DNA of 62,947 bases, filler included, from Sphacelaria rigidula (lineage: Eukaryota): assembly GCA_964200075.2 (NCBI GenBank). It is 6 parts of 6 records of this genome, joined end to end, with 100 filler letters (N's around TTAATTAATTAA, not from the genome) between each part and the next. Parts side by side here need not be neighbours in the genome. Positions count along the whole stretch, not along the records: positions 10,510 to 20,918 come from CAXNAA020006546.1; 5 more parts are not named here. One strand, 5' to 3'. The position numbers and the translations under genes are program-made. The notes below the pieces were generated by a model. It had not been told where the DNA came from. It worked only from the letters and a program-made list of their open reading frames with translations, and made no database searches. Every line of letters starts with the position of its first letter. Positions within the stretch are counted from its first letter, which is position 1. Shown piece after piece: positions 1 through 62,947 of the stretch.

Positions 1-371
1 AACACCCTAATGAGCCTCTTTTTTCGTGCAACCAAATACCCCCCCCCTATCGTAGGATGACTCAATCAATACGTTCGTTCGAAAGATAATCCGTAAGCAG
101 AGATGGTTGACGCTGTGGGGAATCAACACGTATATTGGTCGCCACCATACTCCAGCGACTGATTCTAGTGGGCCGGGCAACAGACGAATCACAGGCCTCA
201 ACTCAAGCCAACCACGGGGGGTAGGTCAACCCGTCAACAGAAACACGGAGGGGGCCACACAGAAGACACGCCTCGTTCCATGTAGTGAAGATTTTGCTTA
301 CACGGGTCACGACTGACTAATAAATACAGCTGATGCACACCTGCGACCGCATTATCACACCTCACGTTCAC

Positions 372-3300
372 CTCTGCGAAACTGCTGTTCTATCGTAGAT
401 ACGAGCCTTTAACCCTGCACAAGGGATAGCACCGGCGGCGGCAGCATTTACTGTACACTCCCGGGTTTCACCGTGCAGGATATGGATGCAGTAGTACACG
501 ACAAGTGCAGAAGAAGAGTTATGCGCCTTTTCCCCCCGGAATTCGCCGAGAGGGGGGCGACAAATGATGGAGGTTCCGCAACGCGGCACGATTGCTGAAG
601 GGCAGCCATTTTATAACTACTTCACACCTTGGACAATATATGGTCAATAGTTGCAATAGACAAAAGAAACGTGCTGCATAAAGTACGGGCATATTGCGAC
701 TACTGTCGGCCGGAAATAGTTGCAATAGGCCTATACTTCATGCAGTACACTCCTCGTCTATTGCATCTATTGACCATATTTTGTCCAGGGTGTGAAATAC
801 TTGCGAGTGCTATCCTTATGTATCTCTGTCCATGTGTTGACAGCTCGTCGTTTCGGGGCAACACACACACTCTCCTGTACTGCACGGTGCTGTACTGCTT
901 CCTCTGTCACATGAATTAGGGCACTTGCGTTTATTTGGATCCTTGATGCATTCTCATGCCCTTCTCTTTCGCCAAAGTCAATTTTCTTTTTCAAGAGGCA
1001 TAGCTTCTGACCTTACGCGGCCAAACGGCTAAAAAACAAAATCAATTGACGATCCGAAAATGGCCGTGATTCGCCCCATGTCCGCGGCCCAAAAAAAGTA
1101 GACACGTCGGGAAAATGGTGAAGACAAAAACATACACTCTTGAAAGCCTAGCTAAAGCTCGTCCGAAACCACTTTGTCGCGTATTCCCTCATGTCCAGTA
1201 CACAAATGGAAAAGCCGATCGACATTGGCAAATCATGAATATTTAGTGGCCGAAAATAGGCCAATTTTGAGACGAATAATGAACAAAACGGAAATACATC
1301 GATTCGCTTTTCCTCACTGGCTTCTTCCATGTTTCATTTTTCCACCGATGTAAACTTTCGCACCGTACACATAACGTCGTCGGGTTGAACGTTCCTTGCA
1401 GACTCAGAGACTTTAACCAATGGAACAGAAGAAGTATGCGCGGACACGTGTATACGGGGTGACCGAAAAGGGAAGAGCCACAATGGCATGAATATTTGGG
1501 ATTATCTGTAACACAACATGCGCACATGACGCGCTGTTTAAAAGAACAAACGTAGCGCAAAGGAGAGTCCAACTGAAAAAATCCAGAATCCGGCCAAGAG
1601 AAAAACTGGGAGCACAAAATATCGGACAAGCGTGCTGGAATCCTCGTGAAAAATAGAGAAAATCTTTCCGAGGAGGCCGAATCCGCCAAGGTCCGTATTT
1701 CGCCAATAATCCGCGATGAAAGGTTCAAAAGGGCAGTTTTCAGACAGATTTTTTTCAGTCTATAAGAAGCGGCCTGAGGGTATGAAACGAAATGCTTGAG
1801 AAAATGAATGGAAGGCATATTCTATTATCGGATACATGTAGGACGTGTGCGAATCTTCTTCTGCATCGCTGGTACTTTTCTTCGGCCCGCAGAAAAAGTT
1901 CCGTGTGGGGGAAAAATACCCCTTCCTTTTTTTGTTTTTGTTTTCTCCAAAGCAAGTGATCCTGTAAACTCTCCACGGTTCGGACGAATCATCGCCCGTT
2001 CGACTCAACGAATCCACCATTTTTCAGGTCCGATTGCTCGAAAGAGAAAAAAATCTTCACCACTGGTCCAAAAGGTCTCCACGCAAATTTTGCGTAATTC
2101 CACGTACCTGGGCAGCGCGTACCTGGGTTGCGACGCTGAAAATAGAGCCTAGGAATTGATTCTTACTGTACGAATCAATTACACTAGAATCAAGTAATTT
2201 CCAGACGAGTCGTTAGTTCGTCCGACCCTTGAAAATCTCCGAAGAAAATTCTCCCTGCCGTATACGAATAAGCATCTCGAGCACGTATGCACTACCCTGC
2301 ACCGCACAGCAGAAGCTGCTACGCATACGTACACTGCGACAAAAAAACAAGCCACAGACCCTACAAAACAGACCCAGCCTTCGTGTCGCACCCACATTTG
2401 TCTTTTTCATTTCACATGAACCGGGGAGAGATAGATGGATTGATCCCTTGAGACCACGGACTCGTCCGGAGGAAGGGGCGGTTGTTCAAAGTGCGACGAA
2501 TAAAATAATAATGAAATCGTCATCGTAATTATAAAATGATAAACCTTATTCAGCCTTTCCTTTCAAGGTGTGACTTTTTCTCCCTCCTTCAATCTCGTCA
2601 TGCATGTCCCTCCTTCACGGCCAACCGTACGTTACCTGAAGGAGACACGCCGCCTCGGAAGCCACCACCGCCAGCAGGATGTCCCAAGGGCGACTTACTG
2701 CTACCGCCACCGAAGAATCTGCGGGCGCTCATTCTCTTTGAAGCGTACATGACCCCCGCGGCGCCACTCAATTCTCCACCTCCTCCTCCTCCTGCTGCTC
2801 CTGCTCCTCCGACAGAGATACCCTCACCAACGCCGCTAACGCCGCCGCTGGCTACAGACGGGCTGACCGCGAAGATGGTATGTACCGCTCCACCAGGGCC
2901 GCAAAAGAAGCCCCCGTCGCTTGTTGCCCTGATGGGTGTGTGCGCGCGTGTATCATACCTCGGTGGGTCATACTCCATTGTGTGTGTGAACGTGCATGTA
3001 TGTGTGTTTCCGTGTCTACCGCCGCACTTCTAACCCCTTCCCGTTCTCGGGAACACCACTCCGTGGACTCGAGGGATCAACCCACCTCTCTCCCCACGGG
3101 ACACGCCTTACATTTTGGAATCGCAGATTATTCATTAGATCAGCACTACTTGTACTACTCCCGGACTCCGTGGACTCTCGTCGCATTACCGGGGTTTTTT
3201 GCCATCATCCCACATCCTTACGTTTTTTTGTTAACAAGCGAAATCAGATATTTCGCACTAAAATAAAAAACTTGCATTCGCCGAGGAGCGGACCCACATT

Positions 3301-5040
3301 TTCTCAAGAACTAACTGCCATCGCTTGTTTCAAGCACGCCACCGGGGCGAAGCGGCTCGTGGAGGCAGCATCGACGGCGGCGCGATAGCCATGTATGGTT
3401 GGTGGTCCGGGTTTCGAGCCCTTGCTCACGACCGGTGTGGGCTGACTACTATAAATGCATTCGCGCATTTGGAAGCGAGTCACAAGCGCTGTTATTTATT
3501 GCATTGACACACATGAACCCCGAAAATGACTGCCGTGCTTCGCAGTCAAGAGGGTTAAAAGGACACAATGAGACGGGTATCCGCGACGATCTTGTTGTTG
3601 ATGGTAATGTCGTTACCGATACCGTTGCTGTGTTTTGTCGTCGTTGCTTTCATTGTCGCCGTCGTCATCGCCGTCGCTGTTTGTGTCGGGGTTATTTTTC
3701 ACAGGTTTAATTGACCGAATAACCCGCGAAAAAAGACATGGTATTCAGAAAAAGAAAAAAAAACTTGCAGTCAAAGTTATCATATGCTGAAAGTCACGTG
3801 ATTGTAATTGACTCGTGGGTGCACCTTTCATTCCACTCTGATATAATACGATTTCAGTAGACCGTGCTTTTCAACACAGTGCTGCCTCTAAAACGGCGAA
3901 TTCCACATGAATGCTACTACGGCACACGAATCTCCGCCACCACCATCTGCCCGCGAAACAATAGGCCTACACGAGGAAACGTTCAAGATGAAAATACTTG
4001 GCCGACAGGATGATGACGATACTCGAAGGCCGACTTGCAATACTCCACGAGTCAGGTGATAACCCTTTGCAGTAAATTTTCGTCGTAATTTAGTGTAGAC
4101 ACTCACGTGCCGGGTGCCGACGGTGGGCTATTAACGTCCTCCCCTCCCGACTCCTGCGCCCTCTGTTGCTCGACCTCGATGCGGAGGTGCGACCCAACTG
4201 TCTTCATGTCCAAGTCAGGGCTACCGGGAACGCTTCCCGCACTCGACCTATACGTGAAAGAAAACACAAACAAAAACGCGAGGAGGATCGATGTTCGATG
4301 TGCTGAATATGATGTTCCATTTCGGAAACGTTTCAGAGCGATGTCGAGATCGATTTCTCGATTGGGACCTACCTACCCGTCAAGGCGCGAAAAAAAAAAA
4401 AAGGAGCAACGTCAAATATGGTCTCGATCACAACGAGAAGATGTCGAAACAGTTTCAGGTCCCCATTGGCTTTTTCTTTCAGTTCATTTTTCAGTTCCAA
4501 TTCGTTCAAGGCATTTTTCATTTCAATCACATTTCGAACACATTTTATTTCAGTTCAATCCAGGCATTTCAGGTCAATTCAGTTCAATTCAGATTTGGTT
4601 TCAGTTAATTTTCAAGCCTTTCCATTCACTCGCACTGTCTTTTTTGTAACCATCACCTGTTGCTGCCGTTGCAGTAGAAGCTGTCGAGATACCATGGACC
4701 CTCTCCTTTTCCCCCCGCGCCTCCTCCCCCGCCCCAACCCGGCGGGCTTAGTACAGAAGTGGCTGAGTCCGAATTGCCGTTGCTAGTGATTTTGCTGCTA
4801 CGCCTGGCAGGTCGTGAGAATACTCCCCCGACACTACCATGACTACCACCCGACATGCTCGTGCGGCGACGGCGGAACGACTCCATCGGAAATCGATCCA
4901 TATTGCCGAGAACGGTGGGGGTGAGGGCCAGCAGCGCCGCCGACGGGGACGATAGGGGCGAGTGCAAGAGCTCCGGGTTTATGCACTGGGAGTGCCTACG
5001 CGCCGGCTGCTCCCCGCCGCCACCAAGTCCGGATCCACAC
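372..5040 (-). CDS. Partial multi-exon gene, Gly/Ser/Pro-rich low-complexity protein of unknown function (exons 5040-4657, 4247-4107, 2928-2636, possibly 414-372)
   Basis: The open segments are bounded by canonical AG/GT sites (tacag|GTGTGG...AACAG|gtgatg; tatag|GTCGAG...GGCAC|gtgagt; catcag|GGCAAC...TTCAG|gtaac; tgcag|GGTTAA...CAGAG|gtgaac) and their phases are mutually compatible. No start, stop or recognisable domain found. Confidence 0.6.
623..794. mobile_element. hAT-like MITE, family A (TIR CACACCCTGGACAA)
   Basis: CACACCTTGGACAATATATGGTCAATAG...CTATTGACCATATTTTGTCCAGGGTGTG, flanked by AACTACTT/AAATACTT (7/8 TSD). Related to 53369-53537. Confidence 0.85.
1974..2231. mobile_element. hAT-like MITE, family B (TIR CACGGTTCGGACGAA)
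   Basis: Terminal inverted repeats with AAACTCTC/AAAATCTC flanks (7/8 TSD). Aligns along its whole length with 19512-19768. Confidence 0.85.
3271..3348 (-). mobile_element. Degenerate tRNA-derived SINE-like element
   Basis: On the minus strand it starts GCCCCGGTGG, like 21130-21198, has a degenerate B box (GGGTCCGCTCC) and ends ATGCAAG before a T-run. Confidence 0.4.
4478..4620. repeat. Degenerate TTCAG/TTCAA pentamer-rich tract in an intron
   Basis: Repeated TTTCAGTTCA(A) units are directly visible. Confidence 0.6.
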
Positions 5041-5780
5041 CTGTACGTTGGTTGATATTTTGATGAGAGAGTGGAGTGGAAGAAATAATGCCGTCGCGGA
5101 AAAAAGTATAGCCTTAATTTGTGCTGGTAATTTTATTGCAACAAGTCAATTCTTCAAATGTGATTGACTTTTGGCCGGTCATCTTTCGAAATTCTGTCGG
5201 TGTCGTCTTGTGTCATCGATGGTGTGGCACGCGGAAACGGGGAATGACGGGGAGGGGGGGCGGGGGAGTACTAGCCCCCTAATCGCAAGGGTGGGCCATC
5301 ATCTGTAACACCAAGATAATCCACCTTCGCGGGCAAGGGGTCGAATTGTAAATCAAGTGATGAGAGACTCCAATTATGGAGGTCATGAGTTCGAATCCTG
5401 ACATATTCTCTTTTTTTTCGTCCGTCGTAAAGGTCGTACATTACGCAGTACATTTTCTTCTTCTTTTCTTGCATTCAGCGGCGGTGCCGTGTGTTACCAG
5501 GTTGGCCCACACTTCACAGTGATATGCTTACATCGGATTCATTCGGGGAAATGGAAAAGCTGTGGGGTGAGCAACTTTCAGGCGCTTTTAAGCTGGCCCA
5601 GCTCGTACCTCGTCGCCGGTTGTGAAGGGTGTTGATCGTGCGATGCCGGGAAAAATGCCGACCTCGACTTTGCAAGCCCGGAGTGCATTGGATGAGGTGA
5701 AGATGTCGTTGAACTTGAAAAAGAAGGAACACAACGAACGATGCGAAGTAAAAACATCGGGAGGGCAGCGGGGCGGGGGG

Positions 5781-5839
5781 GGGTACTCATTTGTTGCTAG
5801 CCTTAGTCGTGTGACCATTGACCACGCATCCCTTTCGAG
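5781..5839 (-). repeat. Dispersed 60-75 nt motif, copy 1 of 4 (others at 10336-10409 -, 35960-36033 +, 53985-54043 -)
   Basis: Shared core GGGATGCG.GGTCA.TGG.C...CGACTA.GGC......A...ATGAGTAC.CCC found in three different contigs. Confidence 0.6.
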
Positions 5840-6105
5840 ACTGAGGCAGCGGCAGCGGGGCGGGGGGGGGGGATATCGGTGGACACAGAAAGTAAGCACA
5901 ACTGCGCACAGCACCTTCCTAACATCTCTAAGGCTCTGAACCCCGATCCCTCATACCTCCGTAGCGGGTTTCTGACTTGACGAGGCAGCTTGCTAGCTAT
6001 CTTGGGTTGATCAGTCGATTTTTTATAGGTACTTCACGTTAGCCGATCCTGCACGAACCCCGCTGTGGTCATTAGATAGATAAAAATACTCCACGGTAAA
6101 TGATT

Positions 6106-9100
6106 CACATCCTGGAAAAAACTTTATGTTTTCAATATATATTAATCGATCATATTGGAATTTTGCGATATATTGCTGGCGAAATATAAATTGGTACCCT
6201 CGAACTGCACACGTATTGCGCACCCAATATATATATATATATTTATTGATATATATATATTGATATATTGATGTCATGGGACTGCATGCATATTGCCCGC
6301 CCGATATATGTACATGTATCCTCTCACTTTTTTCACCACTTTTGCCGAGTTTTCTCTGGCGGCAAGGCATCTCATCACGCGCTTTCTTTTGCAGTGCACG
6401 AACAAGGCGCAGCGGTACATTACCGTTCAGGTTTGGGTGTCATCTGATACCTGTGGCGCGTGTTCTGGCCACCGAAAGTCGCCCGCAATGGCTCTTATTC
6501 GCGGGGTGTCGATCCCGAACCACAAACGCCTTCCCAAGTTCATGAAACACTTCAAGCAGCAGGATGGTGGTTGGCGGGGTATTTTCCCCCCGTGTTTCTC
6601 TTCGTCGGGTTCTCGTTCATTGGGGAGCACGAGTACACCGCTTATGCTGCCAATGTCACGAGAACATGAGAGCAATGCAACTGAAAACAATTGAACATTA
6701 CCTTGGCCTTAGTCAGCAGCAAACACCAGACCGTGCGGTGAGCCTTTGACGAGTTGAAACAAGGCACACACGTGGGCAAACGTCCCCACTGTGGGTCAAC
6801 TGTGTAAAACCAGCAAAGCGGGGTGCCGAAATCCCTGTGATCATGCAACCCGTAGGATGCACCTGTGAAGAACTGGCGCAGGGATATCCTTGCGACAGGG
6901 TTGACAGGTTTGTCCTTGTGACAGGGATGACAGGGAGAATCATACGAGCACGCACCTCATGTATCTTTCGACGGCTTATTAGTACTGCATTTTCAGTACA
7001 AGTCAAGCTTTACTTTTCCTTGTGGATTTCTCCGCCGTTTCTGAACGAACTAGCCTGAAAATTGGCACAGAGGTAGACCACAACACAAACAGCATATTCC
7101 CGGATCGGCGGCACGTTTTACGTGGTGCGCCAGACGCACGAAGTCAATACGGATTCTGGGCAATGCCATCGATACGCCCTCAAAACTGAGTCCCCTCGGC
7201 CCACACTGTATGAGATGTCAGTGGATGCATATATGGACACGCAGATGCGCTCACTTCCACATCATGACCTGCTGGGTGGCTCCTGCCCCGGCAAACGAGC
7301 ATCGATCCGTATTGGATGATGTCATTTTCCAAGGTCCTATCTTGGTATCGCCTGTAGAGGTACTCACTTCAGAAGGCGCGGTCGTGAAAGCGCTGTCAGT
7401 GCTTTAATGCGCAATGTATATTACGCACATGTATCATTTTGCTTTTTCACCGCTTTTGCCGAGTTTCCTCTGGCGGCAAGGCATTTTTTCCCACACGTCC
7501 TATTGCAGCGCACCGAAAAGGCTCAGCGGTACATTACCGTTCAGGTTGGGGCGCCATTTGATACCTGTGGCGCGTGTTCTGGCCACCGAAAGTCGCTTAA
7601 ACTGGTCCTTTTTCGCGGGGTGTCGATATCGAACCACAAAAGCCTTCAAGATCGTGGAAAACTGGACAAAATATATATTTTCGACTTGCGTCACCCCCGG
7701 GAGGCCCGTACCAACCGACCGAAGGGGAACCTTGTATATATATATATATATATATATTGGTACTACTGTGAGGTCGAAAACAAATTGTCCCATCAATATA
7801 TATTGGGGCAGTGTGGGCGATGGCATATTGCACGACCAATGTGCCGTTCTGTTCGACTTTTTTTTTTCTTTCTGTTCCTTATCTTCTTCAGAGCGTGTTT
7901 CAGTTTCGTTTTTCTTGGGTACGTCTATCATGAGACCACAGTTGGATCCCTGGGGGGTCAGTTAAAGTGCGACAATCAATCAATCAACCAATCAATGTAT
8001 ATTAGGGTCGCATTGGTGAAAACATTCTAACCGGTCGAAATATATTGGGTCTGTGTGGAGGCCAATGCCCGGTCAATAAAAATTGGGTATCATAAGCATG
8101 GTGTACACTTTAAGAAAGATCCAGACGCAGTGGATGCCGGAGACCGTGCAGATTGGGAAAAGCTTCGAAGGGAGCCGCAGAGGTCCGCGTGCATTGCTAC
8201 GAAGAATTGTCGAATTCGTTTGATATATATACATATTTTACTATTGTTCATTATTTCCGCACATATATTGGTCAGAAAATATGGTGGCAGAAGAGGCGAC
8301 CCGGTCCATATGTCTGCTGTTACCTATCTGGCCACCGGTACAGGGCCGCCCATCCCCTTCACAGCATGTAATATATCTTCGGTGAACATCATGACGACAG
8401 AAAACGCGGGTCGATATGCGTCTTTTGGTACCCCTGTGGTCATCGGTGCTGTGTTGCTTATACCCTGGACAATACAATATGTTCCAATATTATCCAATAC
8501 TTTGTATTGCAGACAGCGTAATTATTGTCCTTTCAATATATTGTGTGTTGAGATGTCCTCGGAGATATTGAAGCAACAACATATATTTCTCGAGTCATGA
8601 TCGTGAAGTAATGCATGACAATACATATTGGACATGCATCTGCGCCGGGAATGAAACATTCAATATACATTGAGCATGCCGACCGTGTATGTATCGAAGT
8701 GTCAATGTGTAAATACATATATATTGAGTCGAAGCGATGCGTAAAGTATTGTTACCATAATATATATTGAGCGCAAACCGTGCAAAATTTTTTGTTTTTC
8801 CAATATATATTGCGCACGCTCATTGCATAGCTATTGCTACACCAATATATATTGAACACGCTCGCGGAGGAATATATTGAGCGTTTTCGGCATCTAGTGA
8901 TAAATCTTTCAATGGCGCCAGCGAACATAGAACTGCCCACTATACTAATCCCAATACCCTTTTCAATCTTCATGTTGAAAATCAATACATATATATGTAT
9001 ATCTTGCTGCACCAATATGTATTGTGACCGTCCCTTCTCTCGTGTGTTGTCCCCCCAATATATGTTGGACGCATTGACGCACGACATATTGGGGCAATAT

Positions 9101-9439
9101 ATATTGGTGCTCCGGGTGTTGAGTATATTGAATCAATATTTATTTACCTCGTGTGGCAGCCAATATATTGCTCGACAAATATATATATCAGTGCCTTACC
9201 CACCAACATGTTACTCGGCCAATAAATATTGAGGTGGCGCGTGTCGTGATATATTGTTCGGTCGATATATATATATATATATATATTGCATGTCGCGAGA
9301 CCTGACACATTGATGTCACAATGTATATCGACCCTCTCTCGAGCCATCATATTGCCCGCCCGATATATATTGACCACCCGACGCGTCGACAAATTGCGCG
9401 GGTGATACATATATTACATATTGTACCGTCCAGGGTGTG
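6106..9439. mobile_element. 3.3-kb composite non-autonomous hAT-like element, family A ends
   Basis: Left end CACATCCTGGAAAA, right end GTCCAGGGTGTG, flanks AAATGATT/AAATGACT (7/8 TSD). Dense CAATAT(AT)nTG motifs, and a second internal left end (TATACCCTGGACAATACAATAT) at 8459. Confidence 0.75.
6329..7647 (+). repeat. Diverged ~205-bp direct repeat pair (6329-6533 and 7444-7647)
   Basis: Both copies read TTTTTCACC.CTTTTGCCGAGTTT.CTCTGGCGGCAAGGCAT...GATACCTGTGGCGCGTGTTCTGGCCACCGAAAGTCGC...CCACAAA.GCCTTC. Confidence 0.9.
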
Positions 9440-10409
9440 AAATGACTGAAAACAAGTTGAACAAAATCTCGGGCAGAAAACGAAAAGCAGAGAGCAAACA
9501 CATGTGGCTTCACAATATTGAAAGGGGGCCTATTTCTCTGCAGATTCAAGTAACCCGCGTGCACGCCTTCCCGCGTAACATCCATGAAATTGACCCTTTC
9601 GACCGCCCGGACCTCTGGTTGGACGCTAAATCGACGGACACATCTAGGGGATGAAGGTCGGAATTGTTGTTTTGGTGGAAAAACCATGTCCACGTGGATT
9701 TGCACAGCCGTCGCTAGTCATTTACCGCGCGTCGACGTTAGGCGTGCATAAGCCGCGACCAACGGTAAATTTCATCGTGATGCAGCACACCAGTGGCGAT
9801 TGCGCAAGCCGTCGAGTATTAGAGTAGTGTGATTGCACACGGAGTACACGGAGGCATGCATGTACAAACGTGTCAAGTCATCACACACAGTGGCAGCGAT
9901 GCATATGACGGAGATAGTGCGTGCCCTCCCCCCTCAATCAACCATTGGCAAATGCTGCTGAACGGATTTTGATGACAACTCTCTTGTGTTTCATCACCTC
10001 ATGTTAAACGCTCGTGCCCGTACAACGTCCATTTTTACGGTTACAAAAGAACATCCTCCAAAAGCTTGCGGAATTGTCAGCGGACAAATTTCGGCCAAGA
10101 ACACAACCCGTGGGCGTCCAAACCCCGAGGTTGGGTTCAAAGACGCCTTAACCCGGACACAAAGCTCCATTGTGACCAAGTCGTCGGTTGGGCGGACAGC
10201 GATCTCTTGCAGGGAGCTTGAAAACGCAACAAGGAAAATAGCAATGCCCCAGCGCACATTGACCTCAACAATCTAGGGGCTGCATACAGAATAGGCATGC
10301 TTGACGGTATGTGTAATGTAGGGGAGGGCGGAGTGGAGGGGGTGTACTCATGATCATGCATGCCATAGCCATAAGACCATTGACCTCGCATCCCTACGAT
10401 GCCGGGACG

Positions 10410-10509
10410 NNNNNNNNNNNNNNNNNNNNNNNNNNNNNNNNNNNNNNNNNNNNTTAATTAATTAANNNNNNNNNNNNNNNNNNNNNNNNNNNNNNNNNNN
10501 NNNNNNNNN
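10410..10509. other. Artificial contig linker (N-run/TTAATTAATTAA/N-run)
   Basis: 100-nt linker containing a six-frame stop 12-mer. Confidence 0.98.
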
Positions 10510-11869
10510 TGGGACTTCAACCTCATATTATGGTTCAACCCCAAAAATTAGGATCGGCTGTTTGTGATGGCGTTACTGGCGGAGTTGCACTCACGCGCCA
10601 CATCTTTGCGGGATACGTGGAGATCCGAAACACTCCAGATGCACTCCTGCGACCCGAAAATGTGAAAACCCGATTCTGGTGGGCAAAACACACTCCAGCC
10701 ACTCTTTGTTTTACAGCACAGTCCCCAGCGATCGCGGCTTCGAATTTGCGCCCAACCTCATGTTTTATAATATGGTGGTCGACCACGATGAACGTCGGGC
10801 TCACGTACACACCTCACGCAAGCGACACCAACCTGACCCCGCAATACTTACACCCCCTTGCAATTAGCCGACCCCGCTACCGTCTCGGCCGGAGTGTGGT
10901 GCCCTATGTTGCCAGACCCGACGCACTGTCTGTGGTCCAATGATACGGTCAGGGGAGTCCCACACTGGGGCTCTCAGCGCTGCACTTCTCTCTCCGGCGA
11001 TAGTTGGTAGTACGGCCGCTGCTGCCTTCCATCCTACATCAATCAAGAAGTCTACGTCACCTCTCTTCGGACCCTTGCGTGATGTATTTCGGCGCTCCCC
11101 GCCATAATATATATGCACCAAGTCACCGTGGCGCGCTGCGGGCATGGCATGCTCCTTTGTTGGATTCCGGTGAGACCCCACTCCGGCTCGTATGTGGGCG
11201 AAGCGGTGCTCGAGGATATCCTGTGCGCGCTGAGAAGCTGGGGGTGCAATCCGCCGTCCGCGACCCGTATTACATGGGCAAACCCGACTACAGGATGCCG
11301 CAATACACAGCGGAAAACGGTTGGGAACACACGCCGATTAAGAAGAGAGCGACAAATGTTATTCCAAACTTCGCTCGGTTTAAACTATACATGGCCTATT
11401 CTCAGCTGGAGTTCGAGAGTCCTTTGGCCAGACTCGGTATGTAGGCAGCACACGGGGAAATAACCCCAACATGTCCACTGGCACACCATTTTATTGTTCT
11501 TAGCTGCGCACGCTGCTATTGGAATTTCAAATAGGTTTTTGCCATCCACTATTGCACACCCAATGCTGTTTTGTCATAACCTTTGACAGGGTGTAATCAG
11601 TGTTACGGTGTGGGTTATGGTCACGTTTCCCATCCCCACCCCTAAAATGAAGACGCCGCGGAGATAAGATATGTGAACATGGGGTTAGATCGCGACGACA
11701 GTAGACCACAGCTGTACAATGTACCTAGAGCTACGTTCTCATCGCAGTGTCGCTCAATTCTATCTAGTACAGGTCACAAACCAGCGATGGATATCCCTTA
11801 CAAAACTTGTAACTATTTGTACAACAAAAAACGTCATTTTCTCCTGTACCGGGCTGACACGCTGGATAA

Positions 11870-12553
11870 ACCAGTGCTACGCCGGGGGTTAGTGTCACGT
11901 TTGCCACCACCACACCGTTTGGTCAGGAATCGAGCAGGGAAGGCCTGGGACTGTTTACGGTGGAGGCGATGAAGCCCGAAGACTCACCGCCTATGGCGTT
12001 CATGGGTTCCTTTGTGATGTGCGATTTACTTCTGTTAGGGCAGGCGATGGAAATAGATGGTGTGCCTAGATACGAAATCTGTAAAGCGCCTCAGTTTTTG
12101 AAGTTGTTGCAGCCAAGGGACGTGTCGAACGAGGGTTCGACGTTGTACCTGAAACCCGAGCGTAGGAGCTTCCTGTATTACATGAACTCGTCCGAACCTG
12201 TCGAGGACGACACGCATGTTGTACCCAGCAGTGTCTTCGCGAAGGAGCACGACACCCCCGTAGTTGATCGTCAAGAGACGAAGTCGATACTGCGAATCAG
12301 CATTGAAGGCATAATGTTCAACGTCACACGCCCGATTGGTATGAGAGAGGAGCTGCTCTGCCAATATCCAATTTTCGGGGGGAACGCGGATGTGCAAGGT
12401 GTTGGTTCCCAGGGCGGTTCGCCCAATAGAGACGTAGCAGACCGTACAGTTGATGGCAAGACGAGACGGGGCGGCGAGGAAGAGTCGAACGGCGACGACG
12501 GTAGTTCGGACGGTGGTGCTGATGATCAGGACCTTGATTATGTCCCATCATGA
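11870..12553 (+). pseudogene. Divergent SET-domain ORF remnant (intronless) with acidic tail
   Basis: In-frame EGLGLFTVEAM...MAFMG (matches GxGLFA...EYxG), LYYMNSS (matches RFINHS) and IMFNVTRPIGMREELLCQY (matches IxAxRDIxxGEELxxDY), in the order seen in SET domains. A stop at 11867 lies just upstream. Confidence 0.6.
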
Positions 12554-14270
12554 ACGGGTAACCGTCCCTGTGCGGCGAGGCATTTCATTTAGCCTTTTTG
12601 GTAACGTAGACATCATTCGCGATCCTCTGGTGATGTTCGTGTGTTAATATCACTTCTGAACTGTCTCCGAGTAGTGATCGCCTGTCGCCGTTCCAGTCTT
12701 CGTTGTTGTTTAGGCGTCGATGAAAGAAACAGGGTAGAAGACGACGGCGACAATAATGCATAAAATCGATGTTGACCGCTTGATTCTGTCGTAGCGGGTG
12801 TTTCCCGCCACTGGGGGGGGGGCTTTCGCCGCGAAATGCGTCATTTACACAAAAAAAAAGGTTAGTTTTCCCTCGAAAATGCGAACAAGCGTAATATTCC
12901 CTCGCGACACAACGGGTTTATTTGCAAGACAATCGCTTGCACGTCTCCGGATTGAGGGATGGTGCTCCGTGAGTGACAGTGATAACTTGATTCCCGAGAC
13001 GGTTTCAAGACTACTTCGCGTGTCTTGTCGGGAACACTTCACGAAATTTGTCTTGTTACCTTTGTGTACTATCCACACGAAAACAAGCGTGACGTCGACA
13101 TTTTTACACATGGACAGTAGTGAAGTATCAACAGTTACCGCGCCAACATTCTCCTCCACGGTCGCAAGCAAGCGTTTTCGCACGAATAGTAGAGAAACGT
13201 CAACAGTTTGAACGGCAGGATTTCGCACCAATGTGCGAGGTAAGCGTTTTGTCCATTAATGATGCAGGCACAACCGGCCGCTGAAAGCCAAGAAAAGCCT
13301 ACTCTCAATCGTATCGCAGACTCTCAATCTCACAAAAACACTGTTGGACATGAAACAAAGAAGTTAGCCCTCCTTTTTCTTTGACCTACCACTACACAGC
13401 CCGGACATAGACATGGAATAGAGGAGCTAATCCTCCATTTTCTTCAACCTACCATAACAGAGCCCGGACATAGATCTGGAATAGATGCGCGGTCCCAGTT
13501 CATCGGGTGGCCGACTGCTGTGGTACATGTACGCTCGGCTTGCACTTGTAAAACTGCTACTCAAACACACGGCCCACACAAGTACGACGACGGTGCTTCG
13601 ACGGGAATCTGGTGAAACGCCACGTCGGGATATAACCGGGTTGCGCCAGATTGACGGTCTAGCGTTGATCGAGAGTAAGGCTGATGACCTGCTCGACCTT
13701 GACCATTTTCTCATGTTTGTGTGTACGTTATTGCATGTGACAATGCGGCGTGCTTGCAGCTCCACGACGAGATCCTACCCGAGGATATCAGACCCTTCAA
13801 TGGCAAGCTGTAACAGAACGCATATGAGGCCTAGACGAGCATGTCAGAACTGAAACCATTCCAGACATGAATAGACCATTTCTGGAACTGCGGAGAGTTC
13901 TATACTTACGCATGTTGACGGAGGCCACTGCAATCAAAGTATACACACTGACTTCATCCCACGACGGAGCGCTCGCATTCGAGTCTGTCCTAGCCTGACT
14001 GGGGCAGGTATTCTCCAACAAGCACCGGTCAATAAAAAGAGTAGGGATTCCTGTTTCTTGTGTTCTTACTCTCATCAAACGCAGGATTCTCAGTCTGGCA
14101 AAAAGCCTTTTTGACCAGGACTCCCTCGGAATTGAGAACCGCCTTGCATTGTCGAAGAGAAGACACTGTGACGACCAATCATCGTTTCGGACCTCTGACA
14201 CCATACTTGAGCACAAATCAACAGACTCACTACCCCAGCCGTCTGAGAACGGTACAACGATTGGTGTAAT

Positions 14271-17200
14271 CTACCGTGTATCGGACGTCCGAGGAGAAGC
14301 ACTACGTACTCCTAGCTCCAACTTCACCCTCGAATCCTCCTTCACCTCTTCAACCGCCACATCATCATACGTGCCCGAGCATCGAGTTACCGCTGCCGGC
14401 GAACCACAACCCCACACAGTACCCCCACAACCACTGCTGGTGAATCCACAACTACCGCCTTCGCTGCCCCAACCACTTGCAGGAGAAGCCTGCTTCTGGA
14501 ACATCCTCGTCCCATCGCCACCCCGTGTAGGAGAAGGGACCGCCAGCTCTACCTTCATTCCTTCCCTTGCTCCTGCCCGCAAAAACACCTCATCATCAGC
14601 CCTCGAAGGTGGGTGTCTCGGGAGCAAAAGTGGACGTCCCGAGAGCGACCGGCTTCTCTCCCCCTGCCTGGAACCGGCACCTATGCCGTCGTTCGCACCA
14701 GAACCCGACAGTGCTGCGCGCTTGCGCTTCATTCCTCGTTCATCAGCACCGCTCCCTCCATCACCCTCCGTCGCGCTACGGCCAGGGGTGCCCTTAACAG
14801 GGTTGAGCTTCGTGGTGTCGAAAACGGCAGCCGTGTTGTGTGCACTAGCATCCTCTTGGCGAAGTGTTTCCTTGTCGAGAGGTAGTTTGGAGCACTGCTT
14901 CTCGCCGCACCTCTTAGGTACCACATTCGCCATTTCCACCCTGACCACCTTGGCGCAAACCTCTGTCTTACTGCTTACTGCCACACCAGAAGTCGGCAGC
15001 ATGGAGCAGACGTCGTATCCGCACCTGTTGTTCATCACACTCACCATTCCCACCTTGGCATGCTTGGAACAGAACTCCGCCTTCTTGCTTCCCGCCACAC
15101 CATACGACGGCTGCGTGGAGCAGCCCTCGTAGCCGCCCTTCTTTGTCTTCACATTCCCCATTCCCGCCCTGGCATGCTCGGAACATAACTCCGCCTCCTT
15201 GCTTGCCGCCACACCATACGATGGCGGCGTGGAGCAGCCCTCGTGCCCACATATATTTGTCTTCACATTCACCATTCCCGCCCTGGCATGCTTGACACAG
15301 AGCTCCGCCTTCCTGCTAACCGCCACACCATACGACGGCTGCGTGGAGCAGCCCTCGTCGCTGCACATCTTGTTCCTCACATTCACCATTCCCGCCCTGG
15401 CATGCTCGAAACAGAACACCGCCTTCTTGCTTCCCGCCACACCATACGACGGCTGCATGGAGCAGCCGTCGTAGCCGCACATCTTGTTCCTCACATTCAC
15501 CATTCCCGCCCTGGCATGCTCGAAACAGAACACCGCCTTCTTGCTCCCCGCCACACCATACGACGGCTGCATGGAGCAGCCGTGGTAGCCGCACATCTTG
15601 TTCCTCACATTCACCATTCCCGCCCTGGCATGCTCGAAACAGAACTCCGCCTTCTTGCTCCCCGCCACACCATACGACGGCAGCGTGGAGCAGCCCTCGT
15701 ACCCGCAAATCTTGTTCCTCACATTCACCATCCCCGCCCTGGCGTGCTTGGAGCAAAACCCCGCCTTCGTGCTCCCCGCCACACCATACGATGCAATCAT
15801 GCGACAGCTCTCGTCGCTGCACGTCTTGTCCTTCACATTTACCATTCCCGCCCTGGCGTCCTTGACGCAAAAATCCGCGTTTGTGCTTCCCGCCAAACCA
15901 TACGACGGCTGCGTGAAGCAGACGTCGTAGCCGCACATCTTTTTCTTCACATTCATCATTCCCGCCCTGGCGTGTTTGAAACAGAACTCCGCCTTCGTGC
16001 TCCCCGCCAAACCATACGACGGCTGCGTGAAGCATCCCTCGTACCCGCAAATCTTTGTCTTCACATTCACCATTCCCGCCCTGGCATGCTTGGAACAGAA
16101 CTCTGCCTTCGTGCTCCCCAACAAACCATACGACGGCAGCGTGGAGCAGCCCTCGTACCCGCACATCTTTTTCTTCACATTCACCATTCCCGCCCTGGCA
16201 TGCTTGGAGCAGAACTCCGCCTTCGTGCTCCCCGCCACACCATACGACGGCTGCGTGGAGCAGCCCTTGTCGCCGCACGTCTTGTTATTTATATGCACCA
16301 TTCCCACCCTGGAATGCTTGGAACAGAACTCCACCTTCTTGTTTTCCGCCACACCATACGACGGCTGCGTGGAGCAGCCCTCGTGCCCGCACATCTTTTT
16401 CTTCACATTCACCATTCCCGCCCTGGCATGCTTGGAACAGAACTCCACCTTCTTGCTTCCCACCACACCATACGACGGCAGCGTGGAGCAGCCCTCGTAG
16501 CCGCACATCTTGCTCTTCACATTCACCATTCCCGCCCTGGCATGTTTGACGCAAAAATCCGCCTTCTTGCTCCCCGCGAAACCAAACGATGCAAGCGTGC
16601 GACAGCCTCCGTCGCTGCACGTATTGTTTACCACATTCACCATTCCCGCCCTGGCATGCTTGACACAGAGCTCCGCCTTCCTGCTTCCCGCCACACCATA
16701 CGACGGCTGCGTTGAGCAGCCCTCGTCGCTGCACATCTTGTTCCTCACATTCACCATTCCCGCCCTGGCATGCTTGGAACAGAACTCCGCCTTCGTGCTC
16801 CCCGCCACACCATACGACGGCTGCATGGAGCAGCCCTTGTGGCTGCACATCTTGTCCTTCACATTCACCATCCCCGTACTGGCATGTTTAGAACAGAACT
16901 CCGCTTTCGTGCTCCCCGCCACACCATACGACGGCAGCGTGGAGCAGCCCTTGTGGCTGCACATCTTGTTCATCACATTCACCATTCCCGTTTTGGCATG
17001 CTTGGAACAGAACTCCGCCTTCTTGCTTCCCGCCACACCATACGACGGCTGCGTGAAGCATCCCTCGTAGCCGCACATCTTTGTCTTCACATTCACCATT
17101 CCCGCCCGGGCATGCTCGGAACAGAACTCCGCCTTCGTGCTCCCCGCCACACCATACGACGGCTGCAAGGAGCAGCCCTCGTAGCCGCACATCTTTGTCT

Positions 17201-17684
17201 TCACATTCACCATTCCCGCCCGGGCATGCTCGGAACAGAACTCCGCCTTCGTGCTCCCCGCCACACCATACGACGGCTGCGTGGAGCAGCCCTCGTAGCC
17301 GCACATCTTTGTCTTCACATTCACCATTCCCGCCTGGGCATGCTCATAACAGAACTCCGCCTTCGTGCTCCCCGCCACACCATACGATGCAAGCGTGCGA
17401 CAGCCGTCGTCGCTGCACGTCTTGTTATTCACATGCACCATTCCCGCCCTGGCATGTTTGAAACAGGATTTCGTCTTCGTGCTCCCCGCCACACCATACG
17501 ACGACTGAGAGGGACAGCCCTCGTACCCGCACTTGTTTCTTTTCACATTCACCATTCCCGCCTTGGCATGCTTGGAACAGAACTCCACCTTCGTGCCTCC
17601 CGCCACACCATACGACGGACGCGTGGAGCAGCCCTCGTGGCCGCACATTTTGTTCCTCACATTCACCATTTCCGCCCCCGGCAT
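14271..17684 (-). CDS. EsV-1-7 repeat (Cys3His zinc-finger-like) domain protein with 24.5 repeats and a disordered C-terminal tail
   Basis: Single long ORF. Consensus unit MVNVxxKxCxxxGCxxxPSYGVAGSxKAEFCSKHARAG (C-x4-C-x16-C-x2-H) matches the EsV-1-7 motif of phaeoviruses and brown algae. First in-frame ATG is at 17684 and the frame is open to 17840, so the true start is uncertain. Confidence 0.92.
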   Translation of the reverse strand: MPGAEMVNVRNKMCGHEGCSTRPSYGVAGGTKVEFCSKHAKAGMVNVKRNKCGYEGCPSQSSYGVAGSTKTKSCFKHARAGMVHVNNKTCSDDGCRTLASYGVAGSTKAEFCYEHAQAGMVNVKTKMCGYEGCSTQPSYGVAGSTKAEFCSEHARAGMVNVKTKMCGYEGCSLQPSYGVAGSTKAEFCSEHARAGMVNVKTKMCGYEGCFTQPSYGVAGSKKAEFCSKHAKTGMVNVMNKMCSHKGCSTLPSYGVAGSTKAEFCSKHASTGMVNVKDKMCSHKGCSMQPSYGVAGSTKAEFCSKHARAGMVNVRNKMCSDEGCSTQPSYGVAGSRKAELCVKHARAGMVNVVNNTCSDGGCRTLASFGFAGSKKADFCVKHARAGMVNVKSKMCGYEGCSTLPSYGVVGSKKVEFCSKHARAGMVNVKKKMCGHEGCSTQPSYGVAENKKVEFCSKHSRVGMVHINNKTCGDKGCSTQPSYGVAGSTKAEFCSKHARAGMVNVKKKMCGYEGCSTLPSYGLLGSTKAEFCSKHARAGMVNVKTKICGYEGCFTQPSYGLAGSTKAEFCFKHARAGMMNVKKKMCGYDVCFTQPSYGLAGSTNADFCVKDARAGMVNVKDKTCSDESCRMIASYGVAGSTKAGFCSKHARAGMVNVRNKICGYEGCSTLPSYGVAGSKKAEFCFEHARAGMVNVRNKMCGYHGCSMQPSYGVAGSKKAVFCFEHARAGMVNVRNKMCGYDGCSMQPSYGVAGSKKAVFCFEHARAGMVNVRNKMCSDEGCSTQPSYGVAVSRKAELCVKHARAGMVNVKTNICGHEGCSTPPSYGVAASKEAELCSEHARAGMGNVKTKKGGYEGCSTQPSYGVAGSKKAEFCSKHAKVGMVSVMNNRCGYDVCSMLPTSGVAVSSKTEVCAKVVRVEMANVVPKRCGEKQCSKLPLDKETLRQEDASAHNTAAVFDTTKLNPVKGTPGRSATEGDGGSGADERGMKRKRAALSGSGANDGIGAGSRQGERSRSLSGRPLLLPRHPPSRADDEVFLRAGAREGMKVELAVPSPTRGGDGTRMFQKQASPASGWGSEGGSCGFTSSGCGGTVWGCGSPAAVTRCSGTYDDVAVEEVKEDSRVKLELGVRSASPRTSDTR
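14934..17669 (-). repeat. Coding tandem repeat, 24 x 114 bp
   Basis: Exact 114-nt period with no indels, plus a terminal half unit at 14880-14933. Confidence 0.95.
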
Positions 17685-19511
17685 GCTTGTTGATGTACCT
17701 TCTTCTAGGAATGTCGGCCGTGAGCTCCTTCGGAGGCGCTCCTTCGAAATTGTACTGCTTAGAGTAGCACGAATACCCAGACGTTGGAAAATATTTTGTG
17801 TGTCGCAGGCCAAAGCAAGTCGAAACGCCTTGCAGTGCAAATGTCATGTCATTGCTGCACAACCTTTGGAGAAAAAGCGTGTGCCTGCCTTCAACTCAGA
17901 AGACGCTTCATGTGAGCTGACGCCAACTTGCAAGATGATTCCAGCGGATGGGACGCCCTCTACGCTTTTGCAGTAGGAATCAGAAGCGGATCAAGCAATA
18001 GAGTGGTACAAAACGAAAGACCATCATGCTACAGGGCGCATGTAAAGCACAACACCGATGCTGAAGGATGTCGTATCATGGAGGAACGGCAGATTGCTAT
18101 ATTTCAAAGTAGCAAATGTAGGGCTTACACGTCACACACGACGAGTCACCCAGAAAATGTTATGCACGATCAAGAGCCAGACATAGCAACCGACTGAGTG
18201 AGCGATCGCTATGCAGCATCACATGAGCAATCTACTCGGGTACACATTCGAACGGGCGCGAGTGTGGGGGGCGGGACGGCTGCAGTGTTGCTAACCCGCA
18301 GCACCAGCAGAACTGCACCTGCCGTATTACAGCTTGCGAAGAGGGTGAAGGCGATGTGATACATAAAGCGACTTTCTCAATTTAGCATAGACACTTGCTA
18401 CGTCAAAATATGAAAATAATTTGTTGAGATATCGACAATATGTTCCTGCACGAGTTAGGGGCAAGAAAAAATACATCAATATTTCACCGAAACGGCGCTG
18501 AATCATGAACTCCCAACTCGATGTCCCACAAGTACCTTTTTTCGTGCTCTCACGATTTTGAATGTCAAACTTGAACGTCCGACCCCCAAAATTGAGGCAA
18601 GAATGCCATATCCACACCCCAGGTCGCTCGAGAATCGGCTTGGAAGGCCACTTGCCAGCCCAGTTCTGTCACTTGTGACTCGAACGTTCGTGTGGAGAGT
18701 CGCTACGGTATGACATCGAGGAAAAACGTGGGACAGGGAGTTTTCATTTGTAGCATGGACCGTTTCTCACGGTTCGTGTTTGTTTGGGGTCGTCTTTGAC
18801 ACAGGTTGTAAAACCTCAACAAGGAATATTGCCGTCACACGTCTTGGATACTCTGCAGTGGCCCACCAAAGAAGTTGAGCCCACTTTTCATATTCGCTTG
18901 GCTCCAAGGTGTCGAGAATGGTCTCTGGAAACCACACACGGCTTGCAAACAAATGCGGTGCCTGCAGGTATTTTGACGTGGAGCTGAGAGTACCGGCCGT
19001 TTGCCCGTGCTCCAGGGAATGTTTGCACTGATTATTATCATCACCAGCTCCACGTATCGTTCGGGGTTCCGTATAGACTTTGGTATGGGCCCAATTTCCA
19101 TACGCTTCACAATTATCCGATCTAGCATTCAATCTACGAGAAATCATCTGCCCAGGCTTTTTCCGCTCGTGAGCATCGTCTCTTAAATTAAACGATTAAA
19201 AGATATGCGCATCACAGCTCAATCCGAGTATGTCGACGAGATATAGCTGTGAGAGGTGCAATCCGTCATCAGGCTAACCCATCTCGAGTATGGTTTCGAT
19301 CAAAACAGCCGTGGAAAGACCTGAAACGCCTGGACGAGAACGTTCCCACGTAGTTTTGTGCTATTAGCATCACCCAACGGCCTCTGTGGACTTTCCAGCG
19401 ATGTCCGAGTCGTACAACGACTCATGAAGATTAGTGTTTTCGACAGGATATTGAACGATAATACCGCCGTGGCGGAGGTCAGAATCGAAACAGAAACTAA
19501 ACAGAGGGTTC

Positions 19512-19768
19512 CACGGTTCGGACGAATCATCGCCGGTTCTTATCACCAAATCCACAATTTCTCAGGCCTGATTGGTCGAAAGAGAGAACAAGTCGACCGC
19601 TGGTCAAACAAGTCTCCTCACAACGTTTGCGCCATTCCACGTGCCTAGGCTGCGTGTACCTGGCTTGCCACGCTGAAAACAAGGCGTAAGGATCGATTCG
19701 TGCCGTACGAGTCATTCACACTAAAATCAAGTAACTTCCCGACGAATCATTAATTCGTCCGAGCCTTG
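19512..19768. mobile_element. hAT-like MITE, family B
   Basis: CACGGTTCGGACGAAT...ATTCGTCCGAGCCTTG with a perfect 8-bp TSD GAGGGTTC. Confidence 0.92.
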
Positions 19769-20764
19769 GAGGGTTCTGTAGACTCCAGCCACATTTGTTA
19801 CCTAGGTTGAGGAATAAATGTAGGCGGAACAACGCGTAGTAGGTGTTTACCGCTGGTTGATGGATCGCGGGTGTGCATTGCATTGGTCCGAGCCAGCTTC
19901 TCCCCACGGGGCGTTCTTCATTGTACAAGAATAGGAGCAGTGTCCCGAAATCGTCGGTAAACGTCGTGCAGCCAGGACAGTACCTCAAGGGGACGCAGCA
20001 ACTCCAACACCCACTATCGGAATACGGTACGTGCAACGACAGTTTGATGTCTTGAAACATTTCGTCAGATACGCGGCGTACAAAACAGGAGGTGCTCGCT
20101 TCCGGCAACTTCATGGTTTTCGAGCGTTTGTACTGAAACGGCATGATTTCTGATACTATATCAGACTGGTTGTATAAGAGGTTGTGTACATAAAGGCACC
20201 CAACGTTCATCATCGGAATGGTACGTATGAGCTTTTCCTGCTGTGCTTGCTGTGCTGTGCTGTGCTGTGTAATGGCTGTCGCGGGTGCTCATGAGCTGCA
20301 GTGGTGAGCATACACACAAGTTGTCACATATATCGTGTTGGACAGGGTAGCATGTGAGGTCGGCGCGTGTATGGTGTGCTGGCCATAAATTCGAAGACAA
20401 CGGCGAAGTTTGGTGAAAGGTGGCGAATCCTTCACATGTGTGAAGAAAGTGTCCTGTGAACCACCCCGACAAGCGTTCGCGACTCGTGTGTGCGGTTCCG
20501 CGTTGTCGATGAGCTGCACAGGGTGCGAGGACGACTCTGTACAACTCGTCTTGCGTAACGGAAAGCCCGCAAGAGTACCTCCTGGAAGTCATCGCAAAAG
20601 AAGGGAGGGGAGGCCACTCTGGCATGAGAGTGGAACCCACGAGAAATAATGGGGATGACTCTGTTTTAGAACTATCGACCCATACTTCCTTGGATGCAAA
20701 GATTTTGAGTCATCCCGACGTGTAGTAAAAGCTAATCCCGAGCACGGAATATTTACCTTGTGGT

Positions 20765-20918
20765 GAGCAATGCTACGGTAGGGGTGCACGTTTTTCGCGA
20801 AAGTTTGTCTGGTTCAGGGGCTCCCAACGATTCTAGACGCACAAGAATATGGGTCCGGGCATCCCCGTGTGCAGATTTATGCCGGATATCCCCAGCATAT
20901 TGGAATCGTAATCCTGAC
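20765..20918 (+). mobile_element. MITE family C (TIR GAGYRATGCTACGGTAGGGGT), truncated by contig end
   Basis: Aligns with the left parts of 29839-30094 and 55400-55660. Confidence 0.85.
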
Positions 20919-21018
20919 NNNNNNNNNNNNNNNNNNNNNNNNNNNNNNNNNNNNNNNNNNNNTTAATTAATTAANNNNNNNNNNNNNNNNNNNNNNNNNN
21001 NNNNNNNNNNNNNNNNNN
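20919..21018. other. Artificial contig linker
   Basis: 100-nt N/TTAATTAATTAA/N. Confidence 0.98.
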
Positions 21019-21129
21019 TCCCGCACCGCGTCAACTCACGTCACACAAACCCAGTCGACTACTTTTGTTTACTCACGTTCTCACGCTTTACACGATGGAA
21101 ATCATAAATTACGAAGAAAAAAAAAAAAC

Positions 21130-21198
21130 GCATCGGGAATCGAACCCCCCGTTCTCTCCACCCTGATGGCAACAGTCGGACCATTACACCACCGGGGC
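21130..21198 (-). pseudogene. tRNA-Gly(GCC)-like pseudogene or SINE head
   Basis: A box TGGTGTAATGG, CTG-TTGCCAT-CAG anticodon-like hairpin, B box GGTTCGATTCC and a downstream poly-T. The acceptor stem is incomplete. Confidence 0.65.
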
Positions 21199-23257
21199 GC
21201 GGCAGTACATCACACAAGAATATTTTACATATCCTATCCCCGTCTTGTTTCGCCGTCTTTGGCCCACGAAGCGGGGGGCCCACTGACCGTATTTACACAC
21301 TCCAAGCATGTATATCGTCGGTTGAATAAAAGGGAGGGTCAGCTTCTCAATTACACATTGCACATACGGAACCTTTGACCGCTAGGGTAGATCATCTGTC
21401 GAATCAGCATCATTTTCACTTGAAATATGTGTGGGAGACCCATATGATTGACCCGACCCGAGGAAGGAGGTGAACTTGTTGACATGGCGCCTACTGCACC
21501 CAACACTTCTCCCCACAGGCCGCTGACAGGAAAGACGATACGGGTGAAAGTTTAACGCGTGAACTATCGGCCGGTAAGAGTAACACTCGGGGGATAACTC
21601 TCATTACTTCACGAGCTAATCGTTAACTTTTGGGGGGTTTTGTTGCTCTCGACATTTTCGATTGACTAAACCGGTGTTGAGACCTATTGCCAGTAAAATC
21701 TGCTACTGTACTACTGTTGTTGTTCGTTGCTTCGTACGTGTGGCAACGCCACGAACTTCATTTGAAAATTCGGGGCACAACGCGTGTTTTGCGGCGTGCT
21801 CTTGTCTTACACACTCTTCCCTGAGGGCCGGACAGAACGGGTCGGGACGGGACGGGACGGAATATCACGGGACGAGGTTAATTCATCCCGTGAGGACAGC
21901 GGGCCATTCCGTCCCAATCAGACGAATTGGGAGGGTTTCACACTTCCCGCCCCGTTCCGTTGTTTTCTCAGGGAACAGGAGAAGCACCTGCCTCGTCCCA
22001 TTGCTCCGTGAAGAGCGGTGAACACTTACCGAAAAATAAAAATAAAACTCATCTCCACCTTCCTCGATAGCGAGTCGGGTCTGTTTAGCGGTACTGTACT
22101 ACATTACAGCACGGACACCTGCGGCGATGTGACCTGTGGTTCAACGTATCAAAACATGCCCGAGTTGTGCCAACGCTGCCCGCAATCAAGAACACTGCGA
22201 AATCATAGGTGCTATGTTTGCGTATGTAGTAACGAGGGAAAACACTTACCCTATGGAAATGGGTGCACATGTAGAGACTCGACCTCCAGTGCTTGCCGGA
22301 ACCCGGCCAGGGGTTGTCCCGCGCTACGTTACATACAAATATTCAACGCCCAGTCAATCGTGTGAATAGGCGTGCTGTGACGCTTGAAAACGATAGTTCA
22401 AGCCTTCTTCACCGTAATCTATGTACGTCGGGCCACAGTCGAAGCTTGGTACGCTCTGAGGGGAGGGTGTTATACTCCGTATTATCAAGCTGTCATACAA
22501 CAAGGTCAGTTGGCTAACATCCAAACAATTTACATACTCAACAAGATTCTTTACAATCCCAGCACCTGCGTCGCAACGCACAGGACTTCCTGCACATTGC
22601 ACGAACACGAAAACCAAGCACAAGTCATGTAGCGTATTACAATAACCCACCGTGTGTATTTTGACCCCTGCCCCTCCAGGTTCTTCGGGGACTCCTTCCA
22701 TCTTCGAAACGGAATAAAACTTGCCGGAATGCGTCTTGTCCTGCGCAATCGGCTGTCGACAAAAGCCGCAGATCACGCCCGGCGTACCTTTGCTTCCTTT
22801 CTTCTTGCTTCCCCACAGCCTAGATGTTTTAATATTACTCATCACTCCCGTCTGGTTCGATTATTCCGCCGCGCCGGTTCTTGTCTTGCTTGACGTTGAA
22901 GTACTGACAACAGTGTCGTGATGGGACCCTGTACATGTATATCGGTGAGGTTGACGCTGAACGGTAAATAAATGTACGACTGGAACATCAAGCCATTATC
23001 CAGTCACTAGGCAGCGCCCCTGCACTACAACTTGTGTCCCCTCTGACGAGAAACGCAGATATGAAAATCTACTCTAGTCATTTTGATAGCACTAGGGCAA
23101 AGCGGTTCTTCCCGGTACCCTCATTTTGAGCTTTTGTGGGCACGGGGTAGGTACACACCGTTGGGACCGCGGGTCTGAAACATATCCAAAATCAGCACGG
23201 ACGTCGGAAAGAGGGCGGAAGCGATTCCGCTTCCCCACAGGCAATCTACATCCTGTC

Positions 23258-23473
23258 ATGGCGTATCCTGCTACTCGTTATCGACGAAGTCCTCTACTGC
23301 GTTGCTGTTTGTTACTTCCATGTGTATTGAAACCAGGTGCGCGTCATGCATTACCGTTGCCTGCTGGTTCTTCCAACCGCCCGTTTCAACATGAACATGT
23401 TATACGGTTTTGCCACAAAACTGGCCCAGACGGTTTGCCTTCGGCCCTGCCGGTTGCTCATCACTTCATAAAT

Positions 23474-23510
<37 letters not shown>

Positions 23511-26500
23511 TTTCAATTGTGTGATTCGATTCCCGATGTCCTCGTTAGCCATACTATTGTCCCGGCCGCGCTCCNNNNNNNNNNTTTGTCCACAAAACTG
23601 GCCCAACCGGTTTCCCTTCGGCCCTGCCGGTTTCTCTCCCCTTTATAAATCCCCCCCCCCCCCCCCCATTACTTGTGTTTCTTCGTTGAATGATTGCGTT
23701 CAATTTCGATCAGGTGCTCATGGGTTTCGTTTGGGCGAGATCAAGCGGCGATGGACCACAGCCCCATATCAATATCAATATCAAGGTACACGGGCGGCTG
23801 TCTGTCGGGTTTTGTCAATGTTAGACGAAGATGAAGGAGGACAGCCGCGAATCTCGAGCGTTGCGGAGTTGGAAGGTGCGCGTTCACTCACATCAGATGT
23901 AAGAATAGCGTCCTTGTGTGACGCCAGTCACGCCCTGCTTCATGATACCTGTGATACTAACGTGAGGAGTTGGCGTATCGGAGCTGCTTTACATTGCAAA
24001 GACTCACCAAAGTTCAAAACACTTGAGTTAACACCAAGGCGCATGAAATCCACGCCCTGGACACCTGGTGTTACCCACCTCAAGTCCGAGTATTTTCAAC
24101 GACACTAACTATCTTCATCTCTCCGCGCATCTCCACGTGCGTTCCCCTCCAGCGCTCACCGTCAAACAGCTCAAGTCTTATCTTAAAGCCTATAAGCTGA
24201 AGCAAACAGGGCGAAAATCGGAGCTGATTAAAGTCTTGGCAGAATCTCTAGGTCTTTCGCCAACCGCAAAAAACGGCGCGGACATGACCAGCAACGAAGT
24301 ATTGGTTGCTGGCAAAAAGCGAAGATCAAGGAATGCCCCGACGGATCTTCTGCCAACAGTGGAGCAAGTCATTGGAGAATCGGCGCAACGAAAGACCCGT
24401 TCTCCGGATGAAAACGATACTCAAACGGCGACAGGCAAACCTATTTTTGATGCAGAGATGGCGACACCGGAAGGATTTTCATCGGAACCAGACCCGTCCT
24501 CAACAGAGTATTCCACAAACTCGCCCTACGCGATACTCCCGCCGCCTGAAGAAGACATGTTGAGAAGAAAAGTCATCCAGGATCTCATGGCGCGACGACA
24601 CTTGAAATATGACTTGGCTGAGGCGTTTTACCCTGAAACGTACATGAAGGACAAGGGTCCTGCACCCGAGGGTGACATGTACGCCGTTTTCACACCAAGA
24701 GCCGTACGACCATGGGACAGTCCGCATGCGGACCGGGCTGAGACGCATCTCGTGGTGCTACTGGCGGACGTGATGGGGTGGGAAGATGCGTACACCCGGA
24801 ACTTCGCGGATCGCGTATCCGAAGTCTGCGACGCTATCGTGTTGGTTCCGGATATATTCAGAGGTAGACCCTGGTCCAAGGACAAGCCACAGGAAGGATA
24901 CGAAGAGTGGAGAGCTTCGCACGATCCGGTAGGTGGTCGTTGCACCGGGAGAATTTAACACCGAATGGCGTTCACGTCGAGCTGACGTTCGGTCTGATGG
25001 TGGCTTCATGGAGGGGCCATTTCGCCAGTCTCTGGTTGGAGATGGTATAGGCCATTAACCTCTGTATCGTTGACTTTTAGGTGTGAAGCATCCACATCCT
25101 AGTGCAGCAAACGGCACTTTCGGCTGCTGATTGTGACCATTGCTTCTAAAACAGATGAATATTGCCGCGCGCAGGACACGGTCTCAAGCGATATCCGAGC
25201 CTGTGTAGCACATGCTAGGATGGAATTCAAACCGACTTCGTTGGCGCTGATGGGATTCTGCTATGGAGGCGGCCGGGCTCTGGAGGAAGCTGCAGCAGGT
25301 GGGCACGTTTGGCGGTTGCGCTTCGATTCGTGTCGCTGCATGCTGCTGTGTGTTGCGATGCCACCATCGGATCGAATTGGTACTTCCCTTATAATGGAGA
25401 GGGTTGCAGCGACCATTTTATTCGTTCGAATGTTGCTTCTATTCGTTCCACATATTGGATATCGAGATGTTGCCCTATCTCGTACAAGCTGAATACCCGA
25501 TGTCTCGACACTGGGTTATCAGGGTGTGGGGTGTGAATATCCAGATCTGAGTGAAACATGTATGTCTCACGTATAAATTCATGTATACTGTGTATGTGAG
25601 TATATGTAGCGTAATCCTGGCCTGGCACATGCAAACAATTCTACGCGTGATACCTCTCGATTCGGGGTACTCTGCTTTGCCGTATTTGCGGATGCTCTCA
25701 TTCACCACATGTCCATGGCTGAGGATGGTCGTATGAACGTCACGTGAATGTGTGTTACGTCTATGGGTGTGCTGTCTGTTGCTGCGTAGCTCTATCCAGG
25801 AACTGGGGAAGAGAGGGTGATATCTACTGTACTGTCTTCCATGAACTGCTGTCAACATGGACGCACGCACATCATGAGAACATTCAAGTGCACATGTCTT
25901 CCACTGTAGCACTATTTTTGTCGTTGTTGTGTCGCGAGGATCGTTTGAATGCAAAGTAGAAGCCGGGGGTGGTGGCGCTGCGTTTGACAAAGTGAGCTGC
26001 ATGCGTACAGCAGCCGTGGAAGCAACCATCAGCCCAGTACTGCAGCGTGTCCCTCGGAGGAAATGCGCTCCTTCTTTTTTCTTGTCACACTAAATCCTCA
26101 CTATATTCTCCAGAGACCTGTATTCTGTAAATCGTTTAGGCATATCGTCTGGTTTACTTGTCTTCGCTCTGTACAATGCCAGCGATCCACTTGAGAATCC
26201 TGACCCCTCCTGACACTCGAAAGGGTTACGGCGCGTCTGTCGACTCAGAATCGTTTCCTCGAGGAACGAATTTGGGACCGTGCTCACCGATGCTGACGGG
26301 TCAAGGGTGATATATACGGAGACCTCAGTGTCGTTATACTCCGCTGCTCGTGGGGAGGTGGAGCGAGAAGCGATTACGAGGGGTAGCCAGGCGAAAGTAC
26401 CATGTATTCGAAGTCATTCTCTGCGCCTTGCCCTACTGTACGCTAGCGATGCTGTGCTGTCTGTGCTCTGCTGCACCGAACTGCGTGCGCGATGCAACTA

Positions 26501-29310
26501 GCTGCAAATTCAACACCAGGCAGACAATCATGTCGTGCGCCGCCTAACGCGTGTTCAGGCGCGACGGCGGCAGCATATAGGTACAGGCTACTACAGGTTG
26601 CACGAGCGGCGATATGATTCAACAGCCTGGATCCGTTTCTGAGGTTCAACATCTGGGTGAGGTTCAACTCGAAAACAGTGCTTTCCCTGATCTAAAGTCA
26701 CGATCAATGGATTTCATATGGACGACCTCATGCCCCCTGACCTCCTTGAAAATCTTTTTGGGGGTTGCTCGTCTTCCGTGCCCCCAAAGCGTATATGCGA
26801 AATAACCTTTTTGCCTCTATATAGGCGCGAAAAGGGGACGTTTTTTGCCCGAAAGAGGTGCTTTCGCATATACGCTTGGGGGGCCCGAAAGACGGGCAAC
26901 CCCCAAAAATAGTTTTAAGGAGGTCGGGGGGCATGAGGTCGTCCATATGAAATTCATTTGTCATGACTTTAGGTCAGGAAAATCGCTGTTTTCAGGTTGA
27001 ACTTCACCCAAATGTTGAACCTCAAAAACGGATCCAGGCTGTTATTTGCAAGTGCTACTCAGTAGTGCAGTGTTCCTCCGGGCAAAAAAAAGGGCTCCTC
27101 CTCCTTGTTTTTTGTCACACTAGCTCGTTCCTCATACCCGCGAGATTTGCATTGGAATGAAGACGTAGAATAACTTAACTTTTGTATAAACCTCACCCGC
27201 TCGCTACACGTTCAATTCCACTCTACACATTCGCTCATGTAGACACTGGGCCCGCAGATGGGTTTTCATCTGCTGGGCTTTTCTAAACAATGCAAGGACC
27301 ATCTATCGGAAGTCGTTCTCGAGAAATGTCTCGTGTCAATGTGCTGCTACTATTGACCCGTTCCAGCAACATGGACTGGGCAGACAATGATTCTCCACCC
27401 CCATATCTGTGAAGCTGCATTCACGATGCGCTACTGTGTGTGATGTTCGTACCCCTCAGACGCTCGTCCGATGTTGCCTGACAATGTTTCGGCAGGTGTC
27501 GTGGAAGCTGATAATGTGGTGGCATTTTATCCTACTAGGTACGACATCGAGTATGTGGCTGCCAACATAGTATGCCCTGTGGCCGCATTTTTCGCCAGGA
27601 ACGATGAGCTCCCTGGAGCTACCGTGGATGATGCGTGCGCCCTTCGCGAAGGGCTTCTGAACAATGATAAGGTATGTCGCCAATTGAATGATATTGTATG
27701 CATTCGTTGCGTTCAAGTGAATCGGTCGGGAAGTAACGATGGCGTGGTGAGCGACTGGCCAGAGGTCGGGGAATATCGAGAGCTAAGTTACTCTTGAGTT
27801 GCCATCAGTAGCAGACCGATGTTCACAGCCAAAGATGCAAACGCCCAAGCTGTATATACTAACTTCGTCGGTTTGAATAGCTAAATCGAATGACCCAAAG
27901 CTGCATGTTGTACACGTAGTATTGCGGCAAAAGGTCGAGACTCTCATATCGTCGCTCGTATGTTACCCCTCGCATTGAACTCCCCGCCTCAAACTGGGGG
28001 CGTTTGACATTGACTGTTCAGCATGAGGGTGATGCGGGGGGGAAAGCCGCGCAAGCCATGCCTTCTTCCGAATTTCTGAAGCATATATTGCACTGAATCG
28101 CGGGCGTGTCGCTGACGACCCCGCTCATAGCGTCTGGTGAAAAGGCCCAATTTTCATTCCTCTAGGCTCCATTACAGCAGAGGCAAAGTGACCTCCATGT
28201 GGCAGAGTCTCATCTGAGTTTATGAAACATTTCTCCTGGCGATGTCCGTGAACGGGGAGGCCGCCCACGACCCCATATAGTAGGGAATAATTTTAACGTC
28301 CGTGGGAGGACAGCGATTGCCGTTGCTCCTCAAAGGTAGCAACAACGGGGTTCTTCTAGAATAAGAGCTTCTCTTCTCGTAAACGGTCACAAATTGCGTG
28401 GTCGGTGTTGAAGCCGCATCCCTCACTTCTCAAAAACATATGCAGCAACCTTTTCTATTTCTATAACTTGTACACTTTTGTTAGAGTCGACACATTTCGG
28501 TTCATGTATGGAAATCGCCCCCAAACTCGCCACACGAACATACTTTCCGTGTGTTGTGGTTTCCCCGTTTCACTCTTTTGTTATGGACCAATAAAAGTAT
28601 CCAGTATCAGGCAGCTTTCGGATCCACCACAGGAGATAATGGGCGGCGTAGCACTCCAGATTATCCTATTCACATGCAGTGGTTATGCGTTCCCCGACTA
28701 GACAGAAGGTTACGTTTGACGCCCGCATGCCTACTCACAGTTTGATGTACATCCCAGCAGTCGTATAAGCATACGTTGTGCGGTGCGTGATGATGTCGTT
28801 AAAGCCGTGACCCCTCTCATCGCCAGATTGTGCGTTTGATCCCCCCTCCTCCGAAGAGACGAAGGGGGTTTAAAACTGCGGAGGCTGACTCTGTTCTCAC
28901 CTCCGGAGGTGCCGATTACTTCACGACTCCTCGACCACATGTTCTCATCACTTTTGTGCAAGCACCGCCTGTTGTGTCCTACCGTGCTATGTTTCGGTAT
29001 CTCCACAAGGCCAGAAGAGTGGAGAGTGGCTGATCATCACATGGGCCCGCGTTTTCTTGTGCCGCAGGTGCGAGATTTCCAGCTCAGGCTCTGTCCAGGG
29101 GCCGACCACGGGTTCGTGCACAGGCCACGACGAGAAGACAAGCAGAATGCTGAAGATGCTCTTTTGTTAGCGACCTCATGGTTAGACATGTACATGGCCA
29201 AATATTACCCCGTGCGAGGCGGGGAAGTAAAGAATCAGTCTAGTTTCGGCTTTTGGGATTTACCACCCAGGGTAGACAAGGAAGTGAAGGTGGTGAAACA
29301 AAAACAGTGA
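23258..29310 (+). CDS. SAP-domain + dienelactone hydrolase (alpha/beta-hydrolase) family protein, ~519 aa, putatively plastid-targeted; exons 23258-23336, 23714-23875, 24153-24928, 25175-25298, 27496-27671, 29068-29310
   Basis: All introns are GT-AG with consistent phases (1560 nt total). SAP motif LTVKQLKSYLKAYKLKQTGRKSELIKVL. DLH motifs LADVMGW, VPDIFRG, nucleophile GFCYGG, FFARND and ADHGF give a Cys-Asp-His triad. Exons 1-2 are less certain than exons 3-6. Confidence 0.88.
26621..27043. mobile_element. Foldback MITE (long imperfect palindrome) in intron 4 of the hydrolase gene
   Basis: AACAGCCTGGATCCGTTT...AAACGGATCCAGGCTGTT. The inverted arms continue for about 190 bp (e.g. ATTTCATATGGACGACCTCATGCCCCC / GGGGGCATGAGGTCGTCCATATGAAAT). 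Confidence 0.9.
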
Positions 29311-29838
29311 TATGTGTCAACTGTCGTAGGCAGGCATGCGGGGTAAAGCAAAATTTGTACGTGATGTATTTGAAGTCGTTACTTGTGGTTTGCCCTCTGT
29401 GACAAAAGGGTAATGCTGAATTTGGTTGGTCAAGAAGTGTTTGTTGTATCTACAGACAGTATTGCAGTTGCACGTTGCCCGCCCTCTTCGGCCGGACGGG
29501 CAGTGCTGGCTTTTGCCGGTCAAGTTTTTTGGCCGGGGTATGTGGAGTAGTTACACGTGGTTCTGCCCTCTGCGACTGGAAGGCCGATGCTGAGTTAGTT
29601 GGGGGTTCTTCTTACTTCCTAGTCATCCCCTTCCCAGGACAAATTCGTGGTCTTTGGAGATCAAGCCATCTCCACTGCGGTACACGCCTCCTTACATTTT
29701 GGTTCAGATATGAACATGCTGCCACGAGGCGAAGAGGGAAAGTACTGCCTCGTGTGGATGACATGCTTGCAGATCACATGGATATCTTCAATAATTCTTC
29801 AGCATCAGACACTAGCTTGCTAAATCACTGGTATTTTG

Positions 29839-30094
29839 GAGCAATGCTACGGTAGGGGTGCACTATTTTCGTGACATGTTGTCTGGTTCAGGGGCTCCTA
29901 ACGATTCTAGAAGCACAAGAATATGGGTCAGGGCATCCCCGTTTGCAGATTAATTCGAGATATTCCCAGCACATGGAATAGTAATCCTGGCGCACTCTCG
30001 CGTATTTTCATAAGTCGCGTTTTGGATGAGATGAAGGGCTCCTAACAATTCTAACCTCAGAAAACATTTGTGTACCCCTACCGTAGCATCACTT
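29839..30094 (+). mobile_element. MITE family C, full length
   Basis: ATGCTACGGTAGGGGTGCAC...GTGTACCCCTACCGTAGCAT TIRs and a duplicated internal AGGGCTCCTAAC.ATTCTA motif. No clear TSD. Confidence 0.88.
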
Positions 30095-31426
30095 TTTACC
30101 GGTGTTGTTTTTTTCACTTCTGCGAAGCCACCAAGCAGCGATGTACGACCACGTCGGCCTATACAAGGTGCATAACAAAATTGATGTTTCCCTCCCCATC
30201 ACAGCCTAATATTGACCATGATTCCCCGCCAAAGAGACCGCTTCTTTTTGTGGCACTGCGACACCGAAAGTATAAACCCGTCAAGAGTGAAGTTAGAGTG
30301 CAGATATTTAGACCTTCGGCAGCCTTTTTCGAGTCACAAACATGCGGGGAGAATTTCACAGCCCAAAATTTAGCCACATTTCTCCGCCGAAAAGACTGCT
30401 TCTTTGTGGCGCCAGCAGCGCAAATCGAGCGAGAGCGAATTTCAAGTGTTCATTCGGACCGTCGGCAGCGCTTTTCGCGTCAAGACGGTCAGGCAGACGA
30501 GGCCATCTTGGACTGATTTGTTCTTATCCTCCGGGAGGATTCCGGTACACTTTGATGATGACTTTTGGTGCGGACAGCTTGACTTTCGAAAGAACTGTGC
30601 ATTATCACACGACGAGCAGTCCCCGTTCACAGAAGCGCATGGATGAGAGGTTTGTACACCTCTCCTGCACGTTTTTGTTTTTCCCACCCAGTGCTCATCA
30701 AAAGAATTCCCCAAGGAAGTTTTGCCGGAATCCTCTCTGGGAAGCAAGCCATTCCAAGAGAAGAGTGTTATCTGCTTGGTCGTCCTTTCACGTTAATGAT
30801 TGCTGGAGGGTCGAGATACGCGGGATTTTTCAAACTGAGGATAAATCTTTCTTGAAATGTACCTAAACCTTGGTAAGCATCGAACTATCCTCGGAAACAA
30901 AATGCAAATGCACTTCCTGGCCGTGATGTGTGGCCTAGCTCACCCACAAAAAGTCCATCTGTAATTTGTAGAACCCCTCTTATTTCACAGGGGGGTCTAG
31001 TAACAAATAAATATACAACAGTTTCTTGTGCAGGAATGACTGTAACAGAGAGAGGTCGAAATTGTTCGGTTTTAAAACGGGATCGTACTAACTGTGCGTG
31101 GATTTTTTTGAGGGTGAGAGAGACCACACATCACGGCCGGAGAGTACGTTTGTTTGTTCATTTAAAAAATGCTCCAATGCTTGTGGTTCCCAAGGTTCAT
31201 CCTAAAACAAAAAAACTTCCTCCTCAGTTCGTATAATCCCGGGCTTTTTTGCCCGACAACTGCAACCCCGCCACTCACAAGGTTTTCGAGAAAATGCTCC
31301 AAACTTTGGATTTCCCAGCCATACATAGCCTTGTCGCCGGTGTGGTACATGTTTTGACAGCACTCCCTCAATCCCGGCGACTGTCTACTTGAATCAAGGG
31401 GAGGGGTTGGGAGGGGTGGGGGGGGG

Positions 31427-31526
31427 NNNNNNNNNNNNNNNNNNNNNNNNNNNNNNNNNNNNNNNNNNNNTTAATTAATTAANNNNNNNNNNNNNNNNNN
31501 NNNNNNNNNNNNNNNNNNNNNNNNNN
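31427..31526. other. Artificial contig linker
   Basis: 100-nt N/TTAATTAATTAA/N. Confidence 0.98.
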
Positions 31527-33399
31527 GGGGGGGGGTGGACATGTCCTTGAACAGCGGTCAGGCCTTTGCTGCTCCCCCCCCCCCCCCCCCCCCCCCCATC
31601 ACAGGATAGGGTTCAGACGAAACGGGGTTTTGTGTCATGTGCTCCTCAGCATTGAGCGTAGGAGCCCTCTTTCTGGGTAGAACACTCGTACAAAATCTCG
31701 GAGCAGAAAGCATGGGTTTTCAAGGAGTTCAAGAAGGGGGGCGGAAGTGTACTTTTCGCTCTATGCGCAGTGTCTGCAACCTGCCTACCCCCTCTCATAC
31801 TGTCAAGATAGCTGCAGAATGTTGTCGTACTGCAAAACACAGAGCAGAGATAGATGCAACGTGGGCGTCTCGTGCGGTGGAGAGCGATGATAAACTGATT
31901 GTCTGTACGGTTGTATTCAGCCGCCCATGAAAAACGTTTGGACGGCAGCACAGTAGTAGTATAGTATTTAGTCAAAACGATGTGGCATGGAGTGCAACAT
32001 CAGAGCATGTTCGAGGTGTGCAAGCGCTGTACCCAATATTAATATCACCAAGGCTGCAAAAGAAGAGGAACGACGTAAGGTAGCGTATATCACAGCAGTG
32101 GTGGTACCTGCTGTGACCACTACTTGCAAGCGAGCACCTCACCAATGTGGCTAACCAGTGTTTGTACGTGGACTGAGTCGGCTCAATGCTGGCCGAAGGT
32201 TCTGCTGGTCCAATGTCCGTACAAACACTCAACATCTACTCGTGTGCCTAGGAGGCTGGATCATCAAAGAAGATGAACTATTCCTGACGCCAATTTGACC
32301 ATGGACGATCTCGGGTTGGGCCACGGTGTCGAAAGTCTCCAAAGATTCTGTCATTGGTGCAATCAATGGCAGTATCGTGAGGCGGTGTGATTTTTGGCGG
32401 TCACTTCACTATGCCGCCTTACCGCGGATCTACTCTAGAATTGACTGTGAACCCTTTGGTCGCCGACCTCGTCTCGTCAGTTGACAGTCCAGCGGAATCC
32501 AGGGGTTTCCAGGGTGATGGTGGTGATGGTGGTGGGTCTTTTGAAGGCCGGGTGGGTGGAGATAAGTTCCCAGATAGTGGGAGGAAGCTTCCTGTATCAA
32601 CCATGCATGTTTCCAACAAATTTTCAGGTCCGGCAACACGCCTGAGGGATAATATGTCCTTTCTGGTACTTGTGTATGGTTGAATCACTCGTCGTGAGGG
32701 ATAATGTGTCCTTTACTGATACTTCTGTACGGTCGAAACACTCGTCGTCTCAGCAAACACATGTACGATATGTACTTGAAAGTATGGATTATGTTCTGGC
32801 GAACAGAATACTGTTGTATCGTACACCCGAACACACATCCAAGATACCTGCGCTCTATTGCATTCATGCGGTTTAGAGTGCGAGGGGAAGAGACGGGCCG
32901 CACACCACATTGTGGCCTCGGTCAATGCTCGTTGCAACGCGCCACGTGAGTATCAACACCATCATATTGACCAGAACCCACCCGACAGGCACCTGAGCAC
33001 TACACATATCTCACAATGCTGAAGCAGGAGTAGTTTCTGTTGCCAACAGTGTCGTGCAGCTGGAGGTATCGTTGGCGATGATAGAAGCTTTGAGCCACAT
33101 TTTATTGTGATCTGGGTAAAAGCAGATTCCCCGTGCTTCCGGATAATTGCGAAGCATATTCGGGAGATAACACGCCGGGATTGAGATCTCCCACGACAAA
33201 ACCCCTGATTCATTCTAAAAGCTCGCATCTACACCCTCTGGGGCTGAAATTCGGCGCGGTTTCAACTTGTTCTCAAGCATATACTGGGCTATCCGTCTAA
33301 CCGTGAAGCAAAATGGGGGTGATTCTTTGTGTGGCAGGTCGGCTGGAGTGCAGGCAGACCCACCAATTTTGGAATCCAATCTTGATCGAATCAAGATTT

Positions 33400-34769
33400 C
33401 AAGGGCAGATCGAGTAGAGTACGTACTTTTGAAAGCTCGGGTAAAATACCCGAGTATTTCCTCTACTCATATTTTGGGTAGATTGGGTACGGCCTCAAAT
33501 ACTCTACTCAAGTTTTGAGTGGATTGAATATGATCTCAAATACTCTGCTCAAAGTTTGGGTAAGTGCTCCCAGTATTTCTTGAGTGTAAAGTATCACTTG
33601 GGTATGACCTCAATACTCTACGTAAATTTAGGGTAGATTGAGTATGACCTCAACTACTCTACTCAAGTTTTCGGTAGATTGAGTACGACCTTAAATACTC
33701 TTCTGAAGTTTTGGGTAGGTACTCTCAGTAATACTTGAGTATAGAATATCACTTGGGTATGACCTCAGTACTCTACTCGAATTTAGGGTGGATTGAGTAC
33801 GACCTCAAATACTCTACTCAAATATGGGGTAAGCAGTCTTAGTAATACTCACGTATAGGGTATCAATTGGGTATGATGAGTAACAATAGGGCGACTTCGT
33901 GACACGCTACTTCACGGACTGTGTTGAATGTATGGGCGAATGATGGCCATCAATGAGGAGATGAAAGACGTTACGTCACGTGCTACAATGAATATAAGGG
34001 AATGGTGGCCATGAAAAAACAAAACCAAAAGCGTGCAGGTGAATGAAACTACCTGCCCCAGCTCACCTGCCCCCACCCATGGCCGTACATACTTCATATC
34101 TCGCAACCTCTTCGACATCAGTTTCAGTACAACGCGCTACTCATCATTGAGTGATCGGGTAGACGGGTAGTCGGGTAGGTATTGTCAAAATGAGCGACTG
34201 TACGGGCCGCATATTTGACTTCTCCATGGGAGACTCAGCGGTGGAAACAGTACAAGGGCAGGTCGAGGAGAGTTTGTACTTTCGATCACTTGGATAAAAT
34301 ACCCGCGTATTTACTCTACTCAAATTTTGGGTAGATTGGGTACGGCCTCGAATTCTCTACTCAAAATTTGAGTAGATTGAGTATGATCTCAAATACTCTT
34401 CTCAAAGTTTAGGTAAGTACTTTCAGTAATACTTGAGTATATAATTTCACTTGGGTATGCCCTCAATACTCCATGTAAATTTTGGGTAGATTGAGTAAGA
34501 CCTCAAATCCTCTCCTAAAATGTTGGGTAGATTGAGTACGACCTCAAATACTCTACTCAAAATTTGGGTAAGTACTCTCAGTAATACTTGAGTATATAAT
34601 ATCACTTGGGCGTGCCCTCAATACTCTATTGAGTATGACCTCAAATACTCTGCTCAATTTTTGGGCAGATTGAGTACGACCTCAAATTCTCTACTCAAAG
34701 TTTGGGTACCAAAAGCATGACTTTTCAAAAATATCGAGTATTGAGTATGCTCTACTCGACCTGCGCTTG
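33400..34769. mobile_element. Composite hAT-like element, family D, with two internal tandem-repeat arrays (~33455-33875 and ~34305-34710)
   Basis: TIR CAAGGGCAGATCGAGTAGAG / CTCTACTCGACCTGCGCTTG and a perfect TSD CAAGATTT. Second left end at 34253. Units of ~38-nt GGGTAGATTGAGTACGACCTCAAATACTCTACTCAAATTTT. Confidence 0.88.
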
Positions 34770-35208
34770 CAAGATTTCCTTATTCTGCGCATACTGCCCA
34801 TGCTTCACGGTATCAATATCTACAACCGATGAGGCCACTCGGTACGCCCCCCGCTGACAACAGGCTTTTTATCAGCATCAACTCTGCACATCAGATCCCG
34901 ACAGTTCCCCGTGCACATCAGCCCACAACACATTAAAGCTAAACAAACAATTATGAGGGTGGCTGGTGAGCTGACGGGTACCATATACGGCCCTTTTAAA
35001 CCCTCCTCGGTATGAACAAACGTCGAAATGCTCGTCTGATCCATGCCATGAAAGTTCTTCTCATCCTTATCTTCCAACAATGCAGCAATGGTGTGGCGGG
35101 TTTTACATTTTACACCAAAATGGGACCGCATGTCTGCATGATACATGCCATCATTCATTGTAGTGCCGTGACCGGTACTCCGATCAGTGTCACGCCGGGC
35201 ATTTGTTT

Positions 35209-35346
35209 CACACCCTGGACAATAGATCACGTTGTCAAAATGTGTACTACGTACAGTGTGGAATATATTGCCTATTGCAATAGGCACGATAATCGATACT
35301 TTACACAGTACACGCTTTGGCAATGTCATCTTTTGTCCGGGGTGTC
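35209..35346. mobile_element. hAT-like MITE, family A (short, diverged)
   Basis: CACACCCTGGACAATAGAT...ATCTTTTGTCCGGGGTGTC with ATTTGTTT/ATTTTTAT flanks (6/8). Confidence 0.7.
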
Positions 35347-38300
35347 ATTTTTATACACGTTTAAACGCCTCTCTATGTGCGCAAATGATGACGGATATCG
35401 CGGGTTCTTGGGCTGTGCACTGCGCACTTAAGCACACTGATCAAAGCGAACAACAGCGAGAATGACCAACTGTGAGAACGATTTTGTCGCTACTTTGGTG
35501 TTTACCATCTCCTCTGCGCGGAGCTTGAAGAGTTGGCGTCGTTCGGTAACGACGCTGTAAAACATGCCACTCACTGCGTAAGCTAGGCAACCAAGTTAAC
35601 TTCCCCCCCCTCTCTTGCGGTATTTTGAGGTAACCGTGATGGTGGTCGAGTCAGATAATTTTGTGCGGGGTGGAGAACCTCAACTCCGCGCAATCGGGAT
35701 GGTCATACCCACGTCTTGTTTAAACGCTGAGGCCTCCATAAGGCAATGTAATCCGTGGCTGTCTCTGGAAGTGACAATAACAGAAAATGAAGCAACTCAA
35801 TCGAGGCTGTCATCCGTATGCACGATCATTTGTACGCTTCGGGCCGAACAATCGTAGCAGGATGCAATTCACCTCTCATGCCACTCGCTAAACATACCAC
35901 GGCGTTTCGCGCTTGGTTGTTCATTACGACTCTGGTCCGGCGAAAACCCGACGTGCTCTGTCCCGGTTTTGTAGGGATGCGAGGTCACTGGCCTTACGAC
36001 TACGGCATGCGAGACCATGAGTACACCTCCCTCTGCACGGACCAGCTCCGTGATTTTGCAAGAGCCCGGTGTTCTCGTACTACACCGCTTCCTACCTCAC
36101 CAAGGTCACGAAAATAACCTTGGAATCATCAGCGTTGTATTGTACACAAGTGGGCGGGTCGACGTATGCCTTGTGAACTCAACACCTTCGTTAAAGCTCG
36201 ATAACGTGTCAAAAATTAGTGGCTCAAAATCGCACTTGAATTTCAGTACGAACTGCGTCTAGGCAATCACCTCCTGAATACCGCCACGCAAACACCAAAC
36301 GTAGAGATCTCCCGTGCTACGACATCTCCTGGAATGGAAAAGATACACAAGTGATCTACAGACCAGCACAAACACTTGCAACATGTTCATCGGGAATACG
36401 TGCAGATCCATGCCGCATATGGAGTAATGTGACAGAAATTCGACAACCTTGCAGAACCCCAAGAAGAAGTCAAAACATTCTTGAAGCAGCTGCATTAAAC
36501 ACCTCGCATCCAAACACTGGACAGTGTTGTGATGGCTTCCAAACACGAAGAGTAAGCTGGTCAGCAGGGCGTGAAACTCAAAGCAAGTGCGCATATGGCG
36601 TGATTTCTGCCTCAAGTGTAACACACAGCAAAAATGTACACCGATAGTGTGGCAGGAGGCCCAGAGAACTCGAGTTCGCCAGCAAGATCCATGCGCGGCG
36701 AAACCGCCGTAGTTATCATATTGCCTCAAGTGATCAGTCCAGTCGCATCTTTCATGCTCTTGAAGAGTTCATGACAGCTCTACTCGCACAGCACCTAATG
36801 AGGTGATCCAACTTGTTGTGTGTAGCCAGGACACATCCGCACAAGTGGGCAAGTTACCGCGTGATAAAAACGCTTATCCCAGGTGCAGAGGCTCGCGTGA
36901 AGGCGGAACCACGAAAAGCAAAAATGGCATCACTTTGCGACTTGGCCTTTAACGATATCTGCAAGCGTTCTTTGCTAGTGTGCGAAGCACTAGCCTATGC
37001 TGCGATTCACCGCGTGAGTTTCGTGGGATCGCGCTTTCGATTCCAGCATGGGAAGTGACCATTGCATCTGTATACATATATAATAGTGTTTGTAGCTGTC
37101 GCTCCAGCTGTCGGGAAATATGGACCATCAGTTTGTGCGCGGCGATGAGTAGAATTGAGCAGGAGATCGTCGAGAAGGTAGCCATGGGCATGGCCAGAGC
37201 TTCAGATAGGGGGTGCGCCGATGCGCTAGCGCCCATCTTGGGCTGGAAATGAGGACAAGCACTCTGGGGGCGATGTGGCATGGGGGGCCGCCGTTTTTGT
37301 TTTGTACATTTTTTCGCCGCAGGCGAAAATAGATGTACAGTGTGAAGAAATTCGCAAAAGGCGGCAAAACGTTGGGTCCATATTCGCTAGCGGTGAGACC
37401 GTTTCTGAAATCGGTTGGTACTTTTGGAGAAGGGGGTGCTTTCCACTTCTGGGACATTTGAAATGGTCTCTGGGCGTGAAAATACCGTACAGTAGTGTAA
37501 TGCCGCCGTCTGTGCCTGTATGATCTGTACAGTTAAATGCTGCAGCTGTGTATTGTTTGCTTTGTTACTGCATCGCACACTGGACCATGCGTATGCTGCC
37601 TGTGCTGAGATGTGTGCAGCTGTATTTCATGTGCAATGGAAGTTACTCAGGGCGCCTCCTCAACCATCATGTGGACTGCGAATCGTGCCCCGCCCTTCCG
37701 TGGCTTTGTGCTGAACGCGCGCGACTGTTGGCTGTACACGCCAAGAAGCAAATGTAAGCACCTGGGGCGATCTACGAGAACACGACCCGAAAAACACAGC
37801 GGCGTAATTTTGTTTCGGCGCCTTCACCCTGCTGAAGAGTGTAGAGTCTCTTCATTTGATTTCCCCTCTTTCGCACGCCCCCAGCAGCACCCCCATCTCG
37901 GCCCAATATTGAGAAAGAAGTCACGACAGTTTGTTCCCCATGTACGAGTAACACGGAGTATTTAAACAGTCTGTTGGTCTGGATCCGCTATTGTGCGTGC
38001 CGAGAAAGCGTTGGTCGGCAAACTTTTGGTTGTTCCGTCGAACCAGAACTGGTCTCACGTTTCTAGGCTTTTGCTTTTTATGCGCATTTTTTTTTCTCAT
38101 GTGCGCGTTTTTTCATTTTTTTTTCATGTTCAAAAGTGAACATTATGCGCCAATTTATGCGTATCTTGGTGAAGTATGCGCGACTTATGCGCCTTTTTCG
38201 CGTCGTTCTTGAGGTGGTTCCTGGCGGGTTCGTGGCGGCACCGCCCATGGAATGTACCTTCTAGCAAGAAAACAAGACTGCACGTTGAACATTTTGAGAT

Positions 38301-38370
38301 TTCACGATCTCTTGGAAGGAAGGCTCGCTCGTTTTTTTCTTCGTTCATTGGTTTTGAAGGCCATGACGGA

Positions 38371-38381
38371 AATAACAATAA

Positions 38382-38420
<39 letters not shown>
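38371..38420. repeat. (AAT)n microsatellite
   Basis: Directly visible AAT run. Confidence 0.95.
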
Positions 38421-38835
38421 TAAAAGGAAAAAGTTCTGCGCTTTTTCTCCCGCCCTCTGCTCCTCAGCGGTCTCCTTCGCGTCGCGCTGTTGGGGCGCCG
38501 GAGTCCGCACCTCGTTCACCTTGACCTCTTTCTGCTCTGCCAGAATAGTGTAGTGCTCACTGCTTTTTTGTTCCTAACTTCAATCATGAACCGTAACGTT
38601 GACGTTGTGTAACCTTGATATCGCCATGAACAGAAATCTGCGCTCCCGAGAAGTTTGTTTTTCCCCAAGGACCCCGAGAACAAATATCCAACGAAATCGC
38701 CTGAAATATACTGATACAGGGGGAGAAATTCCCACGTCATGAGTGTCGTTCGCACGGTCGTGCGGTATGATCACCTTACTGGGCGATGGGAGGGGCGGTG
38801 CTATCCCGGGCAGAACGGACAAGTTACACCGCCGC

Positions 38836-40806
38836 TAGGGTTTTACTTAGTATGCTAGTAAAGTCAATTTTTTATGCTAGTAATCTCACCAAATACCATG
38901 CTCGACACTTTCTACGATAGCCCTCCCCCAAATCAGCTCAAAAATGCCACGAAAAAAAAGGCCATGCAGCGTCTGATGTTTGGGTTCAGGCTGCATGAAG
39001 CGCCTCATATTGGCGACATTGGCTAGAACGAACCCAAGCGTGGGAATTTCCAGCTTTTCATTGTGCTCGGCTTTTCCCATTTCGATTTACGTCAAGATTT
39101 TGCCTCCCAAAATCATGCACTTTTGGGGGGGGGGGGGCTATCGTAGAAAGTGTCGCTCGTGAAGTGAAATTTATGCTCGCATTCATGCTCGCATCTTCAA
39201 AACAAATATGCTCGATTTATGGTGGCAAGGTGGAATTTATGCTCGATTATGCTCGTAATATCCACTAAGGATGCCATTTTCGCCGGATATTGACCCATCG
39301 ATCACTAATAGTAATTATTACTACTACTATGCTCGCCACATTTTTACCTCGATCTCTCGAACCCGTGGTCACAGAGTGGAAGGAGCATACCACCCATACT
39401 GTACCCATGAATCAAGCAGCCCGTAGAGGAAGGCAAACAAAACATCTACACGAAAAAGGGCATACTAATGTGTTTGAATGTTTTATATACACGAAGTACG
39501 TACCACCAATATCTGCATTAGTACGATTGAATGCAGTATTTTCCGGTTGTCGTACACGGTGCATCATTGAATATCCTCGCGCACTCTCTGTGCTGCATCT
39601 TGTGCTATATGCCGCCGCCTAACTGCCGGATAGACAAGACATATGACAGGCAACCTGCTGATCCGGATATTCATCACAATCTGGCAGAATGAGTGTACGT
39701 TGTATGCAGCTCATCACCACACTCAAAATGACAAGTAACGAAATCACATGATGACTTCACTCGTCGCCTGTCCCATGTCGAGGAACTCGTGTCCAAGGAC
39801 AACGACAAGCGAAAAACTGACATTCGGTTGATGAATGATTATTAGATTGATTGTCTCGTATGAACCGATGCCGCTTCGAATCCAGCCGAGGTCGCAAGAT
39901 GGGTACAACTCAGGAAACAAGGGGCAGAACAGGAAACACACGAGGGGGTAGAAATTGGAGAAAATACTGGAGTAGAGAAAAAGTGTCAAGTAGCCAGAGA
40001 AAGTACATAACCAAAACACACAAGGAAAAAAATGGGAAGCCAAGATATACTGCTGTGCTGCTGTGCTGCGTGCTGTGCGCTGTACGCGTGCGCTGTGTAT
40101 CATAGACTAGAGACTGTAGAGTACGGTGTACGTGTTTATGTTTTGTGTCCTGTGCTTTCACGAAAACACACGCGGCCATTTGGCTACCCCCAAAATTCGT
40201 CCAGGTCGGTCAACTTTTCGAGCCCTCAGAGGAATTAAACGCCTCCGGAGGGGTGCGCGGCCCTCCCGAGGAGATTTTTTGGTTACCTCTGAAGCAATTA
40301 AACGCCTCCGGAGACTTGTTTCGCCTCTGGAGGGTCGCGCGTCTCGCCGAAGGCATTTTTCTACCCCCAAATTCCTCCGGAGGTGTGCGCGGCCCTCCAG
40401 GTCGGTAGAGTTTGGTTTCCTCCAGAGGGATTGAAGGCCTCCGGAGGCTTGTTTTGCCTCTGGGGGGCCTTGCATTCCTCCGGGGGCATTTTGGGGGGTA
40501 GTCAAATATCCGCGTGTGAACGTTTTTCAGACCTGCGATCGATCAGACTGGCAGTTTGGATGACTGGTTCCAGAGCATACACGTAGTTGAGATCCGCGGT
40601 CGATGATAGCACAGTTTTTCGCCCACAATATCAGAGCTGGCCAGCATTTTAGACCCTTTTCCCACCCCTACGGTGAAAAATTATGCACGATTATGCTCCT
40701 AATGTGGAACTTATGCTCGATTATGCTATTTGCTGAAACGCCATGCTATTTGTGCTACTTGCTGAAACACTATTCTAATTATGCTATCATAATAATTAAA
40801 AGCCTA
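38836..40806. mobile_element. 2-kb non-autonomous hAT-like element, family E (TAGG ends)
   Basis: TAGGGTTTTACTTAGTATGCTAG / CTATCATAATAATTAAAAGCCTA TIRs, perfect TSD ACCGCCGC, and TTATGCTCG subterminal repeats near both ends. Confidence 0.88.
40167..40518. mobile_element. Nested TIR element with internal CCTCCGGAGG palindromic repeats
   Basis: CACACGCGGCCATTTGGCTACCCCCAAAAT / ATTTTGGGGGGTAGTCAAATATCCGCGTGTG. No TSD seen. Confidence 0.7.
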
Positions 40807-41340
40807 ACCGCCGCAGAGGTGATCGCAATTGATCAATCGATGTCCATTCTCTACACCACAGCACGTTTCATGTGGCGTTGACGCATGCGCACGCTTTTCT
40901 ACGGTAACTCCGTGTGAATCATTCTGGTCACAAAAGAGCCGTGGGCACGATCGTGCCTGTATTGCTGTAGGGTCTCCTCATTTGTTGTTGCAGCACGTAC
41001 CTGGTGTCCCAGCGGCACCAGCAGCAGCTTCATCACCCACGCTTTCGAAACTACCACCATCTGTGCCGGTAGGCAGCCACAGTAACGCCAGTTGGATGAA
41101 ATTTTACCGTGAGCGGTAGCAGTACTCTGGGTCGGAGATGTTCCCAGGAGTTGATTATGCCATGGCTACAGGATGCTGCCACGAGATGACATGGTACTGA
41201 AGTAGCGACGAATAGGGGGTGGTATCTTGTGTCATAGCGGTTACAGACCTCAGACCTCTCTTGTCATTGTAAGTCGATCTACGTAGATTGCAAAGATTTT
41301 CTTCGTATGACCCGTACCACCATGGCCGGTATGGCGTCGA

Positions 41341-41750
41341 CTTCAGGTCTGCCAACGCACACTATGCCTAAACGTATGTACCCCCCTTGTCCGAGGGTCT
41401 CGCACGCCTTGGGTCGGGGTTAGGTACTCGTCGAGAACGTGTTTTTGTAAAAATCGGCGCCTGCGGCATCGATTTCAGGTCACTATGCCTAGGGGAACGC
41501 TTGTACCCCCGTTGTCCAAGGGTCTCGTACGCTTGGATCGGGGTTGGTTGCTCGTCTAGGACGCGTTTCTGTCGAAATCGGCGCCTGCGGCATCGATTTC
41601 AGGTCAGCCAACGCACGCTATACCTAGGGGAACGTGTGTACCCCCGTTGTCCGAGGGTATCGTACGTCTTGGATCGGGGTTAGTTGCTCGTCCAGAACGT
41701 GTTTTTGTCGGAATCGGCGCCTGCGGCGTCGATTTCAGGTTGTCTGCCAA
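41341..41750. repeat. Tandem repeat, ~3 copies of a ~125-140 bp unit
   Basis: TGTACCCCC.TTGTCC.AGGGT.TCG.ACG..TTGG.TCGGGGTT...AATCGGCGCCTGCGGC.TCGATTTCAGGT occurs three times. Confidence 0.9.
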
Positions 41751-41933
41751 CATTCACCATGCTAGTTATGGCAAACAGATTTTTGGCCCACGGATTGTTC
41801 ACCTGTGGGACATTTGACCGCCCTTTTGACCCCCAAACAGGGAAAATCGCCAACACACGTCTTGGAAACTTTGCATCACCCCATGGAGAGGAGCCTAGCC
41901 CACTTTTCAGATTCGCTCGGCTCCGAGGTTTCG

Positions 41934-42033
41934 NNNNNNNNNNNNNNNNNNNNNNNNNNNNNNNNNNNNNNNNNNNNTTAATTAATTAANNNNNNNNNNN
42001 NNNNNNNNNNNNNNNNNNNNNNNNNNNNNNNNN
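41934..42033. other. Artificial contig linker
   Basis: 100-nt N/TTAATTAATTAA/N. Confidence 0.98.
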
Positions 42034-43286
42034 AGCTCTGTTACTTGACGTTTCCGAGAGTGAACGGTACTGCTTTTATAGCTATTATAAAAGAGGGCCC
42101 ACCTGAAATCAGGGCAAGGACTATCGAATGGGGCATGCGCGGTATGACTGTGCTGTAGCACAGACACACTCATGGTCTGTCTTGTGCGTTGTACTGCGCT
42201 GTGGCGTCTTGAGGCCTTTGTGGAGACAGTTTGATCTCCGGTGGAAGTGCCTGATTTGCTCAAAATATTGTTGGCATGCAGTGCTCTTTACACACAGTTG
42301 AAACTTTCATGCGGTGTTGGCTGGTTCGTCTCGAGTCAAAGGAATGAGGCGCTCCCCAAACCCATCACCTCCCCCTCAGATGGGGTTCGTGAAATATCTC
42401 TGGAGGGATTCAAAAAGTCTGGTGGGCTTTGCGGGGTTCGTAAAATATCTGCCTCTGCTCCTTGCACCCTCTATCCCGACGAATTCAGGCATGGGAAAAA
42501 TACAAAAGAGCGACGCTTTGAACGTTCATTTTTGCATCTTTTTTTCGTGTTTTTAGTGGAGTTTCGGGGGAAAACGAACGTTGCTCTTGGGCGTCATCTC
42601 GATGTTTTGGCTCAATGTTTAGAATTACGATTTGAAACTTGGCACGGAGAACCACAATAGTGTTGCGAGTGAAAAAAACAAGTAGGCCTTCATTTTCCAA
42701 GATTTTTTCGTAGCGGTTAGGTTGTTCACGTGAAGAAATGGTCTTCACCATACTAGAACGCCCTAAACCTGTGAAACAAAATAATTATAGAAGGGACCTG
42801 CTTTGTTCTGTTGATTTTTCCTTGGAGAGCGCCCACGCAACATTTCCGCTATGCACATATAAGCAATGAACTATTATGGTGTCCATTGTCCAGGGTGTGA
42901 ACTATTCACGTTGTGCATCGGCCGTCGATTCTTCAGGACAGTGGACGCCCAATCATCTGCTCGGCACACCACTGCGTTGGCAGTGATATCCCCCCACCAC
43001 GTCACTGACAGCACCTTACTGACCTTACTGACAGCAACTTGACGCCCGAGATTTTTGCCTGGACAAGAGCCTCGAGATGAACAACATTGAAAACATCCGT
43101 CGACAATCAAACAAACGTTGTTATGCTCCGTCGCCCGCAGCTTACGAGGGATGGGCGGCATGTGAAACCACTGACGCACTTCCTACTCCTCCTAAAAATT
43201 GCGCATCAGCAGTGTCGTGCGGTACTCCTGAGGGCTTTTCGTCCTTCAACGGCTAGGATCTTCAAACCTCATTTCGTTGATGAATC

Positions 43287-46200
43287 TCATTTGTATAATC
43301 CCCCGTTAACTGATGCGTGGGCTGTGGTCGTCAGCCCACCCATGCCTACAGCCGGCATTTTTCTCAGTGAAAGTTGTGTGTAGAGACCTTTATGTCCATT
43401 CCTGCTAATGAAATATACAATGCCTTTGGTGGGATCGGTGATGCGTCCGATGGGGGAATCATCGATAGGTTGAGCCAGTGTGGGCAAGCGTGACAGAAAG
43501 TCGGCGGCTTTTTCATTTTGCGAGCCCGTGCGATATTTCAGCTGGAAGTTGTTAGACGACAGGATTTCGAACCAGCGTTGTACCCTAGCGTGGTGTTCCG
43601 CCATTTTGGCAAGGCTTTCCAAAGACTTATGATCCGTATAAATCACAGAGGAGATGTCATACAAATACTGACGCAGACGTCGCATGCCCCACACAACTGC
43701 GCCGGCCTCTTGTTCCATGACAGACCAAATCTGTTCATTCGGAAAAGTGGTGCGACTCAGATAGACAATGGGACGAACAGTAGCATCGACTTACTCCTGT
43801 TCTAACGTGCAGCCAAACCCAATTTGGAAGAATCTGTGTTGAGACGGAAAGGGCGGGAACCTTGCTTCGCTGCCGACCAGTCGGGCAAGACGAGAATCGG
43901 GGGGCGCGAAAGGATGTCAAGAAGACGGCGGAGTGTTTTTTCCATTTCCGATGTGAACACAAATTTCACTCCTTTTCTGAGGAGGGTGGTGAGGGGTTTT
44001 AGCTTTCGGGCAAGGTTTGGCAAGTACTGTCTGTAGTAGCATATACCTCCCAACAAGGGACGTAGTTGAAAAATGTCCCGTGGCATGAGCATATCGGCGA
44101 GTGCGGCGACCTTGTCGAGGTTTGGGCTACGACCTTCGGGGGCACTGCAATGACCCAAGAACTCAATCTTCCTGGCGCCAATGCGGGATTTGGAGGGGGC
44201 GAGTTTAAAGTTGTGTTGTTTAAACTCATGAAATAATTATACCAACTGTTCGACGTGTTCAGCCGGTGTGGAGTCGTGGCACACCGCATCATCAACGTAC
44301 ATATGGCATTTGGGCAATCCATCAGTTACACGGAACATTACACGTTGAAACGCACCTGTAGCTCCGGCGGCACCTTGTGGTGTAACCAGCCACTCCTACA
44401 AACCTGATGGCGTGCAAAACGCTGTCAGTTCAATGGAATTTGCATCCATCACGAGCTGGTGGTAGCCGGACTGCATGTCAAAGTTCGAAACTACCTTACC
44501 CCCGCCACGAGAGTCAATGATTCCATCAGTCCGTGGAAGTGGCAGCCGGGCGATTTTGGTGACAGAGTTCAATCGTTGATAATTGACCGCCAGTCTGATT
44601 TTGCCATTTTTCTTACGGACGACTACTTAAGGCGAGGCTCACGAAGACGTCGAGTGCCGAATTAAACCGACGGATAAGAAACCATCGAGAATTACCTGGA
44701 TATCCGCTAAGAGGGGGTTCGTATGGTTCGGACGCATAGCGATAGGCGGAGTGCCATCAGAGATTTTGATCTTAAACGGTGTTGTGGTACATCGGCCTAA
44801 ATTCAAGGGTGCAGCAGAAAACCGTTCAGAATATCTACTCAAGATGAATCTCAATTTATCGATTACAGTGGGTGTCCAACCATCGCCAGATAGATAAAAA
44901 ACAATATGCCGTATTTGAGGGGGGATGTCATCTCACAACTTTTGAAAACTGGCGCGTTGCTCTGTGGAAAATCTATCCAGTAATGCATTTTGGGGTTGAG
45001 GTTCAGGCGCATCTGGTGGATTTGTCACCACTATGGGATTAGGCATGTGTAGCGGAGGGGGGCCCGTGGATTTCGGGGGGTCGGTTGACGAGTTGCTGTC
45101 CGCAGAGGGGCACACATCTGACCGGGCTGTTCGTGTGATGGGCGCTTGTGCATAACCCAACAACTGATCGTTGAGTAAATCGAAACATGCAGGGGACGTG
45201 AGGTAAATGGCCTGCCTACCCTCGTGGACAAAGACTTCGGTCTGTTCAAACGGACCAACCTGTGCTCGGTCAGGTTTGAGCAATTCGATCAAATAATGTC
45301 CTGTGAGGGCGGGCGATCCATTGCGTCTCACGAGGTTCACTTCGATACGTTGGGGTTCACGAGAAAGCGAGACTACAGGTTCTCCAACATAGTACAGACG
45401 GAAAGCATTACCTGTTTGCGTGGGGTCATCCTCGTAGGTGTTAGCTCCCGAATCAGTGTCGAAGTGACCCGGTGTCAGTTTGCCTGTGACTGGACGGTTC
45501 GGGACAGGTGTGTCCGACGTATACGTGTGTGTGGAATAACGCAGCTAACTATCTTGACCCAACAAAAGATCAAAAGACATGGAACCGTCGGGCATAATTT
45601 TCGCCCATACGGATAACTGAGCAGTGGGGGTAGTATCCTGATAGAATTGTACACTTAGTCTCACCGATTGGTTAACCGTAAGAGATGTGGAGGAACCATA
45701 CGCACCAAAAACACGAGGGTGCTCGGTGGACAGACAATGCTCGTCCGCTGCGCCCGCGTTGATCATCTGTTGCCAGCAGCTGGCTGTAATAAACGTTTGA
45801 GGCGAACCAGAGTCTGGGAGTGCAAGAGCTAATAAATGACAGTTTGCACGCGCTCCACTATGTATACCTATCTTGGTCGTGAAAGAAGCATCATCCATAG
45901 TTGCAGTACCACTGACGAGATCGAGCCCGAATTCGGGTAAGATATCTGACACATCCTACTTTGCATTTTGAACGAAGGTGCTAAAATACACCCGTTGGTG
46001 ATCCTGTGGGACAAGCTTTTGGTCGGGAGGATGGTGCATGCATGGAGTCTCAGTGTTTGTGCCTGGAATATTTGTCTCATCAGTCGAGGGTTGAATATCG
46101 TATACTGCAACGGAGGGGCGATGCCGGGGAAGGGCAGTTTTCGTGGTTGGACCCGACAACTGATCTGTGCGTGGTGTTTCACCCATATCGGCCAATAGAG

Positions 46201-48701
46201 GGGGCAAATCGTCTTAGTACAAAGCGAGATCAATTACATTTTCCAGCTTGGTCAAAACAGGGGACGATTCATTGGGGCGTGGTGTTGACTTTGAGACGCC
46301 CATCAACTCGATACCATCACTAGTTAGGGCCAACATGAGAAATTTTGGAGACGCTTCGTTAGGACGCGGGGTGGGTAAAGCTTTGCTGTTCAACCCGGCG
46401 TCTATTAAAGGGGCCAACGTGGGCGAGTTAGGAGACGAGTCGTCTTGCGTAACATTTTGTCCCCCTGGTGACGAACACACGATTGAGGTGCCTTCATGAC
46501 TGGGATGCGAACGTCCATGAGTCGGCGAAGTCTCTGTCCCTACAGACGGCAATGCTTCATCGGAAATGGGTTGTAACGCAGTGCACGAGGGGTGGTCAGG
46601 AAGCAGTAACGATCTGTTCAAAATCTGGGGAGTACCGGCTTGTTTCTCTCTAAGGTTTTCGTCTGTCTGAGCCCACACGCAATCTCTTCCTCGGAGTTCA
46701 CGTGCGCTTGCTACATCAGGGTGATCTACATGATCATCTGGAGGAGCCCGCCTTGGGTGACGCTTCTCGCGCACGAAAGGTTCGGCGGCTCCAGGAGCTA
46801 TCGAAATGAGTTCTCGGACTGTCGAACCTAGGTCAAGCTCGTGGCGCATCACCTGAGTCGCTGTCACTTGGTGTTCCATTCCAACCCGCTGAGCGACGGA
46901 AAGCATGGGCTCTTTGCAGCTGCGACCCTTCAAGGAATAATTACGCTTATCAAATAAAAGAGAACCAGGTACCGTAGTTTTTGCGGTACTCGGTAGGGTG
47001 GTTAGCCGGGCACTCGAGCAGTTGGGTGGGGTGCTTGAGTGTGTTGCTTTCAATTTGGTGTTCTCCGATGAACGGTCGAAGAGGCAGTGTCTACCGTACC
47101 AGAAGATACTTCGTCTCCGGATGCGTTAGAAACTGCACTACATAACTTCCTCTCCTCCGAAGGGAAGGCGTTCGATTGAATATGATTAATACCGGGTGGA
47201 TGTGAACCCGGGTGATCAAATCCAGGATTAAAATGTTGGGTTTGGTCACTGCTCAATTGATAGCCATGCAGCGGTGGACGGGCTTCGACTGTCTTGGAAC
47301 CCTTCAAGGCAGTGTCAGCATATTCAGGGAACCCACACCACATGGTTGAACCCGCGGTGGCCACCGCTGATTCGTGCGTGTGATGTGTGTGACCTGACCG
47401 AGCGAAAGAAAATTGTTGACATAAAATTGTTGAATACTTCTGCGGTGAATTACCGGTCATTATTTATTTCTGATTGTGGGATTGTACCAACTGATGAGAA
47501 ATGAACTACAGAAGTAGGAAATAAACAGGCAGGTGGCGGCGCTTAGGTTTTGGGCTAAGCAACGCGTCCTGGGTTATCCCACTGGATGCTATTCGGAATC
47601 TCCGGAATTTGTAGAACGTTCCCAAAAGGTTGTCAAGGTGTGAGGTGAGCATCAGTTTTGTGTGGGTACCCCCCTGGCGGAGGTCAGCCGCAGCACTAGG
47701 TCCTCTCATGTGTATACGTTTACCGTTTTGTGATTGAGCCGGTGCATGGGGTTGAAAGTGTGCCAGGTCAAGTGGTTCAGGCGGTGGACAACGTTAGCGA
47801 TTATCAGTATCGTGAAATCAGTTGTCGCTTCTGGGGCGGGGCAGGCGACTGTACGAACGCAGTTGTGATTGCCAGACTTGCCAACATTGTGAAAAATGGC
47901 GCGAAGTTTCGTAGTGCTTTTTTGTTATCAGCTTGTATTCTCCGCAATTTCCAGAGCCTTCGTGGATTCGCGTATCGCGCGTTCTAGTTCGCTCTGTTCC
48001 GTTGGCTCTTTCTCGGGGTGGATATCAACATTACGGGAGGCCTGCGCAGCCTCCTGGGCCCCTGGAAAACCTTCATGTTGACTCGCCTCGAGGCGGGCAA
48101 ATTCCAAGTCTGTCAACGCACGGATAATCTGTTCGAGACTGTTGTTTCGAATCTGGTGCTAGCACTCAGTTTGTTCCGTCATCGAATAATTGTACCAATG
48201 GCGCGGGGGAATGAAGGCTGGGCGGGTTTTCTGAAGCCGGTCGTGTGTTTCGTCACGCGTGGGCAGGGATTGTTCCGACTTGGGTGGCGTATCAAAAGCC
48301 AGAGTGGGGCGATTACGGGGTTCAGCACCAGATTGAGTGCCGAGGTCATCGTCAAGAAAGGTTTCCGTAGCATTAGGGCTCACGTGGAGAGATGTCATCT
48401 GGGAATGAAAAGTGGAAACACCATCAGCGTTTTGAGTAGCTGGTTGGTGTACAGGGGAGTGTGCACCAAGGGGGTTAGGGTGAGCATGTGGAGGAGGATT
48501 GTCTTCATCCACACCCACGTCCCTGAAAATACGTCCTGCAACAACGCTATAACCAACATCAAAACTTTCCGGTTCGTTTTTGCCAATCGTCTCACTACGC
48601 GTGGTTGACTGTACGTTTGTTTCACCACTGTCTGAAAGAAGCGCACTGTTCTTGGTGATTTCGTGGTCAGATGACGTCGAAGGGCGGTGGACATCAGACA
48701 T
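43287..48701 (-). mobile_element. Degenerate Ty3/Gypsy LTR retrotransposon (gag-like region, protease, RT, RNase H; integrase absent)
   Basis: Protease LPDSGSPQTFI (~45810). RT motifs WLVTPQGAAGATGAFQR and YVDD (44288-44299), then FLGH...PNLDKVAAL. RNase H motifs LNTDSS, EQEAGAVVW and IYTDHKSL. Several stops and frameshifts; LTRs not identified. Confidence 0.92.
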
Positions 48702-51700
48702 GGCTTGTAACCTGCGCAATTGCGCAAGACCGATAACGTAGAGATGCGGAGGTTGAAAAGTAAACGTTTCGTCGTGGGGGTACGCATAGTTGTCGAGGAC
48801 TGAGGCGACGTGAACAAAAAACAAAAGGAATAGAGTGGCAGGGTACTGTCGACAGTGTTTGATCGACATGTAGTTCCGCGCACTCCGCACATGCATGCTG
48901 TCTAACACCTTTTTTCGTAAGTAGGTGTAGACGAAGGAAAAATAATGAAGAAGGCACACACAAACAGCGTTCGTGTGTTCAGATAGTTGTTGTTGTGTGT
49001 GCCGATGAATAGACTGTAAGAACAAAGACAAAAAACCCCCGACGGGTGTCACAAATGACGGACATGCAGTGACTGCCATCAGCGCACCAGGGCACTTGAC
49101 AAACCTGCACGCCATGAAGGAACAGGTGTGACTGTCAACAGCGCAACAGCGCATTTAACAAGCCTGCAAGCCATGAAGGGATAGGTGTGGGGTACAGCGA
49201 ACAGCAACGTTAAACCGCTTAGTTCTGTTTTGAGAACATGTTGAGGTTAAGAAGAAAAAACAACAACTGTCGGATGCCGTATTTCCAGAGGCGATACCAG
49301 CGCAGCTGGCGATACTTATTACAGTACCGCATAGTTTGCTGAAAATAGCCGAGTCGGGGTTTCGATCATGTATCATCGTGCAGGTAGACAGTCAATAAAT
49401 GTACAAGCACAACCGTAATATAAATATGTAGTGCAGTGCAGACAGCGACGTACAAAGCACCAGACAGCAAAATGCTCGGTGGCACAGTACAGTACATACG
49501 ATCTTCGCGTGGTGCAGCGAAGGGTCGGGTCAATGGTGCAGTACCAACGTCAATTTGTTCGTATCACACGAAGAACACCCGACACAGCGCTATACCCGCG
49601 CCGTGTTCATATCTACAATGCAATATACAGTCGTGGGCGGTCTAACTATTCAATTTGTGGCATTTTGCGATCTTTCCGTAATTGGCGGTTTTCTTGGGCC
49701 CTTTTCGCTTGCCACCGTCTATCACATTGGGGATCTTTAGATATTTGTATCCGCTCCACGTTCCAAGAAGAAAAAATCATATGTACTCAATATTGAGTGA
49801 CTTACGGGCTGACCGGTCATAGGGGGTCCTGGCTCGTTTCAGCCCAGATTCTTACTCTTCTGTATTTTCGGTCGATCGAGCCCGTCCTGATCATACTTGT
49901 AGAAAAAAATACAGTTTCATCTTTTTTTAGTTCTGCCTACTCATCGCAGTAGGGCCGAAAAACTGTGTTTCACGGTCGATAACACCCTCCTGATGAACGG
50001 GATATTTACTCGTTTCACCCGATAACACCAACTAACACTGACTTGGGCACTGTTTTCCGAGGATGATCTGTTGTGTTGTACCAAAGTCTACCGACGCTAG
50101 CAATTTCGACTTGTATCGGAGAGTAGTACGCGGGGAATACCCCGGAACACCCCGAAACAGTTAGACCGCCCACTACTGTAGATGATTTCGTTCAGAAAGG
50201 GCAGCAGCACCAACTGCTACAGCACGGCACCTCATCGCCCGCAAACATTTTGACCGTCAGGACCACTTGTAACTCAAGCGGTACTGTCCTGTGGTCAGTA
50301 CTTCAACTCGGAACAATTTTTGAACGCGAAAGGTACGCCGCCTTCTGGACGATCAAGTATGTACTGTAGTGCATGTTTGATGGGGAGAATCAAACTGTAG
50401 TGTATACTGATACTGTGTGGAAGTGAAAATAGTACAGAGTCGAGAGCTTGTGTACACGTAACGTAAGCTTCGCGCCTCGCCGTGTTCAATCATGCCCGTG
50501 TACCTTGCGTGTACAGACAACATCGTTAGTCCTGGCCCATTATGTCGTATCGGTATAATTCGGTGTACATGGTGAGCTTAACGTTCTGTGTTTGGGAAAG
50601 AGAAGTCGTCTGCACAGCGGGCTGCGATTGAAATAGCCCGCGCACGCTCTGTCTGCAACAGAGGCCGGTAGTTAGACACACATCGGTCGACTCGGTGTTT
50701 GCCGAGCCTAAAAGGGATGCGGACGGGTGCTGGAGCGGACGGGAGAATAAAGCGTTGTGTCTACTACAACGGGCGGGCTGGAACAAAAAACAAACTCGAG
50801 AGGCATAGATATCAGGGGCACTTGCGCGGATGAAAGTTGGGGACGGTTGTACAGATTGTATGTGGTTGACGACATTGTTATTTCTCCGAACCGTGTACGA
50901 CGGTACAAAAGAGCGTTCATCCGTCACAGAATATTGACGTGCCCCGTCGTCATGGCCTGTGGGTGGGGAAGGAGTGTGTTGTGTAGCGAAGGAGAGCTCT
51001 CAAATGCGGGCGCGCTTCAAGCACCTGAGCGTGCGCTCATCACTGTCTGAGACGGAACTGGGCACATTGCGAGTCATTTGCGGCCTGTGGTCAGACCAGC
51101 TATCAAACTGTAAGTAAAAATGAAGACACCTATCTCTGAAAAAACAAAACCCGAGTGTGGTCACACAGATAAATCGTATATACAAATATCAAGTGAAAAT
51201 CAAGAGTCGAAAATACAAGGCTTGAAAAAAGAAATTCCAGGGGCGATGTTGAACAGCGGCCGAGCGAGAGAGACAACCCTACAGCTTGAATGAAACAAGC
51301 TACCGTTGAAGCCCCACAATGTAGAAGCAAAAGCAATACCGCAGAGCAGTAAAGCCGTATACACCGATGCAAGCAAGCCTCACCCTTTGTAGGATGTCAG
51401 CAAGCGGTCCTGATGTTTGATTTGTTAAACTCAAACTGCAGGTTTGGGTCTCAACACAACAAACCGGCTGTTCACGGGGAATCACAGAGCCCAAAGCCTG
51501 AATACAATTAACAATCGTGGATAAGGATAATAGTACAGCACAGCTTGAGACTCACGTTAGAGGCTGTGGGCTCGCGACCGTGTAGACGGGAGAGACCGAT
51601 GGGGTAGGTGATGAGTAAAAGCTCTTGTTATATCCAACAGATGCTTGCAGACTGACCGGTGGATCGAGTGCGCAGGTAGGCGATGGTCGGGGCGCTGCTC

Positions 51701-52440
51701 GCCCTTACCCTGCCTCGCATACAAATGCAATAATACAAAATCAGCCTGACGCGCCATGCTGTCAGTGTTACGCCCAGTTTAGTGTCACGTTTTTCACCAC
51801 CCCCCAAAACGCGACTTGGTAGAGTGAAATAAGTCAAAAGGGCAGAGAAATGACAACTACGCTGATGCACAGCTGTAATGCTTATCCTATACTACCCCTC
51901 CGTCGAACTCCGGTTCAATTCTATCCACTACAGCACACGAACGATCGACGGATAACCGCGAAAAAGGCCAAGGAAATCTGTACAAGCCCACAAGCCATTT
52001 TCCGATATGGTCGACCTACACGCGATCGCAGATAACTCACGCTGCACGACTGGCAGCCCGCTCTAACTGAAGAGGCGAGTAGTAAGTGCTAACAGTCATC
52101 GTTTAACATCCAACTCGCGCTAATTAGTTCTCGGGATCGTGCGGAAATCGAGAAAGATGAACCTTACTATACATCGACATTTTCATCCACGGCAGGGATA
52201 CGCGCAGCCGTAACATGGAGGGCTAAAAGGGATGCATCTTAGCTACATAGAGCAATTTGATTTGTCGTTGCAGTTGCTGTGTGTATTGAGATATTACCAT
52301 CACGGTGGGGGGTGTTGGGACACATGAGATGCGGTGGAACAGCGCATCAGATAAATATTCCTGAGTAACTAACTCCGTTCCCCGTCCTCCGACGAAGGCC
52401 ATGACCGGTCTTGTCGGTACGGCGTGGGGAGGGTCTTTTC

Positions 52441-52540
52441 NNNNNNNNNNNNNNNNNNNNNNNNNNNNNNNNNNNNNNNNNNNNTTAATTAATTAANNNN
52501 NNNNNNNNNNNNNNNNNNNNNNNNNNNNNNNNNNNNNNNN
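52441..52540. other. Artificial contig linker
   Basis: 100-nt N/TTAATTAATTAA/N. Confidence 0.98.
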
Positions 52541-53368
52541 TCGTGCAGCACGAAACCAGCTCGAAAGGCAATTATGATCATCGCCTCCGTGCCCTTTATT
52601 GGCCGGTTCGGGGGGGGGGCTATCGCGGCAGCAGTCTATATAGATATACGGCTCCAATAGGAACGTTGATATCTCGGAAAGGTAGTTCAAGCTGTTTTTT
52701 TTAGGTTAAAAAAAAAATACTTCGAGAACGAGCAGTCTTTGGATTCGATTCGAAGAGGGTCGGTCCGAAACCCTAGTCACTCCTTGCCGTCGTTTTGTGC
52801 TCTTCTTGTGGTCTCACTCGTTTATTATTTTTGGTGACGAGATAAGGACTTGATTTCGTCGTCAAACTCTCTCAGTTTGTCACATAGCCTCAAAATGTCC
52901 GGTGTCAAGAGTGCTTCGCTGTCCACGATTGTATCTACCCAGTACCATGCGTCTCACTTTCCGATACTGTCGCGCTTCACACCATGTACTGCCCGACTTT
53001 TGTGCTTTTTTCGAAAGGCGTTACCGGGGTACTTCAAAAACAGCTCTCTCTCTCTCTCTCTCTTTATCTCTCCGGCCGTTTGGTGTTCCTCCAGAGACTT
53101 GTTGCTGCAGCGGCAGAAGCGTGGACAAAGACCTGGGGAATCATGCGCTGTTTTAATGCAATCGGTTTGGCGAACGAGTAGGTGGTCAAATTGCCAGACT
53201 GTTCGGAGAATAATGACTTTCGCGTACCGCAGCCATCGGTCGCATGCGCACAATAAGTCGCAGCGATAACTGGTGGGAAGGCTCCGGGTATGCTTGCCAC
53301 GCTGGGGGAAGTAAGGGAGAGAAGAGGGGGCGGCAGAGGCAAATTGTTCGATTTTGTTCGATTTTGTC

Positions 53369-53537
53369 AACACCCTGTACAATACATGGTCAATAGGTGC
53401 CATAGGCAAAATTGTACTGCGTAAATTATAGGCCTCTTGCAACTATTGTCGGCGACAATAGTTGCAAGAGGCCCATACTTTGCGCATCACATTTTTTTGT
53501 CGATTGCAACTATTGATCATATTTTGTCCAGGGTGTG
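53369..53537. mobile_element. hAT-like MITE, family A
   Basis: AACACCCTGTACAATACATGGTCAATAG...CTATTGATCATATTTTGTCCAGGGTGTG with ATTTTGTC/ATTTTGTT flanks (7/8 TSD). Confidence 0.85.
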
Positions 53538-55399
53538 ATTTTGTTTCATGTGGCATGTGTGGCATGTGTGGCGAAGGCATATGTTGAAGTGTAGTCTCTA
53601 GATTGCCCATCATTATCCTGAGCGAAGGCAACGCGAAGGTAATGCGAAGGCGCTTGCTTGTCGTTGCCGGGACAAATCATTCTCGCTGCTTGCAAATGGT
53701 GCAGATACGGGCGTGTATCGAGCAAAGCGCAAGATATATCACGACAGAACATGACATGAACACTTCCGGGCCTCGTCGTATGCGGAGTATTTTGTTTTGT
53801 TTGTTGCGCTTTTTCAGACACACACCACAGTACACAAGAGGTTGGCTTGCATAGAAGGCAGCACATTGAAGCGTCGGCTTTTGTGTGCCGATTTTCGCTA
53901 CCACGCAGGGTGTAAGAGACAGCTTATACAGCGGCGCATGGCCTGGCAGGAAGTCTCGGATAGATGCGCGGGGAGGGGGTTGGGGGGCGCATTCACTTGT
54001 TGCTTGCCTTCGTCGTTTGACCGTTGACCATGAATCCCTTTCGAGGCAGAGCAAGAGAGGGGAGGGAGGGGGGGGGGGGATGAGGAGGCACGATTCCAAT
54101 ACAGTGCTGTTCGGGAATTCAAAAATCTATTTGTGTAGTGTAGTCACTCACAGCAACGGGAATTCGCGCAAGAGTTGGCTAGAACCGACCATTTTTTGTG
54201 GCTTTGTTTTGTTGGTTGGAATTGCGTAGATATGGGTAGACCTGTGGCATGTAGGGGAACCGAGGCGTGTGTGCGTTTGCTGGAGGGATCTGGGAGAGAT
54301 GTGTAGATTTCATCGAGGCCACTAGAATATCAAGATGCACGGGGCGAATGATCAGGACAGAGCGCAACGAGTGTACTGCACCCCTTGAAAAATCAAGGGA
54401 TTGACTCCTGCCCGAATTGTCGGAAGAACAACGATATTTGATTAAGTTTTCAGCAATGCTCTACACCGGTTGTCGTGGGCAAAAAAAACGATAACGTGAT
54501 TTGTTTTGTCACGAGAAAGACACGGTCTTACGCGAACGTAGGGGATGAAAAATGTACCAAACGCGCGCGAGATTGCTCCCGGAACATGATGGAAATGTAT
54601 GGCAGGATGTCGACCATGCAGGAAGCAGCCTTCTTCGGCCATGATGAGCGATTAAGTAGTACCAAGATAACTCGATTCCTTTAACATTGTTCCACAGCGT
54701 CTTCTCAACCACACATTTATGAGCATGTAGCCGCCGCGCCACGATTGTGTAAAATGGTACAAGTGAAACGAGTCAAGGCGGGAAATGGGAGTTCGATTCT
54801 CGACGGATACGACTTCCCCTGATTCGTTCTCAGCCTCTATATGGGTCTCGCCTGCGGGTAGAATTGATTTTTGAGCGGGATATATAACTTGAAAATCCGT
54901 CACAGCTTAATCACATTAAAAAGTGTCACAATGGTCTACTTAACTACAGAACCGGAACCTGTCAGAGCTGAGTATCGTCGTCGTGACCCAAGTTCACACC
55001 ATCGTCCGATGAAGTTACGTCTACATCGCATAGCAGCCTTACGTGAGGCTATCCCCCCTCGAACCAACCCAGCCCAAACCGAGCAACCAACCATAGGTCA
55101 TAGTCCATTGAAGCCATGATTCGACTCCCGTTTTTTTTCTCGGTTTGTCTCTCATCTATCTTGTGATGGATTTCCAGCTCCGTTCCTGAGACATTTCAAT
55201 ATATATGCTATTGTCAAAAAAGCAATGCTTGCTCTTTGTTATCTCCACATCATTCCTTCATCATAGCAGGCCGGGTGTGCAAGGAGATTGATGACGAACC
55301 GCTTGGTATGTCATTACTCCCCCCCCCCGTTGTCACTTCTCCAAAGGAAGCGATAACACATCACCCATACGATATAGAGTATATCACCCCCTCCCCGAT

Positions 55400-55660
55400 G
55401 CACGATGCTACGGTAGGGATGCACTTTTTGCGCAAAATATTGTCTGGTTCAGGGGCTCCTAATGATTCTAGATGCACAAGAATATGGATCAGGGCATCCT
55501 CGTTTGCAAATCCATTCGGGATATCCCTACCATAGCATATTGGAATAGTGATCATGGCTTCCTCTCACATATTTCATATGTCGTGTTTTGGATTAGATGG
55601 AGGGCTCCAAATAATTCTAAGCTCGGAAAGTATTTGTGCACCCCTACCGTAGCATCCCTC
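55400..55660 (+). mobile_element. MITE family C, full length
   Basis: GATGCTACGGTAGGGATGCAC...GTGCACCCCTACCGTAGCATC. Aligns with 29839-30094. Confidence 0.88.
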
Positions 55661-57362
55661 CGATGCTAACAACCGGCATCATTACGTTCAGGTTGCTAAC
55701 ACTCATCACCGGGGGGTGGAGTACTCCGTTCTGTGCCGTATGCGAGCCAATGGTTAAATACCGGTCCTCCATTTTCTCGCGCCTATTTGGAGTGCAGTTC
55801 GCATCGTGTCGATATGTCCTTGTTTTTTTTTTTTTTTTTGGGAAGAATCGGGGGGTGAAGAATGGCTTTCTGATCAATGATGAGATCTCTGCACGACGCT
55901 CTCACGGGATGTGTTCAATCCACATGAAATACAGTAGTGGATGGAAGTTGAAGTGGCCAAATGCTGGCAGGCTCAAAATGTCCTGTTTTCACTTTCCACA
56001 CGCACCCAAACCTGGGGATGCGGCCAGCCTGTCCCAGAATTTCTTCATATCATTGGCATGAAGAAAAGGGTGGATAAACCGAGTATCGAGATGAATGTAT
56101 ATGTTGTGTGAACCGAAGAGTCGTTAACCGAAAGTCACGGGGTAAATCCGTTAGATAGGATCGCGGGTATACCATTTCTGAGAACCGCGTACGGATAGTA
56201 AACTCATACTGTCAAGAGGTTGTCAGGCGTGCACTACGATGCACGCGGGCAAGCTGAGCAGACGGATCAATCTAGCATTCCGCGCAAGGGTTTATGGGTC
56301 ATGTCCGAAACGAGCCAGACCTCAAGATAGTTTCAATCAATAATAGGTTGATACCCACTTGATGTTAAGACTCGTGTTCACTCGTATTCGTTATCGCTCT
56401 GTTCAATGCTCTTTCACGTCGCTTACTGAACTATAGCTAGCTTTGCAGCAGGCCCCACGAGGCGCAAGTGGGCCAGGGGGGCGGCTACAAGAATTGTTGC
56501 ATATTCCCTTTTATCAAACTCACATCCGATTCAAGCCTGACCAGACCCACCATCACAGTTCCAGATATTTGACTATGAACACCTCCTAGCCTCATGACAC
56601 TAGCCCACCAAGACGAACCTCTATTTACGATGAGGAGCCTTAAAAAGCAACGAAAATCGATGTTTTTCTCCACGTGAAGTCATGAATGGCGCGGAAGGCG
56701 AACTCAAATGCTTTTAAAGCGCCCGACCGTAGTAACTGAGAGAAAAGTGCACCCAAGACAAGGAGGGCAATGTCCACTCCGTTGCCTGATCCCCCCAGAC
56801 CTCAAACAAGGGAAGTAGAATCTGCTACAAAAAGCGCAAGTGCGCTTGAAGACTGAGGAGTACACAATGCTGCTGCGAGCTAGCGAACTCAATCGGAAGC
56901 GCGCTAGCCAAAGTAAAGGGGCAGAAGGGAAGACGTACCAGGGGCACAACGTCTACGTAGGTGATATCAAAGTCAGCTGCCAGAAGGTCAATCACATCCG
57001 ACCAGCACATACATGGTGGCTAAGGAAGGCGAAGGAATCAGCAACTCAAAGACTGCAAGGGGTCCAACGTCAATCATGAAAATCAAGAGCAAGAGTACGA
57101 AAAGCTCCAGTAACCGAGGATGAAGGTGCTCCAGGCGAGTTTCGTTCGTGGTCCGTAGCTGTGCGCCGAAGAAACTCCAGTTGTAGGCTGTTGAAGAAGT
57201 CAGTGTTGTTGAAATGGTTCGTCCTGAATGATGGAAGCAGAGGGAAATTCCTGAACGATAGTGGAGGTAGTAGAAAACAGGAAAGTGTCGTGGATCAAAG
57301 GCAGGAGGTCGAGTGGAATCTCAAAGCGGTGCTTTGACATCATGTGTGCGATCGATGTTGTG

Positions 57363-59223
57363 TTAGATTCCGCGGCGAAGGCCTTTGGACTTGAGCCGCT
57401 GAAGACACCAAGATCCTCGTGGTGCGGATGGACTGGTGGTATATAGCTCTGGTCAGAGCTTGAGCTGCACGGGTCCAGGGTCATCGATGAAACGCACAAT
57501 GGGTGTGTCAGTCGCGTTCAAGTTGGCGGAATGGGTTTGGCCCAGCCACCAAAAGTTGTCGCTGCCGTTGTACCACAAGTAGGTGCCTTTGGGGAGGACT
57601 CCCTGTTTTACGCGGATATTTTCTTCCCAATGCTTGGTGGGTACCAATTCATAACCATCGGAAACAAAGCGCAAACCTTTGCCATGACGAAGTTCGCGGG
57701 CTGCTGCGCCGTGGCGCATGTTGCAATACTTCTTGTTAGCGGGATGTTGCTGCTGAGGTTGCGTGCAGTATAGGAGAATAGCTCGGCGGTGCAGCTGAAG
57801 GTCAGGTTCACGTTCCCAGGACGCTCTCCAAACGCCTTGCCAGTGAATTTTGTACATGACAGCAATCTTACTTTCTCGACCGCGAGTGATCTGGTGACCA
57901 GAGATATGAGACACAGCTAGGCGAAGAAGCTGTTCCGTCACGTCATCAATGGTAGCGTGATAAGGCGGAGACTTGATCGAATAGCTGATGAGCACGTATT
58001 GTGTAAAATCGGCAGGGAGATATTTGGGCATGTCACTAGTGTCATGCGGGTTCGTGCAAGGTTTGCATCGATGCACAGAGACTAGGCTTTAGCTTCGTAT
58101 GCATGTTTTTTTTCTTTTTAATTATGCTAAATTTTTTTTTAATATGCTTTGCCACCTTGTTTTAAGTCCCAATTCATGCACCTACTTCGCATCCTTGTTG
58201 TGGCGTTGTGGCAGTATCCCCTCACGAGGCGAACCTTCTAGCACGAGGAGAGGGCGACAATTTGGGTATTTGAGGTTTAAAACTTTGTTTTTCATTGCAA
58301 AATACAAGTTTTCTTCATTAAACGTTTCCAGATCAGACCCGCAACCATGGCAGTTTGGAGTATTGAAGCCTCTGTGGACGGGTGACGAGTCACGCCGTAG
58401 GCCATAGAGGACACTTTCAGACAGATACTGCAATGACAGGAGGAGGCGCATAAAAAACTTATCGCAACTTTATGCGCGTTTCAAGCACATTATTCAGCTT
58501 GTCAAAAATTTCAAGCGCGCCTTAAGCTTGTCAAAAAAAGGCTCATTTTAAGCCCGAAACCCCCAAATTAAGCTAAAGCTTGTGCGCGCATACGAAGCTA
58601 AAGCCTAACAGAGACACGACATTTGGCGTCATGCCCCTGAAAATCGTGAGGGAGATCGAGAGATAAAGAAGTTTGTCGTCAACAGTCTTGCCATCAGGTG
58701 ACCATGGCGACGGCCCTACGGTCAAAATCTCGAATGGTCCTGTTCAGTTAGGGGATAATTTAGTCTTCAAGACTGCCTCTTTCTCGACTCAGTCGGCGCC
58801 TTGGCGGATGGTCGACAAACTGTTGTAAACCAAGACCCAATCGCCACCCTTTCAAGCAGGCCGTTTGTGCATCAAGTTGTAGAGAGCAGTTTTGGATCTC
58901 TCAAGGCACGAGGCGTTGATAACGTGCTGTTCACGTACGAGGGTGAAAGCTTTGCGCTGACATGCACGCGCTAGGTCATGGTAAGATATCTGATCCTGAT
59001 CCAAGCCTTGGTGACCATCAAAGATGTATCCCTCAAACACAGTGATGGGCAAACGGGGGCGGCGGCCGAGATGTAACTCGTTCGGAGAGAGACCGGTAGC
59101 GGCGTTGACCGAGTTGTTGTAAGACAACGTGAGATGTGAGAGATGAAGATTCCAATCGTTTTGACGACCGTTGACTACCATAGATAGCATCTGGGCCATG
59201 GTGCGGTTAACCCTTTTAGTACC
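57363..59223 (-). mobile_element. Ty3/Gypsy integrase, C-terminal half with chromodomain-like and PWWP/Tudor-like tail (degenerate, interrupted by a MITE)
   Basis: GTKRVNRTMAQML...YNNSVNAATGLSPNELHLGR, a GPF motif (~58730), ISGHQITRG...MYKIHWQG...SWEREPDL, and GTYLWYNGSDNFWWLG...IVRFIDDPGP. Confidence 0.88.
58083..58607. mobile_element. hAT-like MITE (TAGG ends) inserted in the Gypsy integrase
   Basis: Perfect 20-bp TIR TAGGCTTTAGCTTCGTATGC and perfect TSD ACAGAGAC. Removing it restores the reading KCRVSVHRCKPC. Confidence 0.95.
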
Positions 59224-59989
59224 TAATGCTACCGTATCGATATACTTCGAACATGCACTGGTTCAAGAAGGCAGCTCGCACAACACTAGTTGTCGAGGTT
59301 GAAGTCGATCAAACGAAGATATGCAGATGTCTTTATTATCACGTTGAATACCATTGGCATAAGAACGCTTTGTATGGCAACCAATCTGTATTTATACAAA
59401 TATGAGGGTTTCAGTCCGTCTACAGCTGATTTTCTCTCGTGGATGGATGCTTGGGACCCCAGTTCGTTGGGCAGTGTTTTTCGCCGAGCTCTGACGAAAC
59501 CAGATCAATTCCGCGATCCTCTGGACGTTGACCTTTGGTTTATCACCTTTCTGCTCAGATCGGGACACTACCGCATCTCCCCCGAATCTGGGCACGGTTG
59601 TCAATAGATACCAGTAGGTGAAAAAATGAAACCATATTTCGAAAATTTGGTGTGGATACTAAGATCTGAATTCTCCGGGTTCTCATCCTCAATGAAAAGC
59701 TCTATCTTCAATTTCGATCAACGGCTGTTATACCAACAAAGTAAGGGTATTCATTGAAATGCCGATGCCTATGAACATTTCTCAGCTCTGCTCATTGTTG
59801 GGTGGACTGTCTTACTATCGCAAATTCCTGACTGATCTGTCCTAACGGGTTCGTCCAACTACAGACTCGCTTTAAAAAGGCGCCGCGTTTGTTTTCACCG
59901 AAGGTGTGGAAGCTATCGTTCGCGATATGTTGAGAGCGCTTACCGAGAAACAGGTTCTCTGTTTTCCAGACTGGGAGGCGGTGCAAAAC

Positions 59990-62117
59990 TGCTCTCGCCT
60001 CTTTTAAATGCACACAGACGCTAGCAACGATGAGTTCAGCGCGGTTCTGAATCAACCTCAACTTGATATCTCTGTTCAATTAATCCTTTATACCAGCCGT
60101 GCCACCCTGTCAAACGAGGCGAACTTGAGCCCACTGGAGTTGGAAGACGGGGTCATCACTTGGGCTATAAAACGCCTTCGACAATATTTGTTCCACGTGT
60201 CATTCCACATTTACACGAATCACGGAGCACACGAGGAACTCGTTAGAGTTGGCGAACATAATCCGCGTGTGCAACCCTGGTTGGAATTTCTGACAGCCCA
60301 CCAGTATACTGTCATCCACCGCCCAGGCAAAACCAATGGGAATGCTGACCTTCTCTCCCACCTGCCCCTTCTCCCAACGACCGTAAACTTCAGCCCAGCT
60401 TGCCGATTCACTGAACCCGATGAACCGGGCGTGTATCCTATCCGATGTTTATTAACGCCCATTCACGCCCTTGACCTCCAGTGCCCAGAGACTGGTATGC
60501 ACGCATGGTCGGCCCTCGCCCGCTACCGTGTAATGCAGTATTGGGTGAGCTATAGCCCACGAACATCGATTTCGTCGATTTCCGCACTATCGGCCCTCGT
60601 GTGGATATTTCAGCCCCGCAACCCCCAGTTATCCATCTCATTTCCGACAATACGCGCTCTCAGTCTGCCGCCCGCGCCAACCCCCCCCCCCCACGCCCCG
60701 CGCCACCGACAACGACAACGACTACTGCTCACACGAGCAGCGTAGCACGGGCTCCCCGTAACAGCACGCCACGAGCCTCGTCAAAACCCGCCACGCTCAA
60801 TGCACGCAACAAGCGCCGATCACTTTCTCCGGCCAGCAATGCTTCAGCAGGGATTGCAGTTTTTGTTTCGGGGGCTCTCCTTCTTGTAGGAGTACAAATA
60901 TATGGATCTTACTGTGCAACCCAAATCTCTGGGGACCGGGCTCCCAGAACCATGGTGTTTGCACGAAAGGGCCTTCCGTTAATCGGCATCAATTTCAGTA
61001 TTTCCCAAGTAAAAATGATGCCGATTCATAAAGTGACCCGTCCGACACCCCAGCCCCGAGAAACGTTTTCGCCAAAAAAGCGCAATTTTACCATAGCATC
61101 ACTCCGGCGCGCACTACTTTGACAACGCTGCCCTCCGCGGCACCGTCCGTGCTCACCCCTTCTGATGATAGAATGGACGCCTCCGACCCTGACCCCGATA
61201 TGAATATTGACGTTGGCACCCCCGCCCCGTCGCCTGTCCCACCACTTCCTGAGCCACCATACCTGGTCGGCTCCCCGGCGGAAGGCCAACTGCGCGAGTT
61301 CCTCGCCAGGTACTCCCATCGTGATGGGGCTCGTGAACAACAAGCAGAACCATTATGCCGCGCCACCATGTGGTACTTACAGGTTGGTTGCCCTGTCCCT
61401 ATCCTGGCCAATGTTCTGGCCGCGGTTAGTACACTGGCATGTAAAGGTACTATCTCCACCACTGGTGACGATATTCAACTGCTTGTCCGCCACCCTACGT
61501 CCCAGCCGGATGTAACTTCAACCGCGACCACTCGACGTCATGCACGCCTACGCGATGAAAATCCCACCAGCATTTATGTCCCATTTGTGATGCGACCGGG
61601 AGTCATGAAAAGCTGCCACACTGACCTGTCTTGCCACCTTGATGTCACGCGCACATTAGCGCAACTTGAACGTTTTTACTGGTGTATCGATATGAAGGTA
61701 TCCACCCGTTTTTGGATCCGGCGACTCTTTAAGTGCCAAGCTCGCAAAACCTCACGGCAGACAATACGTTGGCTCATCATTTTTATGGAACTTCCCAACG
61801 TCCCTGGTCACCTCGTGCCTCTTGACTTTCCCGATCCCTTACCGACCACTGATCGTGGCAACACCTACACTTTACTTTTCACCGACCGCTTCAGCCGTCA
61901 TGCGTCCATGTACGCAGTCAAAGCTGGAGACTTCATAGCTGCAGGCACAGCTAACACCCTAGTTTACGACTATATTAAGCACCATGGTTGTCCGAAACGG
62001 CTCTTCTCCGACAACGGTCGGCAATTTTGCTCCGATCTCTCGGACGGGCTGTATGCGCTCCTGGACATTCGCAAGATAGCCACGAGCGCCCACCACCCCA
62101 ATGGTAACGTTGGTACT
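59990..62117 (+). mobile_element. Ty3/Gypsy RNase H + integrase N-terminal half (degenerate, inverted relative to the C-half)
   Basis: RNase H motifs HTDAS...ELEDGVITWAIKRLRQYL...YTNH. Integrase zinc region CHTDLSCHL...KCQARK and core FTDRFSRH, LFSDNGRQF, SAHHPNGNVGT. Confidence 0.9.
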
Positions 62118-62152
62118 TAAGACATACTAGGGCTAGTAGATTGGCTGTTACC

Positions 62153-62878
62153 ATGAGTGGTGAGAGAAGCGAGCAACAGGCGAGTAGAAACGTAGTTGAG
62201 GAGCGGGAGGCTTTCGCTCAAGAGATCTTAGTCACACCGGAACATTCCCATAGTTTCAAGGAAGGGAAAGCTATTAAGGCTAGAGGGGTTTCCGAAACGG
62301 TGGGGGCAGAAGGCCCGCCACGACAGGAAGCTTCTCCGATGAACTTCGGAGCAAGGGGAACACCGCTCAGCAGCTGGATCGTTGCTCGATCCGGAGGAAC
62401 TGCAGGTACCAAAGTCGGTAGCACGGCGTTGGGTAGGATGTCCGGTGTTGGATTCTCAAATTCAGTGGATTTGAGTGCGGGGGTTGATATACAAAGACAA
62501 AGTAACACCCAAGGTACGTAGATACTATTGAGTGTCGATTCTTGAGCATTGGAGGCTCGACAAATTCGTCCCTTCGACAGCAATAAGGATCATGCGTGGG
62601 TGAATTTTCAGCGGGAACTTGAGCGGCATGCTTTCATATATGGTTGCGGGGAGGAGTTGATCAGAGACCCTGCGCTTTGTGTTGACCCTTTGAACGAGCA
62701 GCAGCTAATAGGGTTGGATGTGAGTTCGGACAACATCAAACGAGCGAGATTTGCGTATATTTTGTTGCTCAACACCGTTAAGGATGGGGTCCGTAGACAC
62801 ATACTTTCCGAGTCGCGATCACCTCCTATAGCATGACATGCTTTGGATGAACAGTTTTCTCCGAAAGCATGAGGCTCA
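62153..62878 (+). mobile_element. Probable Ty1/Copia gag fragment (degenerate)
   Basis: PFDSNKDHAWVNFQREL...ARFAYILLLNTVKDGVRRHILSESRSPPIA*HALDEQFSPK resembles the Copia gag (UBN2-type) region. It contains stops and is cut by a MITE. Confidence 0.55.
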
Positions 62879-62947
62879 GAGTGATGCTACGGTAGGGGTA
62901 CAGAAATAATTGCTGAGACTAAATTTGTTAGGAGCCCCTTATCTCGT
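62879..62947 (-). mobile_element. MITE family C, right end only (contig end)
   Basis: GAGTGATGCTACGGTAGGGGTACAGAAAT...TTGTTAGGAGCCC matches the reverse complement of 30033-30094. Confidence 0.85.

Follow-up and report, generated by a model that had tools for sequence, protein, structure and literature searches.

The window analysed here, a stretch of 62,947 nucleotides (filler included) from the Sphacelaria rigidula assembly, holds on its minus strand an open frame of 1189 codons (14271-17840) in which a long array of EsV-1-7 repeats begins 5 residues downstream of the first Met and is followed by a C-terminal tail (Table 1). Tandem Repeats Finder places a single array at 14980-17689, with a period of 114, 23.8 copies, 85% matches, 0% indels and a score of 3602, and our own HMM finds 24 full units followed by a partial match of the 25th to profile positions 1-18. 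PF19114 (EsV_1_7_cys) matches the protein in 23 stretches with E=0 and 1117.7 bits against a cut-off of 25, and is the sole family with matched stretches in the Pfam scan. The array is basic, with 130 Lys and Arg against 59 Asp and Glu, a net charge of +71 and a pI of 9.29. The initial annotation was right about the 24 units of exactly 38 amino acids, about their richness in Lys and Arg and about the EsV-1-7 family. The terminal "half repeat" that it described does exist as a partial unit, but is better read as a degenerate 25th unit, since the C-x2-H following this half unit is kept in the relatives that share the tail, the window protein having R and D instead (LRQEDA at 14847-14864, where these relatives have LCRQHA).

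Table 1. Features of the EsV-1-7 array gene in the window.
Feature	Position	Strand	Remarks
CDS	14271..17684	-	first in-frame ATG (MPGAE-MVNV...) to stop; 1137 aa; apparently single exon
24 tandem EsV-1-7 units	14934..17669	-	each exactly 38 aa (114 nt); C9-x4-C14-x16-C31-x2-H34
Unit 1	17556-17669	-	most N-terminal unit of the array
Unit 16	15846..15959	-	H34 to D (ligand set CCCD)
Units 23 and 24	14934..15161	-	C9 to G (23) and H34 to V (24); degenerate, C-terminal end of the array
Unit 24	14934-15047	-	last full unit of the array
Degenerate 25th unit, first half	14877..14933	-	M-x-N-V, C9, C14; 19 aa; own HMM and unit table
C-terminal tail	14274..14876	-	low-complexity, 201 aa; common to a subfamily of shorter EsV-1-7 proteins
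Basic block KRKR	14718..14729	-	in 7 of 12 aligned tails; related basic blocks in most others
First psi-K-x-E motif (MKVE)	14547..14558	-	in alignment A4 (12 tails) only the K and E columns are invariant
Second psi-K-x-E motif (VKLE)	14316..14327	-	near the C-terminus; psi-K-x-E in 9 of 10 tails reaching the site, one VKID

The scaffold of the unit is near-invariant, as had been claimed. M1, C14, G21 and C31 are found in all 24 units, C9 and G38 in 23 and H34 in 22. The complete C-C-C-H set is present in 21 units, units 16, 23 and 24 each lacking one ligand, and 91 of the 96 ligand positions are intact; among 165 other proteins, 703-704 of 709 units retain the residues of the ligand columns. 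Zinc binding by EsV-1-7 repeats is a proposal of the literature rather than an established property, and for the window array we infer it. Lys or Arg occupies columns 5, 7, 27, 33 and 36 in 17-22 of the 24 units. Entropy exceeds 1.2 bits in 11 of the 38 columns (5, 6, 8, 11, 12, 15, 16, 17, 26, 29 and 32), with a highest value of 2.07 bits, and the variation is centred on the zinc knuckle (columns 5, 6, 8, 10-12, 15-17 and 32). All the variable strings listed in the initial annotation occur, together with a few more, and the variation is indeed concentrated; however, the per-column entropy is graded and not bimodal, and columns 8, 26 and 32 had escaped the few slots in which variation was said to concentrate.

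The EsV-1-7 family (PF19114 / IPR043822), with IMMEDIATE UPRIGHT (IMM) among its members, was reportedly described by Macaisne et al. in 2017. The window gene is a host-type member of this known brown-algal family, and the best of its named relatives are brown-algal. The closest full array is 47-62% identical, an 80% relative being found for the tail only. Whereas the window protein has 24 units, the 165 relatives retrieved have at most 16, which makes this the longest and most regular EsV-1-7 array in these searches; longer ones could sit in preprint supplements (Table S17). The accessible text of 10.1101/2024.02.19.579948 describes 2018 family genes in 31 genomes, a very large and fast-evolving family, and gives IMM a specific N-terminal domain followed by five repeats. 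The window gene, with its array starting 5 residues past the first Met and running for 24 units, is not an IMM orthologue, as judged by that description and not by sequence. Among the 99 open frames outside the array that reach 110 amino acids or more, Pfam recognises four at E<=1e-4, two with RT_RNaseH, one with a SAP domain and one with an integrase zinc domain; no viral hallmark gene is among these four, though short or spliced genes could escape such a scan. The gene does not lie in a recognisable viral insert but in host-type DNA with retrotransposon fragments.

The coding frame and the scaffold are under purifying selection. Over the array the coding frame is free of stops, while the three other consensus-open frames have 6, 2 and 12. 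Without selection, the 276 departures from the consensus would be expected to include 12.9 stops and, by arithmetic, the 171 changes counted along the unit tree about 8, and the 24 units (2736 nt) contain no indels. The scaffold omega is 0.45-0.51. At the variable positions the pairwise dN/dS ranges overall from 1.14 to 1.69; for the 8 core columns it is 1.41-1.69 (bootstrap range of the global-dS version 1.45-2.19), while the tree-based omega is 1.16-1.27 (P=0.06) for these 8 and 0.91-1.07 (P=0.31) for a set of 12 fixed beforehand from other proteins. Such near-neutral columns are as compatible with unconstrained loops at the surface as with specificity residues. Unit turnover is indicated by the pairs 4/5 and 19/20, each with 98.2% identity, and 9/21, with 97.4% (mean 84.5%), and by the small number of units in the relatives that share the tail. 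Between units dS is about 0.22, so that there is no homogenisation of the scaffold of the PRDM9 or TALE type. A seven-unit super-period, suggested by the SD-x-G-C-R units at 3, 10 and 17, was discarded, identity at offsets 7 and 14 being 0.855-0.858 against 0.83-0.86 elsewhere.

These values bear directly on the possibility that the repeat tract of a young paralogue has expanded by unequal crossing-over and is drifting, with unconstrained slots and a dispensable protein. The near-neutral variable columns, the decaying units 16, 23, 24 and 25, the fast evolution of so large a family and the far smaller number of complete units in the tail-sharing relatives (only 0-7 by regular expression) are all consistent with it, as is the fact that no run recorded as RNA contains the gene. 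The contigs of four runs, whose kind is guessed, cover 13188-14940 in pieces of 115-460 nt, with loose ends and a high-copy repeat at the edge, and a joint from 14562 to 14798 that skips 235 letters has only 23 letters on one side and was left out of account; these contigs argue neither for nor against expression. The open frame free of stops and indels, the scaffold omega of about 0.5 and the preserved ligands nevertheless argue against dispensability, and we regard such a runaway array as very unlikely.

A link to DNA comes from the relatives. Among 166 proteins (the 165 relatives and the query), 80 have a match of at least 100 amino acids to the last 190 residues of one relative, P0007, in which the EsV-1-7 array lies N-terminal to a nuclease-like tail, and E-x-D-x3-H is present in 78 of the 80. 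The arrays of these 80 proteins have a median of 10 and a maximum of 16 units as counted by regular expression. The model of the P0007 tail has a pLDDT of 88.7 and a pTM of 0.73. Its best structural matches by VIA are 1cw0_A (Vsr with DNA; Z 8.7, rmsd 4.7, 125 aligned), 3r3p_A (I-Bth0305I; Z 8.3, rmsd 3.9, 95 aligned) and 1vsr (Vsr; Z 7.8), and further rows with Z from 6.9 to 4.9 are nearly all other PD-(D/E)XK nucleases; a Z below about 8 can reflect a common arrangement alone, and the unrelated chains 9g6k_Li (Z 7.8), 6lkf (Z 6.1) and 5ksr_B (Z 4.9) appear among the same rows. By sequence and by Foldseek the matches are weak (Pfam Hjc E=0.022, under the cut-off; PDB 1gef_A E=0.37; best Foldseek E=0.024), with none to solved structures at E<=0.001 in Foldseek. 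The P0007 tail as modelled is closest to the Vsr and I-Bth0305I nucleases, a middling match whose assignment is carried by the VIA scores and the invariant motif columns only. The different tail of P0002 gave no family (THAP E=0.41) and no relatives among the 166 proteins. The accessible text of PMC12477816 adds an Ectocarpus Tc1/mariner transposase, TcMar-2_Ec32, with an N-terminal EsV-1-7 domain, and the portions of the EsV-1-7 literature at hand mention no nuclease fusion of these arrays. The window protein has no RPD...E-x-D-x3-H...RYNPD PD-(D/E)XK domain; neither it nor any of the 11 relatives with its tail belongs to the 80 proteins or carries a nuclease or transposase domain, so that their link to DNA is by family only. 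To this extent the nucleic-acid binder proposed initially is backed, indirectly, by the fusions, the transposase and the five basic positions of each unit.

The initial annotation went further and suggested a TALE- or PRDM9-like code. In such a code each unit would contact one or a few bases through its variable slots, and the succession of units would specify a long DNA (or RNA) target, as happens in TALE, PUF/PPR and C2H2 proteins. Several features would suit such a modular reader. The units are distinct in their 14 slot residues in 23 of 24 cases, and the slots vary independently, a shuffle P below 0.05 being reached by one slot pair of ten (D-E, 0.03). Since the variable columns border the zinc ligands, they should lie close together in each unit; the pairwise dN/dS at the core columns exceeds 1, and the relatives place their arrays where a homing-type nuclease needs a DNA-targeting part, as far as the accessible text of PMC3239194 describes it. 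The columns that vary in the window array are, however, those that vary in 89 other arrays (Spearman 0.66-0.72), with a rho of 0.66 against 38 nuclease-fused arrays and of 0.70 against 51 other arrays, and in these 89 the entropy is graded over most non-ligand columns and is not limited to two or three slots. Furthermore, there is no small recurrent vocabulary, three slots showing 14, 11 and 11 states over 24 units, the units are not homogenised, and the tree-aware omega does not depart clearly from neutrality. Neutral dN/dS at the variable positions was an outcome that the initial annotation had itself named as speaking against its proposal, and a roughly neutral rate is what the tree-based counts across units gave. 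With family-wide variable columns and an omega near neutrality the TALE/PRDM9-like code is unsupported; nothing shows a per-unit base-reading code in the window array, and a modular reader appears to us quite unlikely.

Structural models are less informative for the array than for the P0007 tail. A model of 8 units has a pLDDT of 70.0 and a pTM of 0.27, its inter-unit geometry being unreliable, and the unit is predicted as short strands with one helical turn. Foldseek gave no PDB match to it at E<=0.001, and a sequence search of the PDB gave no hits for the window protein and four meaningless ones for the unit profile (best E 0.32). RING domains are the only VIA rows above Z 2 (2yhn_A, Z 3.2, rmsd 3.2, 43 aligned; 2yho_A, Z 3.1), and the weak Foldseek rows include PZP/PHD, LIM, RING, B-box and GATA. 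All these matches are far below a meaningful level, and no known zinc-finger fold (treble clef, RING, LIM, GATA or others) was assigned to the array. Their nature would nonetheless agree with a protein-protein scaffold, in which zinc modules like those of LIM, RING, PHD and B-box proteins bind other proteins or multimerise, the long array serves as a platform on which complexes assemble in the nucleus or the cytoplasm, and the choice of partners is tuned by the variable residues of the knuckle, and none of the Ectocarpus family members has another Pfam domain according to the accessible text of 10.64898/2026.04.27.720984. Besides the low level of the matches, the array is repeatedly joined in relatives to enzymes that act on DNA (the Vsr-like nuclease and the transposase), and a net charge of +71 is unusual for a pure protein-binding scaffold, which leads us to consider this reading unlikely. 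The C3H ligand set and the basic surface would also be compatible with binding to single-stranded RNA, as in tandem CCCH or zinc-knuckle proteins, the array coating or selecting transcripts. Classical CCCH and CCHC RNA-binding fingers have a spacing unlike C-x4-C-x16-C-x2-H, and the verified fusion partners act on DNA, so that an RNA binder seems highly improbable.

The tail offers a different kind of evidence. A phmmer query with it retrieves 10 other proteins (P0032, P0058, P0030, P0035, P0023, P0024, P0036, P0034, P0031 and P0073), the tail of P0032 being 80% identical; P0112, with a tail 25% identical, was put by eye from its sequence into A4. In 68 host-type tails psi-K-x-E occurs 46 times against 10.5 expected. 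We read the tail as disordered, with a KRKR stretch that resembles a nuclear localisation signal and two conserved psi-K-x-E motifs, and the conservation of these elements suggests how the host proteins may be regulated.

The reading that we favour, with a probability of roughly one half, is that of a nuclear zinc-repeat protein lying along DNA with at most partial sequence preference; zinc binding, nuclear location and DNA binding are here what we infer for the window protein, and the accessible portions of the literature on EsV-1-7, PF19114 and IPR043822 report no ligand, binding, zinc or localisation datum. In this mechanism each 38-residue module would hold one zinc ion through C9, C14, C31 and H34, and the conserved basic positions 5, 7, 27, 33 and 36 would grip the DNA backbone, while the loosely constrained knuckle residues (5, 6, 8, 10-12, 15-17 and 32-33) may confer at most a partial preference like that of finger arrays. 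The tail would act in nuclear import and in regulation, and the array would have grown through unit duplication and unequal exchange, with turnover continuing. Twenty-four units would cover a much longer stretch of DNA than the usual transcription-factor site, a point that counts against a DNA-binding view. A bolder joint reading takes EsV-1-7 as a further natural class of modular DNA-reading repeat, whose short arrays in giant viruses would aim Vsr-type homing nucleases and which brown algae would have domesticated and greatly expanded into a family of KZFP-like nuclear regulators; the window protein would then be an extreme 24-unit reader of a long DNA target, or of several alternative ones, through its zinc-knuckle residues, its tail recruiting SUMO-dependent chromatin machinery through the two psi-K-x-E motifs. 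We hold this combination to be rather improbable.

The expansion of the EsV-1-7 family ranks with the largest that any gene family has undergone in brown algae, and the family includes a developmental regulator. The family itself was already known; what is new here is the host array of 24 units, together with the KRKR block and the two psi-K-x-E motifs that its tail preserves. Being the longest and most regular array in these searches, it lends itself to studies of zinc binding, DNA binding and structure. The tie of the family as a whole to nucleases and a transposase provides a concrete and testable molecular role, and if the repeat does read DNA, the approximately 80 natural array-nuclease fusions offer a route to working out how.

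Compared with known systems, the window protein shares with the EsV-1-7/IMM family the PF19114 repeat, the period of about 38 amino acids and the absence of any other Pfam domain, but differs in its 24.5 units against 5 in IMM and no more than 16 in 165 relatives, in its own KRKR/psi-K-x-E tail and in lacking the IMM-type N-terminal domain. With the giant-virus Vsr/"EDxHD" fusions (I-Bth0305I, PDB 3R3P) it has in common the ligand columns and the pattern of variable columns (rho 0.66), whereas it has no nuclease tail, a longer array and a host-type DNA setting. As in TALE repeats the unit length is fixed (38 against about 34), the phase is perfect and the last unit is degenerate or partial; yet TALE repeats are helical units of 33-35 amino acids with two hypervariable residues (12/13), while the window units are Cys/His-based, predicted to be metal-dependent and non-helical, and have 10-12 moderately variable columns, 11 of them above 1.2 bits. 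The C2H2 arrays of KRAB-ZFPs and PRDM9 are likewise long tandem arrays of small zinc modules with variation at few positions per module, in lineage-specific, tandemly clustered and fast-growing families. The C2H2 finger follows C-x2-4-C-x12-H-x3-5-H with a beta-beta-alpha structure, a ligand pattern and secondary structure other than those found or predicted here; the window protein has no Pfam zf-C2H2 match, no clear dN/dS>1 at its variable positions and, with a dS of about 0.22, no homogenised scaffold. Finally, TcMar-2_Ec32, likened here by the description in the accessible text of PMC12477816 and not by sequence, represents a use of the domain in a host genome in the position that the DNA-binding part takes up in transposases, on an enzyme in that case and as a free-standing array of 24 units in the window protein.

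The window gene, which encodes the EsV-1-7 array protein, is a genuine, selected and exceptionally long member of the known EsV-1-7 family. Tandem Repeats Finder reports one array only (14980-17689, period 114, 23.8 copies, 85% matches, 0 indels, score 3602), and Pfam matches PF19114 (EsV_1_7_cys) to the window protein with E=0 over 23 stretches; three further Pfam families are listed for this protein with no matched stretches of their own. Translated in all six frames, the window shows no further unit outside the array when scanned with a profile HMM of the units. The tandem 38-residue array described in the initial annotation is thus confirmed by Tandem Repeats Finder, Pfam and the unit HMM, far beyond chance. 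The unit consensus is MVNVKxKMCGYEGCSTQPSYGVAGSTKAEFCSKHARAG (columns 1-38), in which M1, C14, G21 and C31 are invariant across the 24 units, C9 is kept in 23 and H34 in 22. The full C-x4-C-x16-C-x2-H set is present in 21 of the 24, the losses being H to D in unit 16, the first C to G in unit 23 and H to V in unit 24; among 709 units of the 165 other proteins, each of the four ligand columns is intact in 703-704. Lys or Arg occupies columns 5, 7, 27, 33 and 36 in 17-22 of the 24 units, and the array was rightly called Lys/Arg-rich (130 K+R against 59 D+E, net charge +71, pI 9.29). The terminal half repeat exists as the front of a 25th unit, followed by the 201-residue tail that closes the protein; the tail alignment indicates rather a degenerate unit, whose C-x2-H is kept in most tail-sharing relatives and lost here. 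Upstream of the start codon, positions 17686-17748 (minus strand, other frame) read FEGAPPKEL..RRYINK, with 16 of 21 residues identical to the predicted N-terminus of the relative P0058; this stretch could represent a conserved leader or a 5' UTR, unless one of the two gene models is off.

Coordinates of the array gene, its tail motifs and other Pfam-matched frames in the window
Feature	Position	Strand	Remarks
Open frame	14271-17840	minus	1189 codons
Likely CDS	14271-17684	minus	First ATG is codon 53 of the open frame
24 units, all 38 aa long	17669 down to 14934	minus	Begin 5 residues past the start Met
19-aa partial unit	14933-14877	minus	Directly after unit 24
Degenerate 25th unit	14847-14933	minus	LRQEDA against LCRQHA (C-x2-H) in relatives
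KRKR block	14718-14729	minus	12-tail alignment
Psi-K-x-E motif MKVE	14547-14558	minus	12-tail alignment
Second psi-K-x-E motif VKLE	14316-14327	minus	12-tail alignment
SAP-domain open frame	24047-24955	plus	Pfam
LTR-retrotransposon piece (RT_RNaseH twice and an integrase zinc domain once over the three pieces)	43290-43790	minus	Pfam
LTR-retrotransposon piece (as above)	60008-60742	plus	Pfam
LTR-retrotransposon piece (as above)	61032-62117	plus	Pfam

Four of the six frames lack a stop in the consensus unit, which provides an internal control for stop counts. The coding frame of the array itself contains no stop, against 6, 2 and 12 in the three other consensus-open frames. A single-base change in the consensus unit creates a stop in 4.7% of cases, so that 12.9 stops are expected among the 276 differences from the consensus and about 8 among the 171 changes on the unit tree; none is seen, nor is any indel. 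Frame and scaffold are thus under purifying selection. None of the sequencing runs found to contain the gene is recorded as RNA.

In 5.8 billion proteins, searched through a word index, 21 matches of similar length were found; the best is 47% identical to the query along 36% of its length, and P0002 has the longest array, with 16 Pfam stretches. When 1.84 billion representatives were scanned in full with HMMER, 6390 matches reached E<=0.001, of which 1065 reached E<=1e-30, and the top score (543 bits) fell to an 11-unit protein. Our own unit HMM detects at least one unit in 165 of the 166 proteins in hand and counts 24 in the window protein, 14 in the next and 11 in each of two others; a ligand regular expression gives a maximum of 16 outside the window protein. 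The window array is therefore the longest in these searches, and longer ones may be among the 2018 brown-algal family members listed by the family report (10.1101/2024.02.19.579948). In P0002, which lies outside the window, the 16 units are accompanied by an extended N-terminal region and by another kind of C-terminal domain, which bears E-A-D-G-P-T-H; no family was found for this domain, and it has no relative among the 166 proteins.

The named relatives of the window protein come from Sphacelaria, Scytosiphon and Ectocarpus, which marks the source as a brown alga or something closely related. Long open frames are few in the window (13 of at least 200 aa). Outside the array 99 frames reach 110 aa or more, and Pfam matches were obtained in 4 of them. 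No viral gene was found among these 99 frames, so the surroundings of the array look like host DNA rather than an integrated phaeovirus. A very high-copy repeat lies at 13188-13484, a short distance downstream of the gene; its summed contig depth reaches 856,355 in run X6. Loose contig ends at 14527, 14557 and 14820 recur in all four runs and indicate more genomic copies with part of the tail in common. The paired 44-N runs found about every 10.5 kb (10410-10509, 20919-21018, 31427-31526, 41934-42033 and 52441-52540), together with a single 10-N run at 23575-23584, appear to stem from regular masking or from the assembly rather than from biology.

The alignment behind an eight-unit model combined shifted windows, kept in register, with 12 relatives; the model reached pLDDT 70.0 and pTM 0.27. 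In each modelled unit columns 1-3 and 20-22 form short strands and columns 32-34 a helical turn, so that the unit is predicted to be a small zinc-knuckle module; the inter-unit geometry of the model is not reliable. Foldseek returned no solved fold for the array model at E<=0.001, the best Z values in the structure comparison (VIA) were 3.2 and 3.1, both to RING domains, and PDB searches by sequence with the window protein and the unit profile gave empty or meaningless results. Nearly all variable columns flank the four ligands (5-8, 10-12, 15-17 and 32-33) and would therefore lie close together at the zinc site within each unit, and the conserved MVNV, SYGVAGS-K-x-x-F and HARAG segments would correspond to strands and joints.

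The variable strings named in the initial annotation all occur in the array, where columns 5, 6, 8, 11, 12, 15, 16, 17, 26, 29 and 32 exceed 1.2 bits (maximum 2.07). Variable columns were also defined independently of the window array, with 20 other proteins contributing 139 units. There the top twelve by variability were 5, 6, 8, 10, 11, 12, 15, 17, 22, 25, 29 and 33, and the two entropy profiles correlate with rho 0.72. Within-array entropy, averaged over arrays of at least five units, correlates with the window profile at 0.66 in 38 nuclease-fused arrays and at 0.70 in 51 other arrays; these two groups correlate with each other at 0.91, and in both the entropy is graded over most non-ligand columns. 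Thus, the window slots are the ordinary soft positions of the family, sharper because the units are young. Three unit pairs are of very recent origin: 4/5 and 19/20 are 98.2% identical and 9/21 are 97.4% identical at the DNA level.

Pairwise dN/dS (Nei-Gojobori, units 1-23) over the twelve a-priori columns is 1.14 with their own dS and 1.34 with the global dS (bootstrap 1.10-1.72), rising over eight core columns (5, 6, 8, 10-12, 15 and 17) to 1.41 and 1.69 (bootstrap 1.45-2.19), respectively. Parsimony on the unit tree gives 0.91-1.07 (P=0.31) for the twelve and 1.16-1.27 (P=0.06 against neutrality) for the eight, with 50.5 nonsynonymous and 9.5 synonymous changes. The remaining columns yield 0.475 (own dS) and 0.45 (global dS) by pairs and 0.48-0.51 by tree. 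We place more trust in the tree-based estimates, since pairwise counts re-use shared history, and they show approximately neutral slots on a constrained scaffold. A drifting array, which the slots would suit and the selected frame would not, is very unlikely. The slots vary independently (among 10 slot pairs only D-E falls below shuffle P<0.05, at 0.03), the 14 slot residues form a unique combination in 23 of the 24 units, and no small recurrent slot vocabulary appears across the 24. A true code, each unit reading one or a few bases through its variable slots, had been suggested by the variation on a fixed scaffold; near-neutral tree values (0.91-1.27 overall), the lack of a recurrent vocabulary and the family-wide soft columns speak against it and make it quite unlikely. 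Units 3, 10 and 17 (17328-17441, 16530-16643 and 15732-15845) share a distinct type (T8, S-D-x-G/S, R-T/M-L/I-A); a seven-unit super-repeat is not established by them, unit identity at offsets 7 and 14 being only marginally raised.

A non-repeat C-terminal domain was first seen in P0002 and P0007, among the first matches. The last 190 aa of P0007 are matched over at least 100 aa in 80 of the 166 proteins, 78 of which contain E-x-D-x3-H; no member of the window's tail subfamily is among the 80. In 30 aligned tails of this type R100, D102, E115, D117, E118, H121, R132, R149, N151, P152 and D153 are invariant, as are five cysteines. The tail model (pLDDT 88.7, pTM 0.73) gave no Foldseek match at E<=0.001, the weak rows being almost all PD-(D/E)XK nucleases. 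VIA aligned it with Vsr bound to DNA (1cw0_A, Z 8.7, rmsd 4.7, 125 aligned), I-Bth0305I (3r3p_A, Z 8.3, rmsd 3.9, 95/97 aligned) and Vsr (1vsr, Z 7.8), and at Z 5-7 with McrC, Can2, PspGI and Hjc. Some unrelated chains are interspersed, including the mitoribosomal protein 9g6k_Li at Z 7.8. As these Z values are middling, the assignment as a probable Vsr/I-Bth0305I-like nuclease rests on fold and motif together. The fused proteins are apparently of giant viruses, and no report of nuclease fusions of EsV-1-7 arrays was found in the literature searched. I-Bth0305I is a homing endonuclease that cuts through its C-terminal Vsr-like domain, the rest of the protein contributing to a footprint of about 60 bp (PMC3239194). 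In this layout the EsV-1-7 array of the fused proteins takes the place at which an enzyme of this type requires a DNA-binding region. By guilt by association, DNA binding would be the most likely job of the repeat. The proposal of a nucleic-acid reader is strengthened by these relatives as far as DNA is concerned; on a per-unit code they are silent, and that part of the proposal gains nothing. The accessible parts of the family literature give no ligand for the repeat. Service as a protein scaffold, to which the RING likenesses of the array model might be related and from which the nuclease fusions lead away, is unlikely; binding of RNA, for which a basic array might also serve, is highly unlikely beside fusions that point to DNA.

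The tail of the window protein is shared with shorter proteins of 0-7 complete units (regular expression). The relatives found by phmmer (P0032, P0058, P0030, P0035, P0023, P0024, P0036, P0034, P0031 and P0073), with P0112 added by eye, make an alignment of 12 proteins in which identity to the window tail is 25-80%. The K and E of MKVEL are the sole invariant columns, a second motif near the C-terminus (VKLELGV) conforms to psi-K-x-E in 9 of the 10 tails reaching that point, and a basic R-G-x-K-R-K-R-A block is widely kept; the rest of the tail evolves fast, and nothing in it is as well conserved as the psi-K-x-E pair and KRKR. Across 68 non-nuclease members the tails contain the pattern [VILMF]-K-x-E 46 times, where shuffles predict 10.5, and outside the subfamily (57 proteins) the count is 25 where 9.3 are predicted, an enrichment of about three- to fourfold in host-type EsV-1-7 tails in which the proteins are related and the counts non-independent. 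Psi-K-x-E matches the SUMO-acceptor consensus, and KRKR is similar to a nuclear localisation signal. The tail may thus carry putative SUMO sites and a putative nuclear localisation signal, which together would point to a regulated nuclear protein.

We propose, with a probability of about one half, that the window protein works as a nuclear zinc-repeat DNA binder. TALE and PRDM9 arrays have near-identical scaffolds; the window units differ from these, with a mean identity of 84.5% at the DNA level and a dS of about 0.22.
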